A stretch of DNA of 64,000 nucleotides. Source: a virus. The notes under the pieces were generated by a model. The model did no database searches. It had not been told where the DNA came from and saw nothing but the letters and a program-made list of their open reading frames with translations. The translations under genes were made by a program, and so were the position numbers. The stretch is from the IMG/VR virus record IMGVR_UViG_3300032032_000001, positions 1 to 64,000 of that record. The stretch is one strand, 5' to 3'. This document shows, piece by piece, positions 1 through 64,000 of this stretch. Positions within the stretch are counted from its first letter, which is position 1, and each line of letters opens with the position of its first letter.

Positions 1-195
1 TCAGAAGAGGTGCTCCGTCTGTTCAAGTATGAGCTTACGGGTAACGAGCGTGCCGTCTATGAACATTTAACTGGTTACGGGAGACCTAAGCTCTCCTCAA
101 CCAGCGAGATAGCTAAGAAATTGAAGATGCCCGACTACCAAGTCAGCCGCCTCAAGAACGCTATCCAGAAAAAACTGAAGAGGTATTTAGGATGA
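1..195 (+). CDS. 3' end of sigma70-family sigma factor-like protein (region 4 HTH); truncated by window start
   Basis: Frame is open from base 1. LTGNERAVYEHLTGY...STSEIAKKLKMPDYQVSRLKNAIQKKLK matches the sigma region-4 pattern L-x-x-E-R-x-V...T-x-x-E-I-A-x-x-L...V-S-x-x-x-x-x-A-x-x-K-L. Regions 2 and 3 are not visible. Confidence 0.6.
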   Translation, partial: SEEVLRLFKYELTGNERAVYEHLTGYGRPKLSSTSEIAKKLKMPDYQVSRLKNAIQKKLKRYLG

Positions 196-851
196 ATAAC
201 CTAGAGAAATACGCTAAAAAGCAAAAAGAGAAGAAGACTTTATCGAGAAAGCTGTTGAACGCGCTTGGTATAACTGCGGCCACCGGTGCCGGGGCAATGT
301 CAGGATCGTTAGGATCGCAGCTTGCGGTAATGGGGCTCGAAAATGTTGGCGACGCCAGTTCCCCAAAGACATCCAAGCCACACTCCATCCGCAAGAACTG
401 GCGTGGTGCTTACAGTGATCATAAAGGCACCGCTACTGCCCGCCAACTCCGGAGAATGCTCCCTAAGTCAGGCAAGAAAGCCCTCGCTCGCTTTTCGGGG
501 TCTCCCAGGGCGCAGGTAGCTGCTATCTTAGCGGGTACGGTTGCCGGTGGCGTTGGCGGTTACAAAGCAGGCAAGAAGTTAACCGAACCCTCTAAGGGCA
601 AAAAGAGCAGTGGAGGCAAGTGGGGCCGCAGAGCAGCTATGACTGGTGGGGCCACACTTGGTGCCGCTAGCGGACTGGCTGCTGGGGCGGCTGGGCCAGC
701 ATTGGCGCTACTCATAGCAGGGCACCCCAGAGCAGCTTTGGCAGCGGCGGGTTTGACGACTGTCGGAGGAGGCATTGCTGGGGCGGGCCTCGGCAAGAAG
801 CTCACAGAGAAGAAAGCTAGTGCGTGGAATGCTCTCGCAGGGGGCGTATAA
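192..851 (+). CDS. Basic Gly/Ala-rich protein with glycine-zipper hydrophobic segments; putative internal virion protein
   Basis: Several GxxxG/AxxxG hydrophobic stretches separated by Lys-rich linkers; internal repeat GKKLTE x2; LEKYA and EKKAS motifs. Confidence 0.55.
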   Translation: MNNLEKYAKKQKEKKTLSRKLLNALGITAATGAGAMSGSLGSQLAVMGLENVGDASSPKTSKPHSIRKNWRGAYSDHKGTATARQLRRMLPKSGKKALARFSGSPRAQVAAILAGTVAGGVGGYKAGKKLTEPSKGKKSSGGKWGRRAAMTGGATLGAASGLAAGAAGPALALLIAGHPRAALAAAGLTTVGGGIAGAGLGKKLTEKKASAWNALAGGV

Positions 852-1427
852 ATGGCTAACGAGCACAAAACAAAGACCGCAAATATCGCAAAGGTCCATT
901 TCCTTATGAAGGAAAAGGGCATGAGTGCTGTAGAGGCTATCAAGTCTGCCTACCCTAGTTGGCCTGAGGAGAAGGTTAAGGCCTTAGCGGTTAAGCTTGA
1001 ATCCATGAAGGGCGCGGGCAAGGCAATGGCCTCCGGTGGACCTATGGCAGCTAAAAAAGAAGAGCCGCAGGAAGAGGGGGCCGAAAAAGAGGCTTCCGTA
1101 CTCATGTCCGGGCTGGAGCATGGATCGTTAGCGCTCTATGAAAGCTACATTAAGAAGCAAGCCATGCTTAACCCATTAGGCGCAGCCAAGGCTCTTGGCT
1201 TTCTAAAGACTGTTGGCAAGGAAGGCGGCAAACTTGTTTCAAAGGGTGCCACTGGGGCTGGGAAGTTCTTCACCAAGAATATGCCGAAGACCACCGCAGT
1301 AACTAAGGCCAAGTTCAAGGAGATGATTAAGAGCAACCCAAAGGCATGGGCAGCAATCAAGAAGTACTATAAACCAGCCTTAGGCGGAGTTGCAGGTGGT
1401 GTAGCTCTAGGTAAGTTGGTGGACTAG
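852..1427 (+). CDS. Basic protein with K-x-A motifs and C-terminal Gly-rich hydrophobic segment; putative internal virion protein
   Basis: AEKEAS and IKKQAM motifs; C-terminal PALGGVAGGVALGKLVD; starts immediately after the upstream stop. Confidence 0.55.
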   Translation: MANEHKTKTANIAKVHFLMKEKGMSAVEAIKSAYPSWPEEKVKALAVKLESMKGAGKAMASGGPMAAKKEEPQEEGAEKEASVLMSGLEHGSLALYESYIKKQAMLNPLGAAKALGFLKTVGKEGGKLVSKGATGAGKFFTKNMPKTTAVTKAKFKEMIKSNPKAWAAIKKYYKPALGGVAGGVALGKLVD

Positions 1428-1429
1428 GA

Positions 1430-1693
1430 ATGCCTGACGCTGTTACTTATGGGACAAAACTGTCTGGTTCGAATAAGGAAGACTTCCTAAAGGACCTTAA
1501 AACACAGGTTATTCGTTTCTTAAGAGCGGAGCGGGTGCGCTTGAAAACAGAACGGGCGTTCCTTGAGTCTGTTCAGGCAGGTCTCACGGAGGCAGACATG
1601 AAGTATAAAAAATTGACGGAGGTTGCGACCTACGTAGATGTGGCCAAGCTCCTCGGATTAAGCCCATCAAAAGACGCAGGTAGCTCAGAATGA
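1430..1693 (+). CDS. Hypothetical helical protein
   Basis: Fills the gap in a tightly packed + strand operon; ATGA overlap with the next gene. Confidence 0.6.
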   Translation: MPDAVTYGTKLSGSNKEDFLKDLKTQVIRFLRAERVRLKTERAFLESVQAGLTEADMKYKKLTEVATYVDVAKLLGLSPSKDAGSSE

Positions 1694-2937
1694 AGATTAA
1701 GCTGGGAACAAACGCGGTACTGCCGTTCTTCGACTCTACAGCAGTTATTGCTCTGGCGAGCTTTACTGTTCAAGTCGATGATCCCAGCGGTGCGACTGTA
1801 GCCACAGCGGGAATGACCGCTGTGACAGATATACCCGACTTGTACCTGAGTGAGCCCGTTTTGTTCTCAAAGGTCGGTCAATACACGCTCACTTACACGT
1901 ATGATGTTGATGTCGTTAAGCAGAGCTATGTTGATGTCGGGGCGGCCCCTATAAGCGACTACCCAAGAGCCGTACCCACCACCCTGCGACTAGATCAGCG
2001 TGAGGTCGGTGGACCCGCTGAAACCGTCACCGTACAAGTGATAGATCAGGCAGGAGATACAGCGTTTGGGCCCACTAATGCGCCATACGTTGCTGGGGCT
2101 TCTGGGTACGAAGTAGCACACACGTTCCTAAATCAGGAGCAATACTTCATTGTATGGTTCACAGGGGCACCTGCGACACCCTTTAGTATGGAGCCCGCGC
2201 TGGTACTTACGCCCGCAGGCGCTGAGACCTGTAGATTCACAGTCGCGACCCTCGAAGGCAACAACGGACAGCCGCACATTGGAACTACGGTTCTCGCAAG
2301 CCTTTCTGATGGGACAGCGGTAGCGCAGGCATTGACCGATATTGAGGGCGAAGCAGTTCTCAACCTAGACCCCACAAACTACGTAATAAGTCTCGAAAAG
2401 AGCGGGGTCGTGTTCTCGAAGAACAACTTCACGCTAGAGGTTATAAACTCTAGAGAGATATCATCAGACCCACTACTGTACTCTCCTGAAGCAACAGAAA
2501 TTCAAGCTTTTCAGATCATAACAGGGTCTTTCACACCAACGTTCACGGCCCCCATATCGCCAGCACCCATGTGCCAGATGTTTGCCGACATCTACAGAAT
2601 GAGTGGTAAGCCATTATCACACGCTAATGTGCAAGTAAGGCTCTTGCATACACCACAACTTTTTTCAGGGGTTGCTGTGTTTGATACACAGGCAACCTAT
2701 AGAACTGATGGCAGCGGACATGTCGAGTTTATGCTTGTACAAGGTGTCAAGATAGAGGTGATAATTGCGCCGCTCTCCCTCCGAAGAATCATTACAGTAC
2801 CGAAAGGCGATGACGCGGTAGACCCGAACACGGGCCAATACATCCCAATCAACCTTATTGACCTCATGTCTAACGCAGATGATGTATTCGATATTATTAA
2901 GGCGGAGATTCCTGCGGCCCCAAGGAGGACTCTGTAA
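1690..2937 (+). CDS. Putative virion structural protein with Ig/transthyretin-like beta-sandwich domains
   Basis: Beta-rich and acidic; TDIEGEAVLNLDP and RTDGSGHVEF are carboxypeptidase-regulatory-like motifs; resembles 5510..6475. Confidence 0.55.
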   Translation: MKIKLGTNAVLPFFDSTAVIALASFTVQVDDPSGATVATAGMTAVTDIPDLYLSEPVLFSKVGQYTLTYTYDVDVVKQSYVDVGAAPISDYPRAVPTTLRLDQREVGGPAETVTVQVIDQAGDTAFGPTNAPYVAGASGYEVAHTFLNQEQYFIVWFTGAPATPFSMEPALVLTPAGAETCRFTVATLEGNNGQPHIGTTVLASLSDGTAVAQALTDIEGEAVLNLDPTNYVISLEKSGVVFSKNNFTLEVINSREISSDPLLYSPEATEIQAFQIITGSFTPTFTAPISPAPMCQMFADIYRMSGKPLSHANVQVRLLHTPQLFSGVAVFDTQATYRTDGSGHVEFMLVQGVKIEVIIAPLSLRRIITVPKGDDAVDPNTGQYIPINLIDLMSNADDVFDIIKAEIPAAPRRTL

Positions 2938-4667
2938 TGGATTTTGACCGACGAGAGGCCCTTGAATTTATGCGAGGACTGACAAAAGAAGCAGTCCCAA
3001 CAACCGCGACCGGACGACCGGGCCAGCCGATGGACCAGATGGGTCAAGGCATGGCACCTTGGGCCATTAAACAGGCCCCAGCTACCGCAGCAAATACGCA
3101 GAACCTTCTAGGGAAGCAGCTGGTTAACTATGCCGCCAAAGCTAATCAGAATAAGTTTCGGGGCAATGTAAACGCCTCTGCGAATAGACAAATGGCGAAG
3201 AAGACCGGCAAGGGCGAGCTTCTGGGTAAAACAGAGGACACCTTAAAGGAAACAAATCCACCCATGGTAAAGGGCGCGAGCACTAAGCCGACCGTTAGGC
3301 GCAAGAGAGCACGTAAGCCGAAGCAGGTAAAGAATCTGCTGTCTAGACTTACGGGAGCCGACGTTACTATTGCGGGCGGTATTGCGGGTGCCGGAACAGG
3401 GCTGGCTACCCACGACCAGCTTACCAAGCTGGACGAACTCCTAGGCGCTCACGAGAAGACCCTCAAAACCAAAGCTATGGATATCGGCAAGAAGGCCAGA
3501 GGGAAAGCCCACCACGCGTCCAACATCTATAATGAGAAGCACTCCAAGCTACCGCGCTTACTGAAGTGGTACGCCAAGAGAAAAGGGGTGCCGTCAAGCA
3601 TTGATCTAGCAAAACATGTTCCCAAGGACATTGTTGAGAAAGAGATCCCCAAGCTACGAATGGGTGGGAAAGCTATACGCAGCACCGCGCTCAAGTCTGG
3701 TGCGAAGGTAGGGGTCGGTTCAATGCTGGCACTTTTATTAGCTAGGTCTCTGTCTAGAAAAGCGGAGCAGAGCAAGAAGGTCAAAGCCATTACAGGCGTC
3801 CTTGACGCTAAGCCTGTTAAGCTTGCCAGCGCTGACCTTGAGAAGGAAGCGTGGATTGGCACTGGCGCTCGGATTTTTGGCTGGGGAAAGAATCTCCTGA
3901 CCAGATTCGGCGGCAGAGCCGTAGCCGGGTCTGACGCTGCCCTCCCCCACGCGGGACGAGTTTTTCAGAGCGCAGGCTCGGGCGCACCGGCACAAGCGGT
4001 AACCATGAGTAACCGACTTAAAGACGCACTCGGGAACACAAGGAATGCCCTGTGGTCTCGTGGTACCGGCATGAAGAACGTTTACCGAAAGATCGGCCCA
4101 GACGGGAAACCTATTCTCGATAAGGCCGGTAAGGAAGTTCAGTTCTTATCCGGAAAAGGTAGATTTAGAGCGCCCAATGACTGGGAGAAGGTCAAGCGCT
4201 GGGATCAAACAGGCGGATGGATTAATCAAGGCGTCAAAGGCCTCGCTAGACACGGCACCCACGGTGCCCTCGGTGGCTACGGGCTTTCCTGGGCCCTGAA
4301 TTCGGACGCCAAATGGAACGATCAGCGTAGGATTGATATGGCGTTGGGCGGGGCACTTTTGTACCCAGGGCTAAAGTGGTCCAATAAGCCTGCCGCAATC
4401 ACCGCCACCGCAGCAGCAATGGCTCCGGGATCACCAGTATCTCATCTTGGTCCCAAGGGCTGGGCCGCCGGTAAGAACCTGTGGGACACCAAGGGCTACG
4501 GTAAAGGGGACATCTCACATATGAAGACGCTAACTAATTCACTAAATACCAGACAGGTAAAAAGAGACCAAGTTTGGAAAGACAAAGCAAGATCACAAAA
4601 CGAGTCAGCGAGAAAAGCTAAGGCAACTAGGCTCAAGCTTGAGGCCGCCTCGAAAAAGGCGAAATAG
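2937..4667 (+). CDS. Large basic Gly-rich protein with multiple K-x-A motifs; putative internal virion polyprotein
   Basis: LTKEA, AIKQA, MVKGA, PVKLA and LEKEA motifs; several short Gly-rich hydrophobic segments; very Lys/Arg-rich. Confidence 0.55.
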   Translation: MDFDRREALEFMRGLTKEAVPTTATGRPGQPMDQMGQGMAPWAIKQAPATAANTQNLLGKQLVNYAAKANQNKFRGNVNASANRQMAKKTGKGELLGKTEDTLKETNPPMVKGASTKPTVRRKRARKPKQVKNLLSRLTGADVTIAGGIAGAGTGLATHDQLTKLDELLGAHEKTLKTKAMDIGKKARGKAHHASNIYNEKHSKLPRLLKWYAKRKGVPSSIDLAKHVPKDIVEKEIPKLRMGGKAIRSTALKSGAKVGVGSMLALLLARSLSRKAEQSKKVKAITGVLDAKPVKLASADLEKEAWIGTGARIFGWGKNLLTRFGGRAVAGSDAALPHAGRVFQSAGSGAPAQAVTMSNRLKDALGNTRNALWSRGTGMKNVYRKIGPDGKPILDKAGKEVQFLSGKGRFRAPNDWEKVKRWDQTGGWINQGVKGLARHGTHGALGGYGLSWALNSDAKWNDQRRIDMALGGALLYPGLKWSNKPAAITATAAAMAPGSPVSHLGPKGWAAGKNLWDTKGYGKGDISHMKTLTNSLNTRQVKRDQVWKDKARSQNESARKAKATRLKLEAASKKAK

Positions 4668-4679
4668 GCAGGAGACACC

Positions 4680-5495
4680 ATGGATTATTACGTATCAACC
4701 GAGCGCAGACAGCGCCTCATAACAGCTTTCCATAAGACCGCCATGGCCAAGTCTCCTGAGATTGAGGCAAAGGTTATTACAGCGACAACCAAACTGGCAT
4801 TCGCCCGAGAGCTTGCTGAAATTGACCCAAGCCTGGATCTCACAAAGACCGCCGGGTTTGGCGACTTCCTGAAGAAGTGGGGTCCTGATATCGCGCTTAC
4901 CGCATTGATGTTTGTCCCAGGGGTAAACGTCGTAGCAGGTGCCGCACGGGTAGGCCTCGGTGCTTACCGAGCAGCTAGAATTGCAAAGGGCGCTTACACC
5001 GCTGCCAAAGCCGCGAGGACTGCTTATAAAGGCAGCCAGACCCTCAGAAAAGGGGTCCAAGCATATAAAGGTCTTCGCACAGCTGGCCAGGGGGCATCTA
5101 CGGCTCTTAAGGGTTCAGGCATGAGCGCTAAGGCTATGAACCTAGCCAACAAGGCCAGTAAAGGGTTTAATACCGCTAAAAACACGATGACGACCGGCTT
5201 GAAAAACGCATGGAACGCCAAGGGCGGAATAGGCCAAACGGGTGCCAAGGGCTGGGGGAAGAGACGGGGCTTCGCTGACCTCGTCACCAAGGTCGCGCCG
5301 GAAACCGGAAAGAGGTCGTTCTCAGGAGTGAAGAGCATTATGAGCGGTTGGGGCCTCTACGAAGGCGTTCCAGCAGCCAAGCGGCTTGCTACTGGTAATC
5401 CAAAGAGTTGGGGCCAGCACACCGGCGGCAGCGGTCATGGCGGCGGAACAGGGTCCCTTACCCAACTAAGAACCCTAACCAACTCAACCAGATAG
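4680..5495 (+). CDS. Basic Gly/Ala-rich protein with hydrophobic hairpin after a K-T-A motif; putative internal virion protein
   Basis: GGAG RBS; FHKTA, TTKLA and LTKTA motifs, then GFGDFLKKWG and DIALTALMFVPGVNVVAGAARVGLG. Confidence 0.55.
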   Translation: MDYYVSTERRQRLITAFHKTAMAKSPEIEAKVITATTKLAFARELAEIDPSLDLTKTAGFGDFLKKWGPDIALTALMFVPGVNVVAGAARVGLGAYRAARIAKGAYTAAKAARTAYKGSQTLRKGVQAYKGLRTAGQGASTALKGSGMSAKAMNLANKASKGFNTAKNTMTTGLKNAWNAKGGIGQTGAKGWGKRRGFADLVTKVAPETGKRSFSGVKSIMSGWGLYEGVPAAKRLATGNPKSWGQHTGGSGHGGGTGSLTQLRTLTNSTR

Positions 5496-5509
5496 ACGGA
5501 GAGTAAGAA

Positions 5510-6475
5510 GTGGCAGACGTATACGTACATTGTAGAACAGCTCTAATGCCTGCCGGGGACCCGGTTCAGGGCGTGTACGTCTCCATCCACTCGCCCGGTG
5601 TTTACAACTCGTTAGCGGATGGAATCACGGATGCTAACGGGCAGGTATTTTTAGGAGCCAGGGCTCCCGGAATATATGAGATACATTTGACGCCCAACGG
5701 TGCCGCTAAGGTGCAAGAGGGTAATTTGCAGACGATAACTGTCGTTGATGAGGATACGAGTCCCGCAGACGGGAACACGGACCCTAATATCTTCGACGTT
5801 CTTATTGACACGACAACGCTCCCAGCAGCATCCGATGATCATTTTTGTCGGTGCTCAGGAAGCTTCATTAACCCATATGGTAAACCGATTGACGAACTAA
5901 CAATAAGGTTCTCAGAGAATTCAGTATTTTTCCCGAACTTAATTTATTACCCGCAGGGCAGCGCAAACGCGCTAATACCAACCTCACAGGTTGTTCGAAC
6001 AGATAGTAGTGGTTTCGCTTCCGTAGACTTGCTCAGAAATTATGAGTATTTAGTTTTTATGGAAGGATACGAGAACTTGGCCAGGAATATTCTTGTCCCA
6101 GATGCATCTGCTGCCCCGCTTCCAGACATCATCTTCCCAGCCGTCGATGGTGTTGAGTACACATTAAATAACGTTTTATTAGATGGTAATAGCCCATCAG
6201 TAACGTTGAATGTTGGGCAACAGACCACTCTTCTTCTTGAAACAGTTTTTCGGAGTGGTCTTAGAATCTCAGGGGTGGTAGACACAGTATTAGTAACTCC
6301 AGAGCAAAGCATTATTAGTACTACGTTGACAGGTAATACTCTTTTGATAGAGGCTCTATCTCCAGGAAACGTAGAATTAGAGGTCACTCGTGTTAAACCA
6401 GAAGCAGGACATGGAATCACCATCGCGCCTGACCCTGGAGTACGAGGTGCCCTCAATGTCTTGGTCAATCCCTGA
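5510..6475 (+). CDS. Putative virion structural protein with Ig/transthyretin-like domains
   Basis: GTG start after GGAG; ITDANGQVF and RTDSSGFASV motifs; C-terminal Ig-like segment (SVTLNVGQ...IEALSPGNVELEV). Confidence 0.55.
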   Translation: MADVYVHCRTALMPAGDPVQGVYVSIHSPGVYNSLADGITDANGQVFLGARAPGIYEIHLTPNGAAKVQEGNLQTITVVDEDTSPADGNTDPNIFDVLIDTTTLPAASDDHFCRCSGSFINPYGKPIDELTIRFSENSVFFPNLIYYPQGSANALIPTSQVVRTDSSGFASVDLLRNYEYLVFMEGYENLARNILVPDASAAPLPDIIFPAVDGVEYTLNNVLLDGNSPSVTLNVGQQTTLLLETVFRSGLRISGVVDTVLVTPEQSIISTTLTGNTLLIEALSPGNVELEVTRVKPEAGHGITIAPDPGVRGALNVLVNP

Positions 6476-6782
6476 TACAAGTAGCGACATACGCCCTTCA
6501 AGGCAGATTATGTGGTTCACGCGGCTATGGGCCGCAGTTGTTAGACGCGCCGCAGTGGACTGGGTCCTGTACAAAGACCATCCCACATCTAAGCTTAGAA
6601 AAATTGGGGCGGACGCCGAGTATTGGATTTTCTTAGATAAGGAGGAAAATAGGTTAAGTTCTTTTGTATCTGTATGCGATATTCTTGGTCTAGAACCCAG
6701 CTTAATGAGGGAAAAGGTGCGAAGCTTAAGCGAGGATGATGCTAGAAGGCTAAGAGGTATGGAGTTTGGCGATGACTGGTAA
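6456..6782 (+). CDS. Hypothetical helical phage protein
   Basis: Likely ATG at 6456 after GAGGTG; RLWAAVVRRAAVD...WIF...SFVSVCDILGLEP resembles a small phage protein family. Confidence 0.6.
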   Translation: MSWSIPDTSSDIRPSRQIMWFTRLWAAVVRRAAVDWVLYKDHPTSKLRKIGADAEYWIFLDKEENRLSSFVSVCDILGLEPSLMREKVRSLSEDDARRLRGMEFGDDW

Positions 6783-9717
6783 GTACACATCCGATGAGTT
6801 TCAGAGTAGCGTTGATAAGGTATCACCGAAGCTTGAGGGTGTCGTAAGAGGTGCCGAGCAGTCCGCCGACGATATTGTAGACAGCATCAAGGACTACATC
6901 TATAGGTCCATCAACTCAGACATAGATTCTGTCTATGCGATCATCTACCTACTTAGAAACAAAGAAATAATAGCGTGCACCGAGGCGCTGGGCAGCCTCT
7001 CCGACATGCTTGAGCTACTACCCTCCGCCCTGTCCGAGCCCACAAGCGCAAACACAGCCGCCGCCGAAGAAATGGCCGACCTCATAGAGGAGCTTGAGTT
7101 TGCCCCCGGAGGGTTGCGATCCGAACTCGTTAGTAGAATACAAGCGCTCGCCCAAGTGATGGCGCAAAACAATAAGACGCCATCAGGGAAGATAGCGACC
7201 GGGACAAGCAAAGAGAGCGCCCGCTCAGGCATCAGGGCATTGGCGAGCAACCTTTCCGTACTCATTGAGTCAATAAAGATAAACGGCGATGGTTTTCTAG
7301 AGGCTATCCGCTCGTACATGCTGGCCGACTTCGAATCTGTGTCCGCAAGTCACCAAGCTCGTAAGGCATATAATGCCGTAGAGGGCCACATACACGAAGG
7401 CGCTGACGCACAACAGCTTATGCTAGATGCAGCTGTCTCCGCTTCTATGGTTAAACAAGCATCTGAACCGAAGCGTGACATAACAAGACCCAAATACGAG
7501 GGCCCTGTGATCACGCTCCCGGGAGTTGCTGCGGAGCTTTATGGCGGGACCGACCCGCTAATACTACAGGACAGCGATCCGAACACAGCAGAGTTCTTGG
7601 TAGACGGATCTGAGTACGCAAGTCTGGTAGCCCCGCCATCAGAGGGGCCGGTCTATTTAAAAAAGTGGCCCGCATCACTCAACATGTCGAGTGATTTTGG
7701 TGTTTGGTACGAGTTTGGTGGTGACACAAACAATGTATTTATCAGCGGCAACTCCGTAAAAACCGGAAAGTTCCTTAAATATATCGTTAGGGGGACAACC
7801 CTTAGCGGAACCTTTTACCAGAAGAATCCCACACTCGGTCAGCCCCCAATCCTACATCAGATAATAGATAAGCCGAACGGGGGGTACCCTTACGGTGGTG
7901 GGGTGGTAAGGGCTAAAGAGGTAGGAAACCCCAATGCTCAATGGTTTGACTTTGGGCACATAGACTACGCCGCCGGGGTGATGGAGCTAAATTCTAACTT
8001 TTCTGGGACCGGTAACGGCCTGCTCTATTTTGAGGGCGGCACTTCGGTAACAATTGGGTACGACTACTACCCCCTTGGCGACCTAGTTTTCAGGTCTGGC
8101 ATGTGGATTGTTTCTGCTAATCCAACCATAACACCTACGTATAACAGGGATATTGAGAACTACTTCGGCACCCTTGGGTTCATTACACATAACAGGGCCG
8201 GTTGGCTGGAGCTTGAGGCAGGCTGGTTGATAACCAGCTTCGGAGATTTCGTAGGCGCATATCAAGGTGGCAGTGCCATAGAATCCCTTACAGATGAGTA
8301 TGCGCTGACGAATTTGGACAGTAGTATAGTTGGCCCGGAGACGATGAGGTTCGCGCTTAACCGTAACGGCACCGCCCATAGGCTAACATTCCCAGACAAA
8401 CCCTCTTTGGACGACGGGGAGCTTCGAACAGACCCGCTTGGGGACACATTCACTGACACCCCATCACTCAATCGACTACTGAAACTAACATATGAAGATG
8501 TGGGCAACGTTTACGGCACAGACACACCAGGGTCGTCCGTTTCGCTCACCGGACCCATAGACCTGGATATCCCCCAGCTAACACTGTCCCCTGGAGGGGT
8601 AAGTGTTTTTGAGACAACCACGAGCGGGGTCCCAACGCATACGGACACCTTAGATATCGATGGGAACGTGACCACGAATGGGTACTTTGAGGTTGATACC
8701 GAGGGCCTTGAGGTGGGGGACGATGTATATGACTCCGTTACGCAGGCGCACGCGAAGATCGTCGCAATAGCCCCGGACACGGAAACGATGCACACAACCC
8801 AACAAAACGGGGTGTCCATTTTCCCAGCATTTGCTAGAGCCCCTGGTTCGGGCAACTGGGGACTCGAAGAGTTTAGCACGCACAGCGTTTCATTCAGCAG
8901 GCACAGGCTTCGTGTAACCTCACAAACCGACGAAGCAAGCAGCTCGGTGGCTACGGAGACTGAGGCACTCGGGTTTTCCGACGCAACCCTGGGGAGTTCA
9001 CTGGCGATAGCCCTTGGGCTGTCTACAGACTTGGATAACGTAATAACTGACCCGGGGTACAACATAAAACCCGGGGACATCATTCTAGAGAAGACCCTTG
9101 GCGCTTCCAGACCTATCGGCAGGGTGGAGAGCGTCAACGGTAATAAAATTACGCTTGTAATAGTGCCTGAGGGTGTTTCGCACGACTACCCGTTCACCTC
9201 CCTGGTTATTGTGGCCCTCGGGTGGCAGCGCCACGTTAAGATTAGTTCAGAACTACGCAAGTACCTGAATTTGTTAGAAAAAATTTCGTCTAACGAGTTG
9301 GTAAACTTAGCGAACGCTGTGACAAATTCAGGCACTGGCCAGGGCCAATTCACTAGCCTCATAGCAAACGCGGTTTCAGCTATCTCCAGCATACGGGACA
9401 TGTACCTCCTGTATGACGCCCACACCGTCAACACGACAAGTTCACTAATGGACTTTATTAGGCAGGAGAAATTAACGGTGGTGCACGATCTTTTAGCCAC
9501 CGCGCAGTTCTCCGAAATACCCGACCTAACCCCGGAGAAGATTTCTACCAAGGGGGATGTTGAGAGTATGCTTGGTGTTGCTGCGGATTTGATCGGTGGA
9601 ACAGCGCAATTTGTGGAAATCACACGCGGGTACGATCCGCTAAACGACTTTACACAGAGAAGCAAGGAGTCAAATATAGAGTTAAAGGACCTTCCAGATG
9701 TTGATTTTATCCCGTAA
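6772..9717 (+). CDS. Putative tail/baseplate structural protein
   Basis: ~980 aa and acidic; helical N and C termini around a beta-rich core; GHIDYAAG motif; lies upstream of the baseplate genes. Confidence 0.5.
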   Translation: MTGKYTSDEFQSSVDKVSPKLEGVVRGAEQSADDIVDSIKDYIYRSINSDIDSVYAIIYLLRNKEIIACTEALGSLSDMLELLPSALSEPTSANTAAAEEMADLIEELEFAPGGLRSELVSRIQALAQVMAQNNKTPSGKIATGTSKESARSGIRALASNLSVLIESIKINGDGFLEAIRSYMLADFESVSASHQARKAYNAVEGHIHEGADAQQLMLDAAVSASMVKQASEPKRDITRPKYEGPVITLPGVAAELYGGTDPLILQDSDPNTAEFLVDGSEYASLVAPPSEGPVYLKKWPASLNMSSDFGVWYEFGGDTNNVFISGNSVKTGKFLKYIVRGTTLSGTFYQKNPTLGQPPILHQIIDKPNGGYPYGGGVVRAKEVGNPNAQWFDFGHIDYAAGVMELNSNFSGTGNGLLYFEGGTSVTIGYDYYPLGDLVFRSGMWIVSANPTITPTYNRDIENYFGTLGFITHNRAGWLELEAGWLITSFGDFVGAYQGGSAIESLTDEYALTNLDSSIVGPETMRFALNRNGTAHRLTFPDKPSLDDGELRTDPLGDTFTDTPSLNRLLKLTYEDVGNVYGTDTPGSSVSLTGPIDLDIPQLTLSPGGVSVFETTTSGVPTHTDTLDIDGNVTTNGYFEVDTEGLEVGDDVYDSVTQAHAKIVAIAPDTETMHTTQQNGVSIFPAFARAPGSGNWGLEEFSTHSVSFSRHRLRVTSQTDEASSSVATETEALGFSDATLGSSLAIALGLSTDLDNVITDPGYNIKPGDIILEKTLGASRPIGRVESVNGNKITLVIVPEGVSHDYPFTSLVIVALGWQRHVKISSELRKYLNLLEKISSNELVNLANAVTNSGTGQGQFTSLIANAVSAISSIRDMYLLYDAHTVNTTSSLMDFIRQEKLTVVHDLLATAQFSEIPDLTPEKISTKGDVESMLGVAADLIGGTAQFVEITRGYDPLNDFTQRSKESNIELKDLPDVDFIP

Positions 9718-9736
9718 ATTTGGGTTGAGGTGATTC

Positions 9737-10141
9737 ATGGCAGATATACTAGATCCCCCAGACCAAAAAGTAGCTCTCGCAGGATCGTCGAAAGACTATA
9801 AAGCCCAGGCGAAAATAGCTGCATTACTAGAGGAAGGCCTTTCTGAGATTAGAGCAACGGCACGTACTAATGACTATTTTGTGGGATACTCATTGACGGA
9901 AGCTATTACCGAAAGATTAAACGCTATCGGCAAGAAAGAGGATGACGAGAGTGAGGGCGCATTTGTTCCAGGAACCCTACAAGAAAGAACAGAACTATCT
10001 AAGATTAACTTTTTGTGGGGATTGCTTTTAGGAACAGACGAGGGGGAATCTGCTGATAACGGTGGAGCCATCGGTAAAGCGGCGAGCTTAAAAGATATTA
10101 ACGACCCTAAAGCAAAAGACGATGAGGGAGAGCAGCCTTAG
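9737..10141 (+). CDS. Hypothetical acidic protein
   Basis: GAGGTG RBS; within the operon. Confidence 0.6.
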   Translation: MADILDPPDQKVALAGSSKDYKAQAKIAALLEEGLSEIRATARTNDYFVGYSLTEAITERLNAIGKKEDDESEGAFVPGTLQERTELSKINFLWGLLLGTDEGESADNGGAIGKAASLKDINDPKAKDDEGEQP

Positions 10142-11151
10142 TGAAGGACTTACAAGCCATATACGTTCGGGATGTTGCCGAACTGGACGACATAAACATT
10201 GCCTCTATGGTCAGACTTGAGGATGTTGACGTATCTGCGATAGCGGATGTGCGCCTAAATGGCGTTTCGGCCAAGTTCTTCCCCCTGGACCTCACCACCC
10301 TGATGATCGCCATCCCGGCCTCCTTCTCCGATTACCAGAACCTGGAATCAGACCACCCTGGATACGTAGCCCAGTCTATTAACAATATCCGTATTATACG
10401 GAAATATACGGGCACTGATGGGATTGAGCGGGAGCATGGGGAACTAATAACCTGGGCAGAGGGCAGTACAATTGATACTTCCGCCCCATCAGGATCCAAA
10501 AGAGTCACCTTGGATGGTGGTGTCTTACGCTTATCTGGCAAGGGTTTCGATAAGGCTGTTCGTGTCCAAGTTAACAACAAGGACCAGCCTTTTTTAATTG
10601 AGGGCGGGGGTGCCACTATTCTGACCGCCATACCCGAAAATGATAAGACTTTAGAGAGTGTGGATGTTATTACAACATCGAAGACTGTTAACCGGATGAC
10701 CTTTTTCGAGTACCTTCTTGGGCAGGAGATGCACACGGTCTCGGGAACGTTCAAGCTGGTACAGCAGTTTATCAAACTAATGATGACGACCCCCGGCACC
10801 GACTACTTCGGAGATCGGGGGATGGGCGGTAATATGCAGAACTGGGTCGGTCAGAAAGTTAACTTGAGGAACCCTCAAGGTTTGGTCGCCAAAACGGTTT
10901 TGAATATTATAACACTGGGTTCAAAGATGCAGGTTCAGCAGATACTATCTAATGTCCCGGCAGAGGAGCGACTCAGCGATATATCGGTATTGAATGCGTC
11001 TCTGTCACCGAACGACCCTAGTATTATGGAATTATCAATCAAGCTTAACACGTACTCAGGGCGTCAAGCGTTCTTTAGCCTCCTTATTGGGCAGGCCCAG
11101 GACGCCGTTGAGAGTGCAGCAGACTCCGCTAGTTCGGGTTCGCTTTTTTAA
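10141..11151 (+). CDS. Baseplate wedge gp25/GPW-like protein with N-terminal Ig-like domains
   Basis: C-terminal VSGTFKLVQQFIKLMMTTPGTDYF...GG...EERLSDI resembles the gp25-like fold; directly precedes the baseplate J-like gene. Confidence 0.55.
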   Translation: MKDLQAIYVRDVAELDDINIASMVRLEDVDVSAIADVRLNGVSAKFFPLDLTTLMIAIPASFSDYQNLESDHPGYVAQSINNIRIIRKYTGTDGIEREHGELITWAEGSTIDTSAPSGSKRVTLDGGVLRLSGKGFDKAVRVQVNNKDQPFLIEGGGATILTAIPENDKTLESVDVITTSKTVNRMTFFEYLLGQEMHTVSGTFKLVQQFIKLMMTTPGTDYFGDRGMGGNMQNWVGQKVNLRNPQGLVAKTVLNIITLGSKMQVQQILSNVPAEERLSDISVLNASLSPNDPSIMELSIKLNTYSGRQAFFSLLIGQAQDAVESAADSASSGSLF

Positions 11152-11164
11152 TAGGTAAGAAATT

Positions 11165-14100
11165 ATGGCCACTGATAATCTAAAAAGATTTATGACCGAG
11201 CGTTTGCTCGATTTAGACCCGACTCTTAGCGATCAGGCTGGCTCCCTGATGTTCACGAAGGTGATCGACCCTTTGGTCAAACGGCTTGGGGTTGACCCAC
11301 TTGGCGTAGACATCTCCACGTTCATCTTGGCCAGACTACAGGAGGAGTTCCCCGAGCTTGATGTAAATTCACCGGGCTCGATACTTAAGGACGTTCTCGT
11401 GTCACCGCTGGTGATGATTCTTGAACCTCTCCGCCGGGAGATCTTTTTCCTTAGGACCCAGAATTCACTGGCTGACGCAGACGCACTAGCAGAGCCGGAG
11501 ATGGACGCTCTTTTAAGCAACGTCCTCTCGGAGAGAAACTACGGAGTAAACGCCCTCGGATCTGTGCGGGTTTACTTCAACACAGCCAAAACCTTCGGCG
11601 CAGACAGTTCGATTATCTTCTCCACGGTTGATGGGATCAACTTCACCCCTACCAACCCAGCCACCTACTATCCAGAACAGTTCACCCGATCCGGCAACTA
11701 CTGGTATGTGGATATTGACGTTCGCTCAATGGAAGCGAACATTGACGCTAACGTCCCTAAGCACGCCATCAAGTATGTTAATGGGCTCGACGGTGTAGCG
11801 CGTGTGACAAACCCAATCGCCTTCAGCGGGGGTGTCACATCAGAAACGAACGAAGATTTCCTACAGAGGGCTGAGCGAAGCCTGTCAGAGCGCTCCCTGA
11901 ATACAGAGCGAGGCATCGAGACAGACCTGATCAGTAAGTTTTCGGACATTGTGTCCCTTAAAGTAATTGGTCACGGCGAGCCTGAGATGCAGCGTGACAT
12001 CCTTGAGGGCCAATGTAATCGCGACATGACTGAGGTTCTCGGGCCGCTTATCTACATGTCAGCGGACTGGGCGACACAAGAGGTCATCAGCGGCAACATC
12101 ACAGCGATGGGCGGCGTTGATCAAAACGGATTCCCGTTCACTAATACTGTTGTCTTCAACGCACCTCCTGGCGGGTTCGACTCCGAGCTAAAAGCGAAGA
12201 TGTTGGCCGCGAAGTATCTCCGCGTATCTGACGGCAACCAGTACTATAACAACACTCTCCTTAATCGCGTTAGAGCAATCGCTGAGATCAAAGAGCATAT
12301 TAGCGGTGATATCTATATCCGGACTAAGGATTTTGAGGTGTTCCCGCGACCGCTTAACATCTTTGACGAGGGCACCTCTGTACCGGTTGCTGGAAAAACA
12401 GACGGGCCACACCACGGACTCAACAAGAGGTCTTGGCAGGGATCCGACTTTAAGATGATCGGCGGCTCTGAGGGGATAGACTATGTGACCGGAGGACACC
12501 TACCGTTCACCGACCACATCGACACGGAGTTCGACTTCACGGACGTTCCCGGGTCCGTTATCCCAGGAAGAGACTTTTTGGTTGTCATTAGTCGAGGCGC
12601 TTTTGATGACGACATGGACCCCGTCCACGCGCAGACGGAGTGGTCCAAGAAGATTATGACCTACCCGCTACTGAAGCAGTTTGGGCATGAGGATCTGGGC
12701 ATTGGGCGCTCTGACGGCTTCTTAGTGAGCAAGGATAGAATTCTATATAAAGGCGAAGCTAATTTCGACTATGAGGCTAACCTCGAATACTCAGGCCTCC
12801 GCGAGCACATCAAAGTCAAGGACTTTGGTGGACCCAAGCTTTCTGCGTGGGAAGAGGATGAGGCACAGGACATAGTCTGGGGAGGTGCCGAGAAAGAAGA
12901 CTACGGCAGAAGACCCGGCGTAGCCATCGAAGGCAAGCGAGTAAATCAGGTTGGGATGGCCTCTGCGCCTCTTGACATTGAGATCTCTGATGGAGGTAAT
13001 GCTGAGCCTCAAGAATGCGACATTATCCTAAACCAGTCTCAGACACCTTGGTCTGCAAGAGGGATCGAGGAGGGCGACTATGTTGCTTGCACCGTCTATT
13101 CGGAAGACTTTGGCGGTATGCCGTATAAAGGTGAACTCACAAACGCTGACGAAGCGATGCTGTGGCACGCCTGGGGTAGAGTTAAAAAGGTCGGGCTTGG
13201 TAGCCCCTGGCGTCTTCGTGTTGAAGGTCTTGACTGGAGACCGCTACACAAAAGCCAGCTTCTTGAGTTCTCTCCGAGAGCCCGCGCTGAGATCACGGTC
13301 AAGGAGCCCATTAAACACTTGGGCTCCAACACTCTCGGGTTCGTCGATGATAGCGGAATTACCCCTGGGGGCGGGCCTGAGCAGCGACACATTTATGGGT
13401 CTATCCGATTAAACACCGGTGCTCCCCTTGGGGCCAACGACTACACATATTACTTCTCTCCGAAAGAAGAGCTTCTCACAGGAGACGACAACCACAACAG
13501 ACGCGTTGCGGGATGTAGGGTCAACACGGGCAGTGGTGACGGCCAGCCAGCAACCTATGTGGTAACAATTGACCTAGATGTGCTTGGAGATGACTGTGAG
13601 ACCGCAGCGAGTTTCCCAGTCCCAGACAACGCTGGAAGCGTGAAGCTCCGAATCAAGGGGCATGAAAGAATCGATATTGCCGGATGGCCCGCGACACTGA
13701 ACGACGTTATCGTGGACAACTACGACGTAGTCGTCCCATTGCCTGGAACAGCGAATCCAGCGCCACATCTTCCCGGAGTAAAAGTCGCCAACGCCCAGAC
13801 CTGGAAGTCCAACTTTGAGACCATGGTTGGCCAACTCTTCACGTCCAGAGAGTTTCCGGCCCAGATAACAGATATATCTACATCGGGCGTTTCCGTCCAC
13901 GACGGGGTCTCTCCTAAGTTTGTCACATACACATTTACTTCAGCGATCTACCACGATCTCGCAAACTCCTGGGGAGTCTATTGGGGCGTCCTCCCTGTTG
14001 ATCCCGGATCAGGTTCCTTCACAGGAGGGTTCTTCGGTAGCGGTGATGAGGTAATGCTTGAGCCTGACGGCTCCGAGCCCGCGAGTCCTCCGCCACAGTC

Positions 14101-17100
14101 GTTCGGCGATGATGCCTCATCCCCCACACCAAAGGCGACAGCAATTATGATTGTTGAAGCCATTAACGCCGCCGCCGAGATTGATGCCGGAGGCGCTGGG
14201 GAAATTAACGCAGATGGCAAGCCGAGGGCTTACCTCAAGTATCCCGGCCAATCAGGGGACGCAGACGTTCCGTGCACCTTTGTTGTTGAGTGCCTTGACC
14301 CAGTTACCGCGCAACCGAGCATGGGCAACGGGTGGACAGCCCGAGTGCATACAGACGGTGAGCCGGACACCCCCATCCCTGAATACATAGAGCACCCTTT
14401 TTGGAACGGGACCCAGGAGTATTCGTACCCCCCGGGACCGCTCGCGATTCCGTGGCAAAACCTGGGAGGCGGTTACCGCGCTGGGTTTGGTGCCAGAAAA
14501 CAAATTGTCGGAAAAGAGCCTGTCTACTGGGTAGCCGACGGAACCCCTACGGTCCCCCTTTTCGACTACAATCACGGACAGCCCCCAGTGCCGCCAGTGG
14601 CAGGAACCCTGGCGTCCAGCAATGATTGGTGGACATACGAACCAGCACAAACGCACCCCGAGCACGCCGAGCCTTACGAGGCGGTAGGGAGCGTGGTTCC
14701 TGTTGGGGACGGGAGCACCACTGAGTCGCCACCGAGATATGAGATTGGTACATCCACCTTCGTATTTAGGCTTAATAATGTACCGCTTGCGGAGCCTACT
14801 AATGACGCTGACCAGCCTATGGTTCGTATCATCATGGAGCTAGAGCTTCCGGGGCCAGTGGAATCCAACACAAGCACTATTCCACCGGGGACAGCTTACC
14901 CGGAAACAAAGACATACAAGCTCCTATTTAGCGATGATGGCGAAGGGAACATGATTTATGATCCCGATTGGGCGCTGCCGTCTGTTGACTATGACCCAGC
15001 TAACCCGAGCGCGACTCCGCACGGCAACGTCGCAGCCGCCCTAGGGGACTGGCTTAACCTCAGCGAAAGCCGCGTGAATTATACAACGGGCGAAGTGCGC
15101 CTAGTCTTCAAGGAAGATTTCGAGCTTAGCTGGCCTAACTGGGGCAACCCTGCTGCTAACTGGGGAGGGGTTGTGGGAGGCACGTTTGAGTGGCCAGCCA
15201 GCTACGCGCCGCTAGGGCCTCCTCGCGGCTACTCATTCCATCCGAACTGGGAAAGCATGACCCCCACGGCTGCGCCATACACGTACCAAGGCACTCCGGT
15301 CACGGAAGAAAGCCACGTAGGTGGGGAGCTTCTCAACCCGTCTTTTTGGGCGGGGTACACATACATCAAGAACCCGTACAGAGCCTTTTTCTCCGTGTAC
15401 CGGGGCATGTCCGAAATGCTCACCCCGCTTGGCACAAACACGCCATCGTATGATGAGTTCAATTTCCTACCGGCATTCAGACGACCGAACCCGGTTCCTC
15501 AGGGCTACCCTATTCACGAGCCGATCCACTCGGTCAACACCAGTGGTTACCTTGGTGACAGCTGGGCAAGCGAAAGCACCCCTACCAACAGGATCTTCAC
15601 CAACTTCAGCTTTGATGGGTCAACTAATGAGGTCCGCATGGTGTGGATCAGGCTAGGAAAGCCATTTAATGTGGTCCACCCGAGTATCGGCGGCGCACCG
15701 TCGGAGAAGTGTTTCTCTGGCGAGCTTGTAGACTTGGACGGGGTTCAGGACGATATCCCAGCCGCAACCATGGCTCCGGAGTACTCTGGGTACACCAAGA
15801 GACGTTACAGAAATTACGTTCCAAAGATGAACGGGTTGGTCGCTAATCCGGACGCCTTAGATCCGAATCAGGACGGCAGCACAACCGACGTAATGGTTCA
15901 GCCTACGAGCCTCCCGCTTGTTGGGGGAAGCACAAACATCGACGATGTAGAGAAAGAGGTTCCAGAGCTTGACTACACTGACAAGATTGAGCCGAACGAG
16001 AAAGGCCTTTCAGGGTTCTTGATCCCGCACCCAATGGGTAACAACTACGCCGCACATAACATGACCGCTGGCGTACACTCGATGAACAAGCCGTTCTTGG
16101 ACGTGGACCTTCTTGAGCACCAAGTCGCGCACCTGTACGAGGGTTACGAGATGGTCGAGGAGGACTCCTTGTTAACTATCTCCGGCATCCCCGGAGGAAC
16201 ACCATTTCCGACACGCTCAGGCGTACCGCTAGAGATCGTTAACAACCAAGTCCATATCGGCGGCATGACAGATGTCTACGTGAAGCCCGGGGCGGCTGTA
16301 GAGGCCACTAGCGAGGAAATTCGAATCCAACCAGAGGCCCCCGTGGTCCCGTTTGCCGAAGGCGGTGAAGTCGTATTTTCCAGTAATGATGGCAAGATCG
16401 ACTGCTTAGACAACCCAACACACTTCCAAAGCCCCACGCTATTGGCAGAACTACAGTCCTTTACAGGGGTACAGCCTCGACCGTTAGATAATATGGTCCT
16501 GGAAATACTCGACCCACCATCTCCGGAGATACAGCCCACATTCTTCAGAATCATTCATACAACGGATGATGGCGTGAAGATTGATGGTGAATTCCCAGAC
16601 ACACTGGGTCTAGGGTTCGACAACCTACGCTTCAGAGTAATGAAGCTGTGCTCAACTAACATTGTTAACCCGCTTGTTATTCTTAAGCAGGGCGACGACT
16701 TGGTTGTGCATGAGAACGAGATGGCAGCCTTCAGCCCATCAGGGTACGCGTTTACAGCGAACCCCGACACTGCTGCACTATACCTCCACATTGACTCTGA
16801 AACCGCTTATGGGGAGTATCGAGTAACAGGGATCAACCTGAATACTTTGATGCTCGACAAGGCAATCGATGAAGAGGGCGTGAACCTCAAGTACCGCATC
16901 TACACGAAGCAGGGCACAGGCCTTGATATGCCGATGGTCCGAGTGAAGGAAGTATCCTTGGCTGGAGACAACGAGGGCCTTCTTGTTCCATACAAGCATC
17001 CTGTAGATGTGGTATCAAGTGACTTCTCTGGACTCAACGACGACCCTATTAACGAGGACACAATCGGTGTTGACGGGGGATCCTTGTCCATTGAGTACGC

Positions 17101-19225
17101 CGACCTTAATGGTGACGGAATTATTGACGTTGAGCCCGAGCTTGAGATCGATCAGATCGAAAGGGTTTGTTTCACGCTCCCGGCTGAGGTCAATCTTGTT
17201 GAGTACGGAACCGCAAAATATGACGTTCTCCGCCTTGAGGACATGTACGGAGATGAGAAGTTCTGGTGGGTGGAGTCTCTAACGTCCGCACACTGGCCCA
17301 TGAATTCTTGGGGTAGTTTTCTAGATGACGCGCCGGAGCTAGGGCTGGTGACAGAACTGGAAGTCGCAGAAACAGGACTGAATACCAATATTTTTACTAC
17401 AAACGTTGACGTTGACCTGACTCAATACCTTAAGAACGGGGATATGATTGCCGCCATAAACGGTGTGTTTGATTACACTGGGGCGATCTTCTCTGTCACG
17501 TATACAGGCGGCGTAGGATCCACGATTACGCTGGACCCGAATAATTCCGATGACTGGGGACCTGGAGTGGTTTTCGTTGGAGACATCGGGTTCAGAAAAC
17601 TGGGAACAAACAACCGTCTGGTGTTGGACAGAAACCAGTCGCTCCCAACCACCATTGAGGGCCTTAGGTTTACCTTGGGTCATCCATCAATTGGTACCGG
17701 TCGGGTGTACTTTAAAGATCCGACGTTCTTTGAGGCGGACCCTGAAACAGTGTTCACCTACACGGACACAGCCACGGAGAAGGATTGGTATCTACGACCA
17801 TCCCCCGCCGAGAAGGCTCTTATTTACAAGTCTTCGTACAGCACAACGGACATTCGTATAGATATGACCACCCCCGTAGCGAAGCCTTGGAAGTATTTGG
17901 TTTCCGAGGATACAGACTTCTTTAAGCACAATGTATTACCCGGTGATAAATTAAGCATTGTTTCTAAGGTTTTGTGGTCAGACTCATTCCTAGAGGGACT
18001 AGAGGAACACGAAAACCTCCTTGTTGGGGGCAAGACTCTAGCCGTATCTGTTGATGACGCGATCCGAACGTGTACTTTTAGTGGCCCGAACCCGATGACA
18101 CTTAATGATGTTGTCTCCGATATCAACAGGCAGCTAGGTGACGTACTGTTCGCCGATGTTTTCGCCTACGATGACAACACCGTTCCTGTTGGTGAGGTTG
18201 ATGGTCCGGGATACCGGATTAGAATTTTCTCTAGCCATGACATTATGTTGGTCACACAGGGCACTATTGGAATCTTGTCCGACCTGCGATTCAACGATAG
18301 GGATAACACGCCCACGCCACAGCTTATCGGCGAGTACACGGTATCTGGTCTTGAGTACGTTGAGGCTGCTGGACCGATTCCCGCGAAAATGCGGATCCGC
18401 TTAACGGACGAGTCGTCAGGATTGGATACACTAGAAACCTACACCCAAGCCTTGGCCGCCAATCAGGACGACAATGCCGACAACGTTTGGGATCAGTACT
18501 ACGACCTAGTGTTCATCGAGATCCACAGGGATAAGAATCAAAGGTTCTACCCCGCAGACTTGCAGCAAGATCCAACAGGGTTGCATTTTGCAGACATTAG
18601 GCTGACTTCGTACGACCCGAATACCTCAACAGGAATCGTCCCGGACGAAAGCCAGCTTGAACCGTACAATTACGAGTCTCTCGGGTATGAGATCGTCGTA
18701 AGCAACGACAACTACTCATACAGCCTTGGTGAAGATTCTAGCCTGAAAACTACCTCGGTTGTCTTGGATGTAACGGCCTCAGACTTCGAAAAGGTATTTG
18801 AGGTTACGGGGGCGAGCGTAACAATTATCTACGACCGTTCCGACACAGTTGCATCTGTGCAAAGTTATCTTTTGCAGAGAAACGCTCGGGTTGTATGCAA
18901 CAACCCTCTGGCGAGACACTTTTTCCCCGCGTACCCGATGTTTGCGATACAGCACTCAGGGACACTGTTGAACAATGAGCTAAAGGATAAACTGGCGGAC
19001 TTCCTGGCCTCCCTCTATCCAAATAAGCCGCTTGAGCTGTTTGACCTAACCTCTGTGCTCACAAGAACAGGGAGCAACTACATGCTCATGCCTCAAGAGG
19101 CTGCGTTCTTGATCCACAAGGCGGACCGTAGGATCAAAGTAATTAGGAGCAAGAACATTGTATTCCTCGGCAATCAATTCCATGTGATGGAAGATTTAAG
19201 TCGAGTAACGGTAAACGGGGAATAA
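11165..19225 (+). CDS. Giant baseplate J-like (gp6-type wedge) protein
   Basis: N-terminal PGSILKDVLVSP...EMDALLSN...GSVRVYF...NPIAFSGGVTSETNEDFLQRAERSL is the Baseplate_J signature; 2686 aa. Confidence 0.75.
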   Translation: MATDNLKRFMTERLLDLDPTLSDQAGSLMFTKVIDPLVKRLGVDPLGVDISTFILARLQEEFPELDVNSPGSILKDVLVSPLVMILEPLRREIFFLRTQNSLADADALAEPEMDALLSNVLSERNYGVNALGSVRVYFNTAKTFGADSSIIFSTVDGINFTPTNPATYYPEQFTRSGNYWYVDIDVRSMEANIDANVPKHAIKYVNGLDGVARVTNPIAFSGGVTSETNEDFLQRAERSLSERSLNTERGIETDLISKFSDIVSLKVIGHGEPEMQRDILEGQCNRDMTEVLGPLIYMSADWATQEVISGNITAMGGVDQNGFPFTNTVVFNAPPGGFDSELKAKMLAAKYLRVSDGNQYYNNTLLNRVRAIAEIKEHISGDIYIRTKDFEVFPRPLNIFDEGTSVPVAGKTDGPHHGLNKRSWQGSDFKMIGGSEGIDYVTGGHLPFTDHIDTEFDFTDVPGSVIPGRDFLVVISRGAFDDDMDPVHAQTEWSKKIMTYPLLKQFGHEDLGIGRSDGFLVSKDRILYKGEANFDYEANLEYSGLREHIKVKDFGGPKLSAWEEDEAQDIVWGGAEKEDYGRRPGVAIEGKRVNQVGMASAPLDIEISDGGNAEPQECDIILNQSQTPWSARGIEEGDYVACTVYSEDFGGMPYKGELTNADEAMLWHAWGRVKKVGLGSPWRLRVEGLDWRPLHKSQLLEFSPRARAEITVKEPIKHLGSNTLGFVDDSGITPGGGPEQRHIYGSIRLNTGAPLGANDYTYYFSPKEELLTGDDNHNRRVAGCRVNTGSGDGQPATYVVTIDLDVLGDDCETAASFPVPDNAGSVKLRIKGHERIDIAGWPATLNDVIVDNYDVVVPLPGTANPAPHLPGVKVANAQTWKSNFETMVGQLFTSREFPAQITDISTSGVSVHDGVSPKFVTYTFTSAIYHDLANSWGVYWGVLPVDPGSGSFTGGFFGSGDEVMLEPDGSEPASPPPQSFGDDASSPTPKATAIMIVEAINAAAEIDAGGAGEINADGKPRAYLKYPGQSGDADVPCTFVVECLDPVTAQPSMGNGWTARVHTDGEPDTPIPEYIEHPFWNGTQEYSYPPGPLAIPWQNLGGGYRAGFGARKQIVGKEPVYWVADGTPTVPLFDYNHGQPPVPPVAGTLASSNDWWTYEPAQTHPEHAEPYEAVGSVVPVGDGSTTESPPRYEIGTSTFVFRLNNVPLAEPTNDADQPMVRIIMELELPGPVESNTSTIPPGTAYPETKTYKLLFSDDGEGNMIYDPDWALPSVDYDPANPSATPHGNVAAALGDWLNLSESRVNYTTGEVRLVFKEDFELSWPNWGNPAANWGGVVGGTFEWPASYAPLGPPRGYSFHPNWESMTPTAAPYTYQGTPVTEESHVGGELLNPSFWAGYTYIKNPYRAFFSVYRGMSEMLTPLGTNTPSYDEFNFLPAFRRPNPVPQGYPIHEPIHSVNTSGYLGDSWASESTPTNRIFTNFSFDGSTNEVRMVWIRLGKPFNVVHPSIGGAPSEKCFSGELVDLDGVQDDIPAATMAPEYSGYTKRRYRNYVPKMNGLVANPDALDPNQDGSTTDVMVQPTSLPLVGGSTNIDDVEKEVPELDYTDKIEPNEKGLSGFLIPHPMGNNYAAHNMTAGVHSMNKPFLDVDLLEHQVAHLYEGYEMVEEDSLLTISGIPGGTPFPTRSGVPLEIVNNQVHIGGMTDVYVKPGAAVEATSEEIRIQPEAPVVPFAEGGEVVFSSNDGKIDCLDNPTHFQSPTLLAELQSFTGVQPRPLDNMVLEILDPPSPEIQPTFFRIIHTTDDGVKIDGEFPDTLGLGFDNLRFRVMKLCSTNIVNPLVILKQGDDLVVHENEMAAFSPSGYAFTANPDTAALYLHIDSETAYGEYRVTGINLNTLMLDKAIDEEGVNLKYRIYTKQGTGLDMPMVRVKEVSLAGDNEGLLVPYKHPVDVVSSDFSGLNDDPINEDTIGVDGGSLSIEYADLNGDGIIDVEPELEIDQIERVCFTLPAEVNLVEYGTAKYDVLRLEDMYGDEKFWWVESLTSAHWPMNSWGSFLDDAPELGLVTELEVAETGLNTNIFTTNVDVDLTQYLKNGDMIAAINGVFDYTGAIFSVTYTGGVGSTITLDPNNSDDWGPGVVFVGDIGFRKLGTNNRLVLDRNQSLPTTIEGLRFTLGHPSIGTGRVYFKDPTFFEADPETVFTYTDTATEKDWYLRPSPAEKALIYKSSYSTTDIRIDMTTPVAKPWKYLVSEDTDFFKHNVLPGDKLSIVSKVLWSDSFLEGLEEHENLLVGGKTLAVSVDDAIRTCTFSGPNPMTLNDVVSDINRQLGDVLFADVFAYDDNTVPVGEVDGPGYRIRIFSSHDIMLVTQGTIGILSDLRFNDRDNTPTPQLIGEYTVSGLEYVEAAGPIPAKMRIRLTDESSGLDTLETYTQALAANQDDNADNVWDQYYDLVFIEIHRDKNQRFYPADLQQDPTGLHFADIRLTSYDPNTSTGIVPDESQLEPYNYESLGYEIVVSNDNYSYSLGEDSSLKTTSVVLDVTASDFEKVFEVTGASVTIIYDRSDTVASVQSYLLQRNARVVCNNPLARHFFPAYPMFAIQHSGTLLNNELKDKLADFLASLYPNKPLELFDLTSVLTRTGSNYMLMPQEAAFLIHKADRRIKVIRSKNIVFLGNQFHVMEDLSRVTVNGE

Positions 19226-19231
19226 CAAACT

Positions 19232-22200
19232 ATGGCGCAGTTACCAGTATCTCCCGTATGGGACCTAATTGATTACACCTTCAGGGCTTCCGATAGCGAA
19301 GTATATGATACTGGTGCGAGGTTCATCGGCGATCCCGTACAGAGCATTGAAGGTCTTTCGGTAATACCGTACCCAGGCAACGTTTTTATTGAGGATGGTT
19401 ATGCGTCCTTTATCGCTAAAACGTCCGACTCCAACGCTGCCATAAAAGAGGTAAGCTCTTTAGTTGTCGCTGCTGAAATAAATGGCGGGATACCTGAAAA
19501 CTTCACAATAGAGTTCGATATCTTTCTAAGCGAAGACCTGCCAAAGCAGGCCTCGAATGTAGAAAATCGGATATTTGTGGGGGCCCTCAATATTCAAGGG
19601 TACTCTGCCGGGTTTGTCTTCAGCCGGGAAGGTATCCATGTAGCCAACTCGCCCAACGACCCACACCCAGTCGCGCTGGGCGGGTCGTCATCAATCATGT
19701 TCAACGACGATGGCTCACCAGTTGACGGACTGTTTATTCGGGCCGTTGTCAGTGGTGAGGAGGGTAGACTGTATGTCTACGCCGAATCGTCTGAAAAAGC
19801 ATATTTTACAGAAAAGAACATTACCGACGCGGAGCTAATAGCCTCGCGGGCGGCGTCACTATCCGTCTCGTCCCTAGGTGATGCTGTCATTGTCCACGGG
19901 TCGGCCTTATCTGCCGCGATGCAGCTTGAGCTAGAACTCAACGCACCTGGAGAGGATACGGCCATTGGCCAAGATGTAGCCTTCTCTATTGGGTCCTTAA
20001 GACTGTCTGGGAATAAAAGATTTCCACAGGACAGGCCGGAAGCCGTAGTTGTAGCAAATAGCCAGATAGTCGTTGGTCAGGCAATGGTCCTGAATGGCTC
20101 ACAAAGTTCGGACAAGATGGCGAGACCCCTAGACTTTTTCTGGGAAATCGATCTTGCTCCCGAGGCCAGCAACGCAAAGATGCAAGGGGCTAAGCACTCC
20201 GAGTGTGTTGTGACAATCCCGGCACCAGACCCACTGGACCCACCCATCGAGGTGGCAAAGCTTGTGTTCACAAAGGCGTCGCTAAAGGACAATGATTACA
20301 GTCTAATAATTGAGGTTGGTCCGCCCAGTGGGTCGCTCACCACAGACATAGACTTCATAAATAAAGAGATCCGCGTCAACCTTGAATCAGACTTTGCTGG
20401 TAATTCAAACACCACTGTGGCCGATTTCTTAGCCGCCTTCGCCGACACCCTCGCCGCTGGGTACAACATGAAGGTTTCGGGCGGAGAAGACCTGACTACC
20501 GGGACAGTCTACCCGAAGATACTAAAAGCACTCTTCACCGAAGGCACATCGGCGTCCGGGTATGAGATGCTGCAACCCAACGTATTCCAGTTTTCTGGCG
20601 GGGTTGGGTCAGACCTTAGGTCTCCAATCTTTATTCCGGACACCCCAGGGACGTACATCATAAGCCTCATGGTCCATAACGGCATTCGACAGAGCCGTAA
20701 GGACATACAGGTTGTTACCGCTACGATATCTGAGCAGCTTCTGGGGCACCGCCCCAATTCGAACTATATATTTAAGTACCTCCCAGACTTCTGGAATCTC
20801 GTTTCAGACAAGAAACAGCTTCCATCGATCTGGTCTGCGATGACACAGGCGGTCTCATCAGAGCTATTGGTAGCTTGGCAAAACGACTACGGCAAAGCTC
20901 TCAAGGATATCTCCAGAAGATATCAACGACGATGGCTTCACCATGATTGCGTGGTGGAGATCCCGCCAGATATCCCGGTGGACCTCATCTATCACAAGGT
21001 GTCTGAGTACGGGACTCAGCCAGATATTCTTAGCGTAAATCCGGTTGCATTTGGGACACACACCAAGACGGCCTATATCCATAGCCCAGAACTCGTCCAA
21101 CCGCTTGAGGCGGGCCGAGCGCTTATATTCAGCGATGTTAGCGGGCCAGAGGCTTTGGACATCACAGAGCTTCTCTATATCGACGATCCTACCGGATGGA
21201 GGGTGTCCAGCAAGCTCACGTCTTTCCCGGTATACGCTCTCGTCGCGGAGCGCACCGGAGGGTACTTTGTAGCTGACCCGGAAGCGGTAGCGATTACCAC
21301 GCCTGTTGTAAGCAGCGTAATGTACGAGCCGACATACCCCTTCACAAACATAAACCAAGAGACTGATCGGATAAGGCTTTTACTCAAGGACGAAACCACG
21401 GTTACGGGCGGAATCACGGCATTTAATCCCGGCGGCAAGAAGAATACGGTACGGATAGACATTAGCGCAGAAGACGTTGATGGTATCCCGAGACAGTGGG
21501 AGCACCTGCGGGAGGTTCAGTACCAGTCTGTGTGGCAGGGCCCATACCTATCCATTTTCCAAACATTCTACTTTAGTGACACCATGAAGTTTGGGATGGG
21601 TGACTTCGCCAGAATAGCGCTTGTTGACCCGTACACCAGCGGTGAAATCAACGTCCACCTCCCAATTTATGCATTCGACAACAACGACCTGTTTGTCCAG
21701 TGGGCACCCCTAATCGGGTCACTTAACGCAGCAGCCAGCCTGAATGGTGATGAGAAGGTGTGGTCAGAGGAAGACCTGCCCGACCTAAGCTGGAAGCTTA
21801 GTGCGCTCGTTAAACATAACGAAACATTTAAAAAGGATGACTTGGTCTCCGTTCCCATTCTCGGAGAGACAACGATGTCTCCCCAAGGGCTTAAGGAGCG
21901 CTTCGATTTCGACATTGAGGATAACCGAGTAAAGTTCAAGAGCCTCTTGTCCGGATCTTTAGACATAGCGCCGACAACGATCATAATCGGTGACCAACCA
22001 AAACTTTGCTGGTCCGCCACGCTAAAGCCTGATTTTTCGTACCACCCCGCCTATACGGACTTGGTTAATGCCGAGGCAATAACTAACACTGAGCTTGCTC
22101 AGGAGATGGGGCTAACAACTATTGTTCTAGACGATGGCCCCGCAGGAACTTACAGCCTTTTAGGTATCTCCGAGGATGGAACAAAGCTCCTCCTTGATGG

Positions 22201-25200
22201 CGAGGAGTCTGACCACAAAGTAACCGGCATTAAGAATGTAAGCTTCCACGCACCCGTCAACAGCGCGATGGTTCCAGGAGTTGATACCTACTGGGCGGAG
22301 ATTTCTTACTTTGATAACTCCGCTACCGTCGAAGGAAACTTCGGCCTCTTCGTAGGCTTCCCAGAAGAACTTGTTAAGAGCTACGATGAAGACCTTGATT
22401 ATCTAAGCGTCATTAAGGCCATGTGGTTCGCATTTTTAAGCGGGCCACACTTCGATAACCTGAAGCTAGGCGTTCAGGCACTATTCTCCTTACCGTACTC
22501 AGAGGTCCGTGGGCAGATTACCTTTATAGACCCGCCGACAGACAGTGAGCCCGGTAGGATTGTTATGGTTGATGGGGAAAATAGGACCTACAACTACACC
22601 TACCCAGAGAACGCCGAGTTAGCCATAAACCCCGATACAGGGCGGACGATTAAGGCCTTCAATCTTGTTGATGATGAGGATGCCCTTAATGATGAAGAAG
22701 CAGCTGTGCTGGCAGACGCTAAGGTTGCACCGCATACCAAGCTAGTGGATGTGGTCATGATTGAGGACTACATCTCAAACCCAGACCTTATCGAGCGTCA
22801 ATTCGGCGGCAATGTCCGAAAGTACGTGGACGACAACGGGGTCGTTCATGAGATAGACGAGCCGCCTACAATTGTAGAGAAGTATCATAAATTTATTGTT
22901 GATGTGCCGCTTGAGGTCGCCCGGACAACGGAAGTATTCCCGCTGGTCAAGACCTTCCTAAAGGAGGCCAAACCAGCATACACAGACTTCATATTACTAG
23001 GGTCTCTGAGGCTCTCAGACGAAGTTAGCGTGCTTGAGGAGACTATCCTTAAACCAACCCTTCTCCTGAAGGATACGCCCCACACAGAGCCGTACTGGGC
23101 TTTGTATGACGGCCTTGGAACCACGTACTCGGAGATGGTACCAACCATAGACCCGAATACAGGGGTTCAGGCCATCCACCCAGATACCGGAGAGCCTATG
23201 TGGCACTCCGAGGATAAGCAGCAAGAGATTATTCCCGCAGAGAGGGAGTTGCTCACTTGGCCCGTTGAGCGCACAAAGGAGAAGGTTGCGGGTATCGACA
23301 ACTCCGCCGCTGAGGACATGAACGCTCTCGTGTTCACTCCTCCCGAGGGGTATCAGTTTGCGTACACGGACGACGGGATGGGCAATCAGATCTTGCCCGT
23401 GACGCTGCGCTTCGAACCTTCTCATCAGATAGGCACAATAGTAAGCGTCGGCCCAAATACGTGGAGCTACGGCCCGATAGGGGAATTAGTTGTTGAGCAG
23501 TCACCCTCGTCAGCTTCTCCCGCCTGGAAGAGTTTGGGTTTTTATATTCCCGGAGACCCCACCTTCCACAAGTTAGACATCTCCGTAGCCGGGACTGCAT
23601 ATGTCCCCGTGGTAGGCAACCCGATTGGTGCCACCCTGGAGTTTGATTTGGGAACACCATTCCCAGTAAACGCCAACACACTGAACGCATTAGACCTTAC
23701 TTTCTACCTACTGACGGACGAGGCGGCCAACCTGCCAGTACCAACAGTGACGTATTGGGATGATGAGGATGTAAAAGAGAAGTTCGAGTCTGGTTACTGC
23801 GAAGGGGTTCTGGATGATTACTCCGGGGACGGCTCTTGGAACTACAAGAGAAAAACACTCGACATGGTTAACGGTCTCAACTCGGACCTTGATGTTGTAA
23901 ACAGTCGTGTGTGGGTACCAATCATCAAAGACACCACAGATAACGAGCTTGAGTTTGTTCCCGACGAGGAGATCGACATCCGCTATCAGGGTGCCCCGGT
24001 GACCGACATTATCTGGAACGACGCCCCGCCAACCTTGTTGCACTATGGGGCATCGCATCACCCGAAGATTCCATTCGGCGTAAGCTCCCCACAAAACAAC
24101 CACCCATACACATACATGCTCCTAGGGTTCGAGTCTGTCTACGGGCTTGAAAAACCACAACTGACCGGAGAAGAGCTAAATAGCTCCCCAGACAGTTTGA
24201 TGAATTACGGCCACGAATCCCGACTAGATGTTCTAAAGGCCGTGTATGATTATGTGACCACGATTGCTGGGGACGTAAATGATATCACTCTTGTGGGGGC
24301 TGTTAGCGGCGCTGTGGCTAGGATGGACGCTCTGGAAAACGGCGACCCAGTAGTTGACAGAGGCAACCCCGAACACGCGCCATATTTCTTACTAGAAACC
24401 ATGTGGCAGACTGATAAACTTATTAGTTACGGCCCGAAGGCTTTCGCGGATATTATTACAACGAAATATATCCCCCTTGGAGGAATATCCGTAACAGACT
24501 TTCAAAATGCAGCTTTGAATCTTCATCCAGAGGGTGGGTTTGTTCTAGAGACAAGCATGTTTTATGATGATTTCTCTAAGGGCATGGACAGTTGGATTAC
24601 AAATGTGAACGCCCCAGGAGAGATTAGGTACCAGTTTGGGCACCCGAACCAAACCCCATACGTGTTTTCCTTGGGCGATACGATGACAACCCCAACGAGA
24701 CTCTTGGAGCTGGATAGGGATTTCGAGGTAACGAAGGGGCTAATAGTTCAGTACAAGTGGGCGCATGGAGACTTTGAGGACAATGTTGCCGGTGGCTTGG
24801 ACATGGATAAGCCTGATAACGCAAACGAATCACTCAAGCTGTATTACAGCCATAATGGTGGCGCGTGGGTCCTGGCGGATGACCACGTTGCGAGCATCGC
24901 TACGCAAGGCGACGCCATGGGCTGGCAGTTAAAAAATGTTGTGATTGAGCCCGGTGGGGTTGTTTCCGGAGATACCTTGCGAATCAAGTGGGAGCAGGAC
25001 GATTACGATCAGACGGTCGATAACTGGGCTTTCGCCGACGTTCGTGTATCCGACTTGGTTGACCCCGTGAACCCGGACTCCGTTCACTATCCAAACTGGG
25101 GTGAGACGCCTGTTGACCACACCTCCACCATTATCGAGGAGCCATTAAGCAGGAGCAACGTCTCCGAGGTGCAGCAGCACCCATACAACCAACTAAGGTC

Positions 25201-26050
25201 TCCCAAGGAACAGTTCATCCCCAGCTTTAGCCCGGGGTACTACAGTTGGCAGAAACCCTTATCCGACTGGAACGATGGGGCCAACATTGATTTAGATGGG
25301 GGAGGGATCATCGTCCCAGCCACGCCAGCCCCACTTCTTACGTGGGATTACACGGATGTTGGGCGCGTATCTGACGCCCCAACAGAGCTAGATAGCTTTA
25401 CCCAGAACCCCAGTACAAGAGCTTTGCAGAATGTCCACATCGGATACAAGGTCCGTTGCTGGAAGGAACACCACTACACGCACGGGTTTACAGAGTTCTT
25501 TATTCCGACTCCAAGCCTTAAACTGGTAGAGCCTTCGTCATCAGCTTATGACATAAGGCTGGGAGGATTCTATTTCTGCAATGATGACCCAACAAGAACA
25601 ACAGTGCCCACAGCTGACCCGAACTCCTTTGATGGGACCATCGGCGGAAGCTGGTTATTTTTACGGCACAGTGAGACCGGAGACGAGACCGCTGTGACTG
25701 ATTGGGTATTTGAAGTAGGGACCCACCCGGGTAAGCATATTGTGCCGAAAGGCCCGCTTAATGACGGAACTTCAACTTGGGTAGAGGGCAGAGACCCTGA
25801 CCCGCTGGAGCCGTTTGATCCGGGTCAACGGAGCGATGGACACATTTACGAACTAAACATTCCAGTCCTTCCCAGGGACGGTTATTACGATATTATAATC
25901 AGGAATTATAGACCTTGGTCTATGCAGCCTGGAGCCCCGATACAGATTCATATGGATGAGGTAGTCGCCTACCGAGCCTATTACCATGAATCTGATGGAT
26001 GGGGTGGAGTTGCCTGGGGTACCGGACCTTGGGGCGGTGCTGAAAGCTAG
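19232..26050 (+). CDS. Giant baseplate wedge-associated protein with PKD-like and reelin-like domains
   Basis: Follows baseplate J; YLPDFW...WSAM and FLKEAKPAYT are wedge (gpI/gp7)-like segments; interrupted PKD-like domain; YSHNGGAW-containing jelly-roll near the C terminus. Confidence 0.6.
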   Translation: MAQLPVSPVWDLIDYTFRASDSEVYDTGARFIGDPVQSIEGLSVIPYPGNVFIEDGYASFIAKTSDSNAAIKEVSSLVVAAEINGGIPENFTIEFDIFLSEDLPKQASNVENRIFVGALNIQGYSAGFVFSREGIHVANSPNDPHPVALGGSSSIMFNDDGSPVDGLFIRAVVSGEEGRLYVYAESSEKAYFTEKNITDAELIASRAASLSVSSLGDAVIVHGSALSAAMQLELELNAPGEDTAIGQDVAFSIGSLRLSGNKRFPQDRPEAVVVANSQIVVGQAMVLNGSQSSDKMARPLDFFWEIDLAPEASNAKMQGAKHSECVVTIPAPDPLDPPIEVAKLVFTKASLKDNDYSLIIEVGPPSGSLTTDIDFINKEIRVNLESDFAGNSNTTVADFLAAFADTLAAGYNMKVSGGEDLTTGTVYPKILKALFTEGTSASGYEMLQPNVFQFSGGVGSDLRSPIFIPDTPGTYIISLMVHNGIRQSRKDIQVVTATISEQLLGHRPNSNYIFKYLPDFWNLVSDKKQLPSIWSAMTQAVSSELLVAWQNDYGKALKDISRRYQRRWLHHDCVVEIPPDIPVDLIYHKVSEYGTQPDILSVNPVAFGTHTKTAYIHSPELVQPLEAGRALIFSDVSGPEALDITELLYIDDPTGWRVSSKLTSFPVYALVAERTGGYFVADPEAVAITTPVVSSVMYEPTYPFTNINQETDRIRLLLKDETTVTGGITAFNPGGKKNTVRIDISAEDVDGIPRQWEHLREVQYQSVWQGPYLSIFQTFYFSDTMKFGMGDFARIALVDPYTSGEINVHLPIYAFDNNDLFVQWAPLIGSLNAAASLNGDEKVWSEEDLPDLSWKLSALVKHNETFKKDDLVSVPILGETTMSPQGLKERFDFDIEDNRVKFKSLLSGSLDIAPTTIIIGDQPKLCWSATLKPDFSYHPAYTDLVNAEAITNTELAQEMGLTTIVLDDGPAGTYSLLGISEDGTKLLLDGEESDHKVTGIKNVSFHAPVNSAMVPGVDTYWAEISYFDNSATVEGNFGLFVGFPEELVKSYDEDLDYLSVIKAMWFAFLSGPHFDNLKLGVQALFSLPYSEVRGQITFIDPPTDSEPGRIVMVDGENRTYNYTYPENAELAINPDTGRTIKAFNLVDDEDALNDEEAAVLADAKVAPHTKLVDVVMIEDYISNPDLIERQFGGNVRKYVDDNGVVHEIDEPPTIVEKYHKFIVDVPLEVARTTEVFPLVKTFLKEAKPAYTDFILLGSLRLSDEVSVLEETILKPTLLLKDTPHTEPYWALYDGLGTTYSEMVPTIDPNTGVQAIHPDTGEPMWHSEDKQQEIIPAERELLTWPVERTKEKVAGIDNSAAEDMNALVFTPPEGYQFAYTDDGMGNQILPVTLRFEPSHQIGTIVSVGPNTWSYGPIGELVVEQSPSSASPAWKSLGFYIPGDPTFHKLDISVAGTAYVPVVGNPIGATLEFDLGTPFPVNANTLNALDLTFYLLTDEAANLPVPTVTYWDDEDVKEKFESGYCEGVLDDYSGDGSWNYKRKTLDMVNGLNSDLDVVNSRVWVPIIKDTTDNELEFVPDEEIDIRYQGAPVTDIIWNDAPPTLLHYGASHHPKIPFGVSSPQNNHPYTYMLLGFESVYGLEKPQLTGEELNSSPDSLMNYGHESRLDVLKAVYDYVTTIAGDVNDITLVGAVSGAVARMDALENGDPVVDRGNPEHAPYFLLETMWQTDKLISYGPKAFADIITTKYIPLGGISVTDFQNAALNLHPEGGFVLETSMFYDDFSKGMDSWITNVNAPGEIRYQFGHPNQTPYVFSLGDTMTTPTRLLELDRDFEVTKGLIVQYKWAHGDFEDNVAGGLDMDKPDNANESLKLYYSHNGGAWVLADDHVASIATQGDAMGWQLKNVVIEPGGVVSGDTLRIKWEQDDYDQTVDNWAFADVRVSDLVDPVNPDSVHYPNWGETPVDHTSTIIEEPLSRSNVSEVQQHPYNQLRSPKEQFIPSFSPGYYSWQKPLSDWNDGANIDLDGGGIIVPATPAPLLTWDYTDVGRVSDAPTELDSFTQNPSTRALQNVHIGYKVRCWKEHHYTHGFTEFFIPTPSLKLVEPSSSAYDIRLGGFYFCNDDPTRTTVPTADPNSFDGTIGGSWLFLRHSETGDETAVTDWVFEVGTHPGKHIVPKGPLNDGTSTWVEGRDPDPLEPFDPGQRSDGHIYELNIPVLPRDGYYDIIIRNYRPWSMQPGAPIQIHMDEVVAYRAYYHESDGWGGVAWGTGPWGGAES

Positions 26051-26061
26051 GAGATTTTACT

Positions 26062-29000
26062 ATGGCATATATCAAATTAACACACCCTTTTGGCAGTACA
26101 GGCGATAAGCTGTACGACCAGCACGCTGTTCATGGCGGCCCTACTTTAGACGTATGGTTCACCCTCGATGGTGTAATCGACGCTGAGTATCTTGCAGGCG
26201 TAGCGCCGGGACTTGCTGATGTAGGCAAGTATGTAAACCTTGCTTGGCGATTTTTTGGGCCAGACGGCCCTGAGCGGGAACTGTCTGACTCTGGGGGCGT
26301 TCCTCCAGACGGAACACTCGCCAATCCGAAGACCTTTGAAGCGCCGACTCCTGGGCGCTATCTGGTTCGACTTACCGCCAGGGTTCTTGAGATACAAAAC
26401 GGAACCGTAGGACCAAGCGCCACGGACTCCCACTTCTCAGCATTTGTTGAGATTGAGGACCCCAACATCATCGGAAACGCTGACGGAGGACACCTGGAGT
26501 ATGCCCCGGGGTCTCGCGGAAGCTCTTACATCGCCCCCACAGAGGCTGACGAGTTTGATCCGGATGAGGGCTGGGCGAGAAGTGCTGAGCGTTATTTCGC
26601 GTCCATCAGCAAACAGCTGGGTAACCGGAGGATGGTTACTCTCAAGACGCAGCAGGAGGTTTTCCAGGGAGACATTCTGACGCTCCAAGTCGGCGCTTAT
26701 GAGAAGTGGAAGAGTTCCATTGTGGGCACAGACCCCGGCGGAGTGGAGAGCTACTATTACAACTATGTCCTTGATGCCCGAAAGCTCACTATCGGGGAAG
26801 TCCAATCAGACCTTGTTCTAGAGGCCCCTCTTTTTGTTGTTATGCAACACGCTGGTGCGGGGGACAGGGTGAACGCCCTTGCGGAAGGAACGCTTCCTTT
26901 TGACACTACTGGCTGGGCTGCGGATGACCGCGTATACGTGTCAGCTGCGAGCGCTCTTACCAATACACAACCAAGCACTGTTGATGTAAACAACCGAGAT
27001 CGCCTCATTGGTCACACAGTAGCCGCTGGCACTGACTCAGCTAATCCCCCCGGATCCATTTACTTCCACGGTACGATTCCGTGGCTACCCACTGTTGTCA
27101 CGGGGCCGCTGGCAAGCACTGATGATGCGATTGTTCGCTGGGACGGAACTACTGGCGACAAGATCAAAGACAGCCGAGTTGTCCTAAAGCAGGACGAGGG
27201 CTCTAGTTCGGCGTACGTAAGGACCTCCACAGATGGGTGGAGTTTAGAGATAACCACCGGAGAGGCGGCTCCTGGCGCAACCAGTAACCCTGGCTCGATG
27301 GACATAAGCCCCGGGATGCGTCTAGACGGCGACGGCGCGAGCTTAAACATTGCCTCCGGAAGCACAGCCGCAAATGGTAATGGCGGAACTGTGCAAATTA
27401 CTGGCGGCGGAACCACTAACGGTGACGGGGGTGCCGCTGGTATCGCTGGCGGAAGCGGCCAAGATGGTGGCGGTGAGGCTTTAATTACTGGTGGTACAGG
27501 AACTGTCGCGGGTGCGGGTAGTGGTGGAGCTGTTCGCATTGCGGGCGGAGGCGCGGATAATGCCGCAGGTCTTGGTGGCAATGTAAGTATTGATGGTGGT
27601 GTAGCTTCCAACGGGAACGGGGGTGTTCTATTAGGCACAAACGTGGACGCGACGACTGAGGTAGGCGCTCCGGCGCACACCCTGGCCCACACGCTTCTGG
27701 TCCATAAGGGCATCAAGGTGCTCAACCAGACACAGTCCAAGATCCTCATTGAGAGCACCGCGAGCTTCACACAGTTCAGCATGGTTTCTACCACGTCAGG
27801 GAACGTCGATAGTGATTGCGATGTCCTCTTTGGCGACGATGTAAACCCCGGTGCCGGTGGCATTAAGTATGACATGTCCACGGCTGCTGCGCACGGCGCG
27901 GACAAAATGTCGTTTTCTGTCTGGAATGTTCCTACGCTTACGTCGTTTCCGATCCTTACCTTGGTGACAACCCCTGATAAAAAGGCGTTTGTTGATGGGA
28001 TTCTTGAGGTGTCTGGGGATGGTATTTTCTGCGGTGGCGCTGTAAAGCTGTATGGAGTCCCATATACTGGATGGTCTCCAGTGGATGCCGCCAGCTTCGT
28101 CAACAACATGGTCGCCCATTTCGATGGGGACATCGATGTAACAGGCAATATAGACCCAACAGGTATAGTCTTTTCGGAACAGGACCCAGCAACTCCCCCC
28201 TATGACCCGACTGGAGGCAACGCCACTAAGGGCCTTCTGTATACGGCAACAGGGCAGGGAGGGAACGCAAACACGCTTCGGTATATCGACAACCAAGGCG
28301 TAGAGATCATTATGGGGCAGTCGGAAATTGGCAGCCCCTCACCAGACGCAAACGGCGTAATCAGTACAGATAGAGCTATTGCTGCATGGGATGGGAACCA
28401 AGGGGACCTACTTAGAAACACAAACATATTAGTCAGTGATATTAATGGTGGCCCCTCACTGAGCACCAACAGCTTAGACACCGTACTAAACGTAAACAAT
28501 ATCGACATAACCGAAGACCTTCTTGTGTCTACTGGCGAGGGCATTAACCTTGGTCAGGGATTGCCGATGGCCACCGGCAACTTGATGTTGCACGCTGGGC
28601 ACGCTTTTGCCCAAGGAGTTGCTTACGCCGAAGGCGGGGGCGTTATTATTCGAGCGGGTAGCGGGATTGGGCCACAATACGGCAACCCCAACGCCAACGA
28701 TGATGGTAGTGGTGGTGACGTAGAGTTGACGGCTGGTGGGGCGACTAACCAGTATATGACCGCCGGTAGCATTCGCTCGGCTGCGGGCAATCACTTAGGC
28801 GGCATTCCCAGCACGGCTGGCAATATAGATGAGCCCCATTTAGACACGCTCGGTGACTCAAGAGGTGGTCAGAACCTCATTGCAGGCGGGCTAGGAAACA
28901 GCGGCGGGCTTGTCTTCGTCCAAGGCGGCCATTCTTCCGACATCACTAATCCAGGAGCACCCGGCGTCGGGGACGGTGGCGACATCACCCTGATCGGCGG

Positions 29001-31323
29001 GCTTAGTGGCTTATGGCAGCTTGACAACGGAGAGGTTACGGCGACCCCCAGGGGCGGAGCCCTTGGCGGCACTGTCAATATCCATGGTGGTAACTCGCCG
29101 ATATCCAGGAACGTTAACGGAGCCGCTGGCACGGAAGGGCAGTACTGGGTAAGAGACGGCGGTAGCGGCGGTGCTGTGAAAATCACTGGCGGTAACGCCG
29201 GTTACGGCACTGGGTTAAGTGGGATGAACGCAATCGACACCACCGGAGACGGTGTGATCGATATGACCACCTCACACGGGCACGGTGGTGATGTAACAAT
29301 CTCGGGTGGGGCCGGGGATCACTTCGGTGACGCTGGTGACGTAGTAATCCAAACACAGCATACGAACCCAGGTGACTTCGTAACCCCATACGCTGGGCCT
29401 CAGGGATTCACTGTTGGGCAGCAGGGGTTCGGGAAACCGGGCGACATCAAGATCTCTGCCGCAAGCACTATCCCGGACGTTGCGCATCGCAAGCAGCCGG
29501 GGAACGTGTTCATCACGGCTGGTCTTGCTGGCACAGCTACAAACTCCGGGAACATGGAGGGGGATGCGTCTTACAATGCCACGCTTCAGGCGGGTACAAA
29601 CCAGCCACAGCAAGTAATTGGGACACCAGGGTCAGCCGTCGTAGCCGCCCCCGGCCAACCAGATTGGGAGCAGAGCGGGGTTCTGACGGGGCCTGACGCA
29701 TCAATCCCATGGCCTACGCAGGGACCAAACGACAATTTTCCAGGAGAGCTTCTTACTCCATGGCCTTCGATTGTGTCCTTTGATCCGCACCAGCGAGGAA
29801 GTGTTGTAATAGGTAGCGGGGGATTCAACGGACTCACCGACAATCCAACCGTTCCTGGCGTAGTCAACCCAACCACGGGCCAGAATATCAATGGTTCGAT
29901 GATGTGCAACGGTCGCGTTCCGCGACTTGTTGTTGAGGGCAGCGCCAAGATCAGGGGCGGAGTAGACCCAACGTACGTAAGTTTCGAGAGTTTTGCTCAG
30001 CATCCCATGGAAGTTGAGATGGCGGAGATTTATGACGGTGAAGACCTTGCCGCTATGTTAAGCGCCTATCGGACTCTTAGAGATAAGACGTTGTGGGTCC
30101 ATAGTGACTGGCAGGGTTTTGGGCCAACTTTGATGCTGGGCGACGGCCCAATCCAAGGCGGCGGAGGGAACGGAGGCCATACGACAAACAACTATCTCGT
30201 TGGAGGTGGCAACCTAAAACATCTCGGGGAAATTCAACCGAGCGGCCCTTCAGGGGGCCCTGGATACGTGGTTGCTTCTGACGCTGTCCCCAGGAGACTT
30301 CATTCTGAAGGCGGAGGGCCCATTGAGATCAAGGTCAACCCAACAGTCCAGGACAGTAAAATTCTCCTGAGATTCAACAGCTTGATCACGTTTAGAAACG
30401 CGGATGCATCTGGGGGACAGAACACAACTAGGGTAATGTTCGCCAGACAGAATGTTGATAAAACATGGGCAAGGCTGACCCCAAGTGGTGAGGAATTGGG
30501 ACCGACCGATTCTCCGGAATGGGCTTCCACTGGCGGCTGGAATCTCCAGGACGATCTCTTCAACGTTACCGAGAACTCTAAGGAGGGCAGTCGCGGATCA
30601 ATGCAGTCATGCTCCTGGGTGGACGAAAAACGCCCTTCAGGACTAGAAGAGATTGTGTACTCCGTGTGGGCCGCGTCTGAAACCGGTGATGGTACAGTTG
30701 CTTACGGGGAAAACGGGATACCTATAACCTTCGAAGTAATCGAGATACTAGAAGGGGAGGAGTCGGAGACTGTGGATATCCCAACGTACGACCCTGAAGA
30801 ACCGCCTACAGTTGGGGAGATTCCCGCAGCAGCGATGGCTGATGCTTCTGGCGGGGTAACTTTGAGCGCAAGCACGATTGAGGCTGTAGCCTCTAGAACG
30901 AAATCGGGACAACTGTCGGCTACAGGCATTAGGACCACAGGTGCTGTCTATACACATGTTTCAACGCTTAGCGCGGAAAACATGACTGAAGACTGGGCCG
31001 AGGACTCGAAACACATCGGGCTGTACTCTGTTGCGCCTACGGACCACGTTATTGGCATGAATTCAGCATCTTACGGTGGTGAGGGCGTTGGTAAAACTCT
31101 TGTTATCGATCTTCCCACACCAACGCAGGAGGAGTCTGGGCGTACATACGTACTCAAGGACAGCCAGGGTCGAGCAAGAATTTGGGCACGAGCGGCCAAC
31201 GCTACAGACCCCAATGAGAAGAACATCTGGTCCATTGATGGAAATAGGGAATCTCTAGTGAACGAGGTTCCTCGCGGAAGTATTACAATTTACTGTGATG
31301 GTGAGAATTATTATGTTGTGTAG
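26062..31323 (+). CDS. Tail fibre protein with Gly-rich GG-x-V-x-I-x-GG repeats
   Basis: GGAG RBS; many GGxVxIxGG repeats; duplicated STDxAIxxWDG module; fibre-type C terminus (LPTP...GRTYVLKD...ITIYCDGENYYVV). Confidence 0.7.
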   Translation: MAYIKLTHPFGSTGDKLYDQHAVHGGPTLDVWFTLDGVIDAEYLAGVAPGLADVGKYVNLAWRFFGPDGPERELSDSGGVPPDGTLANPKTFEAPTPGRYLVRLTARVLEIQNGTVGPSATDSHFSAFVEIEDPNIIGNADGGHLEYAPGSRGSSYIAPTEADEFDPDEGWARSAERYFASISKQLGNRRMVTLKTQQEVFQGDILTLQVGAYEKWKSSIVGTDPGGVESYYYNYVLDARKLTIGEVQSDLVLEAPLFVVMQHAGAGDRVNALAEGTLPFDTTGWAADDRVYVSAASALTNTQPSTVDVNNRDRLIGHTVAAGTDSANPPGSIYFHGTIPWLPTVVTGPLASTDDAIVRWDGTTGDKIKDSRVVLKQDEGSSSAYVRTSTDGWSLEITTGEAAPGATSNPGSMDISPGMRLDGDGASLNIASGSTAANGNGGTVQITGGGTTNGDGGAAGIAGGSGQDGGGEALITGGTGTVAGAGSGGAVRIAGGGADNAAGLGGNVSIDGGVASNGNGGVLLGTNVDATTEVGAPAHTLAHTLLVHKGIKVLNQTQSKILIESTASFTQFSMVSTTSGNVDSDCDVLFGDDVNPGAGGIKYDMSTAAAHGADKMSFSVWNVPTLTSFPILTLVTTPDKKAFVDGILEVSGDGIFCGGAVKLYGVPYTGWSPVDAASFVNNMVAHFDGDIDVTGNIDPTGIVFSEQDPATPPYDPTGGNATKGLLYTATGQGGNANTLRYIDNQGVEIIMGQSEIGSPSPDANGVISTDRAIAAWDGNQGDLLRNTNILVSDINGGPSLSTNSLDTVLNVNNIDITEDLLVSTGEGINLGQGLPMATGNLMLHAGHAFAQGVAYAEGGGVIIRAGSGIGPQYGNPNANDDGSGGDVELTAGGATNQYMTAGSIRSAAGNHLGGIPSTAGNIDEPHLDTLGDSRGGQNLIAGGLGNSGGLVFVQGGHSSDITNPGAPGVGDGGDITLIGGLSGLWQLDNGEVTATPRGGALGGTVNIHGGNSPISRNVNGAAGTEGQYWVRDGGSGGAVKITGGNAGYGTGLSGMNAIDTTGDGVIDMTTSHGHGGDVTISGGAGDHFGDAGDVVIQTQHTNPGDFVTPYAGPQGFTVGQQGFGKPGDIKISAASTIPDVAHRKQPGNVFITAGLAGTATNSGNMEGDASYNATLQAGTNQPQQVIGTPGSAVVAAPGQPDWEQSGVLTGPDASIPWPTQGPNDNFPGELLTPWPSIVSFDPHQRGSVVIGSGGFNGLTDNPTVPGVVNPTTGQNINGSMMCNGRVPRLVVEGSAKIRGGVDPTYVSFESFAQHPMEVEMAEIYDGEDLAAMLSAYRTLRDKTLWVHSDWQGFGPTLMLGDGPIQGGGGNGGHTTNNYLVGGGNLKHLGEIQPSGPSGGPGYVVASDAVPRRLHSEGGGPIEIKVNPTVQDSKILLRFNSLITFRNADASGGQNTTRVMFARQNVDKTWARLTPSGEELGPTDSPEWASTGGWNLQDDLFNVTENSKEGSRGSMQSCSWVDEKRPSGLEEIVYSVWAASETGDGTVAYGENGIPITFEVIEILEGEESETVDIPTYDPEEPPTVGEIPAAAMADASGGVTLSASTIEAVASRTKSGQLSATGIRTTGAVYTHVSTLSAENMTEDWAEDSKHIGLYSVAPTDHVIGMNSASYGGEGVGKTLVIDLPTPTQEESGRTYVLKDSQGRARIWARAANATDPNEKNIWSIDGNRESLVNEVPRGSITIYCDGENYYVV

Positions 31324-31481
31324 TGATTCATACATATTATCTTGTAATGAAAAGCCCTTTTTCTTTTCAGCAAAGGCCTTCCGAAACAACCACATCAGCC
31401 TATATCATAGGCTGTGTATACAAGGCTCGACTATGCTGTTAGATGTAGGTATTGTTCCACCGAGCCGGGGAGTTAGTAATA

Positions 31482-32144
31482 ATGCTTCTATCTGATAAAT
31501 TAGAACCTACGATAAACATTGCCATTGCTGCGTTTGATAAAAAAACGGGCAAGCTGATTGACCAGCGACTCGGCCACAACGTGTTCACTAATACTGGGCG
31601 GAACTGGTTATCCAGAGTTGTTGGGTCTGATGACTACTCAATGGATCCACCAAACCCCCATAATACAGACAAAATTATGTTTATGGGATTCGGCTGTGGG
31701 GGCGCTTTGCAGGGGGATAACAACTTTGCGACAGGGCAAACAGAGCTAGTAACGGTCACTTCGATTCAAGACCCTATTCCAATCAGCAACGATTTCAATC
31801 AAAGGCTTTATCTAAAGCAGGTTGATGATCAGAGTAATAACAGTATCTATTTCCCCGGTGACTTCCGGACTAGGTTTATTATAGATATAGCAGAGGATGA
31901 GTTGTCTTTTCCGGGCAACATAACTCGTGTATCGAACGTGACCGTAGGAACTAGCGTACCTATCTCGGAAGCGGGGCTTTACTTAAGTTCAGCAAACCCA
32001 AGATTCACACACGAAGCCAACCCACCGTTGCTAGGTGAATCCGATCCAGCGGCCCCCAACTATTTGGTGGCTTACAATATTTTCGATCCGATCCATATAA
32101 CACCTAATGTTGTATTACGGGTTGAGTGGGAACTGCGGTTCTAG
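31482..32144 (+). CDS. Tail-collar/baseplate fibre attachment-like protein
   Basis: GGGGAG RBS before ATG 31482; HNVFTNTGRNWL...MGFGCGG...ISEAGLY...LVAYNIFDPI...VEWELRF pattern. Confidence 0.6.
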   Translation: MLLSDKLEPTINIAIAAFDKKTGKLIDQRLGHNVFTNTGRNWLSRVVGSDDYSMDPPNPHNTDKIMFMGFGCGGALQGDNNFATGQTELVTVTSIQDPIPISNDFNQRLYLKQVDDQSNNSIYFPGDFRTRFIIDIAEDELSFPGNITRVSNVTVGTSVPISEAGLYLSSANPRFTHEANPPLLGESDPAAPNYLVAYNIFDPIHITPNVVLRVEWELRF

Positions 32145-32156
32145 GGAGATTTAACT

Positions 32157-35100
32157 ATGGCGTATAAGTATTTCGGGCGGCTCGCAGGTAAGACGCACAC
32201 GGCCCAAAAATCATTAACTGAGTCAGCGCCACCAAACACGCTGACCCCGTTTAATCCGCAGGCACCAGCCACCAAGCTCCTTGCATACGGCGAAGACGCC
32301 ACGAGCTTGACGTTCAACAGAGCGTTAAGTGCGTTGGCCTCAAACGTGGACCATATCGCCGCCGTGCTGGACGCGCCGACCACTAAATACGAAATCATTC
32401 AGCCGTACAGACAGACCATCGACGGCGACTGGACTGAAGGCCAGTGGAATCATGGCTGTGTATCTCTCGGCCAACAGAGCATGAGCGGGATCGAAACTGG
32501 CCAAGAAGAACTTCATATGCCAGAGGTCGCGTCACTTGACCCGACACCGTCGTACTGGGTCCATCTAGGGATTCATAAGTCCAACCTTCCTGAGCGTGTG
32601 CGGTTTTTTCGCGTACAGAACTCGATAGTCGGCTCTCCGCAGAGCACGGGCTACAACCTGCACAGTGAAGTCACCTCGGGCGCTCCCAACCCTGAAATTG
32701 ACGGGCACGCAGTTCCCTCAGTTCATCACATCGCTAGGCCTGAAGACGCCTACCTCAACACGGCGCTTCATTCTGCTACGCAGTCATATTTTGATTACAC
32801 ATACAAAACCCAAGGGACTCAGCAGTATTTGGGTACTGAGGATCACGGGGTAGTTATCCATATTCCGCCAATTGAGCGGATGAAGCCGAACATCGCACCG
32901 TACGCGATGGACTGGCACTCGGAGCCTATTTATAAATGGGATGCCGACGGGGTGTACCTCAAGTCGTCTACCTTCGCGTCTCTCAACCTTAGGCCGGGGT
33001 GTTTTGTTGAGATCTCCGGCGACGGGGACGAGTCGGTAAACAAAGGAAACAATGGGCTTTTCCAGGTCGCCGCCATTGGGAAGAGCGATCACCTGCCATC
33101 CATGGGCGGGCCCGGGGATAAGGCAATCTTGACAAGAGGCGGCCTCTGTAAGGTCACTGTTAGAGATTGGCGCATTTACGGTCGAGGCGAGCTAGTGTCT
33201 TGGGCAAGCGCACCGAACCACATGGACCAAGAGGACAACACCGCACAAAAGCCGGGTCTTCGTAAAAATTATGCACACGTTGCATATATAATCCCACGGC
33301 CAGACATCACAGGGAACCCTACGGACGAGCCGGGAGATGTCTACTTAGCCAGTTACGCAGCCGCTGATGATGCTCCGGATGCGATTGGTTTTGGCCCAGC
33401 AACAAAAGCGGGCACACCCGCTGTGGCCGGGTCTGAGAGATATTCTGGAAGGTACCGTTACGGTGACATTGGCTCACCTGATCAAGAGGGGGTTGTGCGG
33501 GACCACACTGGGTCCATTATCATGGACGCCTTGCAGAACCACGGAATCCTTCCCGGCACGCGTCTGTACCACGGCCACGCACACTTCTACCCAGGGAACT
33601 CCCCGTGGGGGACGGCATATCCAGCCGCGTACTCCGAAGTAATGGGGGAGCTAGACGGCGTTCCTGATGGAATCGTTGGTCCCGGCGAGCCCGTAGTCTT
33701 CGACACGGAAACAATGCCGGGGAAAGTTTGGCCATGTGCTCCGTCAGGGTTCGTTCTCAACCCGTCTTTCTCTTTTCACCCGGAAAACTCTCTGTATGCG
33801 GGTGAATACTGTGCTGAGGTCAAGACGCTCACTACGGTCAAGGAATCCCTCTCACCGAACAATGCGGTGAAGGGTGACAGGAAGAAGCCAGAGATATCCA
33901 TCTTGCGAGCTTGGCATAAGTTCATCAGGACAGGGCACATCTCCCCATCAAACGCCCCATGGAACGGGGCTGGTCATTCTTCAGACCCCTCTGCCGCAAT
34001 CATCCCCCCGAAGGGCGATGACTTAAACGTCATGGGTGCGCCGACAAGGACAATCCTTGGCGGGGACCTTTGGCACGTTGTCTTTGAACACCACTTCGGC
34101 ACAGACCACGGGTCTCTCCAATCCGCCTATAATAAGTATCTCCAGATTGGTGGCATGAATGAGTGGGTAGGTGACCACGCCAGCGTTAGCGTTGGGCCAG
34201 ATAAAATTTACTACCCTGTCTTCTTGAACAGCCCCGTAGTAGGTCGGCCATCAACCAGGGCCCGATTCTCCAGCATTAGCGCGGACCACGCGGTCATTTA
34301 CGATGTAAACGTGAAACCGGACGGCGAGTGGTCAACCCAAGGCTGGGACGGGTGGGATTACGGGATGGAAAGAGGCTGGCCCATCGAGGTCGGCACCATT
34401 TTAGCGTTTCCGACCGTTGACGGCAATGTGTCCTGGAAGGTGGCCTACATAGCTAAGGCACCATACGTTGATGACGCACAGGGCCGGGGAATGATCCCCG
34501 GGTACGGACTGAACGCCGCTTACAACACAGACTATTCGGCGAGCCCACTCATGCGTGGGCCAAACGACATTGGCGCTTCGTCTCACAAGGCTGGCTTTGG
34601 TAATGTGATCTGGGTTAACCCCCTAAGACCATTCACCACGGTTCTTCCTGGCGGGGACACGCTTAGCGACGGGGGAACCCACGAGGATGGGTGGAACGGT
34701 TCTTTCGCCAAGGGAGAGATTGCGCATCTGACTAGGTCAAACAATGACCTATACATTTCGCTACACCGCCTTTGCTCTAGAGACAACGACCACGTTCGAG
34801 CAGAAGTAGCGGTTAAGTACGCATCTTCTTCTGCGCAAGTATTAGACGATAATGGCGCAGCCTATGGGCAGCGTAGTTACGATGAGAGCATGGTTGGCGG
34901 CGATGCCCGATCAACCAGAATGCTTCTCACGGACCCGACAACGCAGACGTTCGGAAGCTCTCCTGAGATTGGCGCTTGGGATGTTCCGAATATCGGCCTC
35001 GACGAGATGCACTCTACCTATAGAGATGGCAACTACCCGAAGCATGGCGTGTATCTCTCAAGCAACTACTCAAAGGTAAACGAGAAGTACACATACCCAA

Positions 35101-38100
35101 ACCCCGGTGGCCTAGAAAACAAGCCAGCGTTTGATGCTAGGTCTACCCCGATTGAGATGCAGGATAGGAGTATTCTGGGATCTATTGAGGGTGTCTTATT
35201 GGGGAACTACTCCCCCTTCCACGAGTCCATCGGGACAGGAACCGAGGGCGGCAGGGGCTTATACGACGCCGATAGTTTCGGAGCATTATCTAACGGGGTC
35301 ATTAAGGGTGGCAGAGCGTGGATCAAGCGACAGGAGATCCATAACGGCGCGAGCGATGCTGTTGGTAATCTTTGGGATAACCAAGTCCTGATGACCAACG
35401 CATATCTTCATGTTGGTGGGGCGAAGTGGTTCCAACTTGCCCAAACGCTTACGTTTGCTGTGAACGGAAACTACCTGATCAGTTGGTGTGCGGATCGTAA
35501 AAAGTATATTACTGAGTCAATCACAGAACATTCAAGCGGGCTCATTGAAAACTCTGGTCCACCCACCACGCACTGGGAGGTAGGCCAGGACGCTCGTAAA
35601 ATCTGCTGCTACATCGCGTCAGTAAGCGGCGGTGTTGTTCAGTCTGTAACCGACGTTCGCCTTAGGGTGGGGCGGCAGGACCAAAAGACAAACATCTATG
35701 TTGGCTCCATAAACCCGCTACACGGGCAATCATCACATTTTAATATGATGCACAATGGTGGTTACATCGATGACTCGATGAATTTTAGTACCCTTGGGGA
35801 GGCTTTTGCGGCCTTAACTTTTTGGACCAAGAACTCATCCATTAACAGGCGATGGACTGTCGAAGTCGTTGGCCCGACATTCGAGAGCTATTGGAGATGG
35901 GATAAGACTGCGTACGACAGTAACCTAGCACCGGACGACTCGGCAGAAACTCGCGGCATCGAGTTCCCGATTAAAATCCCATGCAACGGTGTTACCGTGC
36001 GGGGTATTCGCGGGAAGAACGCTGGCGACGGCAAGAACGATGACCTAGCAGGATCCAACTTTTTGTACGCCCACGCTGGATGGGAAAAGGGCGACAACGT
36101 CAAAGAGTCACAGGAAGATGATCGTAATAAGTCTCCTGTTATTTACTGGAAGCACCCACTAGATCGGCCTGTTCCAGGACTGTTTGACCTTGACGGGCGA
36201 TATGGGATTACCTTTGAAAATCTTAGCTTTCATTACCAAGGGACTATAGACTCCTCATTTAGTTCACACACTGATTGGGGCCCTGATTATCGTCGCGACG
36301 TTCCTCAGGATGTTGTCTTCTGTGCGGGGAATGAGGCCTACTTGGATGAACAGCTTCAGGACATTGACCCCGGGGATCAAAACCTCGGTGCTCACGGCAG
36401 AGACAGGGAAGCGTTTGATCATTTGTACGGTAGCCACACAACGCCGTCCAATATGGCATACAGCGGTGGCTGGAAGTTTAGCAACCTGTATGTCCGAGGC
36501 GGCGGTGGCCTCTTAACCACTCTCGATGCGAGATACTCACTAGACAACGTTATCGTCAAAGACTGCCACGCACATGATGTCATGAGCTTTGTCACGATGG
36601 GGATCGACCTGTTCAATATGCCCCACTCTTCTTGGGATCATAAGCAGCAGAGAGGCAAGCATCATACACGGGTTGTTATCGAGAACAACAAGGCGTCCTT
36701 CCCAGGAATACGCCATATTATAAATGGCCAAACCGGTGAAACGGAAATTCACGGAACCTTGACGCACTATGCCCCGGGCACCTTTAATGCTGGCGGTCCT
36801 TTTGAGGAGCAGTGGGAAGACCCGTTTGAGATCACGTATGGCGACGGTGCTGGGTACGACGGGGAGATAACGCCCAATGGCGCGAAATACTTCTGCGGCG
36901 TCTACGCATCACAGTGTAAGGAGATCTACGTAAAAAATAATACGTTCAAGAGCTTCTATGCGGGGGTGGTTTTCGGAAGACCACTTAAGATGAACGTGAG
37001 CCCTGCTTCAGGCTTTAACCAGGAGCCTTTCTGTGAGGGTTACATCGAAAGCAATGTAATCCAGAACACGCAAAGCCATGGGGTGTACGTTTTATCGCAG
37101 ACATCTCCGTCAAACATTCATGTCAAGAATAACACCATCAAAGACCCAGGAATCCCCTACGGGGCGGGAGAACCATGGTCAGGTTCGAACGCGCACCCGA
37201 ACATTTTTGATCACGAGGCATGGGGCATCAAGCTCCTAGCCGGTGGGACTGTTTGTTCTGGGAACGTTATTAATAATACGTGGCGGACCTCGCCCGAACT
37301 AAACTGGGGGTCCGGGAATGAGGGTCACCTGTTCTGCGACAGGACGGGGACAGCATTCCCTGCGTTCTCTAGGTTATACCCAACGGCTGGTGGTATTTAC
37401 GCATACTCCACGAAGACCGGGACGGTGGACCCAAGCAACCCTCTTGAGGGGGAGTGTGTCGGCGTAGAGAATATCATAACCAATAACCACATCTTGTTAT
37501 CTGGGCGAGCTACCTTTGGGGTGCTCATATCAACCGGGTCTTACGGGACACAGGTTATGGACAATAAAATTATCCACGAAGGGTCCCCTGTTCAGGCGGA
37601 CGTGCCAGACTATTCGTCCCAAGACTTCATGGACAACCTCTTCAGATACCCGTGGGGCGTTTGGACTGGGAAGCAGTGCAACAGAACCCAGATCGTTGGG
37701 AACCAGTTGGGCGCGAATGTCTTCATCGCGGAGGAGTCACCCAATTCGATTATCTCGGGGAACTTGGTGTCTATGCCATACTCCATGAGCAAGCCTAAGG
37801 CACAGAATGGGGATGGTGGATGCTTAGTCTATACCTCTTCTTGGGGGACGAGTATTATTAATAATAAACTCTCCTGCGGAAACATTACCATGGGAGGGGT
37901 CGGTACCGGTGTTTCGGACTCAAGAATTACAGGCAACAACCTAGCGCCGTTTGGTGAGGTCCGTATCGACACGTCATCATGGAACGTACTAGATAACGGG
38001 GCCACTGCTTGGACGGCTATCACTATAAATGGATCAGGCTCCAATATTGTAGTCGATGATAACAACACCAACTTCGGCGACATCACTGCCGCGTCTGGCG

Positions 38101-39893
38101 GGCGTTGGCATAACATGAAGGTGACCAACAACAATACCGGACACCTAAGTACGTCAACCGACCACCCGGAATTAGATCCTACTACCCCTGATTATGTCGG
38201 GGGCCACATTTGGGTCAGGCAGGGTGATGGTTGCTCTATCACCAATAACAATACGTCAGGTGGGTTTATCGCCCTAGGTGACACCAGTTCATGGAACGAT
38301 AACTGGTCTCAAGTTGTAGATTTTTCGGCTCCCGGAGCTTCCGGATCGTGGGATTGCTATAACTCCTCTGTCTCGAACAACCGTACACACGGAGGGCCTA
38401 TCCTTGTTCACGGGTACGGCGCTACGATTACGGCGAACAATACTAGGAATGACAAGAACAGCACCAACAACTACTTCCAGTACGACGGACAGATTCGCGT
38501 ATATAATTCTTCCAAGTTAATCGTCAGCAACAACAATGTTCAATCAGGGATCGTAATCCAAGACTGTAGGGTGGGTAACGTTTCCGATAACATTTTTAGG
38601 GGCACAATCGAGCTAGTTGATGCACCTGACTTTGTAGTTGCAGACAACAACGGCGCACTCGAAAACTCATATGATGGCACCCTTTTACTAAAAAGTGACA
38701 TTACCGTAGCTAATTCCTCCGGCACCACTGTGCAGGGGAACAAGCTCATTCGTCAGGGAGGCATCACCTACAGAAACTATGGCGATACGAGCCGGAGCAG
38801 TAATGCTTACAACGCCGGGGTCGTACGTGTGTTTCCAGGAAGTAACACCAACAGCCCGAACAGTTGGTACGGCGGGAGCGTTCCTGCGCAAACAGCTGGA
38901 GATACCATTGAACGACTCGGCGGGGAGGTGCGCATCAGCGCTTCCAAGGGGGCGAGGATAGTTAATAATCAAGTGGCTAGGATCTTCTGTGAGGGCTCAG
39001 ACTTATTACGAATTCAGGGCAACCTGTGTGCCTATGGTGGCGCACGTCCTAAAAACAAGTATAACTGGGGGATCAAGATTGAGGGGCAGTCTGATAACTA
39101 CCTCATCGACGGTAATGAGGTTAAGGGGAACATCCAGATAACTGCGGCGGATGGAAACATAGGGTTGAGCAAATCAGCCGCTTCGTCTGGCGGAATGATC
39201 ACCGGTAACCGCGTTGGTACTGAGTCGATGACCGGAGCCATACACATTTCCAATGGCAATACAATTGGAACTGGTGGAACTGGTGATTGGCGCGGCGGTG
39301 GCGGCATGATTGTTGTTGATGAGATTGGTGGTTGTCACATAACTAACAATCATCTGAATGTGGGCGGCTATGCCGGTGCGCATTCTGGGTATAACTCTAA
39401 CAACGTCTATGACGGTTGTGAGTTTGGCTCCATCTATCTGAACAGGAGAAAGAGGGCCTCTTTCAGGTTGAATACAGCCTCCTCTCCCAATTTCACTATT
39501 TCTTGGCCCCGTTACCAGAAGTCTGTATATGTTGCTAACAACACTATGGGCTCCCTCTGGATTGCGGAACCCTCGTGGATAGAAGAGAACCCAGTGGGGA
39601 CGAATACTTTCCGTGCGCACATGGGGCTCCTACCTAACATGACCGCCAGCACCTCTTATAATGATTCGGGGAGCAACATCGGCGGGAACCACGAGATTAA
39701 CGGAACTGGCCAAATCGATCACTTCAATTATGTACTTGGACTGGATTTTAACTGGGCCTTCTCTGGGAACGCAGATAACTCTGGGTTTGTCCAGCACAAC
39801 AGCTTCATGACGGCACTGATGAGCCTTCCAATCGCCGCACACTGCGCTGGCAATATGTTAGCTAGCAACAATGACCCGGATGATCAGAACTAA
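32157..39893 (+). CDS. Tailspike/receptor-binding protein with right-handed parallel beta-helix
   Basis: GGAG RBS; 2578 aa; C-terminal ~1100 aa has dense [IV]-x-[NG]-N repeats (VIENN, VKNNT, IITNNH, IISGNL, ITGNN) typical of pectin-lyase-like beta-helices. Confidence 0.7.
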   Translation: MAYKYFGRLAGKTHTAQKSLTESAPPNTLTPFNPQAPATKLLAYGEDATSLTFNRALSALASNVDHIAAVLDAPTTKYEIIQPYRQTIDGDWTEGQWNHGCVSLGQQSMSGIETGQEELHMPEVASLDPTPSYWVHLGIHKSNLPERVRFFRVQNSIVGSPQSTGYNLHSEVTSGAPNPEIDGHAVPSVHHIARPEDAYLNTALHSATQSYFDYTYKTQGTQQYLGTEDHGVVIHIPPIERMKPNIAPYAMDWHSEPIYKWDADGVYLKSSTFASLNLRPGCFVEISGDGDESVNKGNNGLFQVAAIGKSDHLPSMGGPGDKAILTRGGLCKVTVRDWRIYGRGELVSWASAPNHMDQEDNTAQKPGLRKNYAHVAYIIPRPDITGNPTDEPGDVYLASYAAADDAPDAIGFGPATKAGTPAVAGSERYSGRYRYGDIGSPDQEGVVRDHTGSIIMDALQNHGILPGTRLYHGHAHFYPGNSPWGTAYPAAYSEVMGELDGVPDGIVGPGEPVVFDTETMPGKVWPCAPSGFVLNPSFSFHPENSLYAGEYCAEVKTLTTVKESLSPNNAVKGDRKKPEISILRAWHKFIRTGHISPSNAPWNGAGHSSDPSAAIIPPKGDDLNVMGAPTRTILGGDLWHVVFEHHFGTDHGSLQSAYNKYLQIGGMNEWVGDHASVSVGPDKIYYPVFLNSPVVGRPSTRARFSSISADHAVIYDVNVKPDGEWSTQGWDGWDYGMERGWPIEVGTILAFPTVDGNVSWKVAYIAKAPYVDDAQGRGMIPGYGLNAAYNTDYSASPLMRGPNDIGASSHKAGFGNVIWVNPLRPFTTVLPGGDTLSDGGTHEDGWNGSFAKGEIAHLTRSNNDLYISLHRLCSRDNDHVRAEVAVKYASSSAQVLDDNGAAYGQRSYDESMVGGDARSTRMLLTDPTTQTFGSSPEIGAWDVPNIGLDEMHSTYRDGNYPKHGVYLSSNYSKVNEKYTYPNPGGLENKPAFDARSTPIEMQDRSILGSIEGVLLGNYSPFHESIGTGTEGGRGLYDADSFGALSNGVIKGGRAWIKRQEIHNGASDAVGNLWDNQVLMTNAYLHVGGAKWFQLAQTLTFAVNGNYLISWCADRKKYITESITEHSSGLIENSGPPTTHWEVGQDARKICCYIASVSGGVVQSVTDVRLRVGRQDQKTNIYVGSINPLHGQSSHFNMMHNGGYIDDSMNFSTLGEAFAALTFWTKNSSINRRWTVEVVGPTFESYWRWDKTAYDSNLAPDDSAETRGIEFPIKIPCNGVTVRGIRGKNAGDGKNDDLAGSNFLYAHAGWEKGDNVKESQEDDRNKSPVIYWKHPLDRPVPGLFDLDGRYGITFENLSFHYQGTIDSSFSSHTDWGPDYRRDVPQDVVFCAGNEAYLDEQLQDIDPGDQNLGAHGRDREAFDHLYGSHTTPSNMAYSGGWKFSNLYVRGGGGLLTTLDARYSLDNVIVKDCHAHDVMSFVTMGIDLFNMPHSSWDHKQQRGKHHTRVVIENNKASFPGIRHIINGQTGETEIHGTLTHYAPGTFNAGGPFEEQWEDPFEITYGDGAGYDGEITPNGAKYFCGVYASQCKEIYVKNNTFKSFYAGVVFGRPLKMNVSPASGFNQEPFCEGYIESNVIQNTQSHGVYVLSQTSPSNIHVKNNTIKDPGIPYGAGEPWSGSNAHPNIFDHEAWGIKLLAGGTVCSGNVINNTWRTSPELNWGSGNEGHLFCDRTGTAFPAFSRLYPTAGGIYAYSTKTGTVDPSNPLEGECVGVENIITNNHILLSGRATFGVLISTGSYGTQVMDNKIIHEGSPVQADVPDYSSQDFMDNLFRYPWGVWTGKQCNRTQIVGNQLGANVFIAEESPNSIISGNLVSMPYSMSKPKAQNGDGGCLVYTSSWGTSIINNKLSCGNITMGGVGTGVSDSRITGNNLAPFGEVRIDTSSWNVLDNGATAWTAITINGSGSNIVVDDNNTNFGDITAASGGRWHNMKVTNNNTGHLSTSTDHPELDPTTPDYVGGHIWVRQGDGCSITNNNTSGGFIALGDTSSWNDNWSQVVDFSAPGASGSWDCYNSSVSNNRTHGGPILVHGYGATITANNTRNDKNSTNNYFQYDGQIRVYNSSKLIVSNNNVQSGIVIQDCRVGNVSDNIFRGTIELVDAPDFVVADNNGALENSYDGTLLLKSDITVANSSGTTVQGNKLIRQGGITYRNYGDTSRSSNAYNAGVVRVFPGSNTNSPNSWYGGSVPAQTAGDTIERLGGEVRISASKGARIVNNQVARIFCEGSDLLRIQGNLCAYGGARPKNKYNWGIKIEGQSDNYLIDGNEVKGNIQITAADGNIGLSKSAASSGGMITGNRVGTESMTGAIHISNGNTIGTGGTGDWRGGGGMIVVDEIGGCHITNNHLNVGGYAGAHSGYNSNNVYDGCEFGSIYLNRRKRASFRLNTASSPNFTISWPRYQKSVYVANNTMGSLWIAEPSWIEENPVGTNTFRAHMGLLPNMTASTSYNDSGSNIGGNHEINGTGQIDHFNYVLGLDFNWAFSGNADNSGFVQHNSFMTALMSLPIAAHCAGNMLASNNDPDDQN

Positions 39894-39908
39894 AAAGTAG
39901 GCGTAGCC

Positions 39909-39942
39909 GGAACTCCCCTCCCCATGACGGGGAGGGGGTTCC
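39909..39942. terminator. GC-rich hairpin between convergent blocks; probable terminator
   Basis: GGAACTCCCCTCCCC-ATGAC-GGGGAGGGGGTTCC lies between the stops at 39893 (+) and 39959 (-). Confidence 0.6.
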
Positions 39943-39958
39943 AAGCCCAATGAAAGAC

Positions 39959-40348
39959 CTAGCCAATCTTGCCTTCAGCGGCTGCTGCCTTGGCACCGCC
40001 CACAAGGGCTTCGGCCAACTGCCGCTTGTTCATCTTAGAGTATCCGGAGACACCCTGCTCACGAGCAGCGAGGCGCAAGTCCTTAACAGGCCTACTGCTC
40101 ATCACAGCTTGGACAGCCTCGGACGCGGCGGGTACTTTCTTTTTAGTATCCTTCTTTGCGGTGCGCTTCGCCGTAGTCTCGCTTGCGAGCTTCTTGGCAT
40201 TGGTGCGAGCGCGTCGCTTCTTGGCGCTACGTTTAATAGCGCCGGTGGTCCCTTCAATACCTTTCACGGTGTAGAAGGTGGCAACACCAACCATGACAGC
40301 TTGGATTGAACGAACAATAACAGGGTTACGAAGAATTCCACTTAGCAT
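39959..40348 (-). CDS. Membrane-anchored Rho-N/HeH domain protein
   Basis: AAGGAGG RBS before ATG 40348; hydrophobic IQAVMVGVATFYTV; Lys-rich linker; PVKDLRLAAREQGVSGYSKMNKRQLAEAL is the Rho_N motif. Confidence 0.7.
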   Translation of the reverse strand: MLSGILRNPVIVRSIQAVMVGVATFYTVKGIEGTTGAIKRSAKKRRARTNAKKLASETTAKRTAKKDTKKKVPAASEAVQAVMSSRPVKDLRLAAREQGVSGYSKMNKRQLAEALVGGAKAAAAEGKIG

Positions 40349-40402
40349 AATATCCTCCTTCAGGATTTGGTTGTGGATAGCGATAGAAGAGTATTCTTCC
40401 AT

Positions 40403-40424
40403 CACTATTCTTATGCCTAAAAAA
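40403..40424 (-). promoter_or_regulatory. Putative phage promoter P1 (TTTTTTAGGCATAAG-AATAGT-G)
   Basis: One of four copies of W-tract-GGYATAAG-N5-TG, each heading a - strand transcription unit. Confidence 0.65.
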
Positions 40425-40447
40425 GGGGGCACTTTTGCACCCCCTTA
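40419..40447 (-). terminator. Intrinsic terminator of the phosphatase gene
   Basis: Minus strand GGGGGTGC-AAAA-GTGCCCCC-TTTTTT just after the stop at 40453. Confidence 0.75.
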
Positions 40448-40452
40448 GTCCC

Positions 40453-41205
40453 CTAGCAGATGTGGATAGGGTCACAGTAAACGGAATCCGCCTTCACCGC
40501 GTGAAACCCAACGTTGTCGCCGTCCTTCAGGATTGCTGCGCAAAGGTGCCCACCATGAACACAGCCCAAGTCCAATCCCGTTGCGTGCTTAAACTCGACG
40601 GGGGAGTTGTGGGATGTGAACGGTTGGTGTCCGAAGTAGACATGTCCAAAACGACCATCGTAGATATCTGCCCAAAAGTCATCCTGAGGAGTCTCTTCCC
40701 CAAAGACGACCATTGACCCAGAGTCATCCACAAACCGAATGAACATTGTCCGCTCGGCCCTCTTTCGCTGCTTATTTGACATCTCACCCAAGACGGCAGG
40801 GAGCGCCTCCATCCTCGGGGTGATACCCCCGTGGACAACCACGAAATCATCACGTTTCACATATGTGACTACCTTGCTCCGTAGCCAATCGCGTAAATCC
40901 TGGTCTGTTGACTCCATAACGCCGGACAGCTCAGTAGCGTATTTCATCTCCATCGCTTTTTCGACGCCACCGTTCTCTACCTTCTTCCAGAATCGAATGT
41001 TTCTCGACTCGTGATTTCCCTGGACTACCGTCGCCTTGTCGCCAAGGTTTCGGACGTACTTGAGAACTCCGGAGCTATCTGGGCCCTTATCAACCAAGTC
41101 CCCAACGAATATATACTCCGTCACCCCACGGTCGCTCAGGTCTCCAATAAGCACCTTTAGTTCTTTGAGACATCCGTGAACATCTCCAATAATTGCTGTA
41201 GCCAT
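40453..41205 (-). CDS. Metallophosphoesterase (PPP/ApaH/PrpE-like phosphatase)
   Basis: GDVHG, GDLVDKG, GNHE, VHGG, FGH and LDLGC motifs; AAGGAGG RBS. Confidence 0.9.
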   Translation of the reverse strand: MATAIIGDVHGCLKELKVLIGDLSDRGVTEYIFVGDLVDKGPDSSGVLKYVRNLGDKATVVQGNHESRNIRFWKKVENGGVEKAMEMKYATELSGVMESTDQDLRDWLRSKVVTYVKRDDFVVVHGGITPRMEALPAVLGEMSNKQRKRAERTMFIRFVDDSGSMVVFGEETPQDDFWADIYDGRFGHVYFGHQPFTSHNSPVEFKHATGLDLGCVHGGHLCAAILKDGDNVGFHAVKADSVYCDPIHIC

Positions 41206-41251
41206 AAGGCTATCCTCCTTGTGGTTGTGTTTTGGTAAGGAACTTTCCTTA

Positions 41252-41273
41252 CATAGCTCTTATGCCATTATTA
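41252..41273 (-). promoter_or_regulatory. Putative phage promoter P2 (TAATAATGGCATAAG-AGCTAT-G)
   Basis: Same motif and spacing as P1, P3 and P4; followed by hairpin GTAAGGA-AAGT-TCCTTAC. Confidence 0.65.
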
Positions 41274-41293
41274 GTGTGTGATATTGCGTAGAT

Positions 41294-41334
41294 AAAAAAA
41301 GGGAGAGAGCCTTCGTAAGAAGACCCTCTCCCTT
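41294..41334 (-). terminator. Intrinsic terminator after the AT-hook protein gene
   Basis: Minus strand GGGAGAGGGTCTTC-TTAC-GAAGGCTCTCTCCC-TTTTTTT; the two G-U wobbles form only in the - strand RNA. Confidence 0.85.
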
Positions 41335-41360
41335 AACCACAACCCCGAAGGAGGACGGGA

Positions 41361-42101
41361 TTACTTTACGTACTTACTTGGATCAGGGACCTTGGTAAGG
41401 TCTTTGATCATGGGCTCGTCCTCCTCAACAATAATACTGTTGATGATGTACACGAGTGTATTCGTAAGTAGGTTATTTGCCTGAGTCTGTTCTTGGCGGA
41501 TCGCCTGTAGTTGACTTTCAAGCTCAGAGAGCTTGCTCATCAAGGCGGTCGCGGCAGGATTTTTCTCAGTTGTTTTGATTTCCAGATCCGCAGGGGCGGC
41601 CTCTGCAACCTCATCAACCTCCTCAACCTTCTTAAATCCCGTAGTTGCTTTTCGCTTAGGGCTTTTGGTTGACTTCTTGATCGGTGCCACAGCTGGCTTA
41701 GCTACTGCCTCTGGCTTTTTACGGGGTCGCCCCCTCTTCTTCTTAGGCTCTTCCACCACAGCCTCGACAGGGGTCTTTACCTCTTCCGAGACCTCGTCGC
41801 TGGTGTCCTCATCGGTCCCCTCAGGGGGCCAGGACGGGGCGGTGCATTCGCCAAGAATAAATTTTTGTAGACGCTTGATGTAACTTCCAACACCCGTTCT
41901 AAAGGTGTCTTCAATTCCTACGCCGCTGATACTAAGCCCAGCAAACTCTTCTGCTCGCTCATGAATCCATGAGACTACTTCAGCCTCTTTCATGGTGTAA
42001 GCATCGAGAGGCTCTAAGCCCATTCCTACGATTGCAATTTTTCTCAATTCGGCACGGTCTAAAGGACCGAGCATTTTCTTTGTAAAGCGTTTAGTCGCCA
42101 T
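41361..42101 (-). CDS. AT-hook DNA-binding protein with C-terminal coiled coil
   Basis: GGAGG RBS before ATG 42101; PKKKRGRPRKKP AT-hook; LMSKLSELESQLQAIRQEQ heptads. Confidence 0.65.
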   Translation of the reverse strand: MATKRFTKKMLGPLDRAELRKIAIVGMGLEPLDAYTMKEAEVVSWIHERAEEFAGLSISGVGIEDTFRTGVGSYIKRLQKFILGECTAPSWPPEGTDEDTSDEVSEEVKTPVEAVVEEPKKKRGRPRKKPEAVAKPAVAPIKKSTKSPKRKATTGFKKVEEVDEVAEAAPADLEIKTTEKNPAATALMSKLSELESQLQAIRQEQTQANNLLTNTLVYIINSIIVEEDEPMIKDLTKVPDPSKYVK

Positions 42102-42381
42102 AGGTAGTTTCCTCCATAAGTTTGTTGTGACAGTACACAACGACACCGTCATGATGATTGTAACAGTTACCATCGCACGGCAGTGATAGCCTGTTCCGGT
42201 TCTCCTTAATGTACTTTGTTAGTTTATCTCTTATTGGGTTAATTGGGCTATTTGTGACTTCATCTGTCTTATACTGAAGAAAGTCGTGTAATTGCTGGGT
42301 AGGCGTTGATGGGCAAGCCCGGACTCCCATCTGCTCCCAAACAATATGCAGCAACTCACTCTTACTCGCACCCGGGTTCAT
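42091..42381 (-). CDS. Hypothetical protein with C-terminal Cys/His cluster
   Basis: Overlaps both neighbours in the operon; LPCDGNCYNH...YCH. Confidence 0.6.
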   Translation of the reverse strand: MNPGASKSELLHIVWEQMGVRACPSTPTQQLHDFLQYKTDEVTNSPINPIRDKLTKYIKENRNRLSLPCDGNCYNHHDGVVVYCHNKLMEETTYGD

Positions 42382-42803
42382 GATAACTCCTGTATACTAA
42401 ACCTGATACCAACAAAGTCGCTATCAGGGCCGTGGTGCTTTTTTACGAACTCCTCTATAAAGCAGGAGTCATCAATAGCTAAGCACTCAGCAATAACGTC
42501 CTCTAGTACCTTGACCAAGTTAGATACGTCGCGTCGCTTATATCTAGTCTTGGCCTTCTTTGGCCACCCCTTGTTATATAACGAGGGTAGGAAATAGTGG
42601 ATATTTAATCGGTACGGGTGATCCGGATTCAGTGGGCGCTTTTTGAAGCCCACCTGCTTCGCAATTTGAACAGAGGCCTTAGCTTTGAACTGCTTCATTT
42701 TAGATGACGGCCTTGGGCCACGAGTCGTGTAAACGTACATGTCATTCACCGAGGGAGGGAGTATGTCAATCTCCGCCTCAAAAACAATTGGTTCAGTCTT
42801 CAC
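42378..42803 (-). CDS. rusA: RusA-like Holliday junction resolvase
   Basis: LPPSVNDMY and RRDVSNLVKVLEDV...IDDS motifs; start uncertain (GTG 42803 preferred over the track's 42884). Confidence 0.75.
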   Translation of the reverse strand: MKTEPIVFEAEIDILPPSVNDMYVYTTRGPRPSSKMKQFKAKASVQIAKQVGFKKRPLNPDHPYRLNIHYFLPSLYNKGWPKKAKTRYKRRDVSNLVKVLEDVIAECLAIDDSCFIEEFVKKHHGPDSDFVGIRFSIQELS

Positions 42804-43359
42804 GCCGCACCCGCTTAAAATTACCCGGAAAGGATTTAGATTTTGATGGCTGCGGCCTTGAGAAAACCTCTTGCCTGTCGCCATCCTCCTGGGTTCGGAA
42901 CCACAACTCCCGACCCAGCCGATCCATACTCTTACTTATTTTACGGAGCCTAGCCTCATGCACGTCTACCTGGGCTTTAAAATAAACGTAGTCTCTTTTG
43001 GCACCTAGGCATGATTTTGTGATGAACGCCTTCCGCAGCTCTGAGTTTGTAAGCTTGCTGTCCCTCGCCGTGGCCAAGGTGGCCTCCGCCGCGACAATTT
43101 CTAACCTAGCTTTGCTTATGGTCGCATAACTACTAGCCTTAGCCAGTTGGTCTGATATGTATTCGAAAAACGACAAATAGGAATCATACAGACCCTTGAT
43201 GTCCTCGTTTGGGAGGTACTTCAGGCCTTGTGGGATCCTAGGCTCCTCACCGGGTGGTTCCCGGTCAGGGGAAAATCCGGTAGCCCGTAAGTCGTTCTCT
43301 AACGTAGTTCTTAGCGCCAGGAAGACATCCTCCTCCTGGTCTGGTTTTTTATCCATCAA
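42793..43359 (-). CDS. Helical coiled-coil protein, possibly UvsY-like recombination mediator
   Basis: All-helical; sits in the recombination cluster; UvsY resemblance is weak. Confidence 0.4.
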   Translation of the reverse strand: MMDKKPDQEEDVFLALRTTLENDLRATGFSPDREPPGEEPRIPQGLKYLPNEDIKGLYDSYLSFFEYISDQLAKASSYATISKARLEIVAAEATLATARDSKLTNSELRKAFITKSCLGAKRDYVYFKAQVDVHEARLRKISKSMDRLGRELWFRTQEDGDRQEVFSRPQPSKSKSFPGNFKRVRRED

Positions 43360-43365
43360 TCCCCC

Positions 43366-44073
43366 TTAGAATTCGGGCTGACACGTGTGTGCGAACTTGC
43401 ATGTACGGCACACCCATTTATTAGGTTCTCTGGGTGGTTCTGTCCCGGCGGTTACATGCGCCTCGACACCCTTTATGACTTCAAGAACCTCCTCCCAGAT
43501 TCGGTTCTCAAACTTAACCTTGAACAGCCGCATAGAGCCAGTTGCACGATTCACATATAAGAGCTGACACCTGGGGATGTTCAGTGCAAACATGTATGCG
43601 TGTATCTGGTAAATATGCTCAGCTTTAGGTTTTGTAAGATTTCTGTAGACGCTTTCGCCGACCGTCTTGATCTCCAAGACCCACTCTTTGTCATAGAAAA
43701 CACCGTCACAGTGCCCAGCTATATGAAGGTCTTCGGAACTGATCGGGACTTCTGACTTGAAGTCTTCGAACTCTTTTTCTAGCTTAGCCTGGATCATGTC
43801 GTGAAGAGCATGTCCCATATCAAAAAGCATCCGAAGATCAGCAGGGATACGGCTCTCAGGCTCCTCCCCAATCCTGTCGTACCAAACAGCACGCTTACAC
43901 GCGCCAGGGTTTAGTGACGACGGGTGGTACACATGGGTTTTTCGGCTCCATGAGTCCTTGTTCATGTCCTCATGGATACGGTCAACCTCATTCATTATAT
44001 TGAAGTCTCTGTCCCACTCCGGCGCTTCCTCTCGAAGACACTTTTCTGGGACCCTAAACTTTTTCTTTGTCAT
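43366..44073 (-). CDS. Cas4-like PD-(D/E)xK exonuclease with Fe-S cysteines
   Basis: HPSSL..AC.R..WY, GHALHD, GHCDG, LEIKT, QIHAYM and C-terminal CRTCKFAHTC. Confidence 0.85.
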   Translation of the reverse strand: MTKKKFRVPEKCLREEAPEWDRDFNIMNEVDRIHEDMNKDSWSRKTHVYHPSSLNPGACKRAVWYDRIGEEPESRIPADLRMLFDMGHALHDMIQAKLEKEFEDFKSEVPISSEDLHIAGHCDGVFYDKEWVLEIKTVGESVYRNLTKPKAEHIYQIHAYMFALNIPRCQLLYVNRATGSMRLFKVKFENRIWEEVLEVIKGVEAHVTAGTEPPREPNKWVCRTCKFAHTCQPEF

Positions 44074-44837
44074 TCTGGTATTCCTTTTGCGAACTCAAGG
44101 AATTTACCGTAACTCATGATGGTGTACTCATTGGTTCCTATTGTAAGCGTGATACGCTGCCCAGTGAGAAGCGCACTTACGTGGTTAAGTGTTATGGTGA
44201 AACTCTTCTTCGGCGGCCTGCCACCAAGACAGGACAGCCCCTCAAATGAGTCCAAAAAGTTATCATCAAGCTCCTGGTGTGGGACGACGGCAACTTCGCC
44301 CCCTTTGTTAAGCTCGATTATGTAGGCTGGTATCTTTCCTTGTGAGTACGCTTGCTTCCTCAGAAACTCTAAGTCTTTCACGCTCACACTCATCTTATTG
44401 CTCTTAGTTGTCTTGGCCTCGACGAGGATACTTGGGGTTATTACATCCCTTCGGTAGCCCCATCTGGATCCGGAGGCGGGCTGTCGCTTACCATCCAGGT
44501 CTTCAGCTATTCTTACTTCTTGTTTTTTGCTGGCCTCATGGTTCGTCAACACGGCTATAGCCTCCTCTATTACTACGTAATATTTATCATTCTCGTAAAT
44601 GTCCTCAGCGCTTTTAGTCCAGTCGATTCTTCCTAGGATCATCCTAGCAAGCTCTAAGAACTTCTCGGGCACATACACCAGCACCGCTAAGCCACTCTCA
44701 ACATGCGTTATGTTGTAGTCCGTATCGAGCCGTGCCGACCCAGGACGCTTATGCATAAAGAGTCCAGGAAGGAACGGTAACGCGTCGATAACGACTAACT
44801 TGCCTTGCGGGCCGGTGCATATACTCAATCTAGCCAT
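44070..44837 (-). CDS. PD-(D/E)xK nuclease (Hjc-like resolvase domain) with extra N-terminal domain
   Basis: KKQEVRIAEDLDGKRQPASGS...RRDV...LVEAKTT. Confidence 0.65.
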   Translation of the reverse strand: MARLSICTGPQGKLVVIDALPFLPGLFMHKRPGSARLDTDYNITHVESGLAVLVYVPEKFLELARMILGRIDWTKSAEDIYENDKYYVVIEEAIAVLTNHEASKKQEVRIAEDLDGKRQPASGSRWGYRRDVITPSILVEAKTTKSNKMSVSVKDLEFLRKQAYSQGKIPAYIIELNKGGEVAVVPHQELDDNFLDSFEGLSCLGGRPPKKSFTITLNHVSALLTGQRITLTIGTNEYTIMSYGKFLEFAKGIPE

Positions 44838-45882
44838 CGGAAACCCTCTTCAAAACTTCTGCCCTAACTTCAGCAACCAGCTTCGGGGACTTCTTCAGTA
44901 CATCAACGACGCCCTCTAGTCCGCCTTCTATCTTGTCCTCGTAATCCAGGATGTAATAGAAGCGACCCTTGTTAAAGACTACGTTATACGCCTTGGCGCT
45001 ATTAGCAAGATCTGCGACCATATCGACCCCCTCATTAAACATGAAGGTGTACTCGCCCTCAGACCCCTCGCTTATCCCATGCTTGCCTTTGGAGATTTTC
45101 CATTTAATGTCTTTACCTACCTTCTCCTTGCCCTTCTTTATAAAGGCCCCGGGGCGTAGGTGGATATCGACAGCTTTGGCGTGCTTGAGGGCGTAGCCCC
45201 CAGGCTGGGTATACGGATTATACTTCGCTGAGTGTGCGTTCATGTTGGCCCGTACAGGGTTAATCATTACAACGCAGGTACCGTTTGGTGTACCGTCCTC
45301 GCCAGGAACACGCATGGCGCTATAGAATTTGCGACAGAAGTTACTAAGCAGTGACGCCCAAGTCGCTATTTTAGCGTCCTCACCTAGCCCTTTGACCACG
45401 TTGTCCCGAGTCTCCCCGGACCCTAACTCGTTGATAACCAGAAGCTGAAATTTCTGAGACTTTACAATCTCAAGCATAACGTCCAGCATAACCTCTGCGG
45501 GCTTATCTGAATCTTCAGAAGCTAGGTCTACGAATAGGAAATTTCCGGTGCCTGATAGATCAACACCCGCAAGCTCCATGAAAGAAGGGTCAGGTTTGTA
45601 GCCAAATGACATCCAGGCGACATTGGACTCAGCGCCATACTTCTTTTGTACCTCTGCGATAAGTCTGTTGGAAAGGTAGTCTTTACCAACGCCGTCAGGA
45701 CCAAATAACTGGATCATTGACCCAGCAGGAAGCCCACCCTTCAGAGCGATATCAAGTGACAATATCCCCGTTGGGAGTCTCGTATCGAACGGGGTAGCTA
45801 CCTCAGACATTGGCTGTATTACAGCGGCTCCGCCCATTCTTTTTTGTACACTCTTAATAAGTTGGCTTATGTCGTTAGCCAT
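44830..45882 (-). CDS. recA: RecA/UvsX-like protein with degenerate ATPase motifs
   Basis: LPTGILSLDIALKGGLPAGSMIQLFGPDGVGKD, PGGYALKH and KISKGK show clear RecA architecture, but key catalytic residues are altered. Confidence 0.8.
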   Translation of the reverse strand: MANDISQLIKSVQKRMGGAAVIQPMSEVATPFDTRLPTGILSLDIALKGGLPAGSMIQLFGPDGVGKDYLSNRLIAEVQKKYGAESNVAWMSFGYKPDPSFMELAGVDLSGTGNFLFVDLASEDSDKPAEVMLDVMLEIVKSQKFQLLVINELGSGETRDNVVKGLGEDAKIATWASLLSNFCRKFYSAMRVPGEDGTPNGTCVVMINPVRANMNAHSAKYNPYTQPGGYALKHAKAVDIHLRPGAFIKKGKEKVGKDIKWKISKGKHGISEGSEGEYTFMFNEGVDMVADLANSAKAYNVVFNKGRFYYILDYEDKIEGGLEGVVDVLKKSPKLVAEVRAEVLKRVSDG

Positions 45883-46127
45883 TATTCCTCCTCAAGCTCC
45901 TTCTTGATCTTCTTGAATTCATCAGCAAGCTCAGGGCTTACCTCCTCAAGATTCTCGTCGTAGAGCTTAGTCATGTCGTTAAATAGTTTCATTTTGAAAT
46001 CTTTGATCATGCTCGGAGCCTCGCCAGACGCGACCTTTTCCATCGCCTCATCCTCGGACTCACAGAGCTTCATTTTGATTAGGGTAGCAACCACTTGAGT
46101 TGAGTCCCCGTACTTTTCCATAGCCAT
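45882..46127 (-). CDS. Hypothetical acidic protein
   Basis: AAGGAG RBS; MEKYG and MEKVAS motifs. Confidence 0.6.
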   Translation of the reverse strand: MAMEKYGDSTQVVATLIKMKLCESEDEAMEKVASGEAPSMIKDFKMKLFNDMTKLYDENLEEVSPELADEFKKIKKELEEE

Positions 46128-46621
46128 TACTTATCTCCTTCTGGGTCTAGTCTGATCAGTGAATCGCGCTCTTTACCCATGATTGTTTTAGCATGGTCCG
46201 CTCCGATCACCCCGAGGTTCACGGTGAGGTACGCACCATTAGTTAGTTCGATTATTGCGTTGTCGTCACCTGTGCACAGGAATAGGTTTCCGATAGTGTC
46301 CCCCTCCTCCAAGCAGGTATTTACCGCCCCCGCGATTTCTCGCAAGGCTTCCCTTCGGGCGTCGAAAATATTACTGAGTTCTGTTGCCACGATTCTCTCC
46401 TTCTGGTCTCTTGTTTTTGCTTTTATCAACCACTCCTCCTTGGAAGCCGTTGATCTTGTTGAAAAGCCTCTTGAGTAAATTAACCTAACAGGTCGCCTAC
46501 TCTTTGTATATCTTGCTCCACGTTCGGAGTGGTTATGCTCCCAGACGCGCCTACCCACATCGGTTGTTATGCCGGTGTAGATAGACCCGCCTGAGCACAT
46601 TACGGTGTAGACTGCCCACAC
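46127..46621 (-). CDS. GIY-YIG nuclease (UPF0213/YhbQ-like) with C-terminal extension
   Basis: WAVYTVMCSGGSIYTGITTDVGRRVWEHN...GARYTKSRRPVRLIY...ASKEEWLIK. Confidence 0.85.
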   Translation of the reverse strand: MWAVYTVMCSGGSIYTGITTDVGRRVWEHNHSERGARYTKSRRPVRLIYSRGFSTRSTASKEEWLIKAKTRDQKERIVATELSNIFDARREALREIAGAVNTCLEEGDTIGNLFLCTGDDNAIIELTNGAYLTVNLGVIGADHAKTIMGKERDSLIRLDPEGDK

Positions 46622-46690
46622 TTATCTATAATCCCTAAGGTAGATAAGTATGGACATTCCGGCCACCATTCCAAAAATGAATGACATCAT
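46622..46690 (-). CDS. 22-aa single-pass membrane microprotein (not in ORF track)
   Basis: MMSFIFGMVAGMSILIYLRDYR*; GGAG upstream; fills the gap between neighbours. Confidence 0.6.
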   Translation of the reverse strand: MMSFIFGMVAGMSILIYLRDYR

Positions 46691-46693
46691 CAA

Positions 46694-47029
46694 TTACTCC
46701 GGTAGAAGTGATAGCTGTTTAGGTTCTGGTGGGATAAGCTCCCATACCGTAGCCCCTCTACCACTTCTTGTAGGCCTTCTGCTACCACTATCCCTAATAT
46801 GGCCAGACAGGACCAGCTCTCTTCGACGAGCACTGGCTGTCTGATGTCTTAGGTCTAGGGCAACTTCAACCTCATCGTCAGTAGCTCCCTGAAGCCCCGC
46901 CTCCTTGATGAAGGTGAGGACCTTAAAGCGCAGTGTGGACGAAGATGGCTTAATTGACTCTGCCGCAGCTTCACTTGTATCTGAACCACTAACGAATGGT
47001 GGATTCCCTCCATAGCTTTCATGGCTCAT
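46694..47029 (-). CDS. Winged-helix DNA-binding protein
   Basis: GATDDEVEVALDLRHQTASARRRELVLSGHI...RPTRSGRGATVW. Confidence 0.7.
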   Translation of the reverse strand: MSHESYGGNPPFVSGSDTSEAAAESIKPSSSTLRFKVLTFIKEAGLQGATDDEVEVALDLRHQTASARRRELVLSGHIRDSGSRRPTRSGRGATVWELIPPEPKQLSLLPE

Positions 47030-47220
47030 AAGCCCTCCTCATCCAGTCTGGCCCCTGTAGTGATTTCGTAATGGAGGATCTCCCCAGTAGACAGGCACTC
47101 TACAGAAGCAACTGTTTCTTCAGTCTTGATTCGCTCAACGGTCTCCCGAAGGGCGTGCCAAGGGGATTCAGCAGTAAGCTCATCTTCAATTATTACTCTG
47201 TAATGTCGCTCATCACTCAT
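47026..47220 (-). CDS. Hypothetical protein
   Basis: Overlapping start/stop coupling in the operon. Confidence 0.55.
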   Translation of the reverse strand: MSDERHYRVIIEDELTAESPWHALRETVERIKTEETVASVECLSTGEILHYEITTGARLDEEGL

Positions 47221-47458
47221 CTACCCACTCCGTAGCTTCTTTGAGGGTCATAGGCTGTATAAACAGCGGAGTGCTATCACCAACCCAAGCGCCAAGCGTA
47301 TTGTATTCAAAGAAATCCTCGGCCTCTTCTCTTGTGCCGCCGTCACGCATAAGTATCTCTATGCATTTTTCACGGTCGTATGCAGCGACAGGTACAGAAA
47401 AACCATACCTATGCGCCACACCCACGAAGGCCTCCTCTAATCCGTTAGCCAGCATCAT
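47213..47458 (-). CDS. Conserved small phage protein
   Basis: AAGGAGG RBS before ATG 47458; GLEEAFVGV...AAYDREKCIEIL...EEAEDFFEYNTLGAWVGDSTP is a pattern common in phages. Confidence 0.7.
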   Translation of the reverse strand: MMLANGLEEAFVGVAHRYGFSVPVAAYDREKCIEILMRDGGTREEAEDFFEYNTLGAWVGDSTPLFIQPMTLKEATEWVDE

Positions 47459-47672
47459 GAGCAGCCTCCTTCGTAACACTCCCACACAGAAAGCATCTGA
47501 TTTCGACGCTTAGTGCTGAGTCGTTAACGTACGAAACGCCTTCACAGAATGCTTGCGCCTCGGCCTTTGATACGGGCCCGAAAATTGAGCCACCACTATT
47601 TACTTCCTCGTAGTCGGAATCGTCTAGATCCCCTACAACAACAACATGGTATAGGTGCGGTATATCCGTCAT
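47445..47672 (-). CDS. Hypothetical protein
   Basis: ATGA coupling to the polA stop; GGAG RBS. Confidence 0.55.
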   Translation of the reverse strand: MTDIPHLYHVVVVGDLDDSDYEEVNSGGSIFGPVSKAEAQAFCEGVSYVNDSALSVEIRCFLCGSVTKEAAHDAG

Positions 47673-49558
47673 TTACACTCCAGCCAGTTCGAGCCGTATT
47701 TGCTCGTGGTTTCGAGCGGTACATCTAAATCAAAGTAAAAAGGGTGCCCCATAAGATATGCGATACGCTCGTTTAGCTCTTTGTCTTCAGACCACTCATT
47801 TGGTATTTCAAATACAATTTCATCATGAACCTGGATGATCATTCGACACCCAGACTTTGTAACTAGCGGGTCTTCCCACAGCTTTACCATCGCCATTTTA
47901 GTGATGTCTGCCGCAGAACCCTGAATAGGTGAGTTCTTCACCTTGCGCTCCGCTTGTGCAACATCACCACCCACCCGGGACCTTAGTCCTGGGACAAGTC
48001 GGCGACGCCCTAAGATCGTGGAGCAAAACCCAACATCTCTTGCGTCACCGATGGCTCTCTTGAAATACTTAGTCACCTTCGGAAAGGCGGAGAAGTACTG
48101 CTTGATAAGCAACCGAGCCTCATCAATATGGCAACCTAAGGTTCCCGCCAAAGCACCGGCACCCTGTCCATACATGAGTCCGAAGTTGATAGCCTTTGCG
48201 CCTTTTCTGTGGCCAAGAAGCTTTTTCTCATATTCGGAGATCTCTTCATCGTTATCGTCTTTCCTGCGAGCCTTGATGATGTCCTCATATGGAACCTTAA
48301 ACATCTTGGCCGCTGTAGACGAGTGAACGTCGAGACCGCTGCGTATGGACTCTGATAGGGTATTGTCTCCGGACAGGTGCGCCAAGATCCTCATCTCTAG
48401 TTGGGCATAATCTGCTGCGAGCAGGGTGTACCCAGAGCTGGGGAGATAGGCTGACCTAATGTACGGTGGCTGGTTTTGTAGGTTAGGATCGCTCGAACTA
48501 AGTCGCCCCGTTCTTGCGCCCGTCTGATTGAACGATGCGTGGATTTTCCCATCGACATGGATCTTTTCAAGGAGGTTAGAGATGTAAGTCCCAAGCTTCT
48601 TATCCAGATCCCTGTACTCCAGGAGCTTCTCTGCGTAGTCACAACCGTCCTTAGCCCACTTACCCAAGACATCTTTATTGAGTTGGGGTTTTCCTTTTTC
48701 CGTGTGAGACAGGGGCCTGCGCCCAAGATCCCCGAAAAAGAACTCACCCATTTGATCATTACTCTTTAGGTTTACATATAAGCGACCAGTAGCCCTCCCA
48801 AACCATTTCTGGATTGACAGGAGTTTGTCCTCGATAATCGGAGCCTGTTCGAGGAGGTCGTCTCTGTTGATGACTACCCCGTGGCGCTCCATCTCCCAGA
48901 GGACTCTGGTGAAAGGAAGCTCCGTTTTCACGTAGTAATCCCACAAGGTGGGGTATTCGTCGTCTGGTATTTCGAGAGTCAGCAACTCTTCCCTGACCTC
49001 AAAGAAAAGCTTATATGTGGCGTATGCATCAAGAGCAGCGTAGTTGCAGACTATGTCCTCGTTCTCAGCGTCAAGGAGAACTTCATGAAGCTTCCTCTTC
49101 CTCAATTGTTTACCGAACACAGCCTTAAACGGAACCATGTCGATGCCGAGGTAGTGTTTAGATAGAAACTTTAAGTCATGAGCGAGGGTGTCATCCACCA
49201 GAGCGTGCATAACCATTGTGTCGTAGACACGGTAATGATTATGTTGTGCGTGGCGGTAGACATCGATCCCTATATTAAGAAGCATCCAACAGTCAAAGTT
49301 GGCGTTATGCATAATAAGTTTTATTTCGGGATCTTCTAATAGGTCTTTGAAGTAAGGAATTACTTCAGGCCAGATGGCCCAACGTTCTTCGCCATCACTG
49401 ATAGCCAGGATGATGGCGCGGTCTTTTTGCCGAGACAGGCCGGTTGTTTCAGTATCAACCGCTAATATTGGTTTAGCGCGTAAGCGCTCCACAACTTCCA
49501 GAGCCTCGTCCGGGTCAGCGACACGCACGGGTTCCGGGAGAACAGAAAACATTCCCAT
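47669..49558 (-). CDS. polA: Family A DNA polymerase (3'-5' exonuclease + polymerase)
   Basis: DTETTG, HNANFD and YAALDA exonuclease motifs; TGRLSSSDPNLQN, DYAQLEMR, KAINFGLMYG and QVHDE polymerase motifs. Confidence 0.95.
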   Translation of the reverse strand: MGMFSVLPEPVRVADPDEALEVVERLRAKPILAVDTETTGLSRQKDRAIILAISDGEERWAIWPEVIPYFKDLLEDPEIKLIMHNANFDCWMLLNIGIDVYRHAQHNHYRVYDTMVMHALVDDTLAHDLKFLSKHYLGIDMVPFKAVFGKQLRKRKLHEVLLDAENEDIVCNYAALDAYATYKLFFEVREELLTLEIPDDEYPTLWDYYVKTELPFTRVLWEMERHGVVINRDDLLEQAPIIEDKLLSIQKWFGRATGRLYVNLKSNDQMGEFFFGDLGRRPLSHTEKGKPQLNKDVLGKWAKDGCDYAEKLLEYRDLDKKLGTYISNLLEKIHVDGKIHASFNQTGARTGRLSSSDPNLQNQPPYIRSAYLPSSGYTLLAADYAQLEMRILAHLSGDNTLSESIRSGLDVHSSTAAKMFKVPYEDIIKARRKDDNDEEISEYEKKLLGHRKGAKAINFGLMYGQGAGALAGTLGCHIDEARLLIKQYFSAFPKVTKYFKRAIGDARDVGFCSTILGRRRLVPGLRSRVGGDVAQAERKVKNSPIQGSAADITKMAMVKLWEDPLVTKSGCRMIIQVHDEIVFEIPNEWSEDKELNERIAYLMGHPFYFDLDVPLETTSKYGSNWLECK

Positions 49559-49574
49559 CGTTACCTCCTTGGGG

Positions 49575-49631
49575 AAAAAACAGAACGCAGGAGGGAGGAG
49601 TGCGGTTAAGAAAACCTCCCCCCTGCTTCTG
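49575..49631 (-). terminator. Intrinsic terminator/attenuator between ssb and polA
   Basis: Minus strand CAGAAGCAGGGGGGAGG-(16-nt loop)-CCTCCCTCCTGCGTTCTG-TTTTTT, immediately before the polA RBS AAGGAGG. Confidence 0.75.
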
Positions 49632-49645
49632 CTAGTCTTTAGGGA

Positions 49646-50797
49646 TTAGAACGGGATGGAATCGTCGTCTTCCTCGTCGTGCCCCGCCTCATAGTGCTTG
49701 TCCAGAATGGTTTGAGCAGATCCGTCAAACGGATTGTCTCGCCCCATGGACTTTGCTTGATCATCTAGCTCCTGCATACCCAGGAAGTAATTGAAGTCGA
49801 ATGGGTCAAGATCGCCATCTCTAGCGTCCTCGATAGGTTCAGACTTCATTGCGCTAACGATGTGAAAGGACGTACGTCCCCCGCTGACTTGGTCAGCAGC
49901 AATCACAACATCGCACTCTTCCCACCCAAGCTGGGTTGGGCTATCACAACCTTGTGTGTAGGTTTTTCGACTACCAAAACCTTTCGGCTTAACACACTCA
50001 ATGATGTGGTCAGCCATGCCATGGTACTCGCACTCCTCACACGTAACAGGCGCAGTTCGCAGAGCGTCCTCATCCTCCTCGGAGATTCCTTCCTCGGAAG
50101 TATGTGACGCAAGCTCAGTCCCACAATCACCACACTTATATCCAATCGTGCTGATCTCCCCATCGGAGCAACTGGCACATTTGTTGGACACTTCGCTAAG
50201 CTTTTCGAGAAGCAGGCGCTTCTGTGAGGGCCACAGCTCCCACCAAAGCTTCCTTCCGTAGACGATGTCGTAGTCAGCGTGGGCCGAACTTGGGTGAGAA
50301 ATACGCCCATTTCGGTCCGGTGCCGGTACGCGTTCAAACGTAAAGTATTCGTAACCGTTACTACTCGTGTGTGGGATCTTGTAAAAATCCTCCATCACGA
50401 ACACGGATACAGCACACTTCTCATCTGCCCAGAAGCTCTCGTTTTCATCTTCGGCGCAATAGTAATAGAGGACGCAAGGAACCTCACGTTCACCATTCCA
50501 GCTGTTGCTGATGATTTGGCGCTTTTGCCCCGTAGGCGTTGTCACCCATTTGGCGTAGTACTTGTAGAAAGCACCCTTACTACTTGTTGGGATGATACGG
50601 ATGCGGGTCTCCATCTCATCGGGTTTGAATTTATTGTCCCGCATACGAAGCTTCCATGCCGGTACGCGCTTCTTCTCAAAGTTAGCGCCCCCAGCACCGT
50701 TGCCCTTGAAGGATTTTCCACCCTTCTTGGACAGCATCTTGCTTCGGACTTTGGACTCTTTCTGTTGTGCATGAAATTCATCAAAACTAATTGGCAT
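49646..50797 (-). CDS. Probable single-stranded DNA-binding protein with Zn-ribbon insertion
   Basis: Acidic tail DEEDDDSIPF; TRIRIIP gp32-like start; CASC, CGDC and CEEC pairs; lies between primase and polA. Confidence 0.65.
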   Translation of the reverse strand: MPISFDEFHAQQKESKVRSKMLSKKGGKSFKGNGAGGANFEKKRVPAWKLRMRDNKFKPDEMETRIRIIPTSSKGAFYKYYAKWVTTPTGQKRQIISNSWNGEREVPCVLYYYCAEDENESFWADEKCAVSVFVMEDFYKIPHTSSNGYEYFTFERVPAPDRNGRISHPSSAHADYDIVYGRKLWWELWPSQKRLLLEKLSEVSNKCASCSDGEISTIGYKCGDCGTELASHTSEEGISEEDEDALRTAPVTCEECEYHGMADHIIECVKPKGFGSRKTYTQGCDSPTQLGWEECDVVIAADQVSGGRTSFHIVSAMKSEPIEDARDGDLDPFDFNYFLGMQELDDQAKSMGRDNPFDGSAQTILDKHYEAGHDEEDDDSIPF

Positions 50798-50816
50798 TTT
50801 TTTCTCCTTTTTTTGG

Positions 50817-51782
50817 TCACGGCCTTAGCGCCGCCTCAACTGCCAGTCTTACTTCTGTCTTTGTTAAATCGTCTGGGGATATGGGTTCATCAGACCTGTA
50901 GTCAGCGACCCTCACCTCAATACCGTATAATTGATTAATAATCTTCTCAGTTGCCTCCCTTCCAGCTGAGTCGTTGTCAAGAAATAGTACAACCCTGTTT
51001 GTCACCCTTTGGAGCAGGAGAACTTGTTCCCTACTCATATGGGATCCTAGCAAGGCAACGGTGTCCGGATAACCGGACTGAACGCACCACAGGCACGCCT
51101 TAAAACCCTCGCATACCACAACTGGCATGTCAATACATGTATACATTCTTCTTGGATAGAACTTGTCTAGTCCGTAAAGAATTTTCTTCTTATCCAACTC
51201 ATAGCTTCGGTTTACTTCATAGAATTCGGAGCGGTATATTTTATACCGTGGGTGGTCTCCCCTAACCGTTCTCCCTGAGATACCAACAAGGTTTCCATTG
51301 TGGTCTCGCAGGGCGAAAGTTATCCGCTTTCGACCTCTATCAAACCCAACGTCGTAGTCCCGTAGGAGGTCAACGTTATACCCGTCCTCCACAAGACTTT
51401 TGGGGAGGTACTCGAACATACCCAACACAGCCTCCGGCAAGGAGGGCTGGTCGAGCTTAACCGTATGTAGGGTTGGTTTTTTCTTTTGCGGGCTCGCCGC
51501 AAGCTCCTGCTTTATCGTGTCTATGAGCTTGTGCCCAACTTTGAGCCTCCGAAGAAGCCCCGTTAGGGTGTAGCCCTCATTACACGTATGACAGAAAGAC
51601 ATACCGGTATGTCTAGAGTGTGTAGACTTACCGACGTAAACATAGAAGGATGGCCGACTCTCTTGCCCAGACTTGTGGAAAGGGCAGTAAGCCGGGATAT
51701 TCTCCCCCGGAGTTTCGGCTTCTATAAACCGAATATGTCCAGATAATACAGCAATGGTTTCTTCCTTGGATAGTCCGATCAT
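50817..51782 (-). CDS. dnaG: DNA primase (CHC2 zinc finger + TOPRIM)
   Basis: CPFH...PSF...CHTC; GISGR; LYGL; VVCEG; ALLGS; FLDNDSAG. Confidence 0.9.
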   Translation of the reverse strand: MIGLSKEETIAVLSGHIRFIEAETPGENIPAYCPFHKSGQESRPSFYVYVGKSTHSRHTGMSFCHTCNEGYTLTGLLRRLKVGHKLIDTIKQELAASPQKKKPTLHTVKLDQPSLPEAVLGMFEYLPKSLVEDGYNVDLLRDYDVGFDRGRKRITFALRDHNGNLVGISGRTVRGDHPRYKIYRSEFYEVNRSYELDKKKILYGLDKFYPRRMYTCIDMPVVVCEGFKACLWCVQSGYPDTVALLGSHMSREQVLLLQRVTNRVVLFLDNDSAGREATEKIINQLYGIEVRVADYRSDEPISPDDLTKTEVRLAVEAALRP

Positions 51783-53206
51783 CCAGTTGCCGCATCCTCA
51801 TCGATTTCATCGGGAGTTCGCGTAGATGATCTAGACTGGTCCATGAGCGGACTAGCGACAACGGCGGTTACCTCGGGTAAAGAACTGCTCTCGCTGAACC
51901 CGTCCCCTTCATCCGCATCCTCCGACACGTCGCCGATTGAGTACAGATTATCGTGGGCATACCCGAAGTTCTCGGCAGCCAACGCATGTATTGTGAATCC
52001 TTCATCAGTAGTCTCTCTCGCAGCCGCGAGATGGAGACTTATCTCCTGCTTACGCTTGTGGTAAACAAGTCGAATACCAACGTCACAGTCCATTACCGCG
52101 CCAGTGTTCATGGCTAACGATGCTGTTCCGCGAGACTTTGAGTATTTGTATGCAGACCGCTCGTTCTCTTGAAGGATCGCAAGAACGGGTATTCCGGTTG
52201 ACTTCGCAATCTGCTTGATCTGTCTGTTGATGGCAGAGAGAACCTTCCAGTCCAAAGCATTGGCGCTGGTATTAACTCCTGGGAGTTCAAGCATGTACGA
52301 AGAGTCAAGTAGGACGAAATGCGGCCTGTAGATATCAATCTTTCGACGGATCTCTGACGGACCACCCGGTGACCCATCGGCACGATCACAGTCTGTGAAG
52401 ATAAGTTCTCCTGGAAAATCAGGGGAACAGGTTTCCTCAACGGATTGTAACAAGTGGGTCTGCTCGGCTACCGAGAGCGTTGCTTCCTTTAGCCGTGTAT
52501 AGTTTATGCCCGCGTTGATGGCGGTAATACGCCTTCGCATTTGAGTCCACGTCATCTCCTTGCTGTAAACAAGGACACGACGACCAGACTTGAACAACTT
52601 TGCGGCCACAAGGAGCCCGAACCAAGTCTTCATAGACTTGGGCAGAGCCCAGACCATAATAAAGTCCCCCGGCTGGATACCTTGTGTTGCGGCATTTAGC
52701 CTGGACCATGGCCAAGGCATACCGGTGAGACCGTTTGTCTCACCCGTTCTCCGTAGCTCGTCAATGGTCTCCTCTAGGGCCACTTGTGAGAAGGTAACGT
52801 CGTTTGAACGCGTGGTTCTCTCTTGTAGCCCTCCCAACAAATCATGCAGGTTCGTTAGCGCAGAAAACGGGTCTGTCCCGATCTCCTCCTGCCATGTCGA
52901 AACCGCTTTCTCGCACTCCCTCTTTAAGTAACTCCCTTTGATTTTTTCACACAAGTCGTGGACGTTTTCCACGGCGCGGGGCAAATCTAGACTTGGGAAC
53001 TGCTCTGCGAGAGATTGCTCACTTGGGATATACCCGAAGTTATTCGGCCTTCTATAGTGAGCATCAATGGTGGAGAAAAGAGACTTAGCCTCCATTGACC
53101 CCAATGTCTTAAAATGGACGCCCTCCTTTAGAACAGACTCCCACACACGTGGTGGATCATCTGCGCGAATAACGCTTGAAATTAGTTGCAACTCCCAATT
53201 AGCCAT
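51779..53206 (-). CDS. dnaB: DnaB-like replicative helicase
   Basis: GMPWPWSRLNAATQGIQPGD, ALPKSMKT (Walker A variant), SKEM, VLLDS, IKQIAKSTGIPVLAILQENE. Confidence 0.85.
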   Translation of the reverse strand: MANWELQLISSVIRADDPPRVWESVLKEGVHFKTLGSMEAKSLFSTIDAHYRRPNNFGYIPSEQSLAEQFPSLDLPRAVENVHDLCEKIKGSYLKRECEKAVSTWQEEIGTDPFSALTNLHDLLGGLQERTTRSNDVTFSQVALEETIDELRRTGETNGLTGMPWPWSRLNAATQGIQPGDFIMVWALPKSMKTWFGLLVAAKLFKSGRRVLVYSKEMTWTQMRRRITAINAGINYTRLKEATLSVAEQTHLLQSVEETCSPDFPGELIFTDCDRADGSPGGPSEIRRKIDIYRPHFVLLDSSYMLELPGVNTSANALDWKVLSAINRQIKQIAKSTGIPVLAILQENERSAYKYSKSRGTASLAMNTGAVMDCDVGIRLVYHKRKQEISLHLAAARETTDEGFTIHALAAENFGYAHDNLYSIGDVSEDADEGDGFSESSSLPEVTAVVASPLMDQSRSSTRTPDEIDEDAATG

Positions 53207-53215
53207 GTTCCCTCC

Positions 53216-53521
53216 TTAGATCTCCTGATTTATTAGGCCTTTGATTTTTTCATTTACTTTCTCTTCACTGAGTTCTTCCGTCTCTGCCACGCGGGTAAGA
53301 AAGGTGGACTCAATTGCCTCTATGAGGCGATTAGCCGCCTCTTGAACTTCATCGGACTCGTCTACATCGTTTACGTCAGCACTCCCACAAGGCCAATCAC
53401 CGACCCGAAAACCAATCTTGGCTGATACTCGTGGTCGGTGTGAGGGCCCGTGGAAATGCTTGGAAACTTGAACTTCGTAACATAGAAGCGAGTCGATTTT
53501 CACGTTGTCTATTTTTTTCAT
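53216..53521 (-). CDS. Hypothetical protein
   Basis: ATGA coupling in the operon. Confidence 0.6.
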   Translation of the reverse strand: MKKIDNVKIDSLLCYEVQVSKHFHGPSHRPRVSAKIGFRVGDWPCGSADVNDVDESDEVQEAANRLIEAIESTFLTRVAETEELSEEKVNEKIKGLINQEI

Positions 53522-53934
53522 TCGAACTTACCCTTGTAAAGCCTTTCCTGGATATCAGTCACATGTCCAAGAAGGGCTCTTCCCATATGTTCTCGGGAAG
53601 ACTCCCAGGCTAAGTCATAGGCCATTTCGTGACCAGATCTAATTGCATCTTCGTCTTGATCGCAGCGAACTGTGACCGATGAGAAGATCTCTACACCATA
53701 GGGGACTTTGTCCCATTGCCCGTCACCGTAACGAACGGCGTCAGATACTTTTGTTGATACCGAAGCTGTAACGGTTGCCACCTCTTTGTCCCCACTAACA
53801 AGTGAGTCCACGGGGACTTGCTCTTCAATGCGTTCCGCCATGTCTTTCTCCTCAAAGTTTGCGTCTTTATATGATTTACGGATGTGTATAGTGCGGGACG
53901 CATGAGCGCCCCGCACACTAAATTTCTTGGACAT
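53518..53934 (-). CDS. Hypothetical protein
   Basis: TAATG coupling in the operon. Confidence 0.6.
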   Translation of the reverse strand: MSKKFSVRGAHASRTIHIRKSYKDANFEEKDMAERIEEQVPVDSLVSGDKEVATVTASVSTKVSDAVRYGDGQWDKVPYGVEIFSSVTVRCDQDEDAIRSGHEMAYDLAWESSREHMGRALLGHVTDIQERLYKGKFE

Positions 53935-54365
53935 TACCCGACCTTGATCTTGATCTCCGCTGGGCCAACGACTCGCGGAGTCCCGAAGACCTTTTTCCGA
54001 AAATCATTAATTTGCTCAGCGGTAAACTGACCAGAGATAAGGCCCTGCTCTATAGCCTTGGAGTTGATTTTACCAATCACGCCAGGGGTCGTAAGAACCT
54101 CCATAGGGAGCGCGTGGGCAGTATAGTCGTAAGACTCTGGAGCCTTGTGGCGAGTGAATGATCCTACGGCCATTCCCTCATTACCCTCTACACCCTTGAG
54201 CGCTGTCTTAGCCTCTCCGTGCAGATGGTTGTACCGCTCGGCCAACTCGAAGAAAATGTCGAATACCTGCTGGTGGTCACCGATATACTCGGTGATCGCT
54301 TCGCGGGCTTCTTCAAAACGATTACAAGCCTCTGTGGCTTTCTTTCTTGATCCTTTGTAACTCAT
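53934..54365 (-). CDS. Hypothetical protein
   Basis: AGGAGG RBS; TAATG coupling. Confidence 0.6.
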   Translation of the reverse strand: MSYKGSRKKATEACNRFEEAREAITEYIGDHQQVFDIFFELAERYNHLHGEAKTALKGVEGNEGMAVGSFTRHKAPESYDYTAHALPMEVLTTPGVIGKINSKAIEQGLISGQFTAEQINDFRKKVFGTPRVVGPAEIKIKVG

Positions 54366-55033
54366 TATCTGTCCTCCTTTAGAACATTGAATTTTGATGC
54401 AACATCGAGGGCGTCCTTGATGTTTCCAATTGTCTTATTCCACATACCCCCGACATTTTGTGAGGGGTCGCGGTACAGTTGATTGACCGAGGGGAGCACC
54501 ATCATCGGTACCGCATACTCAACCAGATTTCCCTGTATATATGCCTCAGTAACTCTCCCACGGGCCTCGACCACAGATGTAGGACGAAGCGTTACCCCCT
54601 TCATAGCGGCGCTGCCGAATGCGAGGATAATGTGTGGTTCTATAATGTTGATCTCTGCGTGGAGCCTGCTGCGGCAAGCTGCCAACTCCCCAGGCTTCGG
54701 CGCGGAGAGCATGTCTATCCGCCCACGGGGTCGTGGGGCCAAGCTTGAGCTTGGGCAGGACACTACCGGCGTTACCCATACATATGATGGGTCAATCCCG
54801 GCCTTCTTAAGAACGGACGCGAGGAATTTCCCTTCGCCCCCATCCAGCGGATTGCCGGTAACGGCTGCTCGCGGACTTACTCGGTCAACGACAGCAACTA
54901 TCTTGGTGTGTAGTTTCCCCTGCCCCCGTATCAATACCTTACGGTGTTTGTGTAGCGGGCAGAGGGTACAATCTCTATGGTCGAACAGAAGCTCGTCAAT
55001 CTTCTCTTCCAATACTCTTGTGTCTGAATCCAT
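54365..55033 (-). CDS. Family-4 uracil-DNA glycosylase homologue, catalytic residues lost
   Basis: CTLCPL..R...GQG, AGID...V.VT.VV.C and ELAAC..RL.AEI.II.P.II.AFG scaffold with four Fe-S cysteines; motifs A and B are degenerate. Confidence 0.75.
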   Translation of the reverse strand: MDSDTRVLEEKIDELLFDHRDCTLCPLHKHRKVLIRGQGKLHTKIVAVVDRVSPRAAVTGNPLDGGEGKFLASVLKKAGIDPSYVWVTPVVSCPSSSLAPRPRGRIDMLSAPKPGELAACRSRLHAEINIIEPHIILAFGSAAMKGVTLRPTSVVEARGRVTEAYIQGNLVEYAVPMMVLPSVNQLYRDPSQNVGGMWNKTIGNIKDALDVASKFNVLKEDR

Positions 55034-56420
55034 TCGCTACAATCTTCCGTCGTAAGTTTCTACACATGGCCCCTGCTGGGCCAAACTTGTAGTCATCAAT
55101 GACAACCACAATTGGTTCTTTTTTTCCTGGTGATTTTCTCTCAATCCTACCCTTACCTTGTTGAAATGCGCCCCACGCCTTGAAGGGTGTAGCGAAAACA
55201 AGAGTATCTAGGGCAGCAACATCAAGACCCTCCCGAGCCACCCCGAAGGTGGCGAAGGTCACATCGCTATCACGGATTACCTGTGTCCGCATGTCACCGG
55301 AGGTGTCCCCGGTTACGGCACCGGCTGTATACCTATTCATACACTCCGTGTCGAGCAACTTCTGTAAAAGTACTTTGGGATGGTCTTTACTGTGAGTCAG
55401 GACAAGGATCTTCCTCCCCTTCCCTAGCGCATCTTGCACAACGGCTAAGATTTCCCTGTTACGGGAGCCAAGCTCTGAGAAGTACGTGTACATTTTCCCG
55501 GCGGAAAACTCGCCCGTAATGTCTTTGATCCTTGAGTCATCCTTAGGCACCGTGGTCTTAACTTTCTTGAAGTAGATCTGCGCCTCAAGATCACCAACCA
55601 AGTCACTGTAGAATATCGGCCCAATATGCGCGTAATATACGTCCTCTAACCCATCCTCACGGTTAGGCGTGGCGGTCAGCCCGTATCTATTACCGTAAAA
55701 TAATGGAGCGGTCTGGCTGAATGTAGCGGCAGACAGGTGGTGGACTTCATCGAAGATGACCGTCCCAAACCTCGACCGTACGTCATGTGGGATCGTGTGT
55801 GCCCGCTTTGCGAGCGTATGGATCATTGCTAGAACAAGCGGCTTATCCCACTCCTCCTTAGACCCCTGCACGATACCAATATCATCCTCCCCTATCCCCA
55901 GAAACTCCAATGCCCGGTCTTTCCACTGATCCATTAGCCCTGAGTTATTAACAATTACTACGGCGGGGTAGCCTCTTTTAGCGATTTTCTTTAGGGCCAT
56001 TACGGTTTTCCCCTTGCCGCAGGCTAGGTTCAAAACGCCGAATTGCTGGTCCTTAAAGGCATCCCAGGCCTTTTGCTGGTCCGCGTCTCTTGGTTTAATT
56101 TTGTCCCCAAAATCAAACTTCTCTAGAGAATCTTCGAGGCGCAGTTCGCCCCACTTTCCAATTTTTTCTTTCCACTCCTCTTCCGTAAAAAAGTGCCTAG
56201 CTATTACAACGTAATCTCCCAGGTCACGTGCAAGCGAGAAAGTGTTAGTTTCCCCAGTCCTTTCGTTGACGGAGATGACTTTCGACGCGTTTATTAGCGC
56301 TTTTTTATTAGGGATCTCTTCCGAAGGGACCCACATCCAAGCAGACCGGTGCGCCCCGGAAAGAGCTTCACCAGAGTCTGTTTCGGGAAGATATAGTGGC
56401 TTTTTCTTTTTAGTAGCCAA
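54996..56420 (-). CDS. Superfamily 2 DEAD/DEAH helicase (UvsW/ResIII-like)
   Basis: LACGKGKT, FDEVHH, GLTATPNREDG, EGLDV and QQGKGRIER; GGAGG RBS with TTG start. Confidence 0.9.
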   Translation of the reverse strand: MATKKKKPLYLPETDSGEALSGAHRSAWMWVPSEEIPNKKALINASKVISVNERTGETNTFSLARDLGDYVVIARHFFTEEEWKEKIGKWGELRLEDSLEKFDFGDKIKPRDADQQKAWDAFKDQQFGVLNLACGKGKTVMALKKIAKRGYPAVVIVNNSGLMDQWKDRALEFLGIGEDDIGIVQGSKEEWDKPLVLAMIHTLAKRAHTIPHDVRSRFGTVIFDEVHHLSAATFSQTAPLFYGNRYGLTATPNREDGLEDVYYAHIGPIFYSDLVGDLEAQIYFKKVKTTVPKDDSRIKDITGEFSAGKMYTYFSELGSRNREILAVVQDALGKGRKILVLTHSKDHPKVLLQKLLDTECMNRYTAGAVTGDTSGDMRTQVIRDSDVTFATFGVAREGLDVAALDTLVFATPFKAWGAFQQGKGRIERKSPGKKEPIVVVIDDYKFGPAGAMCRNLRRKIVANGFRHKSIGRED

Positions 56421-56421
56421 G

Positions 56422-56868
56422 TTAGTCCTCCAAAATTTTTGTTATTCTCTGTTTAATAAAATACTCCAGACTTTCAGTCCTGGAGCCCTCTAGATGCTCG
56501 AAAAACAAGTTAATTAGCTGGTCTACCTTGTTCTCGTCTATCTGTTCAGTTGTGATGAATTTTTTAAGCTCTGAGTTGGCGGCGGGGCCACAAGCTCTTT
56601 TTTTGGCTAGCACTTTTTCTGTCCTAGCCTTGCATACAGCAGCTATGAGTTTCTTTGCGTCCTCATCCACTTCAGGGTTTACGCCGAGAGCGGCGAACAT
56701 TTTCATTAGACTTTGGTTGGAGGGGGCCGACACGCCCGCCTCATATTGGCGGACGGTCTCCCTGCTGAGTCCGCATTCGATTGCAAACTTTCTACAGGAA
56801 TAGCCCCTTTCCAGCCTCAGTCCTTGGAGTAGCCCTCCAAAGTGACTCGTCAACTCTCCCACGATCAC
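56422..56868 (-). CDS. XRE-family HTH transcriptional regulator
   Basis: FGGLLQGLRLERGYSCRKFAIECGLSRETVRQYEAGVSAPSNQSLMKMFAALGV. Confidence 0.85.
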   Translation of the reverse strand: MIVGELTSHFGGLLQGLRLERGYSCRKFAIECGLSRETVRQYEAGVSAPSNQSLMKMFAALGVNPEVDEDAKKLIAAVCKARTEKVLAKKRACGPAANSELKKFITTEQIDENKVDQLINLFFEHLEGSRTESLEYFIKQRITKILED

Positions 56869-57176
56869 TCCTCATCAGATTCGAAATCCTTGCCACAAAC
56901 AGTACTGTCTTGACAGCTATCTTTGTATACGACAGGATCTTCTTTGTCACAAGCTTGATCTTGGTCAAGAAGGTATTGTTCTGAATCTTCTGGATTTGCG
57001 ATCTGGTTAGACGTGTTATTATTTCCTTGTGATCGGAGTTGGTGAGAAATGGTTGACAGCATATCGGCAAAGCCGTCTATAGCTATCTCAAGGAAGTCTT
57101 TTCCTTGCGGGTCTCGTAACTCCTTTGGTACTTCTACTTTAATGGTATATCTATTATCATCAATTGACATGTTCAC
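56865..57176 (-). CDS. Hypothetical protein; first gene of the replication operon
   Basis: GGAGG RBS; lies downstream of promoter P3. Confidence 0.6.
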   Translation of the reverse strand: MNMSIDDNRYTIKVEVPKELRDPQGKDFLEIAIDGFADMLSTISHQLRSQGNNNTSNQIANPEDSEQYLLDQDQACDKEDPVVYKDSCQDSTVCGKDFESDEE

Positions 57177-57211
57177 TGGCCTCCGGGTTTAGTGTAATTG
57201 TGTGTGGTTAG

Positions 57212-57231
57212 CATGGTGCTTATACCAAAAA
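57212..57231 (-). promoter_or_regulatory. Putative phage promoter P3 (TTTTTGGTATAAG-CACCAT-G)
   Basis: Motif copy heading the ~16-kb replication operon. Confidence 0.65.
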
Positions 57232-57257
57232 GCAACTAGCCCTTGTGGAGATACGGC

Positions 57258-58289
57258 ATGACAGAATTTTCAGGTACTTACGACCATTACGACGATAACG
57301 GGCTCCTGCTCCGAAAGGAGATGGGCAGCAAAGGGATCCCTCCGGTGATTAAAACCGCAACGGATCTCTCTAACCCGGCAACACGGCATGACGGAGATTA
57401 TGCTGTTGTGGCCGATACAAACCATGGGGTCGTGTACAAGTACCCGGTCTCGGACGCGGGCAACGCGGTAGCTTCGGCGGTTTATTTCTCAGAGTACGGG
57501 CACAAGCTCCCTCAGGGAATCAAGAAGACCGCAGCAAAAGCTATCAACGATGCCCTGGTTGACTTCGGCTTCACACCGCCGGAGGACTTAACCAAGACAG
57601 CCTCAATGGAGCTTGGCTACAGCGGGGAAGGTGACAACATCTCCCTTGAGAAGCTTTTCGGCATTGGTGGTGAAGATGATCCCATGGAGCTTGTTGAGGA
57701 CGCCTTCTCTAAGTTAAGCCCCCGAGGCAAGAGCCGGTTGGCTATGCAGGTTAAGGAGGCAGGCCTCATGGAGGCTGCCCCAGAAGAGCTGTTGGACTAC
57801 TTGTCCAGCGATGAGCCCGGGGTCGGAGCCAACTTTGATGTAGCGGTGGACACACGAAAGCTGGTCCTTCTTGATCCGGCAGCAGCCGGTGAGCTTGATG
57901 AGCTACAGAAGACCTCCCAGTCAAAATTCCTCGATCCAGAGGCTGTCGCGGAGGAGTTATCCCTTTTTGATCAGAAGCACCAGATCACCCACCTGTATGA
58001 TCGTGTAATAATTGATCCATGGAAGGCTGTTCATGGGGATCTATCGAAAACCGCATCGCACGGCATGACAATTGACGCTGACCAGCTTACTGATGTTGCC
58101 GAAGTTGCCGGTAAAGAGTATACATCTGACGCAATTAGCACCTGGGTGAACGATTCAGGGCTTGAGAAACTCACTGATGCATTCGGTGAGGACTTTGCCG
58201 GGGAGTTCAAAGAGGACCCCGCAAACGTGTTCAAAAGCCTACCGGTCACCCATAGGAATGCTATAGCGCGGATGATTGATGAAAGCTGA
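57258..58289 (+). CDS. Acidic protein with repeated K-T-A motifs; putative head assembly/scaffold-type protein
   Basis: GGAG RBS; VIKTA, IKKTA, LTKTA, QVKEA and LSKTA; two genes upstream of the portal. Confidence 0.5.
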   Translation: MTEFSGTYDHYDDNGLLLRKEMGSKGIPPVIKTATDLSNPATRHDGDYAVVADTNHGVVYKYPVSDAGNAVASAVYFSEYGHKLPQGIKKTAAKAINDALVDFGFTPPEDLTKTASMELGYSGEGDNISLEKLFGIGGEDDPMELVEDAFSKLSPRGKSRLAMQVKEAGLMEAAPEELLDYLSSDEPGVGANFDVAVDTRKLVLLDPAAAGELDELQKTSQSKFLDPEAVAEELSLFDQKHQITHLYDRVIIDPWKAVHGDLSKTASHGMTIDADQLTDVAEVAGKEYTSDAISTWVNDSGLEKLTDAFGEDFAGEFKEDPANVFKSLPVTHRNAIARMIDES

Positions 58290-58956
58290 GAAGACTAAAC
58301 AAGTTGGGAAGCCTGCTGATGAGGTAATACGCACAGCCTTTACAAATAAGGATGTGCACCCGCTTGTTTTGAATCTGATCATGGTGAAAGAGTTTGGTCC
58401 CGACTACCTCGCCTGGGAGCCTGAGACCTGCTGGATTGAGATTGCACGAACGTGGAACTCCACCATATCAGAGGTGAACAGGAACAAGATCCAAGCCGTT
58501 CGAATGTGTCACACAACCGATCAGCCATACGAGCGCTGGGAGGCCTTTGACATTGTTGCGTCCGGATTGGTCGGGGTCCCACCGAAGTTTGATCTTATAC
58601 AGAAGCCCACTCCCCATAGAGCAGCATTCGCCCTTGAGGTGCTTGCGCAGATTAAAGAAGAGGCCAAGGTTTCTAGCGAAGTCTATAAGTATGTCTCCGC
58701 CTGTATGCTTGACTACGGCATGGTGTATGGATCCGGCCCGCTGGAGCCGTGTAACAGTATAATGGCCAGCGTTCTGGATGGGCATGGCATATCTCAACAA
58801 GAGTCCGTCAAAAAAGCGTTGCGTAAGAACCGCAAACCAACCTTTGATGGTAATAATGATAGTGATGTGCAGCTAATGAAAACACTTTCCGTAAAGGACT
58901 TCCTTGAAGGAACATCCAGGATGCTGCTAATCCAATTAAAGAAGCATCTTCCGTAG
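58279..58956 (+). CDS. Hypothetical protein
   Basis: Overlaps the upstream stop; lies between the K-T-A protein and the portal. Confidence 0.65.
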   Translation: MKAEKTKQVGKPADEVIRTAFTNKDVHPLVLNLIMVKEFGPDYLAWEPETCWIEIARTWNSTISEVNRNKIQAVRMCHTTDQPYERWEAFDIVASGLVGVPPKFDLIQKPTPHRAAFALEVLAQIKEEAKVSSEVYKYVSACMLDYGMVYGSGPLEPCNSIMASVLDGHGISQQESVKKALRKNRKPTFDGNNDSDVQLMKTLSVKDFLEGTSRMLLIQLKKHLP

Positions 58957-58967
58957 GGAGTTAAAGT

Positions 58968-60998
58968 ATGGCGTATTCAAACAATAGAACGGGTCGATAT
59001 TCTTTAGGCGCGAGATCCAGAGCAAAGACTATTGGGAAGCCAGAGTCGTTTTATCCTAGCCCCTTTTTCGATGTCGCCCAGAACTACCTGCCCAAGACAA
59101 TTAAAGAAACTTTCGATTGGTGCCTCTACTACCAGCTAACCAACCCGTTGATCAGCGCGGTGACAAGCAAGCTCGCTACATACCCGATCACAGACCTCAT
59201 CTACGAAGATGATAACGAAGGTCTTGTTGAGATGTATCGGAGCATGTTCGAGGGACAGTTCCTTTTAAGGCAGTTTCTGATTGAAACAAACCTGGATAGG
59301 TACACGTATGGAAACGCTTTTGTGTCCGTATCTTTCCCGTTCAAGAAGGTTCTAAAATGCCGCAACTGTGGTGACGCTAACCCTGCCCGTGAAGTTAAGT
59401 ACAAATGGAAGAGCTTCGCGTTCCATATGACCTGTGAAAAATGTATGCACGTAGGCCTCGCCGATGTGAAGGATGAGCCAATAAAGTCGGCCCAGCAGAT
59501 ACGGCTGATTAGATGGAATCCAAAAAGCATCACGGTTAAGTACAATGAGGTAACAGGGCAGAGCCAGTATTACTACAACATGCCGAGGCACATGAGAAAC
59601 GACATCATGCTTGGCAAACCGGCAATGATCGAAACGATCCCACAGGTGTTTATTGAGTCGCTCAAAAAGAAGCGGTCTATTCTCCTGGAAAGCTCTAAGC
59701 TTTTTCACTGCCGACGCGCCTCTGTCTCTAGAGACCCTTCGGATAGCGGCTGGGGAGCCCCTCTGATTCTCCCGGTCCTGAAGGACATCTTTTTCTTACA
59801 GATCTTGCGGAAAGCGCAGGAAGCTGTCGCAATGGAACACGTTGTTCCTATGCGAGTAATGTTCCCACAAGTCACAACGGACGGGAACAATCCGTACGCC
59901 CACGTTAATCTACAGGATTGGCAGGACGAGGTCTCAGGCCAGATCAAAAAGTGGAGGATGGACAACAACCACATCCCCGTCATGCCTGTGCCGATTGGGT
60001 ACCAAATGATCGGCGGGCAGGGAAAATCCCTCCTCCTTCACCAAGAGCTGCGAGTCTATAACGACCAGATTATCGCAGGCATGGGCGTCCCCACAGGGTT
60101 TTTCTACGGAGAGCAGCAATACTCTGGGGCATCCGTTAACCTACGCGCCCTTGAGAACGAGTTCTTGGGAAACCGGCAGGACATGCTCAGGCTTGTAGAA
60201 TTTGTCAGGGATCGCGTTTGCGCATTCTTGGATCTGCCCAGGATGACTCTCAAGTTTAAGCCCTTCAAGATGGCTGATGACATTCAGAGAGCCTCTTTTG
60301 ATATGAACCTCGCTAATGCGGGCATGATCAGCCGAAGAAGCTTCTTGGAGTCGAGGGACTTCAACTTCGACACGGAGCAAGAGCTTATCCACGAAGAGGG
60401 TAAGAAGCTAAATAGATCACAACGTGAGGGCATGATCGCCAACGCTGAATCTCAGGGCGAAGCAATGCTTATCCAGACTAGATACCAGATCCAGTCTCAA
60501 GAATTACAGATGGAGGCCCAGCAGCAACAGCAAGCCTCTGGAATGGCCCCTCCTCCCGGCCAACCCCAACAGGGTCAGCCGCAAGAGGGTCAACCACAAC
60601 AAGGACCGCCTCAGGAGGGGGCTCCCCCGGAAGCAGCGCAGCAACCGGGACCAGAAGGTGCTGCGCCTCCGCCCGATCAACAGGGCGGCGGCCAGCCATC
60701 TCCAGAACAGGGCGCACCTCTCCCAGAAGAGGCTACCGCAGGGGCGGATCAGAGCCCTATGGGGGCAGCAAATACCGGCCAAATGGTAGACATGTTCGCC
60801 CAAGCTAAGCGTGTCTCCTCACAGATAAAAAAGATGAATGAAGTAGATAGATACCGAGCTATGGCGCAATTACGCGCCAGTAGCCCGGATCTATATATGC
60901 TTGTTAACAACGCTCTTTCCGGCGCTGGAATAAAGACTATGCAGCCTTTACCCGAGAAGCTTCCATCTAGAGCGAACCCTGATAGGGCGCAGATCTAA
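58968..60998 (+). CDS. Probable portal protein with Zn-ribbon insertion and Gln/Pro-rich tail
   Basis: NPLISAV.SKLA.YP, D.YTYGNAFV, WNPKSI, GWGAPLI.PVL and IIAGMGVP match the portal layout; CRNC...CEKC insert. Confidence 0.65.
   Translation: MAYSNNRTGRYSLGARSRAKTIGKPESFYPSPFFDVAQNYLPKTIKETFDWCLYYQLTNPLISAVTSKLATYPITDLIYEDDNEGLVEMYRSMFEGQFLLRQFLIETNLDRYTYGNAFVSVSFPFKKVLKCRNCGDANPAREVKYKWKSFAFHMTCEKCMHVGLADVKDEPIKSAQQIRLIRWNPKSITVKYNEVTGQSQYYYNMPRHMRNDIMLGKPAMIETIPQVFIESLKKKRSILLESSKLFHCRRASVSRDPSDSGWGAPLILPVLKDIFFLQILRKAQEAVAMEHVVPMRVMFPQVTTDGNNPYAHVNLQDWQDEVSGQIKKWRMDNNHIPVMPVPIGYQMIGGQGKSLLLHQELRVYNDQIIAGMGVPTGFFYGEQQYSGASVNLRALENEFLGNRQDMLRLVEFVRDRVCAFLDLPRMTLKFKPFKMADDIQRASFDMNLANAGMISRRSFLESRDFNFDTEQELIHEEGKKLNRSQREGMIANAESQGEAMLIQTRYQIQSQELQMEAQQQQQASGMAPPPGQPQQGQPQEGQPQQGPPQEGAPPEAAQQPGPEGAAPPPDQQGGGQPSPEQGAPLPEEATAGADQSPMGAANTGQMVDMFAQAKRVSSQIKKMNEVDRYRAMAQLRASSPDLYMLVNNALSGAGIKTMQPLPEKLPSRANPDRAQI
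60558..60617 (+). repeat. Coding tandem repeat, 4 x 15 nt (GQPQQ/GQPQE/GQPQQ/GPPQE)
   Basis: Visible in the low-complexity C-terminal region of the portal. Confidence 0.7.
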
Positions 60999-61229
60999 TC
61001 ATGTGTTTTGAATTGCTATTAACATTGCGGACTTCTTGTTACACCGGTCGCATCTACCACGTTGGTAGAATGCGGAAGGATGGTCCACTTGTTTAATGCA
61101 AACAGAACATACCCACGCAACACAACCAGTGTTTTCAAGAAAGTGGATACACTCGCCGCAGTTCTTTGGCTCGTTGCACCACATGCTGGCAACGTCGCAA
61201 GCAATGGGTTTTGGTGCGCGGGTACTCAT
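60999..61229 (-). CDS. Small Cys-rich (probable Zn-binding) protein
   Basis: Nine Cys including CGEC, CSVC and CDRC; GAGAG upstream; stop abuts the portal stop. Confidence 0.55.
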   Translation of the reverse strand: MSTRAPKPIACDVASMWCNEPKNCGECIHFLENTGCVAWVCSVCIKQVDHPSAFYQRGRCDRCNKKSAMLIAIQNT

Positions 61230-61241
61230 TTGCTACTCTCT

Positions 61242-61337
61242 TTAGCCGGAAGGTACCAGCGCTGCGTTAACGGCGTTCGCCACTTCCGCACAAGTATTAA
61301 CATACGTTGTAGCACTATTTTTTGCGGAACAACTCAT
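61242..61337 (-). CDS. 31-aa peptide (not in ORF track)
   Basis: MSCSAKNSATTYVNTCAEVANAVNAALVPSG*; AGGAG RBS; directly downstream of promoter P4. Confidence 0.5.
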   Translation of the reverse strand: MSCSAKNSATTYVNTCAEVANAVNAALVPSG

Positions 61338-61371
61338 ATAAACTCTCCTGTTTGTTTAGGGCAGTATTACC

Positions 61372-61392
61372 CATAATTCTTATACCTAATAT
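61372..61392 (-). promoter_or_regulatory. Putative phage promoter P4 (ATATTAGGTATAAG-AATTAT-G)
   Basis: Motif copy followed by hairpin GGGTA-ATAC-TGCCC and an RBS; divergent from the RNAP gene. Confidence 0.65.
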
Positions 61393-61419
61393 GGAGGCCG
61401 GGTTAGCACGGAGGATTAA

Positions 61420-64000
61420 ATGTCGAATATTCTAGATCCCCAGAGGGTGATGAAAGCCCTCGAAGACGGGACCATAGAGCAAATTAGTAGCTTCTTTCCT
61501 TTGGAAGGTAAGAAACATGCCTTGGTCGCAGACAAAATCTACTCTGGCGGGGAAGTAGACCTAGATGATATCAGTAGCCAAAAGAACGCGAGACTTAGAG
61601 GTAGGACGTGGGCGCAAGGCCTTTACGGGGACTTCTCTTTAATAAACAAAGAGACCGGTAAAACCATAGATACGGCTAAAAGACTCAAGGTCGCGAGCCT
61701 CCCAAAGATAACCCGCCGATACAGCTACATCGTAGACGGAACAGAATACCAAGTAGACAACCAGTGGCGTCTGAAGTCAGGCGTGTATACCCGAAGAAAA
61801 GCCAACGGGGAGCTTGAAAGCCAGTTTAACCTTGCCGAGGGCCGTGGATTCCGCATGGGATTTGACCCGTCTAAGCGCCGGTTTCTGGTCACTTATGGGT
61901 CCTCGAACGTGCAGCTTCTCCCGGTCCTTCAAGCGCTAGGCGTTCCTGATGATAAAATCAGGGAGGCGTGGGGTGACACCCTGTACGCACGGAGCATGGC
62001 CGACAAGAAACGCGGCGAGGTTGTAAAGCTGGCCAAAGTATTGTCACGCGGGGCAGCCCCGGCGAACGATACTGAAGCGGCAAGTATAATTAAGGAAGCT
62101 TACGCTGGTACCAAGCTGCTCCCTGACACAACCAAAATCACCCTGGGGTCAGCGTTTGACTCGGTAAATGGGGACGCTCTCCTGGCTACATCGTCTAAGT
62201 TATTAGGCGTTAATAGGGGAGAGAGGGATGTTGATAACCGAGACTCTCTACGGTTTAAGGAGCTTTGGTCAATAAATGACCATATTCCGGAACGAATTCA
62301 GAACTCTCAGCGCAGGATCAAATACAAGCTCGGAAACAATGTGGACCGGAGAGACAGCGTCAGATCTATTATCACGTCTGATATCTTCAACATCCCCATT
62401 AAGACGTTCTTTACGTCAACGAGCCTGTCGCAGCAGACATCCCAGGTTAATCCTGTGGACATGATGGGCGGGTTTCTCCGTACGACAATCATGGGGCAAG
62501 GCGGTATCGTGAGCGAAAACGCCGTGTCCGAAGACGCCAAGCTGATCGACTCTAGTTACCTAGGGTTTATTGATCCGGTACACACTCCTGAAGGAAAGAG
62601 GTCTGGCATCAGTGGCCACCTCTCTCTTGGGGTAGAGAAGCACGGCACCACGCCAAAGATACAGGTGTACGACGTTAAGGAGAAAAAGTTCGCGGCACGG
62701 AGCCCTGGAGAGCTTGTCGGGAAAGCGGTCGCGTTCCCTGATCAGTATTCTTTTAGTGGCAAAGCGCCCAAGGCTATCAGTGATCTGGTTACGGTAGTCA
62801 GGAAGGATGGAGGCGACCCTGAAAAGATCAGCCCCTCCGAAGTCGATTACATCATAAAGACCCCTAAGCAGCTGTTCTCGATAACAGCTAACCTAGTGCC
62901 GTTCCTTCCGTCGGATCAAGCCAACCGCGCCGGTATGGCCACCCGCCACTTAGAGCAGGCGATCTCATTAAAAGACCGTGAGGAGCCCTTGGTTCAGGTC
63001 ACATCCGGAAACCCTAGTGAGAAGTACAAGACCTGGGAGAAGATTGTGGGGTCTTTTACGAGCCACACAAGCCGCGTCTCCGGGACGGTTGAGACCGTCG
63101 GGAAGAACAAGATTGTGGTTCGCGGGAGCGACGGTGAGAAGCACGAGGTTCCCCTCTATGACAACTTCCCACTAAACGACAAGAAGGCCTTTATTTCAAG
63201 CACCCCAACGGTTGCAAAGGGGGACAAGGTTAAGGCCGGTCAAGCTGTGGCGGATACGAACTTCACTAAGAATGGGACGTTGGCGATGGGGACAAACCTA
63301 CGCGTCGCCTATCTACCATATAAGGGGTTAGTGTTTGAGGATGGTATCGTTATATCTGAGACCGCTTCAAATAAGCTTATCAGTGAGCACCTCCATAAAA
63401 ACAGGGCGTATGTCGAGAAATCCATGGGAGTTGGTCTGAAGAAGTTCAGGGCAAATTTCCCTGGGTACGTGACCGAGGATAACGCCGCAAAGCTCGATGA
63501 AGATGGCGTGATAAAGAAGGGTCAAAAAGTTGACCCAGGTGACGTATTAATGACAGTCCTGCAAAAGACGGAGCCCTCTAAGGAGCAGCTACTTCTTAAG
63601 GGGATCCATAAGTCACTAATAAGGCCCTACAAGAACAAGTCTGTGACTTGGGACAAACCGTATACTGGCGTCGTAACGGATGTTGTTAGGAATGGTCGCG
63701 AGATTGTTGCGTACGTCAAGACCGAGGAATCGGCAGATGTTGGCGATAAGCTTACTGGGAGACACGGTAACAAGGGTGTGATTACAGCCGTAGTTCCTGA
63801 TGAGGAAATGCCGAGGGACGCTGACGGCAACCCCGTCCAATTGATCTTAAATCCATCGGGGGTTCCTGGACGAATCAACCTGGGACAGGTTCTGGAGACC
63901 AGTCTGGGCAAGGTGGCTAAAAAGCGCGGGGAGCCTTATGCCGTTGAGAACTTTCAATCTAATGACAGCAAGAAAGTCGTTACCGTACGTGAGCATAAGC
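61420..64000 (+). CDS. rpoB: Multisubunit DNA-directed RNA polymerase beta subunit, phage-encoded; truncated by window end (not in ORF track)
   Basis: GGAGG RBS and ATG 61420. Manual translation gives YIVDGTEYQVDNQWRLKSGVY, GFIDPVHTPEG, NLVPFLPSDQANRAGM, FEDGIVISE, GDKLTGRHGNKGVI and LNPSGVPGRINLGQVLE, all in one frame. Confidence 0.95.
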   Translation, partial: MSNILDPQRVMKALEDGTIEQISSFFPLEGKKHALVADKIYSGGEVDLDDISSQKNARLRGRTWAQGLYGDFSLINKETGKTIDTAKRLKVASLPKITRRYSYIVDGTEYQVDNQWRLKSGVYTRRKANGELESQFNLAEGRGFRMGFDPSKRRFLVTYGSSNVQLLPVLQALGVPDDKIREAWGDTLYARSMADKKRGEVVKLAKVLSRGAAPANDTEAASIIKEAYAGTKLLPDTTKITLGSAFDSVNGDALLATSSKLLGVNRGERDVDNRDSLRFKELWSINDHIPERIQNSQRRIKYKLGNNVDRRDSVRSIITSDIFNIPIKTFFTSTSLSQQTSQVNPVDMMGGFLRTTIMGQGGIVSENAVSEDAKLIDSSYLGFIDPVHTPEGKRSGISGHLSLGVEKHGTTPKIQVYDVKEKKFAARSPGELVGKAVAFPDQYSFSGKAPKAISDLVTVVRKDGGDPEKISPSEVDYIIKTPKQLFSITANLVPFLPSDQANRAGMATRHLEQAISLKDREEPLVQVTSGNPSEKYKTWEKIVGSFTSHTSRVSGTVETVGKNKIVVRGSDGEKHEVPLYDNFPLNDKKAFISSTPTVAKGDKVKAGQAVADTNFTKNGTLAMGTNLRVAYLPYKGLVFEDGIVISETASNKLISEHLHKNRAYVEKSMGVGLKKFRANFPGYVTEDNAAKLDEDGVIKKGQKVDPGDVLMTVLQKTEPSKEQLLLKGIHKSLIRPYKNKSVTWDKPYTGVVTDVVRNGREIVAYVKTEESADVGDKLTGRHGNKGVITAVVPDEEMPRDADGNPVQLILNPSGVPGRINLGQVLETSLGKVAKKRGEPYAVENFQSNDSKKVVTVREHK

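Follow-up and report, generated by a model that had tools for sequence, protein, structure and literature searches.

The window, the whole 64-kb stretch of phage DNA that was analysed, is the first part of a 148-kb IMG/VR record (83% complete according to CheckV; 50% G+C), and DNA of this phage is found in marine metagenomes. A DNA search gave no match to any isolated phage and the PolA protein is at most 33% identical to that of any isolate, so annotated relatives are of no help. A replication and recombination operon of approximately 16 kb occupies the - strand from 57176 to 41361 and encodes, as judged by Pfam and PHROG matches, a helicase, a DnaB-like helicase, a family A polymerase, a RecA-like protein, a Cas4-like nuclease and RusA. 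Immediately 5' of the polA Shine-Dalgarno (SD) sequence is a terminator-like hairpin (49575-49631, - strand; 19-bp stem, 16-nt loop, U6; MFE -36 kcal/mol, z -3.7), the 3' arm of which is CUCCUCCCUCCU, and there is no promoter behind it; polA and the genes beyond therefore depend on read-through, which must occur in this operon. The last gene of the operon encodes an AT-hook protein of 246 amino acids from the start used by its homologues (42101), the longest ORF extending to 42173. This protein has no match in Pfam or PHROG, and its 12 homologues are 38-100% identical to it, one of them giving a faint AT_hook match. A 95-aa protein with a Cys/His motif (LSLPCDGNCYxHHDG; 42091-42381, - strand) is encoded upstream of, and overlapping, the AT-hook gene; its mean column identity is 76% over eight phages, and the CACAAC and GGAGGA in the AT-hook gene start region come from its last codons. 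On the 3' side of the operon, on the same strand, are two short monocistronic units, each with its own promoter-like motif and terminator. The features of the region are as follows.

41361-42101, - strand: AT-hook gene, the last of the operon (KRKRGRPRK motif, basic protein; from the ORF list)
41344-41359, - strand: small hairpin CCCG-UCCUCCUU-CGGG (reading; MFE fold of the terminated 3' fragment; covariance model, 27.9 bits)
41348-41355, - strand: hairpin loop UCCUCCUU, an anti-SD sequence (AAGGAGG on the + strand at 41348-41354)
41335-41344, - strand: GGUUGUGGUU, predicted to be single-stranded in the terminated RNA (CACAACC on the + strand at 41338)
41294-41334, - strand: intrinsic terminator by sequence reading, with a 16-bp stem (41334-41299), 4-nt loop and U7 (41300-41294)
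41252-41288, - strand: candidate promoter P2, CGCAATAT, 15 nt, GGCATAAGA, gcTAtG (putative, from motif recurrence)
41206-41251, - strand: P2 leader, with the 5' hairpin GUAAGGAAAGUUCCUUAC, a CACAACC box (41229-41223) and the SD AAGGAGGA (41220-41213); phosphatase start at 41205
40453-41205, - strand: NinI-like Ser/Thr phosphatase gene (Metallophos; Pfam PF00149, 2.8e-15; phrog_246, 1.6e-27)
40349-40439, - strand: candidate promoter P1 and P1 leader (TGCAAAAGT in the loop of the preceding terminator, GGCATAAGA at 40417-40409)
39959-40348, - strand: small early gene with candidate promoter P1, encoding a Rho_N-like C-terminal domain (Pfam PF07498, 3.6e-5, narrowly missing the cut-off)

In each of four marine RNA-seq libraries, from three studies, two or three 151-nt pieces match the AT-hook, phosphatase or Rho_N gene (39962-41942); eight are identical to the window and one has four differences. 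The phage is thus present in marine RNA preparations, where DNA carry-over is also possible. These pieces are confined to the three coding regions, leave 41277-41438 uncovered, and are uninformative on expression of the element described below.

A hairpin between stop codon and terminator

The original prediction had drawn attention to 41294-41360, between the stop codon of the AT-hook gene and its terminator, as an RNA segment antisense to early-gene leaders, and a reading of the - strand gives the same sequence at the same coordinates. The UAA codon (41363-41361) is followed by U-CCCG-UCCUCCUU-CGGG-GUUGUGGUU and then by the terminator, the hairpin starting one base after the stop. In the window phage the hairpin can be extended to 8 bp over 41340-41363, stop codon included. 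Its CCUCC is unpaired with a probability of 0.99 in the MFE and ensemble folds of the terminated 3' fragment. CCUCCUU matches the standard 3' end of bacterial 16S rRNA, and the 3' end of the host's own 16S rRNA may differ. Beside the hairpin, GGUUGUGGUU is complementary to the CACAACC box of both the P1 and the P2 leaders. The U tract of the terminator is absent from its + strand side. Hairpins with a CCUCC loop are not enriched genome-wide (14, compared with 17.5 +/- 4.5 in shuffled sequences), and since such a hairpin is common by chance it is conservation at an orthologous position, rather than mere presence, that sets the element apart.

Across 39500-43000, no Rfam family reaches its gathering score (the best hits scoring, for example, 27.7 against 80.4 bits). 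Reading of the sequence reveals no internal promoter or processing site from which a separate small RNA might arise, and there is no promoter motif in the last 200 nt of the AT-hook gene. Two other local structures were considered and rejected: a UUCG-tetraloop fold (CUCC-UUCG-GGGG) that is possible in the window, the sequence of which is lost in two relatives (L018 and L013), and an antiterminator formed by the loop and the 5' arm of the terminator, which amounts to 5 bp or fewer in the window.

Conservation of the element in relatives

Relatives, all of them uncultured, were gathered through the AT-hook homologues, their contigs, and loci encoding the conserved upstream 95-aa protein. An exact 20-mer scan of IMG/VR found only one relative, which was already known, and a scan of metagenomes contributed a single further locus, a distant one in which the element is missing. 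A match in a Planctomyces MAG was discarded as spurious, since it spans 32 residues and has no related genes alongside.

The original prediction depended on conservation in relatives, and this is found in the nearest clade, where eight variants keep a CCUCC(U)U-loop hairpin at the same place, with a 4-6 bp stem, 0-9 nt after the stop codon and 5' of the terminator; several more distant relatives (L008, the L010 group, L017 and L021) are without it. The AT-hook proteins of relatives carrying the element have identities of 38-92% where measured. The element is identical in contigs with AT-hook proteins 92% and 78% identical, and in the relative with 66% identity its sole change is the addition of one C to the 5' arm, making the stem longer; in the same relative the adjacent terminator stem is altered with its pairs retained. 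The variant with 48% identity reads CCCUG-GACCUCCUU-CAGGG, the one with 39% reads CCCCG-ACCCUCCUU-CGGGG, and the one with 38% has CAAGA-CCUCCU-UCUUG within a longer CACAAC/GUUGUG helix; three further phages have GCCCG or GUCCG-U(A)CCCUCCUU-CGGGC. The loop core CCUCCU is invariant in all eight variants, and the different stems (CCCG/CGGG, CCCCG/CGGGG, CCCUG/CAGGG, CAAGA/UCUUG, GCCCG/CGGGC and GUCCG/CGGGC) all pair. Terminator stems likewise vary among relatives and still pair. Each of the eight terminated fragments is predicted to have the same fold, comprising the hairpin with CCUCC unpaired (P 0.93-1.00), a spacer, and the terminator with its U tail, and the wobble pairs U.G and G.U in L046, the window phage and L018 can form in the sense RNA but not in its complement. 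When the variants were made into a covariance model, each genome gave a single strong hit, in every case at the orthologous site. The UUGUGG that follows the loop is less widespread, being present in the window phage, L002, L007, L018, L014 and L013 and absent from L045, L046 and L049.

As to the covariation that a structured RNA might display, stems that differ and still pair speak for it, but the formal pair count in a model-fitted alignment is not above that of shuffled sequences. This is probably because the variable loop length (6-10 nt) shifts the register, and we count it neither for nor against the structure. Lineage-specific coevolution of the element with the leaders did not emerge either: when eight elements were swapped against eight next-gene start regions there was no cognate preference (mean -7.9 vs -6.3 kcal/mol).

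Among the phages without the CCUCC hairpin, the next gene of L008 and L021 has a promoter and is on the same strand, whereas the L010 group and L017 have a convergent next gene and a different small hairpin. This other hairpin is conserved at the same place in L010 (3296-3325), L017 (1520-1545) and L016 (3310-3341, where the contig stops before the next gene), and has the form GCCCU-ACCUGAUC-AGGGC, with the variants GCCUCUAC and ACCUGACC. Three metagenome contigs of the family break off 29-38 nt past the stop codon, where the 36-nt terminator palindrome begins (L005 at 961, L006 at 916 and L007 at 2511); three independent ends at that point are most likely an assembly effect.

Predicted pairing with early-gene leaders

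Both the P1 and the P2 leader have a strong SD, preceded at a distance of a few bases by a CACAACC box. A bipartite CACAAC...GGAGG motif occurs six times, compared with 1.4 expected, and the six include early leaders and the complement of the element. The P1 leader carries CCACAACC (40376-40369) and AAUCCUGAAGGAGGAU (40367-40352), and can fold on itself as AUCCU-GAAGG-AGGAU (40352-40366, - strand), partly burying its own SD. The P2 leader (41206-41251) resembles one in G000 at 146823-146886 (- strand), both having a hairpin GUAAGG...CCUUAC, CACAACC, an SD and CC(A)UUAUG, a likeness in sequence that suggests that they are paralogous and belong to a small family of such leaders. A promoter-like motif shared across the phage family, (t)GCAA(a/t)a, approximately 15 nt, GG(C/T/G)ATAAG(A/C) and nnTAnTG, is found at 41252-41288, 40403-40439 and 57190-57226 (- strand), in G000 beyond the window, and in G001 and G002. 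It recurs 5' of short genes with a strong SD, and the window genome has at least 12 GGTATAAG sites.

Thirteen contiguous pairs had been proposed between the element and the P1 leader, and these are indeed formed by UCCUGAAGGAGGA (40365-40353) with UCCUCCUUCGGGG; the run is even longer, reaching 16 contiguous pairs with three G-U (GUCCUCCUUCGGGGUU with AAUCCUGAAGGAGGAU). The element is in effect close to the reverse complement of a 16-nt P1 segment, with three A-to-G differences that all still pair as G-U. The best contiguous pairing of the element with any of the other 157 start regions is 12, making P1 the outlier among 158, and shuffled elements gave at least 13 pairs with P1 or P2 in 0.36% of 5000 trials. 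The further pairing proposed between UUGUGG and an upstream CCACAA corresponds to GGUUGUGG with CCACAACC. With the P2 leader (CACAACC-AC-AAGGAGGA, 41229-41213) the predicted 8 + 7 pairs are found, and the MFE of the read-through RNA has 9+1+7; the longest perfect inverted repeat between P2 and the element is 8 bp. A third proposed target did not hold up. The 8-nt P3 match (UAACCACA/UGUGGUUA) is present, a long way from the P3 SD, but the two relatives whose genomes were compared do not share it and the P3 start region ranks only 17th of 158, and we regard it as a chance pairing.

Potential partners were ranked by cofolding the 74-nt 3' fragment with 158 predicted start regions, using an energy that charges for opening both partners. 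P2 ranks first (-14.8 kcal/mol) and P1 second (-13.8), the third region being at -13.2, so that P2 and P1 are only narrowly ahead of other strong-SD leaders. When more candidate regions were included, P2 ranked 1/298 in the window genome and 4/349 and 1/231 in two relatives, and P1 ranked 2, 22 and 4. The start region of the AT-hook gene itself (42101) is outside the 15 best partners, offering only 6+6 bp around a large internal loop. The evidence for pairing thus consists of thermodynamic prediction together with conservation in eight variants.

Proposed silencing of early genes, rival explanations and known systems

What might a conserved anti-SD loop at the end of a replication operon do? 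The reading that we tentatively prefer, from sequence and modelled structure, is that the element silences translation of the early genes next to it, in trans, with an effect in cis as a by-product. RNA from the 3' end of the operon would carry the conserved hairpin, whose loop copies the ribosomal anti-SD (CCUCCUU), and in the clade of the window phage the loop and the following GUUGUGG tract are together antisense to the CACAACC box and AAGGAGGA of the adjacent leaders. By covering the ribosome binding sites (RBS) of the phosphatase (P2) and Rho_N (P1) genes the element would turn off their translation, at a time set by transcription of the 16-kb operon reaching its end. Pairing in trans would be by the terminated mRNA 3' end or by a terminator-protected fragment of approximately 70 nt. 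A minority of transcripts would continue past the terminator, and in these the phosphatase RBS would be locked in cis by the same base pairs. We infer promoters, RNA expression, pairing in vivo and repression alike. Since the loop is the exact anti-SD heptamer and the complementarity in the clade extends beyond the SD, RBS occlusion would be the most economical function, and the 16-nt match to P1, 1 kb away and past two terminators, favours action in trans. The trans mode would also explain the sRNA-like shape of the element and the persistence of the hairpin in phages whose next SD is not complementary to it. A cis lock would account for the top rank of the adjacent start region as a partner and for the placing of a promoter between the two strands. 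The modes are mutually compatible, and either or both may fit. The original prediction had offered precisely these two alternatives, an sRNA or a lock in cis, and both gain support from the rank of P2 and P1 and from conservation, with P3 lost as a target.

Might the element act in cis only? The anti-SD would then operate solely on terminator read-through RNA, and the phosphatase would be translated only from mRNAs started at P2. This we consider possible but doubtful, and several observations are consistent with it. In the window phage, L002, L018 and L014, the MFE fold of the read-through RNA has the SD of the next gene in a helix with the element, the terminator and the P2 promoter being enclosed; predicted SD-to-element pairing probabilities are 0.91-1.00 (MFE, ensemble). 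In the ensemble, the SD is left unpaired with a probability of 0.002, 0.006, 0.002 and 0.06, respectively, in the read-through RNA, compared with 0.65, 0.83, 0.58 and 0.14 in the promoter-initiated RNA, where the SD is thus mostly open in three of the four lineages (L014 being the exception). A conserved GGCATAAGA-type motif, a candidate promoter, lies between the pairing strands in all four, in the window phage between the anti-SD and the phosphatase SD. In three genomes the adjacent start region comes first or nearly first among partners genome-wide, and the base flanking CCUCC on its 5' side is in each lineage complementary to the one following GGAGG (U:A, A:U, AC:GU); a phage-wide SD preference as the source of this loop base was rejected, because the base after GGAGG is mixed in three of three genomes. 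The hairpin before polA implies that read-through occurs in the operon, the phages with a convergent next gene (the L010 group and L017) are without the CCUCC loop, and there is a precedent in T4 genes e, soc, 49 and I-TevI (PMC3014915). However, a 16-bp stem and U7 inside the proposed helix should make read-through rare, the P1 match is left unexplained, and L008 and L021 are without such a hairpin despite their same-strand, promoter-bearing next gene. In addition, the hairpin is kept in L013, L045 and L049, where the SD of the next gene is not complementary; the lock is not predicted in L013 and L045 (probability 0.00) and is partial in L046 and L049. A purely cis lock is therefore an inadequate explanation of the hairpin's retention.

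It is unlikely, but conceivable, that the hairpin has another role altogether, as a site bound by a phage or host protein, a mimic of the 16S rRNA 3' end serving as a decoy, or a helper of 3' stability or termination, the complementarity to leaders being a by-product of CCUCC. L045, L046 and L049 keep the loop without GUUGUGG or any extended complement to the neighbouring leaders, the swap test indicates no more than a generic affinity for strong-SD, CA-rich leaders, and the position of the hairpin 0-9 nt past the stop codon in all variants hints at a link to the terminating ribosome. An invariant loop that is the exact anti-SD heptamer would nevertheless be improbable for an arbitrary protein site, and in the clade of the window phage the complementarity far exceeds the SD (16 contiguous pairs with P1, two helices with P2).

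The least probable explanation by far is that the element has no RNA function and is a relic, an inverted leader of a former + strand gene, or an inverted repeat that matters as DNA, for example an invertible promoter segment: the + strand is leader-like (CACAACC-CCG-AAGGAGGA, differing from the P1 leader mainly by a 5-nt deletion) and three metagenome contigs end within the adjacent palindrome, but, as originally noted for its AAGGAGG, no ATG, GTG or TTG stands 4-13 nt 3' of AAGGAGGA (the closest ORF on that strand begins at 41392) and no + strand start codon follows in any relative, the element is unchanged apart from one extra C across 66-92% protein identity with differing stems that pair, the wobble pairs favour sense RNA, no perfect inverted repeat with the P2 leader exceeds 8 bp, and contigs ordinarily end at a 36-nt palindrome in assembly. 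A leader relic, which was originally named as a finding that would undo the prediction, is thus improbable.

The preferred reading, silencing mainly in trans, can be extended to an RNA-only switch from early to middle expression, in which the length of the operon would act as a delay line and a mimic of the 16S anti-SD would silence CACAACC-marked, strong-SD early mRNAs. This extension is speculative and rather improbable as it stands; if true, the delay-line switch would do the job of the RegB nuclease in T4. In model phages, early genes are shut off post-transcriptionally by proteins (T4 RegB and RegA) and by local RBS hairpins. A conserved anti-SD element at the 3' end of an operon would be an RNA-based route to the same end, and a phage example would thereby join the small number of 3'UTR regulators known from bacteria. 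The element would also be a compact test case, with approximately 70 nt, two clear predicted partners and natural variants, from a marine phage family with genomes of approximately 180 kb and no cultured member.

Firmicutes possess regulators with C-rich loops, such as the RNAIII hairpins and RsaE/RoxS, in which the loop presents an anti-SD for fast pairing with the SD. UCCC motifs are found in S. aureus sRNAs (PMC3868564). Those regulators are independent bacterial sRNA genes, and the element has no sequence or Rfam relationship to them. The nearest described anti-SD in a 3'UTR is that of S. aureus icaR, a C-rich motif that pairs with the SD region and blocks the initiation complex, and that according to its authors may operate in cis or in trans (PMC3868564). 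The element likewise places an anti-SD in a 3'UTR, here UCCUCCUU at 41355-41348 between stop codon and terminator. However, icaR targets the SD of its own mRNA and makes an RNase III substrate, whereas the best partners of the element are two downstream genes, and unlike in icaR the motif is in a hairpin loop beside a terminator, in a phage.

In T4 genes e, soc, 49 and I-TevI, read-through RNA buries the SD, and a promoter after the 5' strand gives a translatable mRNA (PMC3014915). The phage element is similar in that the SD is predicted to be paired upstream in the long RNA and the candidate P2 promoter is placed like those of T4. The T4 helices are local hairpins, whereas the element and SD strands are approximately 110-130 nt apart and enclose a strong terminator and a promoter; furthermore, the 5' strand of the element is pre-folded as a conserved loop and also matches the distant P1 leader. 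3'UTR-derived sRNAs such as NarS share the terminator of their parent mRNA (PMC7038943), and CpxQ is cited as a further example in PMC8545117. Like these, the element is at an mRNA 3' end, shares an intrinsic terminator and U tail, and is better conserved in its seed than are the flanks, including the coding sequence that precedes it, a design that would let one operon regulate other mRNAs. It differs in having a generic anti-SD seed rather than a gene-specific one, in belonging to a lytic-type phage operon, and in being known here from sequence only. The element is best called a new form of known kinds, namely the icaR 3'UTR, the T4 RBS locks and the 3'UTR-derived sRNAs.

What the first reader, a model, noticed from the sequence alone, without database searches (positions are those of the whole stretch)
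44830..45882. RecA homologue with several ATP-hydrolysis residues replaced
Seen versus canonical RecA: Walker A GKT becomes GKD; the catalytic-Glu motif IDAEH becomes MSFGY; Walker B VDSV becomes INEL; the sensor INQIR becomes INPVR. The scaffold, GGxALK and KxxKxK motifs are retained in a full-length 350-aa ORF. Inference: a pseudo-ATPase kept under selection, acting as a strand-annealing or DNA-coating protein, or as a dominant-negative co-polymer or decoy against host RecA/SOS.
Basis: partly seen in the sequence, partly recalled or inferred. Interest (0 to 1): 0.7.

Follow-up and report, generated by a model that had tools for sequence, protein, structure and literature searches.

The report
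Phage RecA with rewired ATP site
An uncultured marine phage of about 150-180 kb encodes a full-length RecA recombinase in which four supposedly essential ATP-site residues are exchanged in matched pairs. This points to a re-plumbed, still working ATPase rather than a dead one, and gives a natural test case for how P-loop ATPases work.

Summary
ORF 44830-45882 (-) is a 350-aa RecA homologue with four changes, in E. coli numbering: T73D, E96G, D144N/S145E and Q194P. The "pseudo-ATPase or decoy" reading is not supported.

The protein belongs to a large, uncultured, virus-only RecA clade: 500 clusters (at 50% identity) match at E<=1e-30.

- Across 259 members, Walker A Asp occurs with Walker B Asn in 118 of 120 cases, and Asn never occurs without it. 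The pair switched together in 7-8 independent lineages and never in opposite directions.
- The catalytic Glu sits either on strand beta2 (139 members) or just after Walker B (120 members), never in both places and never in neither.
- Both swaps join residues that touch each other in RecA structures.
- The Walker A Lys, the adenine-pocket Asp, the trans-acting KxK, Arg196 and the N-terminal polymerisation helix are all kept.
- dN/dS is about 0.03-0.04.
- The gene is translationally coupled inside a replication-recombination operon: PolA, Cas4-like exonuclease and two resolvase-like genes.

Best reading: the phage's own filament-forming recombinase with a rewired, probably active, Mg-ATP site. 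Biochemistry is untested.

The scan had already noted the same family in other genomes, and one follow-up reached the same reading. No paper was found describing it.

The parts
44830..45882 (-). 350-aa RecA-like recombinase gene (P0001)
   Evidence: ORF. Pfam RecA 91 bits. phrog_97 UvsX-like, 9.7e-31. AF2 model pLDDT 91.4. Foldseek TM 0.75-0.79 to active-filament RecA chains.
45838..45867 (-). N-terminal helix (residues 6-15), equivalent to the RecA polymerisation helix
   Evidence: Predicted helix 6-15. Conserved in homologues. The Foldseek alignment spans the full length.
45679..45702 (-). Walker A GPDGVGKD: Lys67 kept, Asp68 at the Mg-binding Ser/Thr (K+1) position
   Evidence: D68 codon is GAC in 17 and GAT in 3 relatives.
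45598..45615 (-). Strand beta2 tip WMSFGY: Gly94 at the catalytic Glu96 position
   Evidence: All four Gly codons are used among relatives.
45589..45591 (-). Asp98, aligned with RecA Asp100 of the adenine pocket; invariant
   Evidence: Invariant in the 74-sequence alignment A1. Aligned with D100.
45427..45444 (-). Walker B LLVINE: Asn151 replaces Asp144, and Glu152 (D+1) replaces Ser145
   Evidence: N151 codon AAC 14 / AAT 6; E152 codon GAG 16 / GAA 6.
45250..45264 (-). INPVR: Pro209 at the Gln194 gamma-phosphate sensor position; Arg211 (= Arg196) invariant
45175..45201 (-). GGYALKHAK, end of loop L2: invariant His234 at the RecA Phe217 / Rad51 His352 interface position
   Evidence: The equivalence F217 = His352 is from PMC2919713.
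45082..45099 (-). KISKGK: the trans-acting KxK (K265/K267 = RecA K248/K250), invariant
45882..46127 (-). 81-aa acidic ORF translationally coupled upstream; function unknown
   Evidence: An 80-aa ORF sits in the same position in relatives. No Pfam or PHROG hit.
44070..44837 (-). 255-aa gene overlapping the recA-like stop by 8 nt; its C-terminal half matches phrog_2002 'Holliday junction resolvase'
   Evidence: Conserved next to the gene in relatives.
43366..44073 (-). Cas4-like PD-(D/E)XK exonuclease
   Evidence: Pfam Cas_Cas4 and PDDEXK_1. phrog_1706, 7.7e-40.
42378..42884 (-). RusA-like Holliday junction resolvase
   Evidence: phrog_140, 5e-10. RusA in the same position in relatives.
47669..49558 (-). 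Family A DNA polymerase heading the same leftward block
   Evidence: ORF. PF00476 on the orthologue in relatives. Primase, DnaB-like helicase and an SF2 helicase lie further upstream.

Best explanation
This is the phage's own RecA/UvsX-type recombinase. Inferred: it polymerises on single-stranded DNA and drives strand invasion for recombination-dependent replication and repair, working with the neighbouring Cas4-like exonuclease and the two resolvase-like genes. Its ATP site has been rebuilt by two compensated exchanges between contacting residues. (1) The Mg-binding hydroxyl of Walker A (T73) became a carboxylate (D68), and its hydrogen-bond partner, the Walker B Asp (D144), became an amide (N151). 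One negative charge therefore stays at the Mg site. (2) The water-activating Glu moved from the tip of strand beta2 (E96, now G94) to the residue directly after Walker B (S145, now E152). The side chain at that position already touches the Glu96 carboxylate in DNA-bound RecA. A later step replaced the gamma-phosphate sensor Gln194 with Pro. Shown here: homology, fold, selection, the covariation and the gene context. Inferred: that D68 ligates Mg2+, that E152 activates the attacking water, and that ATP is still hydrolysed and not only bound.
For: Homology and fold: Pfam RecA 9.5e-26. E. coli RecA aligns over residues 10-343. The AF2 model has pLDDT 91.4 and its best Foldseek hits are active-filament RecA chains, TM 0.75-0.79.

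Selection: dN/dS is 0.034 and 0.044 against the two nearest relatives. Synonymous sites are saturated in all the more distant comparisons, and the key codons vary synonymously.

Family size: 500 representatives of 50%-identity clusters match at E<=1e-30.

Covariation 1: in 259 full-length members, K+1 Asp with Walker B Asn occurs 118 times, non-Asp with Asp/Glu 139 times, Asp with Asp 2 times, and non-Asp with Asn 0 times. With the trait columns removed from the tree, there are 12 and 11 state changes; of 9 independent pairs, 8 changed together, none went the opposite way and 1 did not differ (p=0.008, FastTree). An IQ-TREE subset gave 7 together, 0 opposite and 1 unchanged (p=0.016). The sister pairs are shown.

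Covariation 2: a beta2 acidic residue (137 Glu, 2 Asp) and a D+1 Glu are perfectly exclusive, 139 versus 120.

Contacts from the literature: the Ser145 hydroxyl lies 2.42 A from the Glu96 carboxylate in RecA-DNA (PMC2919713). The [S/T]K+1-AspWB hydrogen bond is described as universal (PMC9599734 and its preprint). In F1-ATPase structure 1H8E, the D+1 Asn257 is as close to AlF4 (4.0 A) as the catalytic Glu188. Clp1 polynucleotide kinase is an active P-loop enzyme with Asn at Walker B and a compensating Glu elsewhere.

Retained features: K67, D98 (=D100), R211 (=R196), K265 and K267 (trans KxK) and H234 are invariant, and the N-terminal helix is present.

Context: the gene is translationally coupled inside a PolA - primase - helicase - exonuclease - resolvase block, and this block is conserved in relatives.
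Against: There is no biochemistry and no ligand-bound structure. The tools gave no model coordinates, so the geometry of D68, N151 and E152 was not measured. The Glu relocation happened only 2-3 times on the tree, so its coupling cannot be tested statistically despite the perfect exclusivity. Losing the Gln194 sensor could uncouple ATP binding from DNA binding. Two members carry Asp at both positions. The phage also has a second RecA-derived protein with canonical cis motifs, so the division of labour between the two is open.
Confidence: 0.68

Rival explanations
1. It is an ATP-binding but hydrolysis-poor recombinase. Mg-ATP serves only as an allosteric cofactor that locks a long-lived active filament, as with RecA K72R/E96D or Rad51 with Ca2+. 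The rewiring would then tune turnover downward, not preserve catalysis.
For: Strand exchange by RecA-family proteins needs ATP binding, not hydrolysis (established knowledge). The gamma-phosphate sensor Gln194 is replaced by Pro in the window's subclade. A carboxylate ligand at K+1 could hold Mg-nucleotide more tightly (inference). The D/N covariation demonstrates only that the Mg site is under constraint; it does not prove hydrolysis.
Against: If hydrolysis were dispensable, losing Glu96 would not need a Glu gained at D+1. Yet all 120 Gly94-type members carry Glu at D+1 and none lacks both. The trans-acting KxK, which activates hydrolysis in RecA, is invariant.
Confidence: 0.2
2. One reading: a catalytically dead pseudo-ATPase that coats or anneals DNA without nucleotide, or poisons or decoys host RecA to block SOS.
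For: All four textbook catalytic positions differ from RecA. The score is far below the RecA equivalog cut-off, 115 versus 325 bits. The polymerisation helix is kept, so co-polymerisation is not formally excluded.
Against: The P-loop GxxGxGK, the adenine-pocket Asp and the trans KxK are invariant. The substitutions covary in compensated pairs with repeated reversals to GKT/GKN + DE inside the derived clade, which would be pointless in a site that binds nothing. Identity to cellular RecA is only about 21-25%. The gene sits in a recombination module, not among host-takeover genes. The clade's ancestors have fully canonical sites.
Confidence: 0.05
3. It is one half of a two-RecA system and works only with the phage's second RecA-derived protein (283 aa, canonical GKS/TE/IDS/NQ, no N-terminal helix, no KxK). 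The second protein could act as a nucleating or capping partner, like Rad51 paralogues, or the 350-aa protein could be the accessory partner.
For: Both genes are present in the window's genome and in all four complete relatives at 64-82% identity. The short protein aligns to RecA residues ~42-313 and lacks the filament-forming elements.
Against: The two genes lie about 55 kb apart in different gene blocks. A more distant relative of the rewired clade (G005) and the five clade-B genomes each show only one RecA-like gene. The 350-aa protein has every filament element itself.
Confidence: 0.1

Closest known systems
Bacterial RecA (E. coli RecA; Pfam PF00154, TIGR02012)
   Same: Same three-part architecture: N-terminal helix, ATPase core and C-terminal domain. 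Foldseek TM is 0.75-0.79. P-loop Lys, Asp100, Arg196, GGxALK and the trans KxK are kept.
   Different: Identity is about 21-25%, and the TIGR02012 score is 115 against a cut-off of 325. Changes are T73D, E96G, D144N, S145E and Q194P, with His at the Phe217 position. It is found in viruses only: none turned up in one genome per species for 185,579 prokaryote species.
Phage UvsX / phage RecA-like recombinases (T4 UvsX, UvsXt/UvsXp, mycobacteriophage and cyanophage RecA; phrog_97)
   Same: A phage-encoded RecA-family recombinase in a replication-recombination module. Best PHROG match is phrog_97 at 9.7e-31.
   Different: Characterised UvsX proteins keep GK[ST], the Glu96-equivalent, the Walker B Asp and K/RxK/R (PMC12890299). 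The nearest cultured-phage RecAs checked (Lbo-JY46, Willez, MA9V-3) are canonical and share <=28% identity. No cultured phage in the collection belongs to this clade.
ASCE ATPases with a Walker B 'DE' (AAA+, ABC, SF1/SF2 helicases)
   Same: The presumed catalytic Glu directly follows the Walker B residue (hhhhNE, or hhhhDE in relatives).
   Different: These are different folds and classes. Within the RecA/F1 class, a Glu on the neighbouring strand is described as the class-specific rule (PMC9599734 and preprint), so this would be a convergent shift inside RecA.
Clp1 polynucleotide kinase (C. elegans, PDB 4OI1): Asn at Walker B with a compensating Glu
   Same: A natural acid/amide exchange around the Walker B position in an active P-loop enzyme, with the opposite arrangement in yeasts.
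   Different: It is a kinase, not an ATPase. The compensating carboxylate is on the WB+1 strand, not at Walker A K+1, and Thr K+1 is kept.
Rad51/RadA/Dmc1
   Same: An invariant His at the interface position equivalent to yeast Rad51 His352 / RecA Phe217.
   Different: Rad51 lacks the KxK motif and uses the beta2 Glu and a canonical GKT. The Pfam Rad51 match is only marginal, 23 bits.

Membership tests
RecA superfamily recombinase (Pfam PF00154) | Domain match above the Pfam gathering score | tested here: met
   91.2 bits against a cut-off of 27, residues 5-286.
RecA superfamily recombinase (Pfam PF00154) | Full-length fold: N-terminal helix, ATPase core and C-terminal domain | tested here: met
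   AF2 pLDDT 91.4. Foldseek aligns 315-350 columns to RecA chains, TM 0.75-0.79.
Bacterial RecA orthologue (TIGR02012 equivalog) | Score above the curated equivalog cut-off | tested here: not met
   115.4 bits against a cut-off of 325.3.
Canonical RecA/UvsX ATPase site | Walker A GxxxxGK[ST] | tested here: not met
   GPDGVGKD: the Lys is kept, with Asp at K+1.
Canonical RecA/UvsX ATPase site | Catalytic Glu at the tip of strand beta2 (E96) | tested here: not met
   Gly94. A Glu is found instead at Walker B +1.
Canonical RecA/UvsX ATPase site | Walker B hhhhD | tested here: not met
   LLVIN, Asn151.
Canonical RecA/UvsX ATPase site | Gamma-phosphate sensor Gln194 | tested here: not met
   Pro209. 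Gln is kept in earlier-branching members of the clade.
Canonical RecA/UvsX ATPase site | Trans-acting [KR]x[KR] at the filament interface | tested here: met
   K265-G-K267, invariant in 74 sequences.
RecA-type recombinase (function) | ssDNA-dependent ATPase, filament formation and strand exchange | not testable with these tools
   Needs purified protein. Only sequence, fold and context evidence is available.
Pseudo-ATPase RecA-fold proteins (e.g. degenerate Rad51 paralogues, ImuA) | The nucleotide-site residues are no longer constrained | tested here: not met
   The site residues are near-invariant and change only in compensated pairs. dN/dS is about 0.03-0.04.
Sak4 / RadB core-only RecA-like proteins | ATPase core only, with no N-terminal helix or C-terminal domain | tested here: not met
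   Both extra domains are present.

The most novel reading that the evidence does not exclude
A whole virus-only RecA lineage has rebuilt the P-loop active site while staying an active, filament-forming ATPase. The class-defining catalytic Glu of RecA/F1 enzymes moved onto the Walker B strand. [quoted passage not shown] If so, it is a natural double-mutant cycle that directly tests current models of proton trapping and Mg coordination in P-loop NTPases. It may also yield recombinases with altered filament kinetics or metal use.
Probability: 0.55. Interest if true: 0.8.

Novelty: new variant of a known kind. Interest (0 to 1): 0.68.

Why it matters
Walker A Ser/Thr and Walker B Asp are treated as near-universal in P-loop NTPases, and the position of the catalytic Glu is used to define the RecA/F1 class (PMC9599734). 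This lineage is large and strongly selected, it breaks both rules in a compensated way, and intermediate and reverted forms are available. That makes the roles of these residues directly testable with natural sequences and simple revertant mutants. It also shows that motif-based calls of 'dead ATPase' can mislead, and it points to an abundant, uncharacterised recombinase type in large marine phages.

Tried and rejected
- Pseudogene or decay: rejected. The frame is intact, dN/dS is about 0.03-0.04 and the key codons vary synonymously.
- Misalignment that hides canonical residues nearby: rejected. HMMER, MAFFT and Foldseek agree on the register, and the motifs are unambiguous in 266 sequences.
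- A cultured-phage relative: none found. tblastn of P0001, P0144 and P0205 against 50,697 phage records gave only canonical RecAs at <=28% identity, or nothing.
- A prophage or cellular copy that might hint at the host: none. The single-pattern scan of 185,579 species genomes was negative, which is weak evidence.
- Measuring active-site distances in the AF2 model: not possible, because the tools expose no coordinates.
- Folding the second RecA-like protein from a 5-sequence alignment: the model was unusable, pLDDT 45.7.
- The genome search on metagenome loci L003 and L006: those records are not held. IMG/VR loci were used instead.
- Literature: five searches found no description of a GKD/hhhhNE RecA. 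This covers open-access text only.
- Statistical test of the Glu relocation: underpowered, with 2-3 events.

Full report
**1. What is there**

The window is the first 64 kb of a 148-kb IMG/VR virus record estimated 83% complete. Complete relatives are 173-182 kb with terminal repeats, and several come from marine samples including Tara.

ORF 44830-45882 (-) encodes 350 aa. Its ATG overlaps the stop of an upstream 81-aa ORF (TAATG) behind a GAGGAGGA ribosome-binding site. Its stop overlaps the next gene's start by 8 nt.

It matches these profiles and structures:
- Pfam RecA at 9.5e-26.
- phrog_97 'UvsX-like recombinase' at 9.7e-31.
- E. coli RecA chains at about 1e-20 over residues 10-343.
- TIGR02012 at only 115 bits against a cut-off of 325, so it is not a bacterial-type orthologue.

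An AlphaFold2 model built from a 74-sequence alignment has pLDDT 91.4 and pTM 0.89. It shows an N-terminal helix (residues 6-15), the core and a C-terminal domain. Its best Foldseek matches are RecA chains from active filaments (7jy6, 8trg, 3cmx, 8s70), with TM 0.75-0.79 and rmsd 3.0-3.7 A.

**2.

The HMMER alignment to E. coli RecA gives the substitutions below. Coordinates were verified by translation.

| Site | E. coli RecA | This protein | Change |
|---|---|---|---|
| Walker A | GPESSGKT | GPDGVGKD | T73 -> D68 |
| Strand beta2 tip | FIDAEH | WMSFGY | E96 -> G94 |
| Walker B | VIVVDS | LLVINE | D144 -> N151, S145 -> E152 |
| Sensor | INQIR | INPVR | Q194 -> P209 |

These features are kept:
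- K72 = K67.
- D100 = D98.
- Y103 = F101 (aromatic kept).
- R196 = R211.
- GGNALK = GGYALK.
- K248/K250 = K265/K267.

**3. The family**

A word-indexed search found about 95 close relatives at 41-89% identity on contigs up to 190 kb. A profile search of 1.84 billion cluster representatives found 500 at E<=1e-30, and the best 150 all scored above 226 bits.

No cultured phage among 50,697 records belongs to this clade. The nearest hits are canonical RecAs at <=28% identity. A pattern scan of one genome per species for 185,579 prokaryote species found none. The clade is therefore large, uncultured and, as far as seen, virus-only.

**4. The decisive result: compensated covariation**

I tabulated five positions in 259 full-length sequences. 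The set spans the window's family, its wider clade and 14 cellular RecAs.

(a) Walker A K+1 against Walker B:

| K+1 residue | Walker B residue | Count |
|---|---|---|
| Asp | Asn | 118 |
| Thr/Ser/Asn | Asp or Glu | 139 |
| Asp | Asp | 2 |
| non-Asp | Asn | 0 |

On a FastTree built without the trait columns there are 12 and 11 state changes. Of 9 phylogenetically independent pairs on supported branches, 8 changed together, none went the opposite way and 1 did not differ (p=0.008). An IQ-TREE 'quick' tree of 89 representatives gives 7 together, 0 opposite and 1 unchanged (p=0.016). Sister sequences show this plainly: GKD...INE next to GKN...IDE or GKT...IDE, and GKD...INS next to GKN...IDS.

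(b) The catalytic Glu. An acidic residue at the beta2 position (137 Glu, 2 Asp) always comes with Ser or Gly after Walker B (139 sequences). Gly at the beta2 position always comes with Glu after Walker B (120 sequences). There are no exceptions. This happened only 2-3 times on the tree, so a sign test has no power.

Rooted on cellular RecA, the order of events is:
1. Canonical T|E|DS|Q.
2. Glu relocation: a clade of 121, support 98, plus one separate case.
3. The Asp/Asn inversion: many gains and reversals, including in the branch that keeps the beta2 Glu.
4. Gln to Pro: a clade of 97, support 99.

The window's protein carries the most derived state.

**5. Why these pairs make sense**

Both pairs are contact pairs in known structures.
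- The K+1 Ser/Thr hydroxyl ligates Mg2+ and is hydrogen-bonded to the Walker B Asp in P-loop NTPases generally. Both residues are called strictly conserved (PMC9599734 and its preprint).
- In DNA-bound RecA, the Ser145 hydroxyl is 2.42 A from the Glu96 carboxylate, and the D144-S145 peptide flip pushes Glu96 toward the gamma-phosphate (PMC2919713).
- In F1-ATPase structure 1H8E, the D+1 Asn257 side chain is about as close to AlF4 (4.0 A) as the catalytic Glu188 (supplement of PMC9599734).
- Most ASCE ATPases place the catalytic Glu exactly at D+1, and the RecA/F1 class is described as the exception.
- A natural precedent for Asn at Walker B with a compensating carboxylate in an active enzyme is Clp1 polynucleotide kinase.

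My inference: D68 supplies the Mg ligand and the site's negative charge, N151 keeps the hydrogen bond, and E152 takes over from Glu96. I could not measure this geometry because model coordinates are not exposed.

**6. Other signs of a working filament ATPase**

Invariant across the 74-sequence alignment are K67, D98, R211, K265, K267 and H234. H234 occupies the RecA Phe217 position, where Rad51-type recombinases have their conserved interface His.

Selection is strong. dN/dS is 0.034 and 0.044 against the two closest relatives, and synonymous sites are saturated beyond that. The codons for D68, G94, N151, E152 and P209 vary synonymously.

**7. Context**

The gene lies in a leftward block in this order:
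- SF2 helicase, DnaB-like helicase and primase.
- A 383-aa ORF of unknown function.
- Family A DNA polymerase.
- Small ORFs and a GIY-YIG protein.
- The 81-aa ORF, then this RecA-like gene.
- A 255-aa protein with a resolvase-like C-terminal half.
- A Cas4-like exonuclease and a 188-aa ORF.
- RusA.
- Two further ORFs of 96 and 270 aa, then a metallophosphoesterase.

The core order, PolA ... RecA-like - 255 aa - exonuclease, is conserved in relatives. RusA follows only in the close relative, not in the distant one. This is a replication-recombination module, which fits a bona fide recombinase.

**8. A second RecA-derived gene**

The same genome encodes a 283-aa protein at about 100.5-101.4 kb of the record. 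It has canonical GKS, TE, IDS and NQ motifs. It lacks the N-terminal helix, the KxK and the GGxALK motif.

It is present in all four complete close relatives. It was not found in a more distant member of the rewired clade or in the clade-B genomes. Its role is unknown, and its fold prediction failed. It could be a Rad51-paralogue-like partner, which I keep as a minor rival.

**9. Verdict**

My confidence in each reading:
- Best explanation, 0.68: the phage's filament-forming recombinase with a rewired, probably catalytically competent Mg-ATP site.
- Main rival, 0.2: it binds ATP but hydrolyses poorly.
- Dead-site or decoy reading, about 0.05.

I found no paper describing this arrangement. Other readers of this scan noted the same family in other genomes, and one follow-up reached the same conclusion. 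I saw those notes only after my own covariation analysis.

I class it as a new variant of a known kind.

Noticed in passing
G000:C1 about 100554-101405 (-) = L002:1300-2151 (-), outside the window: A second RecA-derived gene of 283 aa with canonical GKS / TE / IDS / NQ motifs. It lacks the N-terminal polymerisation helix, the trans KxK and GGxALK. It aligns to RecA residues ~42-313. It is conserved in four complete relatives (48-72% identity) and sits next to a 430-aa AAA+ ATPase and an anaerobic RNR activase. It may be a paralogue-type partner or regulator of the rewired RecA.
   Followed up: partly
window 45882-46127 (-): An 81-aa, very acidic ORF (ending ...KKIKKELEEE) is translationally coupled (TAATG) to the RecA-like gene. 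An 80-aa ORF is in the same place in relatives. It has no family match. It is a candidate mediator or SSB-tail-like partner.
   Followed up: no
window 44070-44837 (-): A 255-aa protein overlaps the recA-like stop by 8 nt. Only its C-terminal half (residues 98-191) matches phrog_2002 'Holliday junction resolvase'; the N-terminal half is unassigned. A separate RusA-like resolvase lies at 42378-42884, so the module carries two resolvase-like genes.
   Followed up: no
window 46127-46621 (-): A 164-aa protein with an N-terminal GIY-YIG nuclease domain (Pfam 1.4e-13) and an unassigned C-terminal half lies between the polymerase and the RecA-like gene. It is absent at this position in the relatives L003-L005, so it may be a mobile homing-type endonuclease.
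   Followed up: no
L006:1467-4235 (+), a relative's contig: In a distant relative (188-kb contig) the family A DNA polymerase upstream of the RecA-like gene is 922 aa and carries intein and HNH matches, that is, an intein-interrupted polymerase.
   Followed up: no
Clade members P0127, P0159 and relatives (metagenome proteins): A small subclade of six has Glu at the Gln194 sensor position (ILEVR / ILEAR) together with Gly94 and a D+1 Glu. This is a third solution at the sensor site.
   Followed up: no

What the first reader, a model, noticed from the sequence alone, without database searches (positions are those of the whole stretch)
61420..64000. Phage-encoded, compact bacterial-type RNA polymerase beta subunit absent from the ORF track
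Seen: a frame from ATG 61420 to the window end carries the universal RpoB motifs in order in one polypeptide. It is compact: the rifampicin-pocket segment is at about residue 330 and GDKLTGRHGNKG at about 775, versus about 507 and 1063 in E. coli. Known: phiKZ-type RNAPs are split and far more divergent. A separate lineage of tailed phages with deep-branching multisubunit RNAPs has been described (mReC); membership here is from recollection and unverified. Inference: the gene lies near the portal on the virion-gene strand, so the enzyme may be made late and packaged.
Basis: partly seen in the sequence, partly recalled or inferred. Interest (0 to 1): 0.85.

Follow-up and report, generated by a model that had tools for sequence, protein, structure and literature searches.

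The report
Single-chain phage RNA polymerase (β–β′ fusion)
An uncultured marine phage of about 180 kb encodes both large subunits of a bacterial-type RNA polymerase as one 2089-residue protein among its particle genes; it belongs to a large, mostly unstudied phage lineage and is probably carried in the virus particle with the phage's own sigma factor to start infection.

Summary
The frame from ATG 61420 does carry the RpoB motifs (rifampicin-pocket segment at residue 330, GDKLTGRHGNKG at 775). It runs on past the window to contig position 67689, giving 2089 aa: a direct β–β′ fusion with NADFDGD at 1419.

The enzyme is stripped down. It lacks E. coli SI1, SI2 and SI3, and the β′ N-terminal zinc ribbon is replaced by GGPGG. 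Its only four cysteines are the second zinc site.

The fusion defines a large, almost wholly metagenomic phage lineage: more than 150 clusters at 50% identity, and 65 of 74 IMG/VR loci hold one uninterrupted ORF. It includes Salmonella phage Arash and Vibrio phages D69/D148/D181, where β′ is split.

Trees place it outside sampled bacteria and apart from mReC-type phages. mReC's capsid and terminase markers and its separate β′→β genes are not met.

The gene lies between the portal and tail-spike genes. The phage has its own σ factor, cut by the window's start, and no α or ω. Arash homologues and σ were found in virion proteomics, so packaging is likely but unproven here.

This scan has met the same family on other genomes. 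No paper I found describes the layout.

The parts
61420..64000 (+). First 860 codons of the 2089-codon beta-beta' RNA polymerase gene. It continues beyond the window to contig position 67689. The beta module is residues 1 to about 1031 and the beta' module runs from about 1035 to 2089.
   Evidence: Pfam Rpb2_3/6/7 followed by Rpb1_1/2/3/5 in order. NADFDGD at residue 1419. Junction seen in the alignment.
61410..61414 (+). Shine-Dalgarno box GGAGG, 5 nt before the ATG.
   Evidence: Sequence read.
62407..62508 (+). Rifampicin-pocket (cluster I) segment, residues 330-363. The E. coli equivalents D516, H526 and S531 are Ser, Gly and Thr here; Q513 and R529 are kept.
   Evidence: MAFFT alignment with Salmonella and Staphylococcus beta; position.
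63742..63777 (+). Beta catalytic-barrel motif GDKLTGRHGNKG, residues 775-786.
   Evidence: E. coli equivalent at 1063.
58968..60998 (+). Portal protein gene (676 aa), upstream on the same strand.
   Evidence: 32% identity over 473 aa, E 4e-85, to Arash Gp204, which is annotated as portal. Detected upstream of the RNAP gene in 34 related loci. No Pfam or PHROG match of its own.
61062..61376 (+). Small ORF (104 aa) between the portal and RNAP genes. A small ORF sits in the same place in Arash (Gp205). Poorly conserved.
   Evidence: Homologue found in only 7 of 74 loci.
1..195 (+). C-terminal 61 codons (region 4) of a 294-aa sigma-70-family factor whose gene is cut by the contig's 5' end.
   Evidence: TIGR02937 match at 31-189. 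Full gene on longer contigs at L092:9120-10004. Sigma70_r3 30.7 bits, above the cut-off; TIGR02937 over residues 87-293. 31% identity, E 5e-26, to Arash Gp10.
57219..57227 (-). TGGTATAAG, an extended -10-like candidate promoter for the leftward non-structural unit. It lies in the 66-nt divergent gap where the rightward virion block begins.
   Evidence: About nine such intergenic sites lie 43-70 nt upstream of start codons genome-wide.
61379..61387 (-). Antisense copy of the same motif (AGGTATAAG) in the 43-nt gap just before the RNAP start. Function unknown.

Best explanation
The gene encodes the complete catalytic core of a phage RNA polymerase as one polypeptide. A full bacterial-type beta module is joined through about three residues to a full beta' module. 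Both double-psi barrels, the Asp triad, the second zinc site and the trigger-loop region are intact, so the enzyme should be active (shown by sequence). It is a minimal form. It has no lineage-specific insertions and no beta' N-terminal zinc ribbon, and the phage encodes no alpha or omega; the covalent link probably replaces the alpha-dimer assembly platform (inferred). Promoter recognition most likely comes from the phage's own divergent sigma-70-family factor, which is conserved across the lineage. It may act on extended -10-like TGGTATAAG elements that head the non-structural transcription units (inferred). The gene lies in the virion block between the portal and tail-spike genes and overlaps the spike gene's start, so it is probably made late. 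As in its cultured relative Arash, it is most likely packed into the particle with sigma and delivered with the DNA to start early transcription independently of the host polymerase (inferred from a homologue; not shown for this phage). The substituted rifampicin pocket predicts that this transcription is insensitive to rifampicin (inferred).
For: Architecture: Pfam domains in order Rpb2_3, Rpb2_6, Rpb2_7, Rpb1_1, Rpb1_2, Rpb1_3, Rpb1_5 in one ORF. GDKLTGRHGNKG at 775 and NADFDGD at 1419. The Asp triad is kept in all relatives checked. The beta C-terminus abuts the beta' N-terminus. The four cysteines align with E. coli beta' C814, C888, C895 and C898, and the zinc ribbon is replaced by GGPGG in all 13 aligned family members; unfused phage beta' proteins keep the ribbon. 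Selection: 65 of 74 IMG/VR loci hold one uninterrupted fused ORF and the other 9 are cut by contig ends. More than 150 clusters at 50% identity match at E < 1e-183. Relatives carry inteins at conserved catalytic sites. Partners: a sigma factor sits at the window's start and in 5 of 5 complete family genomes. No alpha in 0 of 5 genomes, and only one sub-threshold 12.6-bit omega match among the 5. There is only one beta'-type gene on the contig. The sigma-clamp docking test gave weak support only: score 0.44, best of 3 controls 0.00; the mark was reached by 51 of 78 solved complexes and 2 of 108 mismatched pairs, but passes at 0.60 or under are more often wrong than right unless likely beforehand; run agreement at least 23% of contacts, partner pLDDT at least 62; it is a textbook pair, so the pass may reflect memory of solved structures. 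Virion context: portal upstream. The downstream 488-aa gene folds as a tail central spike, follows the RNAP gene in all 63 loci with room, and its start overlaps the RNAP stop as TGATG. Packaging: in Arash virion mass spectrometry Gp206 was the most-detected protein (3516 spectra), with Gp216 at 1210, sigma Gp10 at 467 with 100% coverage, and SNF2 helicase Gp217 also found (PMC10585845). Homologues of all four are present here. Promoters: 10 of 17 GGYATAAG sites lie in the roughly 4% of the genome that is intergenic, and 8 of the 10 lie 43-70 nt upstream of a start codon. Rifampicin pocket.
Against: No experiment exists for this phage or for any fully fused member. The Arash preparation yielded 116 'virion' proteins, including ribonucleotide reductases and RNA ligases, and its authors say abundant enzymes may simply co-purify. 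Spectral counts are not stoichiometry. The TGGTATAAG elements fit the host sigma-70 extended -10 consensus equally well, so host polymerase could read them. Sigma pairing rests on co-occurrence, homology and one weak docking score. Host alpha or omega could still be recruited. The contig is only 83% complete by CheckV, so a second polymerase cannot be excluded for this genome, and I did not search the complete relatives for one. No sense-strand promoter or terminator was identified around the gene, so 'late' timing is inferred from gene order alone.
Confidence: 0.6

Rival explanations
1. It is a non-virion polymerase. The fused enzyme is made during infection and transcribes middle or late phage genes inside the cell. 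Host RNAP reads the extended -10-like early promoters, and the Arash proteomics signal is carry-over of an abundant enzyme.
For: The Arash authors raise this possibility themselves, and 116 proteins including metabolic enzymes were called 'virion'. TGGTATAAG matches the host sigma-70 extended -10 consensus. The rightward virion block lacks that motif, so it must use another signal that a phage enzyme could read.
Against: The gene sits inside the virion block it would have to transcribe, with its stop overlapping the tail-spike gene's start. Only one polymerase gene was found on the contig. The polymerase chains, sigma and the SNF2 helicase were all detected together in Arash particles. The lineage-wide loss of the zinc ribbon and near-absence of cysteine is easier to explain for a protein that must be packed and ejected, though that is only an inference.
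Confidence: 0.25
2. It is a member of the published mReC lineage (Weinheimer and Aylward 2020) that their pipeline missed or scored differently.
For: The beta tree groups all phage beta sequences, mReC-type included, as sister to Bacteria (support 94). The beta' data do not reject a single phage clade (p-AU 0.43). Some mReC entries (beta 1364-1377 aa followed by beta' 1004 aa) could be unfused, intein-bearing relatives of this family; I could not test this. The mReC pipeline listed separate beta and beta' proteins, so a fusion may have been skipped.
Against: mReC-type contigs form their own clade (100) apart from the fused family (100) in both trees. Their gene order is beta' then beta, as separate ORFs. 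Their T4-type MCP is present in an mReC-type control (115.9 bits) but absent from this phage's capsid candidate and from two complete family genomes. TerL here is gpA-type PF05876, not PF03237. None of the six source metagenome IDs I searched occurs among the paper's mReC contigs.
Confidence: 0.12
3. It is a bacterial rpoB-rpoC segment: a chimeric assembly or a recent capture from a host.
For: The motifs are bacterial in type, and NCBI holds relatives labelled as Alteromonadaceae, Gemmatimonadales or Myxococcota MAG proteins.
Against: Identity to every bacterial phylum is a flat 28-32%. Bacteria form a separate clade with support 100 in both trees. The flanking genes are portal, tail spike, TerL and MCP. 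The arrangement is identical on many independent contigs. Only one 2-kb MAG fragment among 185,579 species genomes carries a close relative.
Confidence: 0.01

Closest known systems
RNA polymerase of Salmonella phage Arash (Gp206 + Gp216, sigma Gp10, SNF2 helicase Gp217; OQ632216, PMC10585845) and of Vibrio phages D69/D148/D181
   Same: Same clade (support 100 in both trees). About 31% identity over the whole length. The beta to beta' junction is fused in the same way. Same gene order: portal, small ORF, polymerase. Homologous sigma, SNF2 helicase, TerL and MCP.
   Different: In Arash and D69 beta' is cut at the equivalent of residue ~1510 into two genes separated by inserted genes, giving a two-chain enzyme. 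Here it is one chain. In the beta tree the two-chain and stand-alone-beta forms make one branch (97) and the full fusions another (98). The Arash paper labels the proteins simply beta and beta' and does not describe the fusion.
mReC, multisubunit-RNAP-encoding Caudovirales (Weinheimer and Aylward 2020, PMC7481178)
   Same: Tailed phages with a bacterial-type polymerase that Pfam and COG models detect, compact subunits, and a position outside cellular clades. Possibly part of one wider phage assemblage.
   Different: mReC have separate beta' and beta genes in the reverse order, a T4-type MCP and a Terminase_6N TerL, and form a separate RNAP clade.
phiKZ/AR9-type jumbo-phage virion and non-virion RNAPs (PMC7598289, PMC7824862)
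   Same: Phage-encoded two-barrel enzymes. One set is virion-packaged for early transcription. There is no alpha, and an SNF2-type helicase is linked to the polymerase genes.
   Different: Those enzymes are split into four or five chains, are highly divergent, come as two paralogous sets and have no sigma factor. Here there is one chain, clear bacterial-type domains and a sigma factor. PHROG matches to those families are weak.
Single-chain two-barrel phage RNAPs: crAss-like gp66, YonO, P23-45 tape-measure-fused RNAP (PMC10770324; bioRxiv 10.1101/2020.03.07.982082)
   Same: Both barrels lie in one polypeptide. Those of the crAss-like phage and P23-45 are virion-delivered for early transcription.
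   Different: Those are so divergent that cellular beta and beta' models do not detect them (stated in PMC7481178), and they lack most cellular domains. This enzyme keeps the full bacterial domain set.
Cellular beta-beta' fusions (rpoBC of Helicobacter and Wolbachia; from my own knowledge, no primary paper read here)
   Same: Same order and a direct head-to-tail fusion of full-length beta and beta'.
   Different: Those are ordinary bacterial enzymes with alpha, omega and the zinc ribbon. No sequences from those genera were included in my trees, so a relationship was not tested.

Membership tests
Bacterial-type multisubunit RNAP large subunits (beta + beta') | Beta barrel with GDK...RHGNKG and Rpb2 domains 3, 6 and 7 | tested here: met
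   PF00562 E 9e-58, PF04565, PF04560; motif at residue 775.
Bacterial-type multisubunit RNAP large subunits (beta + beta') | Beta' barrel with NADFDGD and Rpb1 domains 1, 2, 3 and 5 | tested here: met
   PF00623 and PF04998 above their cut-offs, PF04997 just above (40.7 vs 39.7 bits), PF04983 below its cut-off (20.2 vs 28.9). Motif at residue 1419. Best PDB match is Thermus beta', E 1e-112.
Bacterial-type multisubunit RNAP large subunits (beta + beta') | Two zinc sites in beta' (N-terminal ribbon and the C814/C888/C895/C898 site) | tested here: not met
   The second site is kept; its four ligands are the only cysteines in the protein. The N-terminal ribbon is deleted and replaced by GGPGG.
Bacterial-type multisubunit RNAP large subunits (beta + beta') | Partner subunits alpha and omega encoded alongside | tested here: not met
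   No PF01000 on the contig. No PF01193 in 5 complete family genomes, and only one sub-threshold 12.6-bit PF01192 match. Use of the host's alpha or omega cannot be excluded.
mReC (PMC7481178) | RNAP falls in the mReC clade | tested here: inconclusive
   Separate from three or four mReC-type contigs (each clade 100) in both trees, but a wider phage clade is supported (94) or not rejected (p 0.43). The published 97-contig alignment was not available.
mReC (PMC7481178) | Beta and beta' as separate proteins, each at least 800 aa | tested here: not met
   One 2089-aa ORF. mReC tables list distinct ORFs.
mReC (PMC7481178) | Major capsid protein of family PF07068 (T4 Gp23 type) | tested here: not met
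   The MCP candidate (homologue of Arash Gp226) has no PF07068 match. Two complete family genomes have none, while an mReC-type control scores 115.9 bits.
mReC (PMC7481178) | TerL of family PF03237 / VOG01069 | tested here: not met
   PF03237 scores only 12.6 bits, below its cut-off. TerL matches PF05876 GpA_ATPase and PHROG 675. VOG was not available.
Arash-type phage RNAP lineage (informal) | Beta joined directly to the beta' N-terminus, no zinc ribbon, portal gene upstream, own sigma factor | tested here: met
Arash-type phage RNAP lineage (informal) | Beta' split into two genes at about residue 1510 | tested here: not met
   Uninterrupted here and in 65 IMG/VR loci.
phiKZ-type split RNAP | Beta and beta' each split into two or more polypeptides; no sigma factor | tested here: not met
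   Single chain; sigma factor present.
Virion-packaged RNAP (functional class) | Protein physically present in purified virions | not testable with these tools
   Shown only for the Arash homologues, by LC-MS.

The most novel reading that the evidence does not exclude
This lineage is a distinct, ancient branch of two-barrel polymerases, sister to the bacterial enzyme. It has evolved into a self-sufficient, alpha-less, omega-less, single-chain core that uses only a sigma factor. The core is packed into capsids and threaded through the tail. The lineage-wide loss of the zinc ribbon and of nearly all cysteines would be an adaptation to unfolding and refolding during ejection. That would make it the simplest natural sigma-dependent RNAP and a one-gene model for bacterial-type transcription.
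Probability: 0.35. Interest if true: 0.8.

Novelty: new variant of a known kind. Interest (0 to 1): 0.66.

Why it matters
Bacterial-type RNA polymerase is regarded as an obligate multi-subunit machine assembled on an alpha dimer. Here a whole, widespread phage lineage makes the catalytic core as one chain with no alpha or omega gene, pairs it with its own sigma factor, and probably ships it in the particle. If that holds, it offers three things. It would be a single-gene, sigma-dependent polymerase for structural and mechanistic work. It would show a third independent route, besides phiKZ-type and N4/crAss-type enzymes, by which phages avoid dependence on host transcription. It would also add a well-alignable marker for deep phage phylogeny that the mReC survey appears to have missed. 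The predicted rifampicin insensitivity gives a simple test in the cultured relatives, Arash and Vibrio phage D69.

Tried and rejected
- DNA-level search of deposited phages with 8 kb around the gene found nothing. The first attempt was one base over the limit.
- PHROG and Pfam scans of the neighbouring genes were almost all blank.
- The first PF07068 genome scan had no positive control and was therefore inconclusive. I repeated it with an mReC-type control.
- Fishing for mReC in IMG/VR with the Carin-5 protein alone found nothing. I had also mislabelled the Carin-5 and GN1 genes, whose order is beta' then beta; this was corrected, and alignment A1 was discarded.
- The published mReC contigs could not be fetched by name, and none of the six source metagenome IDs I searched occurs among the mReC contigs. 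I used mReC-type stand-ins identified by size, gene order and Gp23-type MCP.
- I considered the conserved 488-aa downstream gene as a possible polymerase accessory subunit and rejected that: it folds as a tail central spike.
- The sigma-70 promoter and terminator scan around the gene showed no enrichment: 7 found against 13.8 expected, and 18 against 20.4.
- The scan of 185,579 species genomes gave no host clue, only one mis-binned 2-kb fragment.
- A second AU test (fused family plus mReC-type as one clade) did not finish in time.
- Literature searches for a description of a fused bacterial-type phage RNAP found none. Absence from the searchable library is not proof of absence.
- The protein is too long (2089 aa) for the structure predictor, so no model of the polymerase was made.
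Full report
OBSERVATION. The window is the first 64 kb of a 148,364-bp IMG/VR viral contig, linear, with CheckV completeness 83%. A frame opens at ATG 61420, five bases after a GGAGG box, and is still open at 64000. The 860 residues inside the window match Rpb2 domain 6 (E 1e-50) and domain 3. The rifampicin-pocket segment starts at residue 330 and GDKLTGRHGNKG at 775, exactly as reported.

In the whole contig the frame runs to 67689, giving 2089 aa. Pfam finds Rpb2_3, Rpb2_6 and Rpb2_7 followed by Rpb1_1, Rpb1_2, Rpb1_3 and Rpb1_5, and NADFDGD lies at residue 1419. Aligned with real bacterial subunits, the beta C-terminus ends at about residue 1031 and the beta' N-terminus begins at about 1035, so this is a direct head-to-tail fusion.

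ANATOMY. The enzyme is a minimal form.
- E. coli beta SI1 and SI2 and beta' SI3 are absent.
- The beta' N-terminal zinc ribbon (E. coli C70, C72, C85, C88) is deleted and replaced by GGPGG. The same holds in all 13 aligned family members. Unfused phage beta' proteins keep the ribbon.
- The protein has only four cysteines (1744, 1805, 1812, 1815), and they align with the four ligands of the second beta' zinc site.
- Among 127 intein-free relatives the modal cysteine count is also four, and two relatives have none.
- The catalytic loop is xDxDGD in every relative checked.
- In the rifampicin pocket the E. coli positions D516, H526 and S531 are Ser, Gly and Thr; Q513 and R529 are kept. These are the classical resistance positions, so weak rifampicin binding is a reasonable but untested inference.

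A LARGE LINEAGE.
- IMG/VR holds 74 related loci at 36-89% identity. In 65 of them the gene is one uninterrupted ORF, and the other nine are cut by contig ends.
- An exhaustive search with the beta' module returned 150 representative clusters (50% identity), all from this family at E < 1e-183.
- The word-indexed search listed more than 120 clusters at 90% identity, from Tara, JGI, Logan and ENA. They are named at best 'RNA polymerase subunit beta'' or filed as hypothetical proteins of mis-binned MAGs.
- This exact protein also lies on a 181,912-bp ENA contig that is permuted relative to this one. Complete relatives are 178-196 kb, so the full genome is about 180 kb.
- Longer members carry inteins, shown by Pfam intein and LAGLIDADG domains. 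They sit at about ten recurring sites, including inside GDKL|, just after NADFDGD and at TFH|TGG. The protein studied here has none.

RELATIVES WITH NAMES. The closest deposited phages are Vibrio phages D69, D148 and D181 and Salmonella phage Arash, at about 31% identity over the full length. In them the gene is cut at the equivalent of residue ~1510. Arash Gp206 (1525 aa) covers beta plus the front of beta'. Gp216 (606 aa) covers the rest and lies behind a block of inserted genes. The beta-module search also found stand-alone beta proteins of 1112-1143 aa on 100-200-kb contigs. This genome shares portal, SNF2 helicase, TerL, MCP and several structural genes with Arash.

PHYLOGENY. I built maximum-likelihood trees (LG+G4, short search, SH-aLRT support) for each module.
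- Beta' tree: 52 rows, rooted on one giant-virus Rpb1. The fused family plus Arash and D69 form one clade (100). The 17 bacteria form one clade (100). mReC-type contigs form their own clade (100). Carin-5, GN1, RHph_Y65 and 1.031.O form another (95). The order among these groups is unresolved.
- Beta tree: 55 rows, rooted on archaeal and eukaryotic Rpb2. Bacteria form one clade (100). All phage beta sequences group together as its sister (94). Within them the mReC-type clade (100) is separate from Carin-5/GN1 plus the family (98). The family (100) divides into a split and stand-alone-beta branch (97) and the fully fused branch containing this protein (98).
- The beta' data do not reject a single phage clade (p-AU 0.43).
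- Identity to bacterial beta' is a flat 28-32% across phyla.
The enzyme is therefore not nested in any sampled bacterial group. Caveats: modest bacterial sampling, a simple model, compositional outliers, and stand-ins in place of the published mReC set.

IS IT mReC? The paper defines mReC by a distinct RNAP clade, a PF07068 capsid protein and a PF03237 TerL. Its tables list beta and beta' as separate ORFs, for example 1011 and 904 aa. I recovered mReC-type contigs with beta' of 897-914 aa followed by beta of 1007-1016 aa, and one of them has a Gp23-type MCP at 115.9 bits. In this phage the MCP candidate has no PF07068 match. TerL is a gpA-type ATPase (PF05876), with only 12.6 bits to PF03237. 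Two complete family genomes lack a Gp23-type MCP. Three defining features are not met, and clade membership is at best that of a neighbour. A fused protein may also have escaped the paper's pipeline, which retained separate qualifying beta and beta' matches.

CONTEXT AND PARTNERS.
- The portal homologue lies upstream on the same strand.
- The 488-aa gene whose ATG overlaps the polymerase stop (TGATG) follows the polymerase in all 63 loci that have room. Its AlphaFold model (pLDDT 66) matches the membrane-piercing central spikes of contractile tails: R2 pyocin, P2 gpV, phi92 gp138, Mu, PVC and AFP. It is a tail part, not a polymerase subunit.
- TerL and MCP follow further downstream.
- At the window's very start, bases 1-195 are the last 61 codons of a 294-aa sigma-70-family factor cut by the contig end. 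The evidence is TIGR02937 over residues 87-293, Sigma70_r3 above its cut-off, and 31% identity (E 5e-26) to Arash Gp10.
- All five complete family genomes tested have a sigma gene. None has an alpha N-terminal domain, and the only omega-model match is one sub-threshold 12.6-bit hit.
- The contig has only one beta'-type gene.
- A docking test of sigma against the beta' clamp region gave weak support only: 0.44 against 0.00 for the best of 3 controls. The mark was reached by 51 of 78 solved complexes and 2 of 108 mismatched pairs, but passes at 0.60 or under are more often wrong than right unless the guess was likely beforehand. Run agreement was at least 23% of contacts and partner pLDDT at least 62. 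This is a textbook pair that the model may remember.
- The 606-aa gene at contig 74180-76000 is an SNF2-family ATPase homologous to Arash Gp217.

HOW IT PROBABLY WORKS.
- Shown by sequence: a complete, conserved, single-chain catalytic core.
- Inferred: the covalent link replaces alpha-mediated assembly.
- Inferred: the phage sigma supplies promoter recognition. About nine intergenic TGGTATAAG-type elements (extended -10-like, no evident -35) lie 43-70 nt upstream of start codons, mostly on leftward non-structural units. Ten of the 17 genome-wide GGYATAAG sites fall in the roughly 4% of the genome that is intergenic. The best-conserved part of the phage sigma is region 3, which in bacterial sigma-70 reads the TG of extended -10 promoters (established knowledge). 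Host sigma-70 could read the same sites.
- Inferred from a homologue: packaging. Arash virion LC-MS found Gp206 as the most-detected protein (3516 spectra), Gp216 at 1210, sigma Gp10 at 467 with 100% coverage, and Gp217. That preparation listed 116 proteins, including metabolic enzymes, and its authors note possible carry-over.
I put the packaged-early-polymerase model at about 0.6 and a non-virion role at about 0.25.

NOVELTY. Phage bacterial-type RNAPs (mReC), virion RNAPs (phiKZ, N4, crAss, P23-45) and cellular beta-beta' fusions are all known. The Arash paper annotated its two chains simply as beta and beta'. I found no paper that describes the single-chain layout, the lineage-wide loss of the zinc ribbon, the sigma pairing or the size of the family. 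Earlier follow-ups of this scan reached similar readings on other genomes, and another first-stage note read this same gene as single-chain. I re-tested the points I use. I rate it a new variant of a known kind.

Noticed in passing
window 11165-39893 (+): Four consecutive giant ORFs (2686, 2272, 1753 and 2578 aa) with no Pfam family above threshold. Only the first shows a weak match to Arash structural protein Gp13. They may be internal or ejected virion proteins.
   Followed up: partly
relatives P0004-P0255 (positions relative to P0002): Inteins at about ten recurring sites in the polymerase of relatives: ~390, ~620-640, ~764-790, ~805-818, ~976-988, ~1085-1105, ~1286-1298, ~1425-1436 and ~1846-1863. 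Up to four occur in one protein (4739 aa), often exactly at catalytic motifs.
   Followed up: partly
window 61379-61387 (-): A copy of the TGGTATAAG-type promoter motif points leftward (antisense to the small ORF) in the 43-nt gap just before the polymerase start. There is no downstream gene on that strand for 4.2 kb.
   Followed up: no
contig 74180-76000 (L001:16181-17998): An SNF2-family ATPase (PF00176, 68 bits) homologous to Arash Gp217, which was detected in virions. It recalls bacterial RapA and the SNF2 helicases linked to phiKZ-type RNAP genes.
   Followed up: partly
L092:8216-9100: A second 294-aa ORF lies directly upstream of the sigma gene. It is the same length and has no family match. 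I did not test whether it is a diverged sigma paralogue or an anti-sigma factor.
   Followed up: no
contig 69728-71704 (L001:11729-13702): A 658-aa ORF of unknown function is conserved about 1.2-3.1 kb downstream of the polymerase gene in 60 of 74 related loci.
   Followed up: no
L093 (ENA contig of 181,912 bp): The same genome assembled as a longer contig that is permuted relative to this one: the window's first genes lie at its far end. This suggests a circularly permuted or terminally redundant genome of about 182 kb.
   Followed up: partly
L097:5079-8870 (Vibrio phage 1.031.O); L088 and L096 (Cobetia phage Carin-5, Yersinia phage GN1): Other cultured phages carry bacterial-type RNAP genes in the order beta' then beta, with a gene annotated as a sigma factor just upstream in Carin-5. 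The 1.031.O protein (1263 aa) has about 400 extra C-terminal residues after the beta'-like part.
   Followed up: partly
phage collection hits H4-H11, H15-H18: Many records deposited as 'phage' (Staphylococcus, Listeria, Enterococcus, Salmonella, Acinetobacter MD-2021a) contain ordinary host rpoB-rpoC. They look like bacterial contamination of phage assemblies.
   Followed up: partly
P0265, P0031, P0268, P0386: A few family members have beta or beta' as a separate ORF of about 950-1050 aa on large contigs, nested among fused forms. These could be secondary splits or frameshift errors.
   Followed up: no
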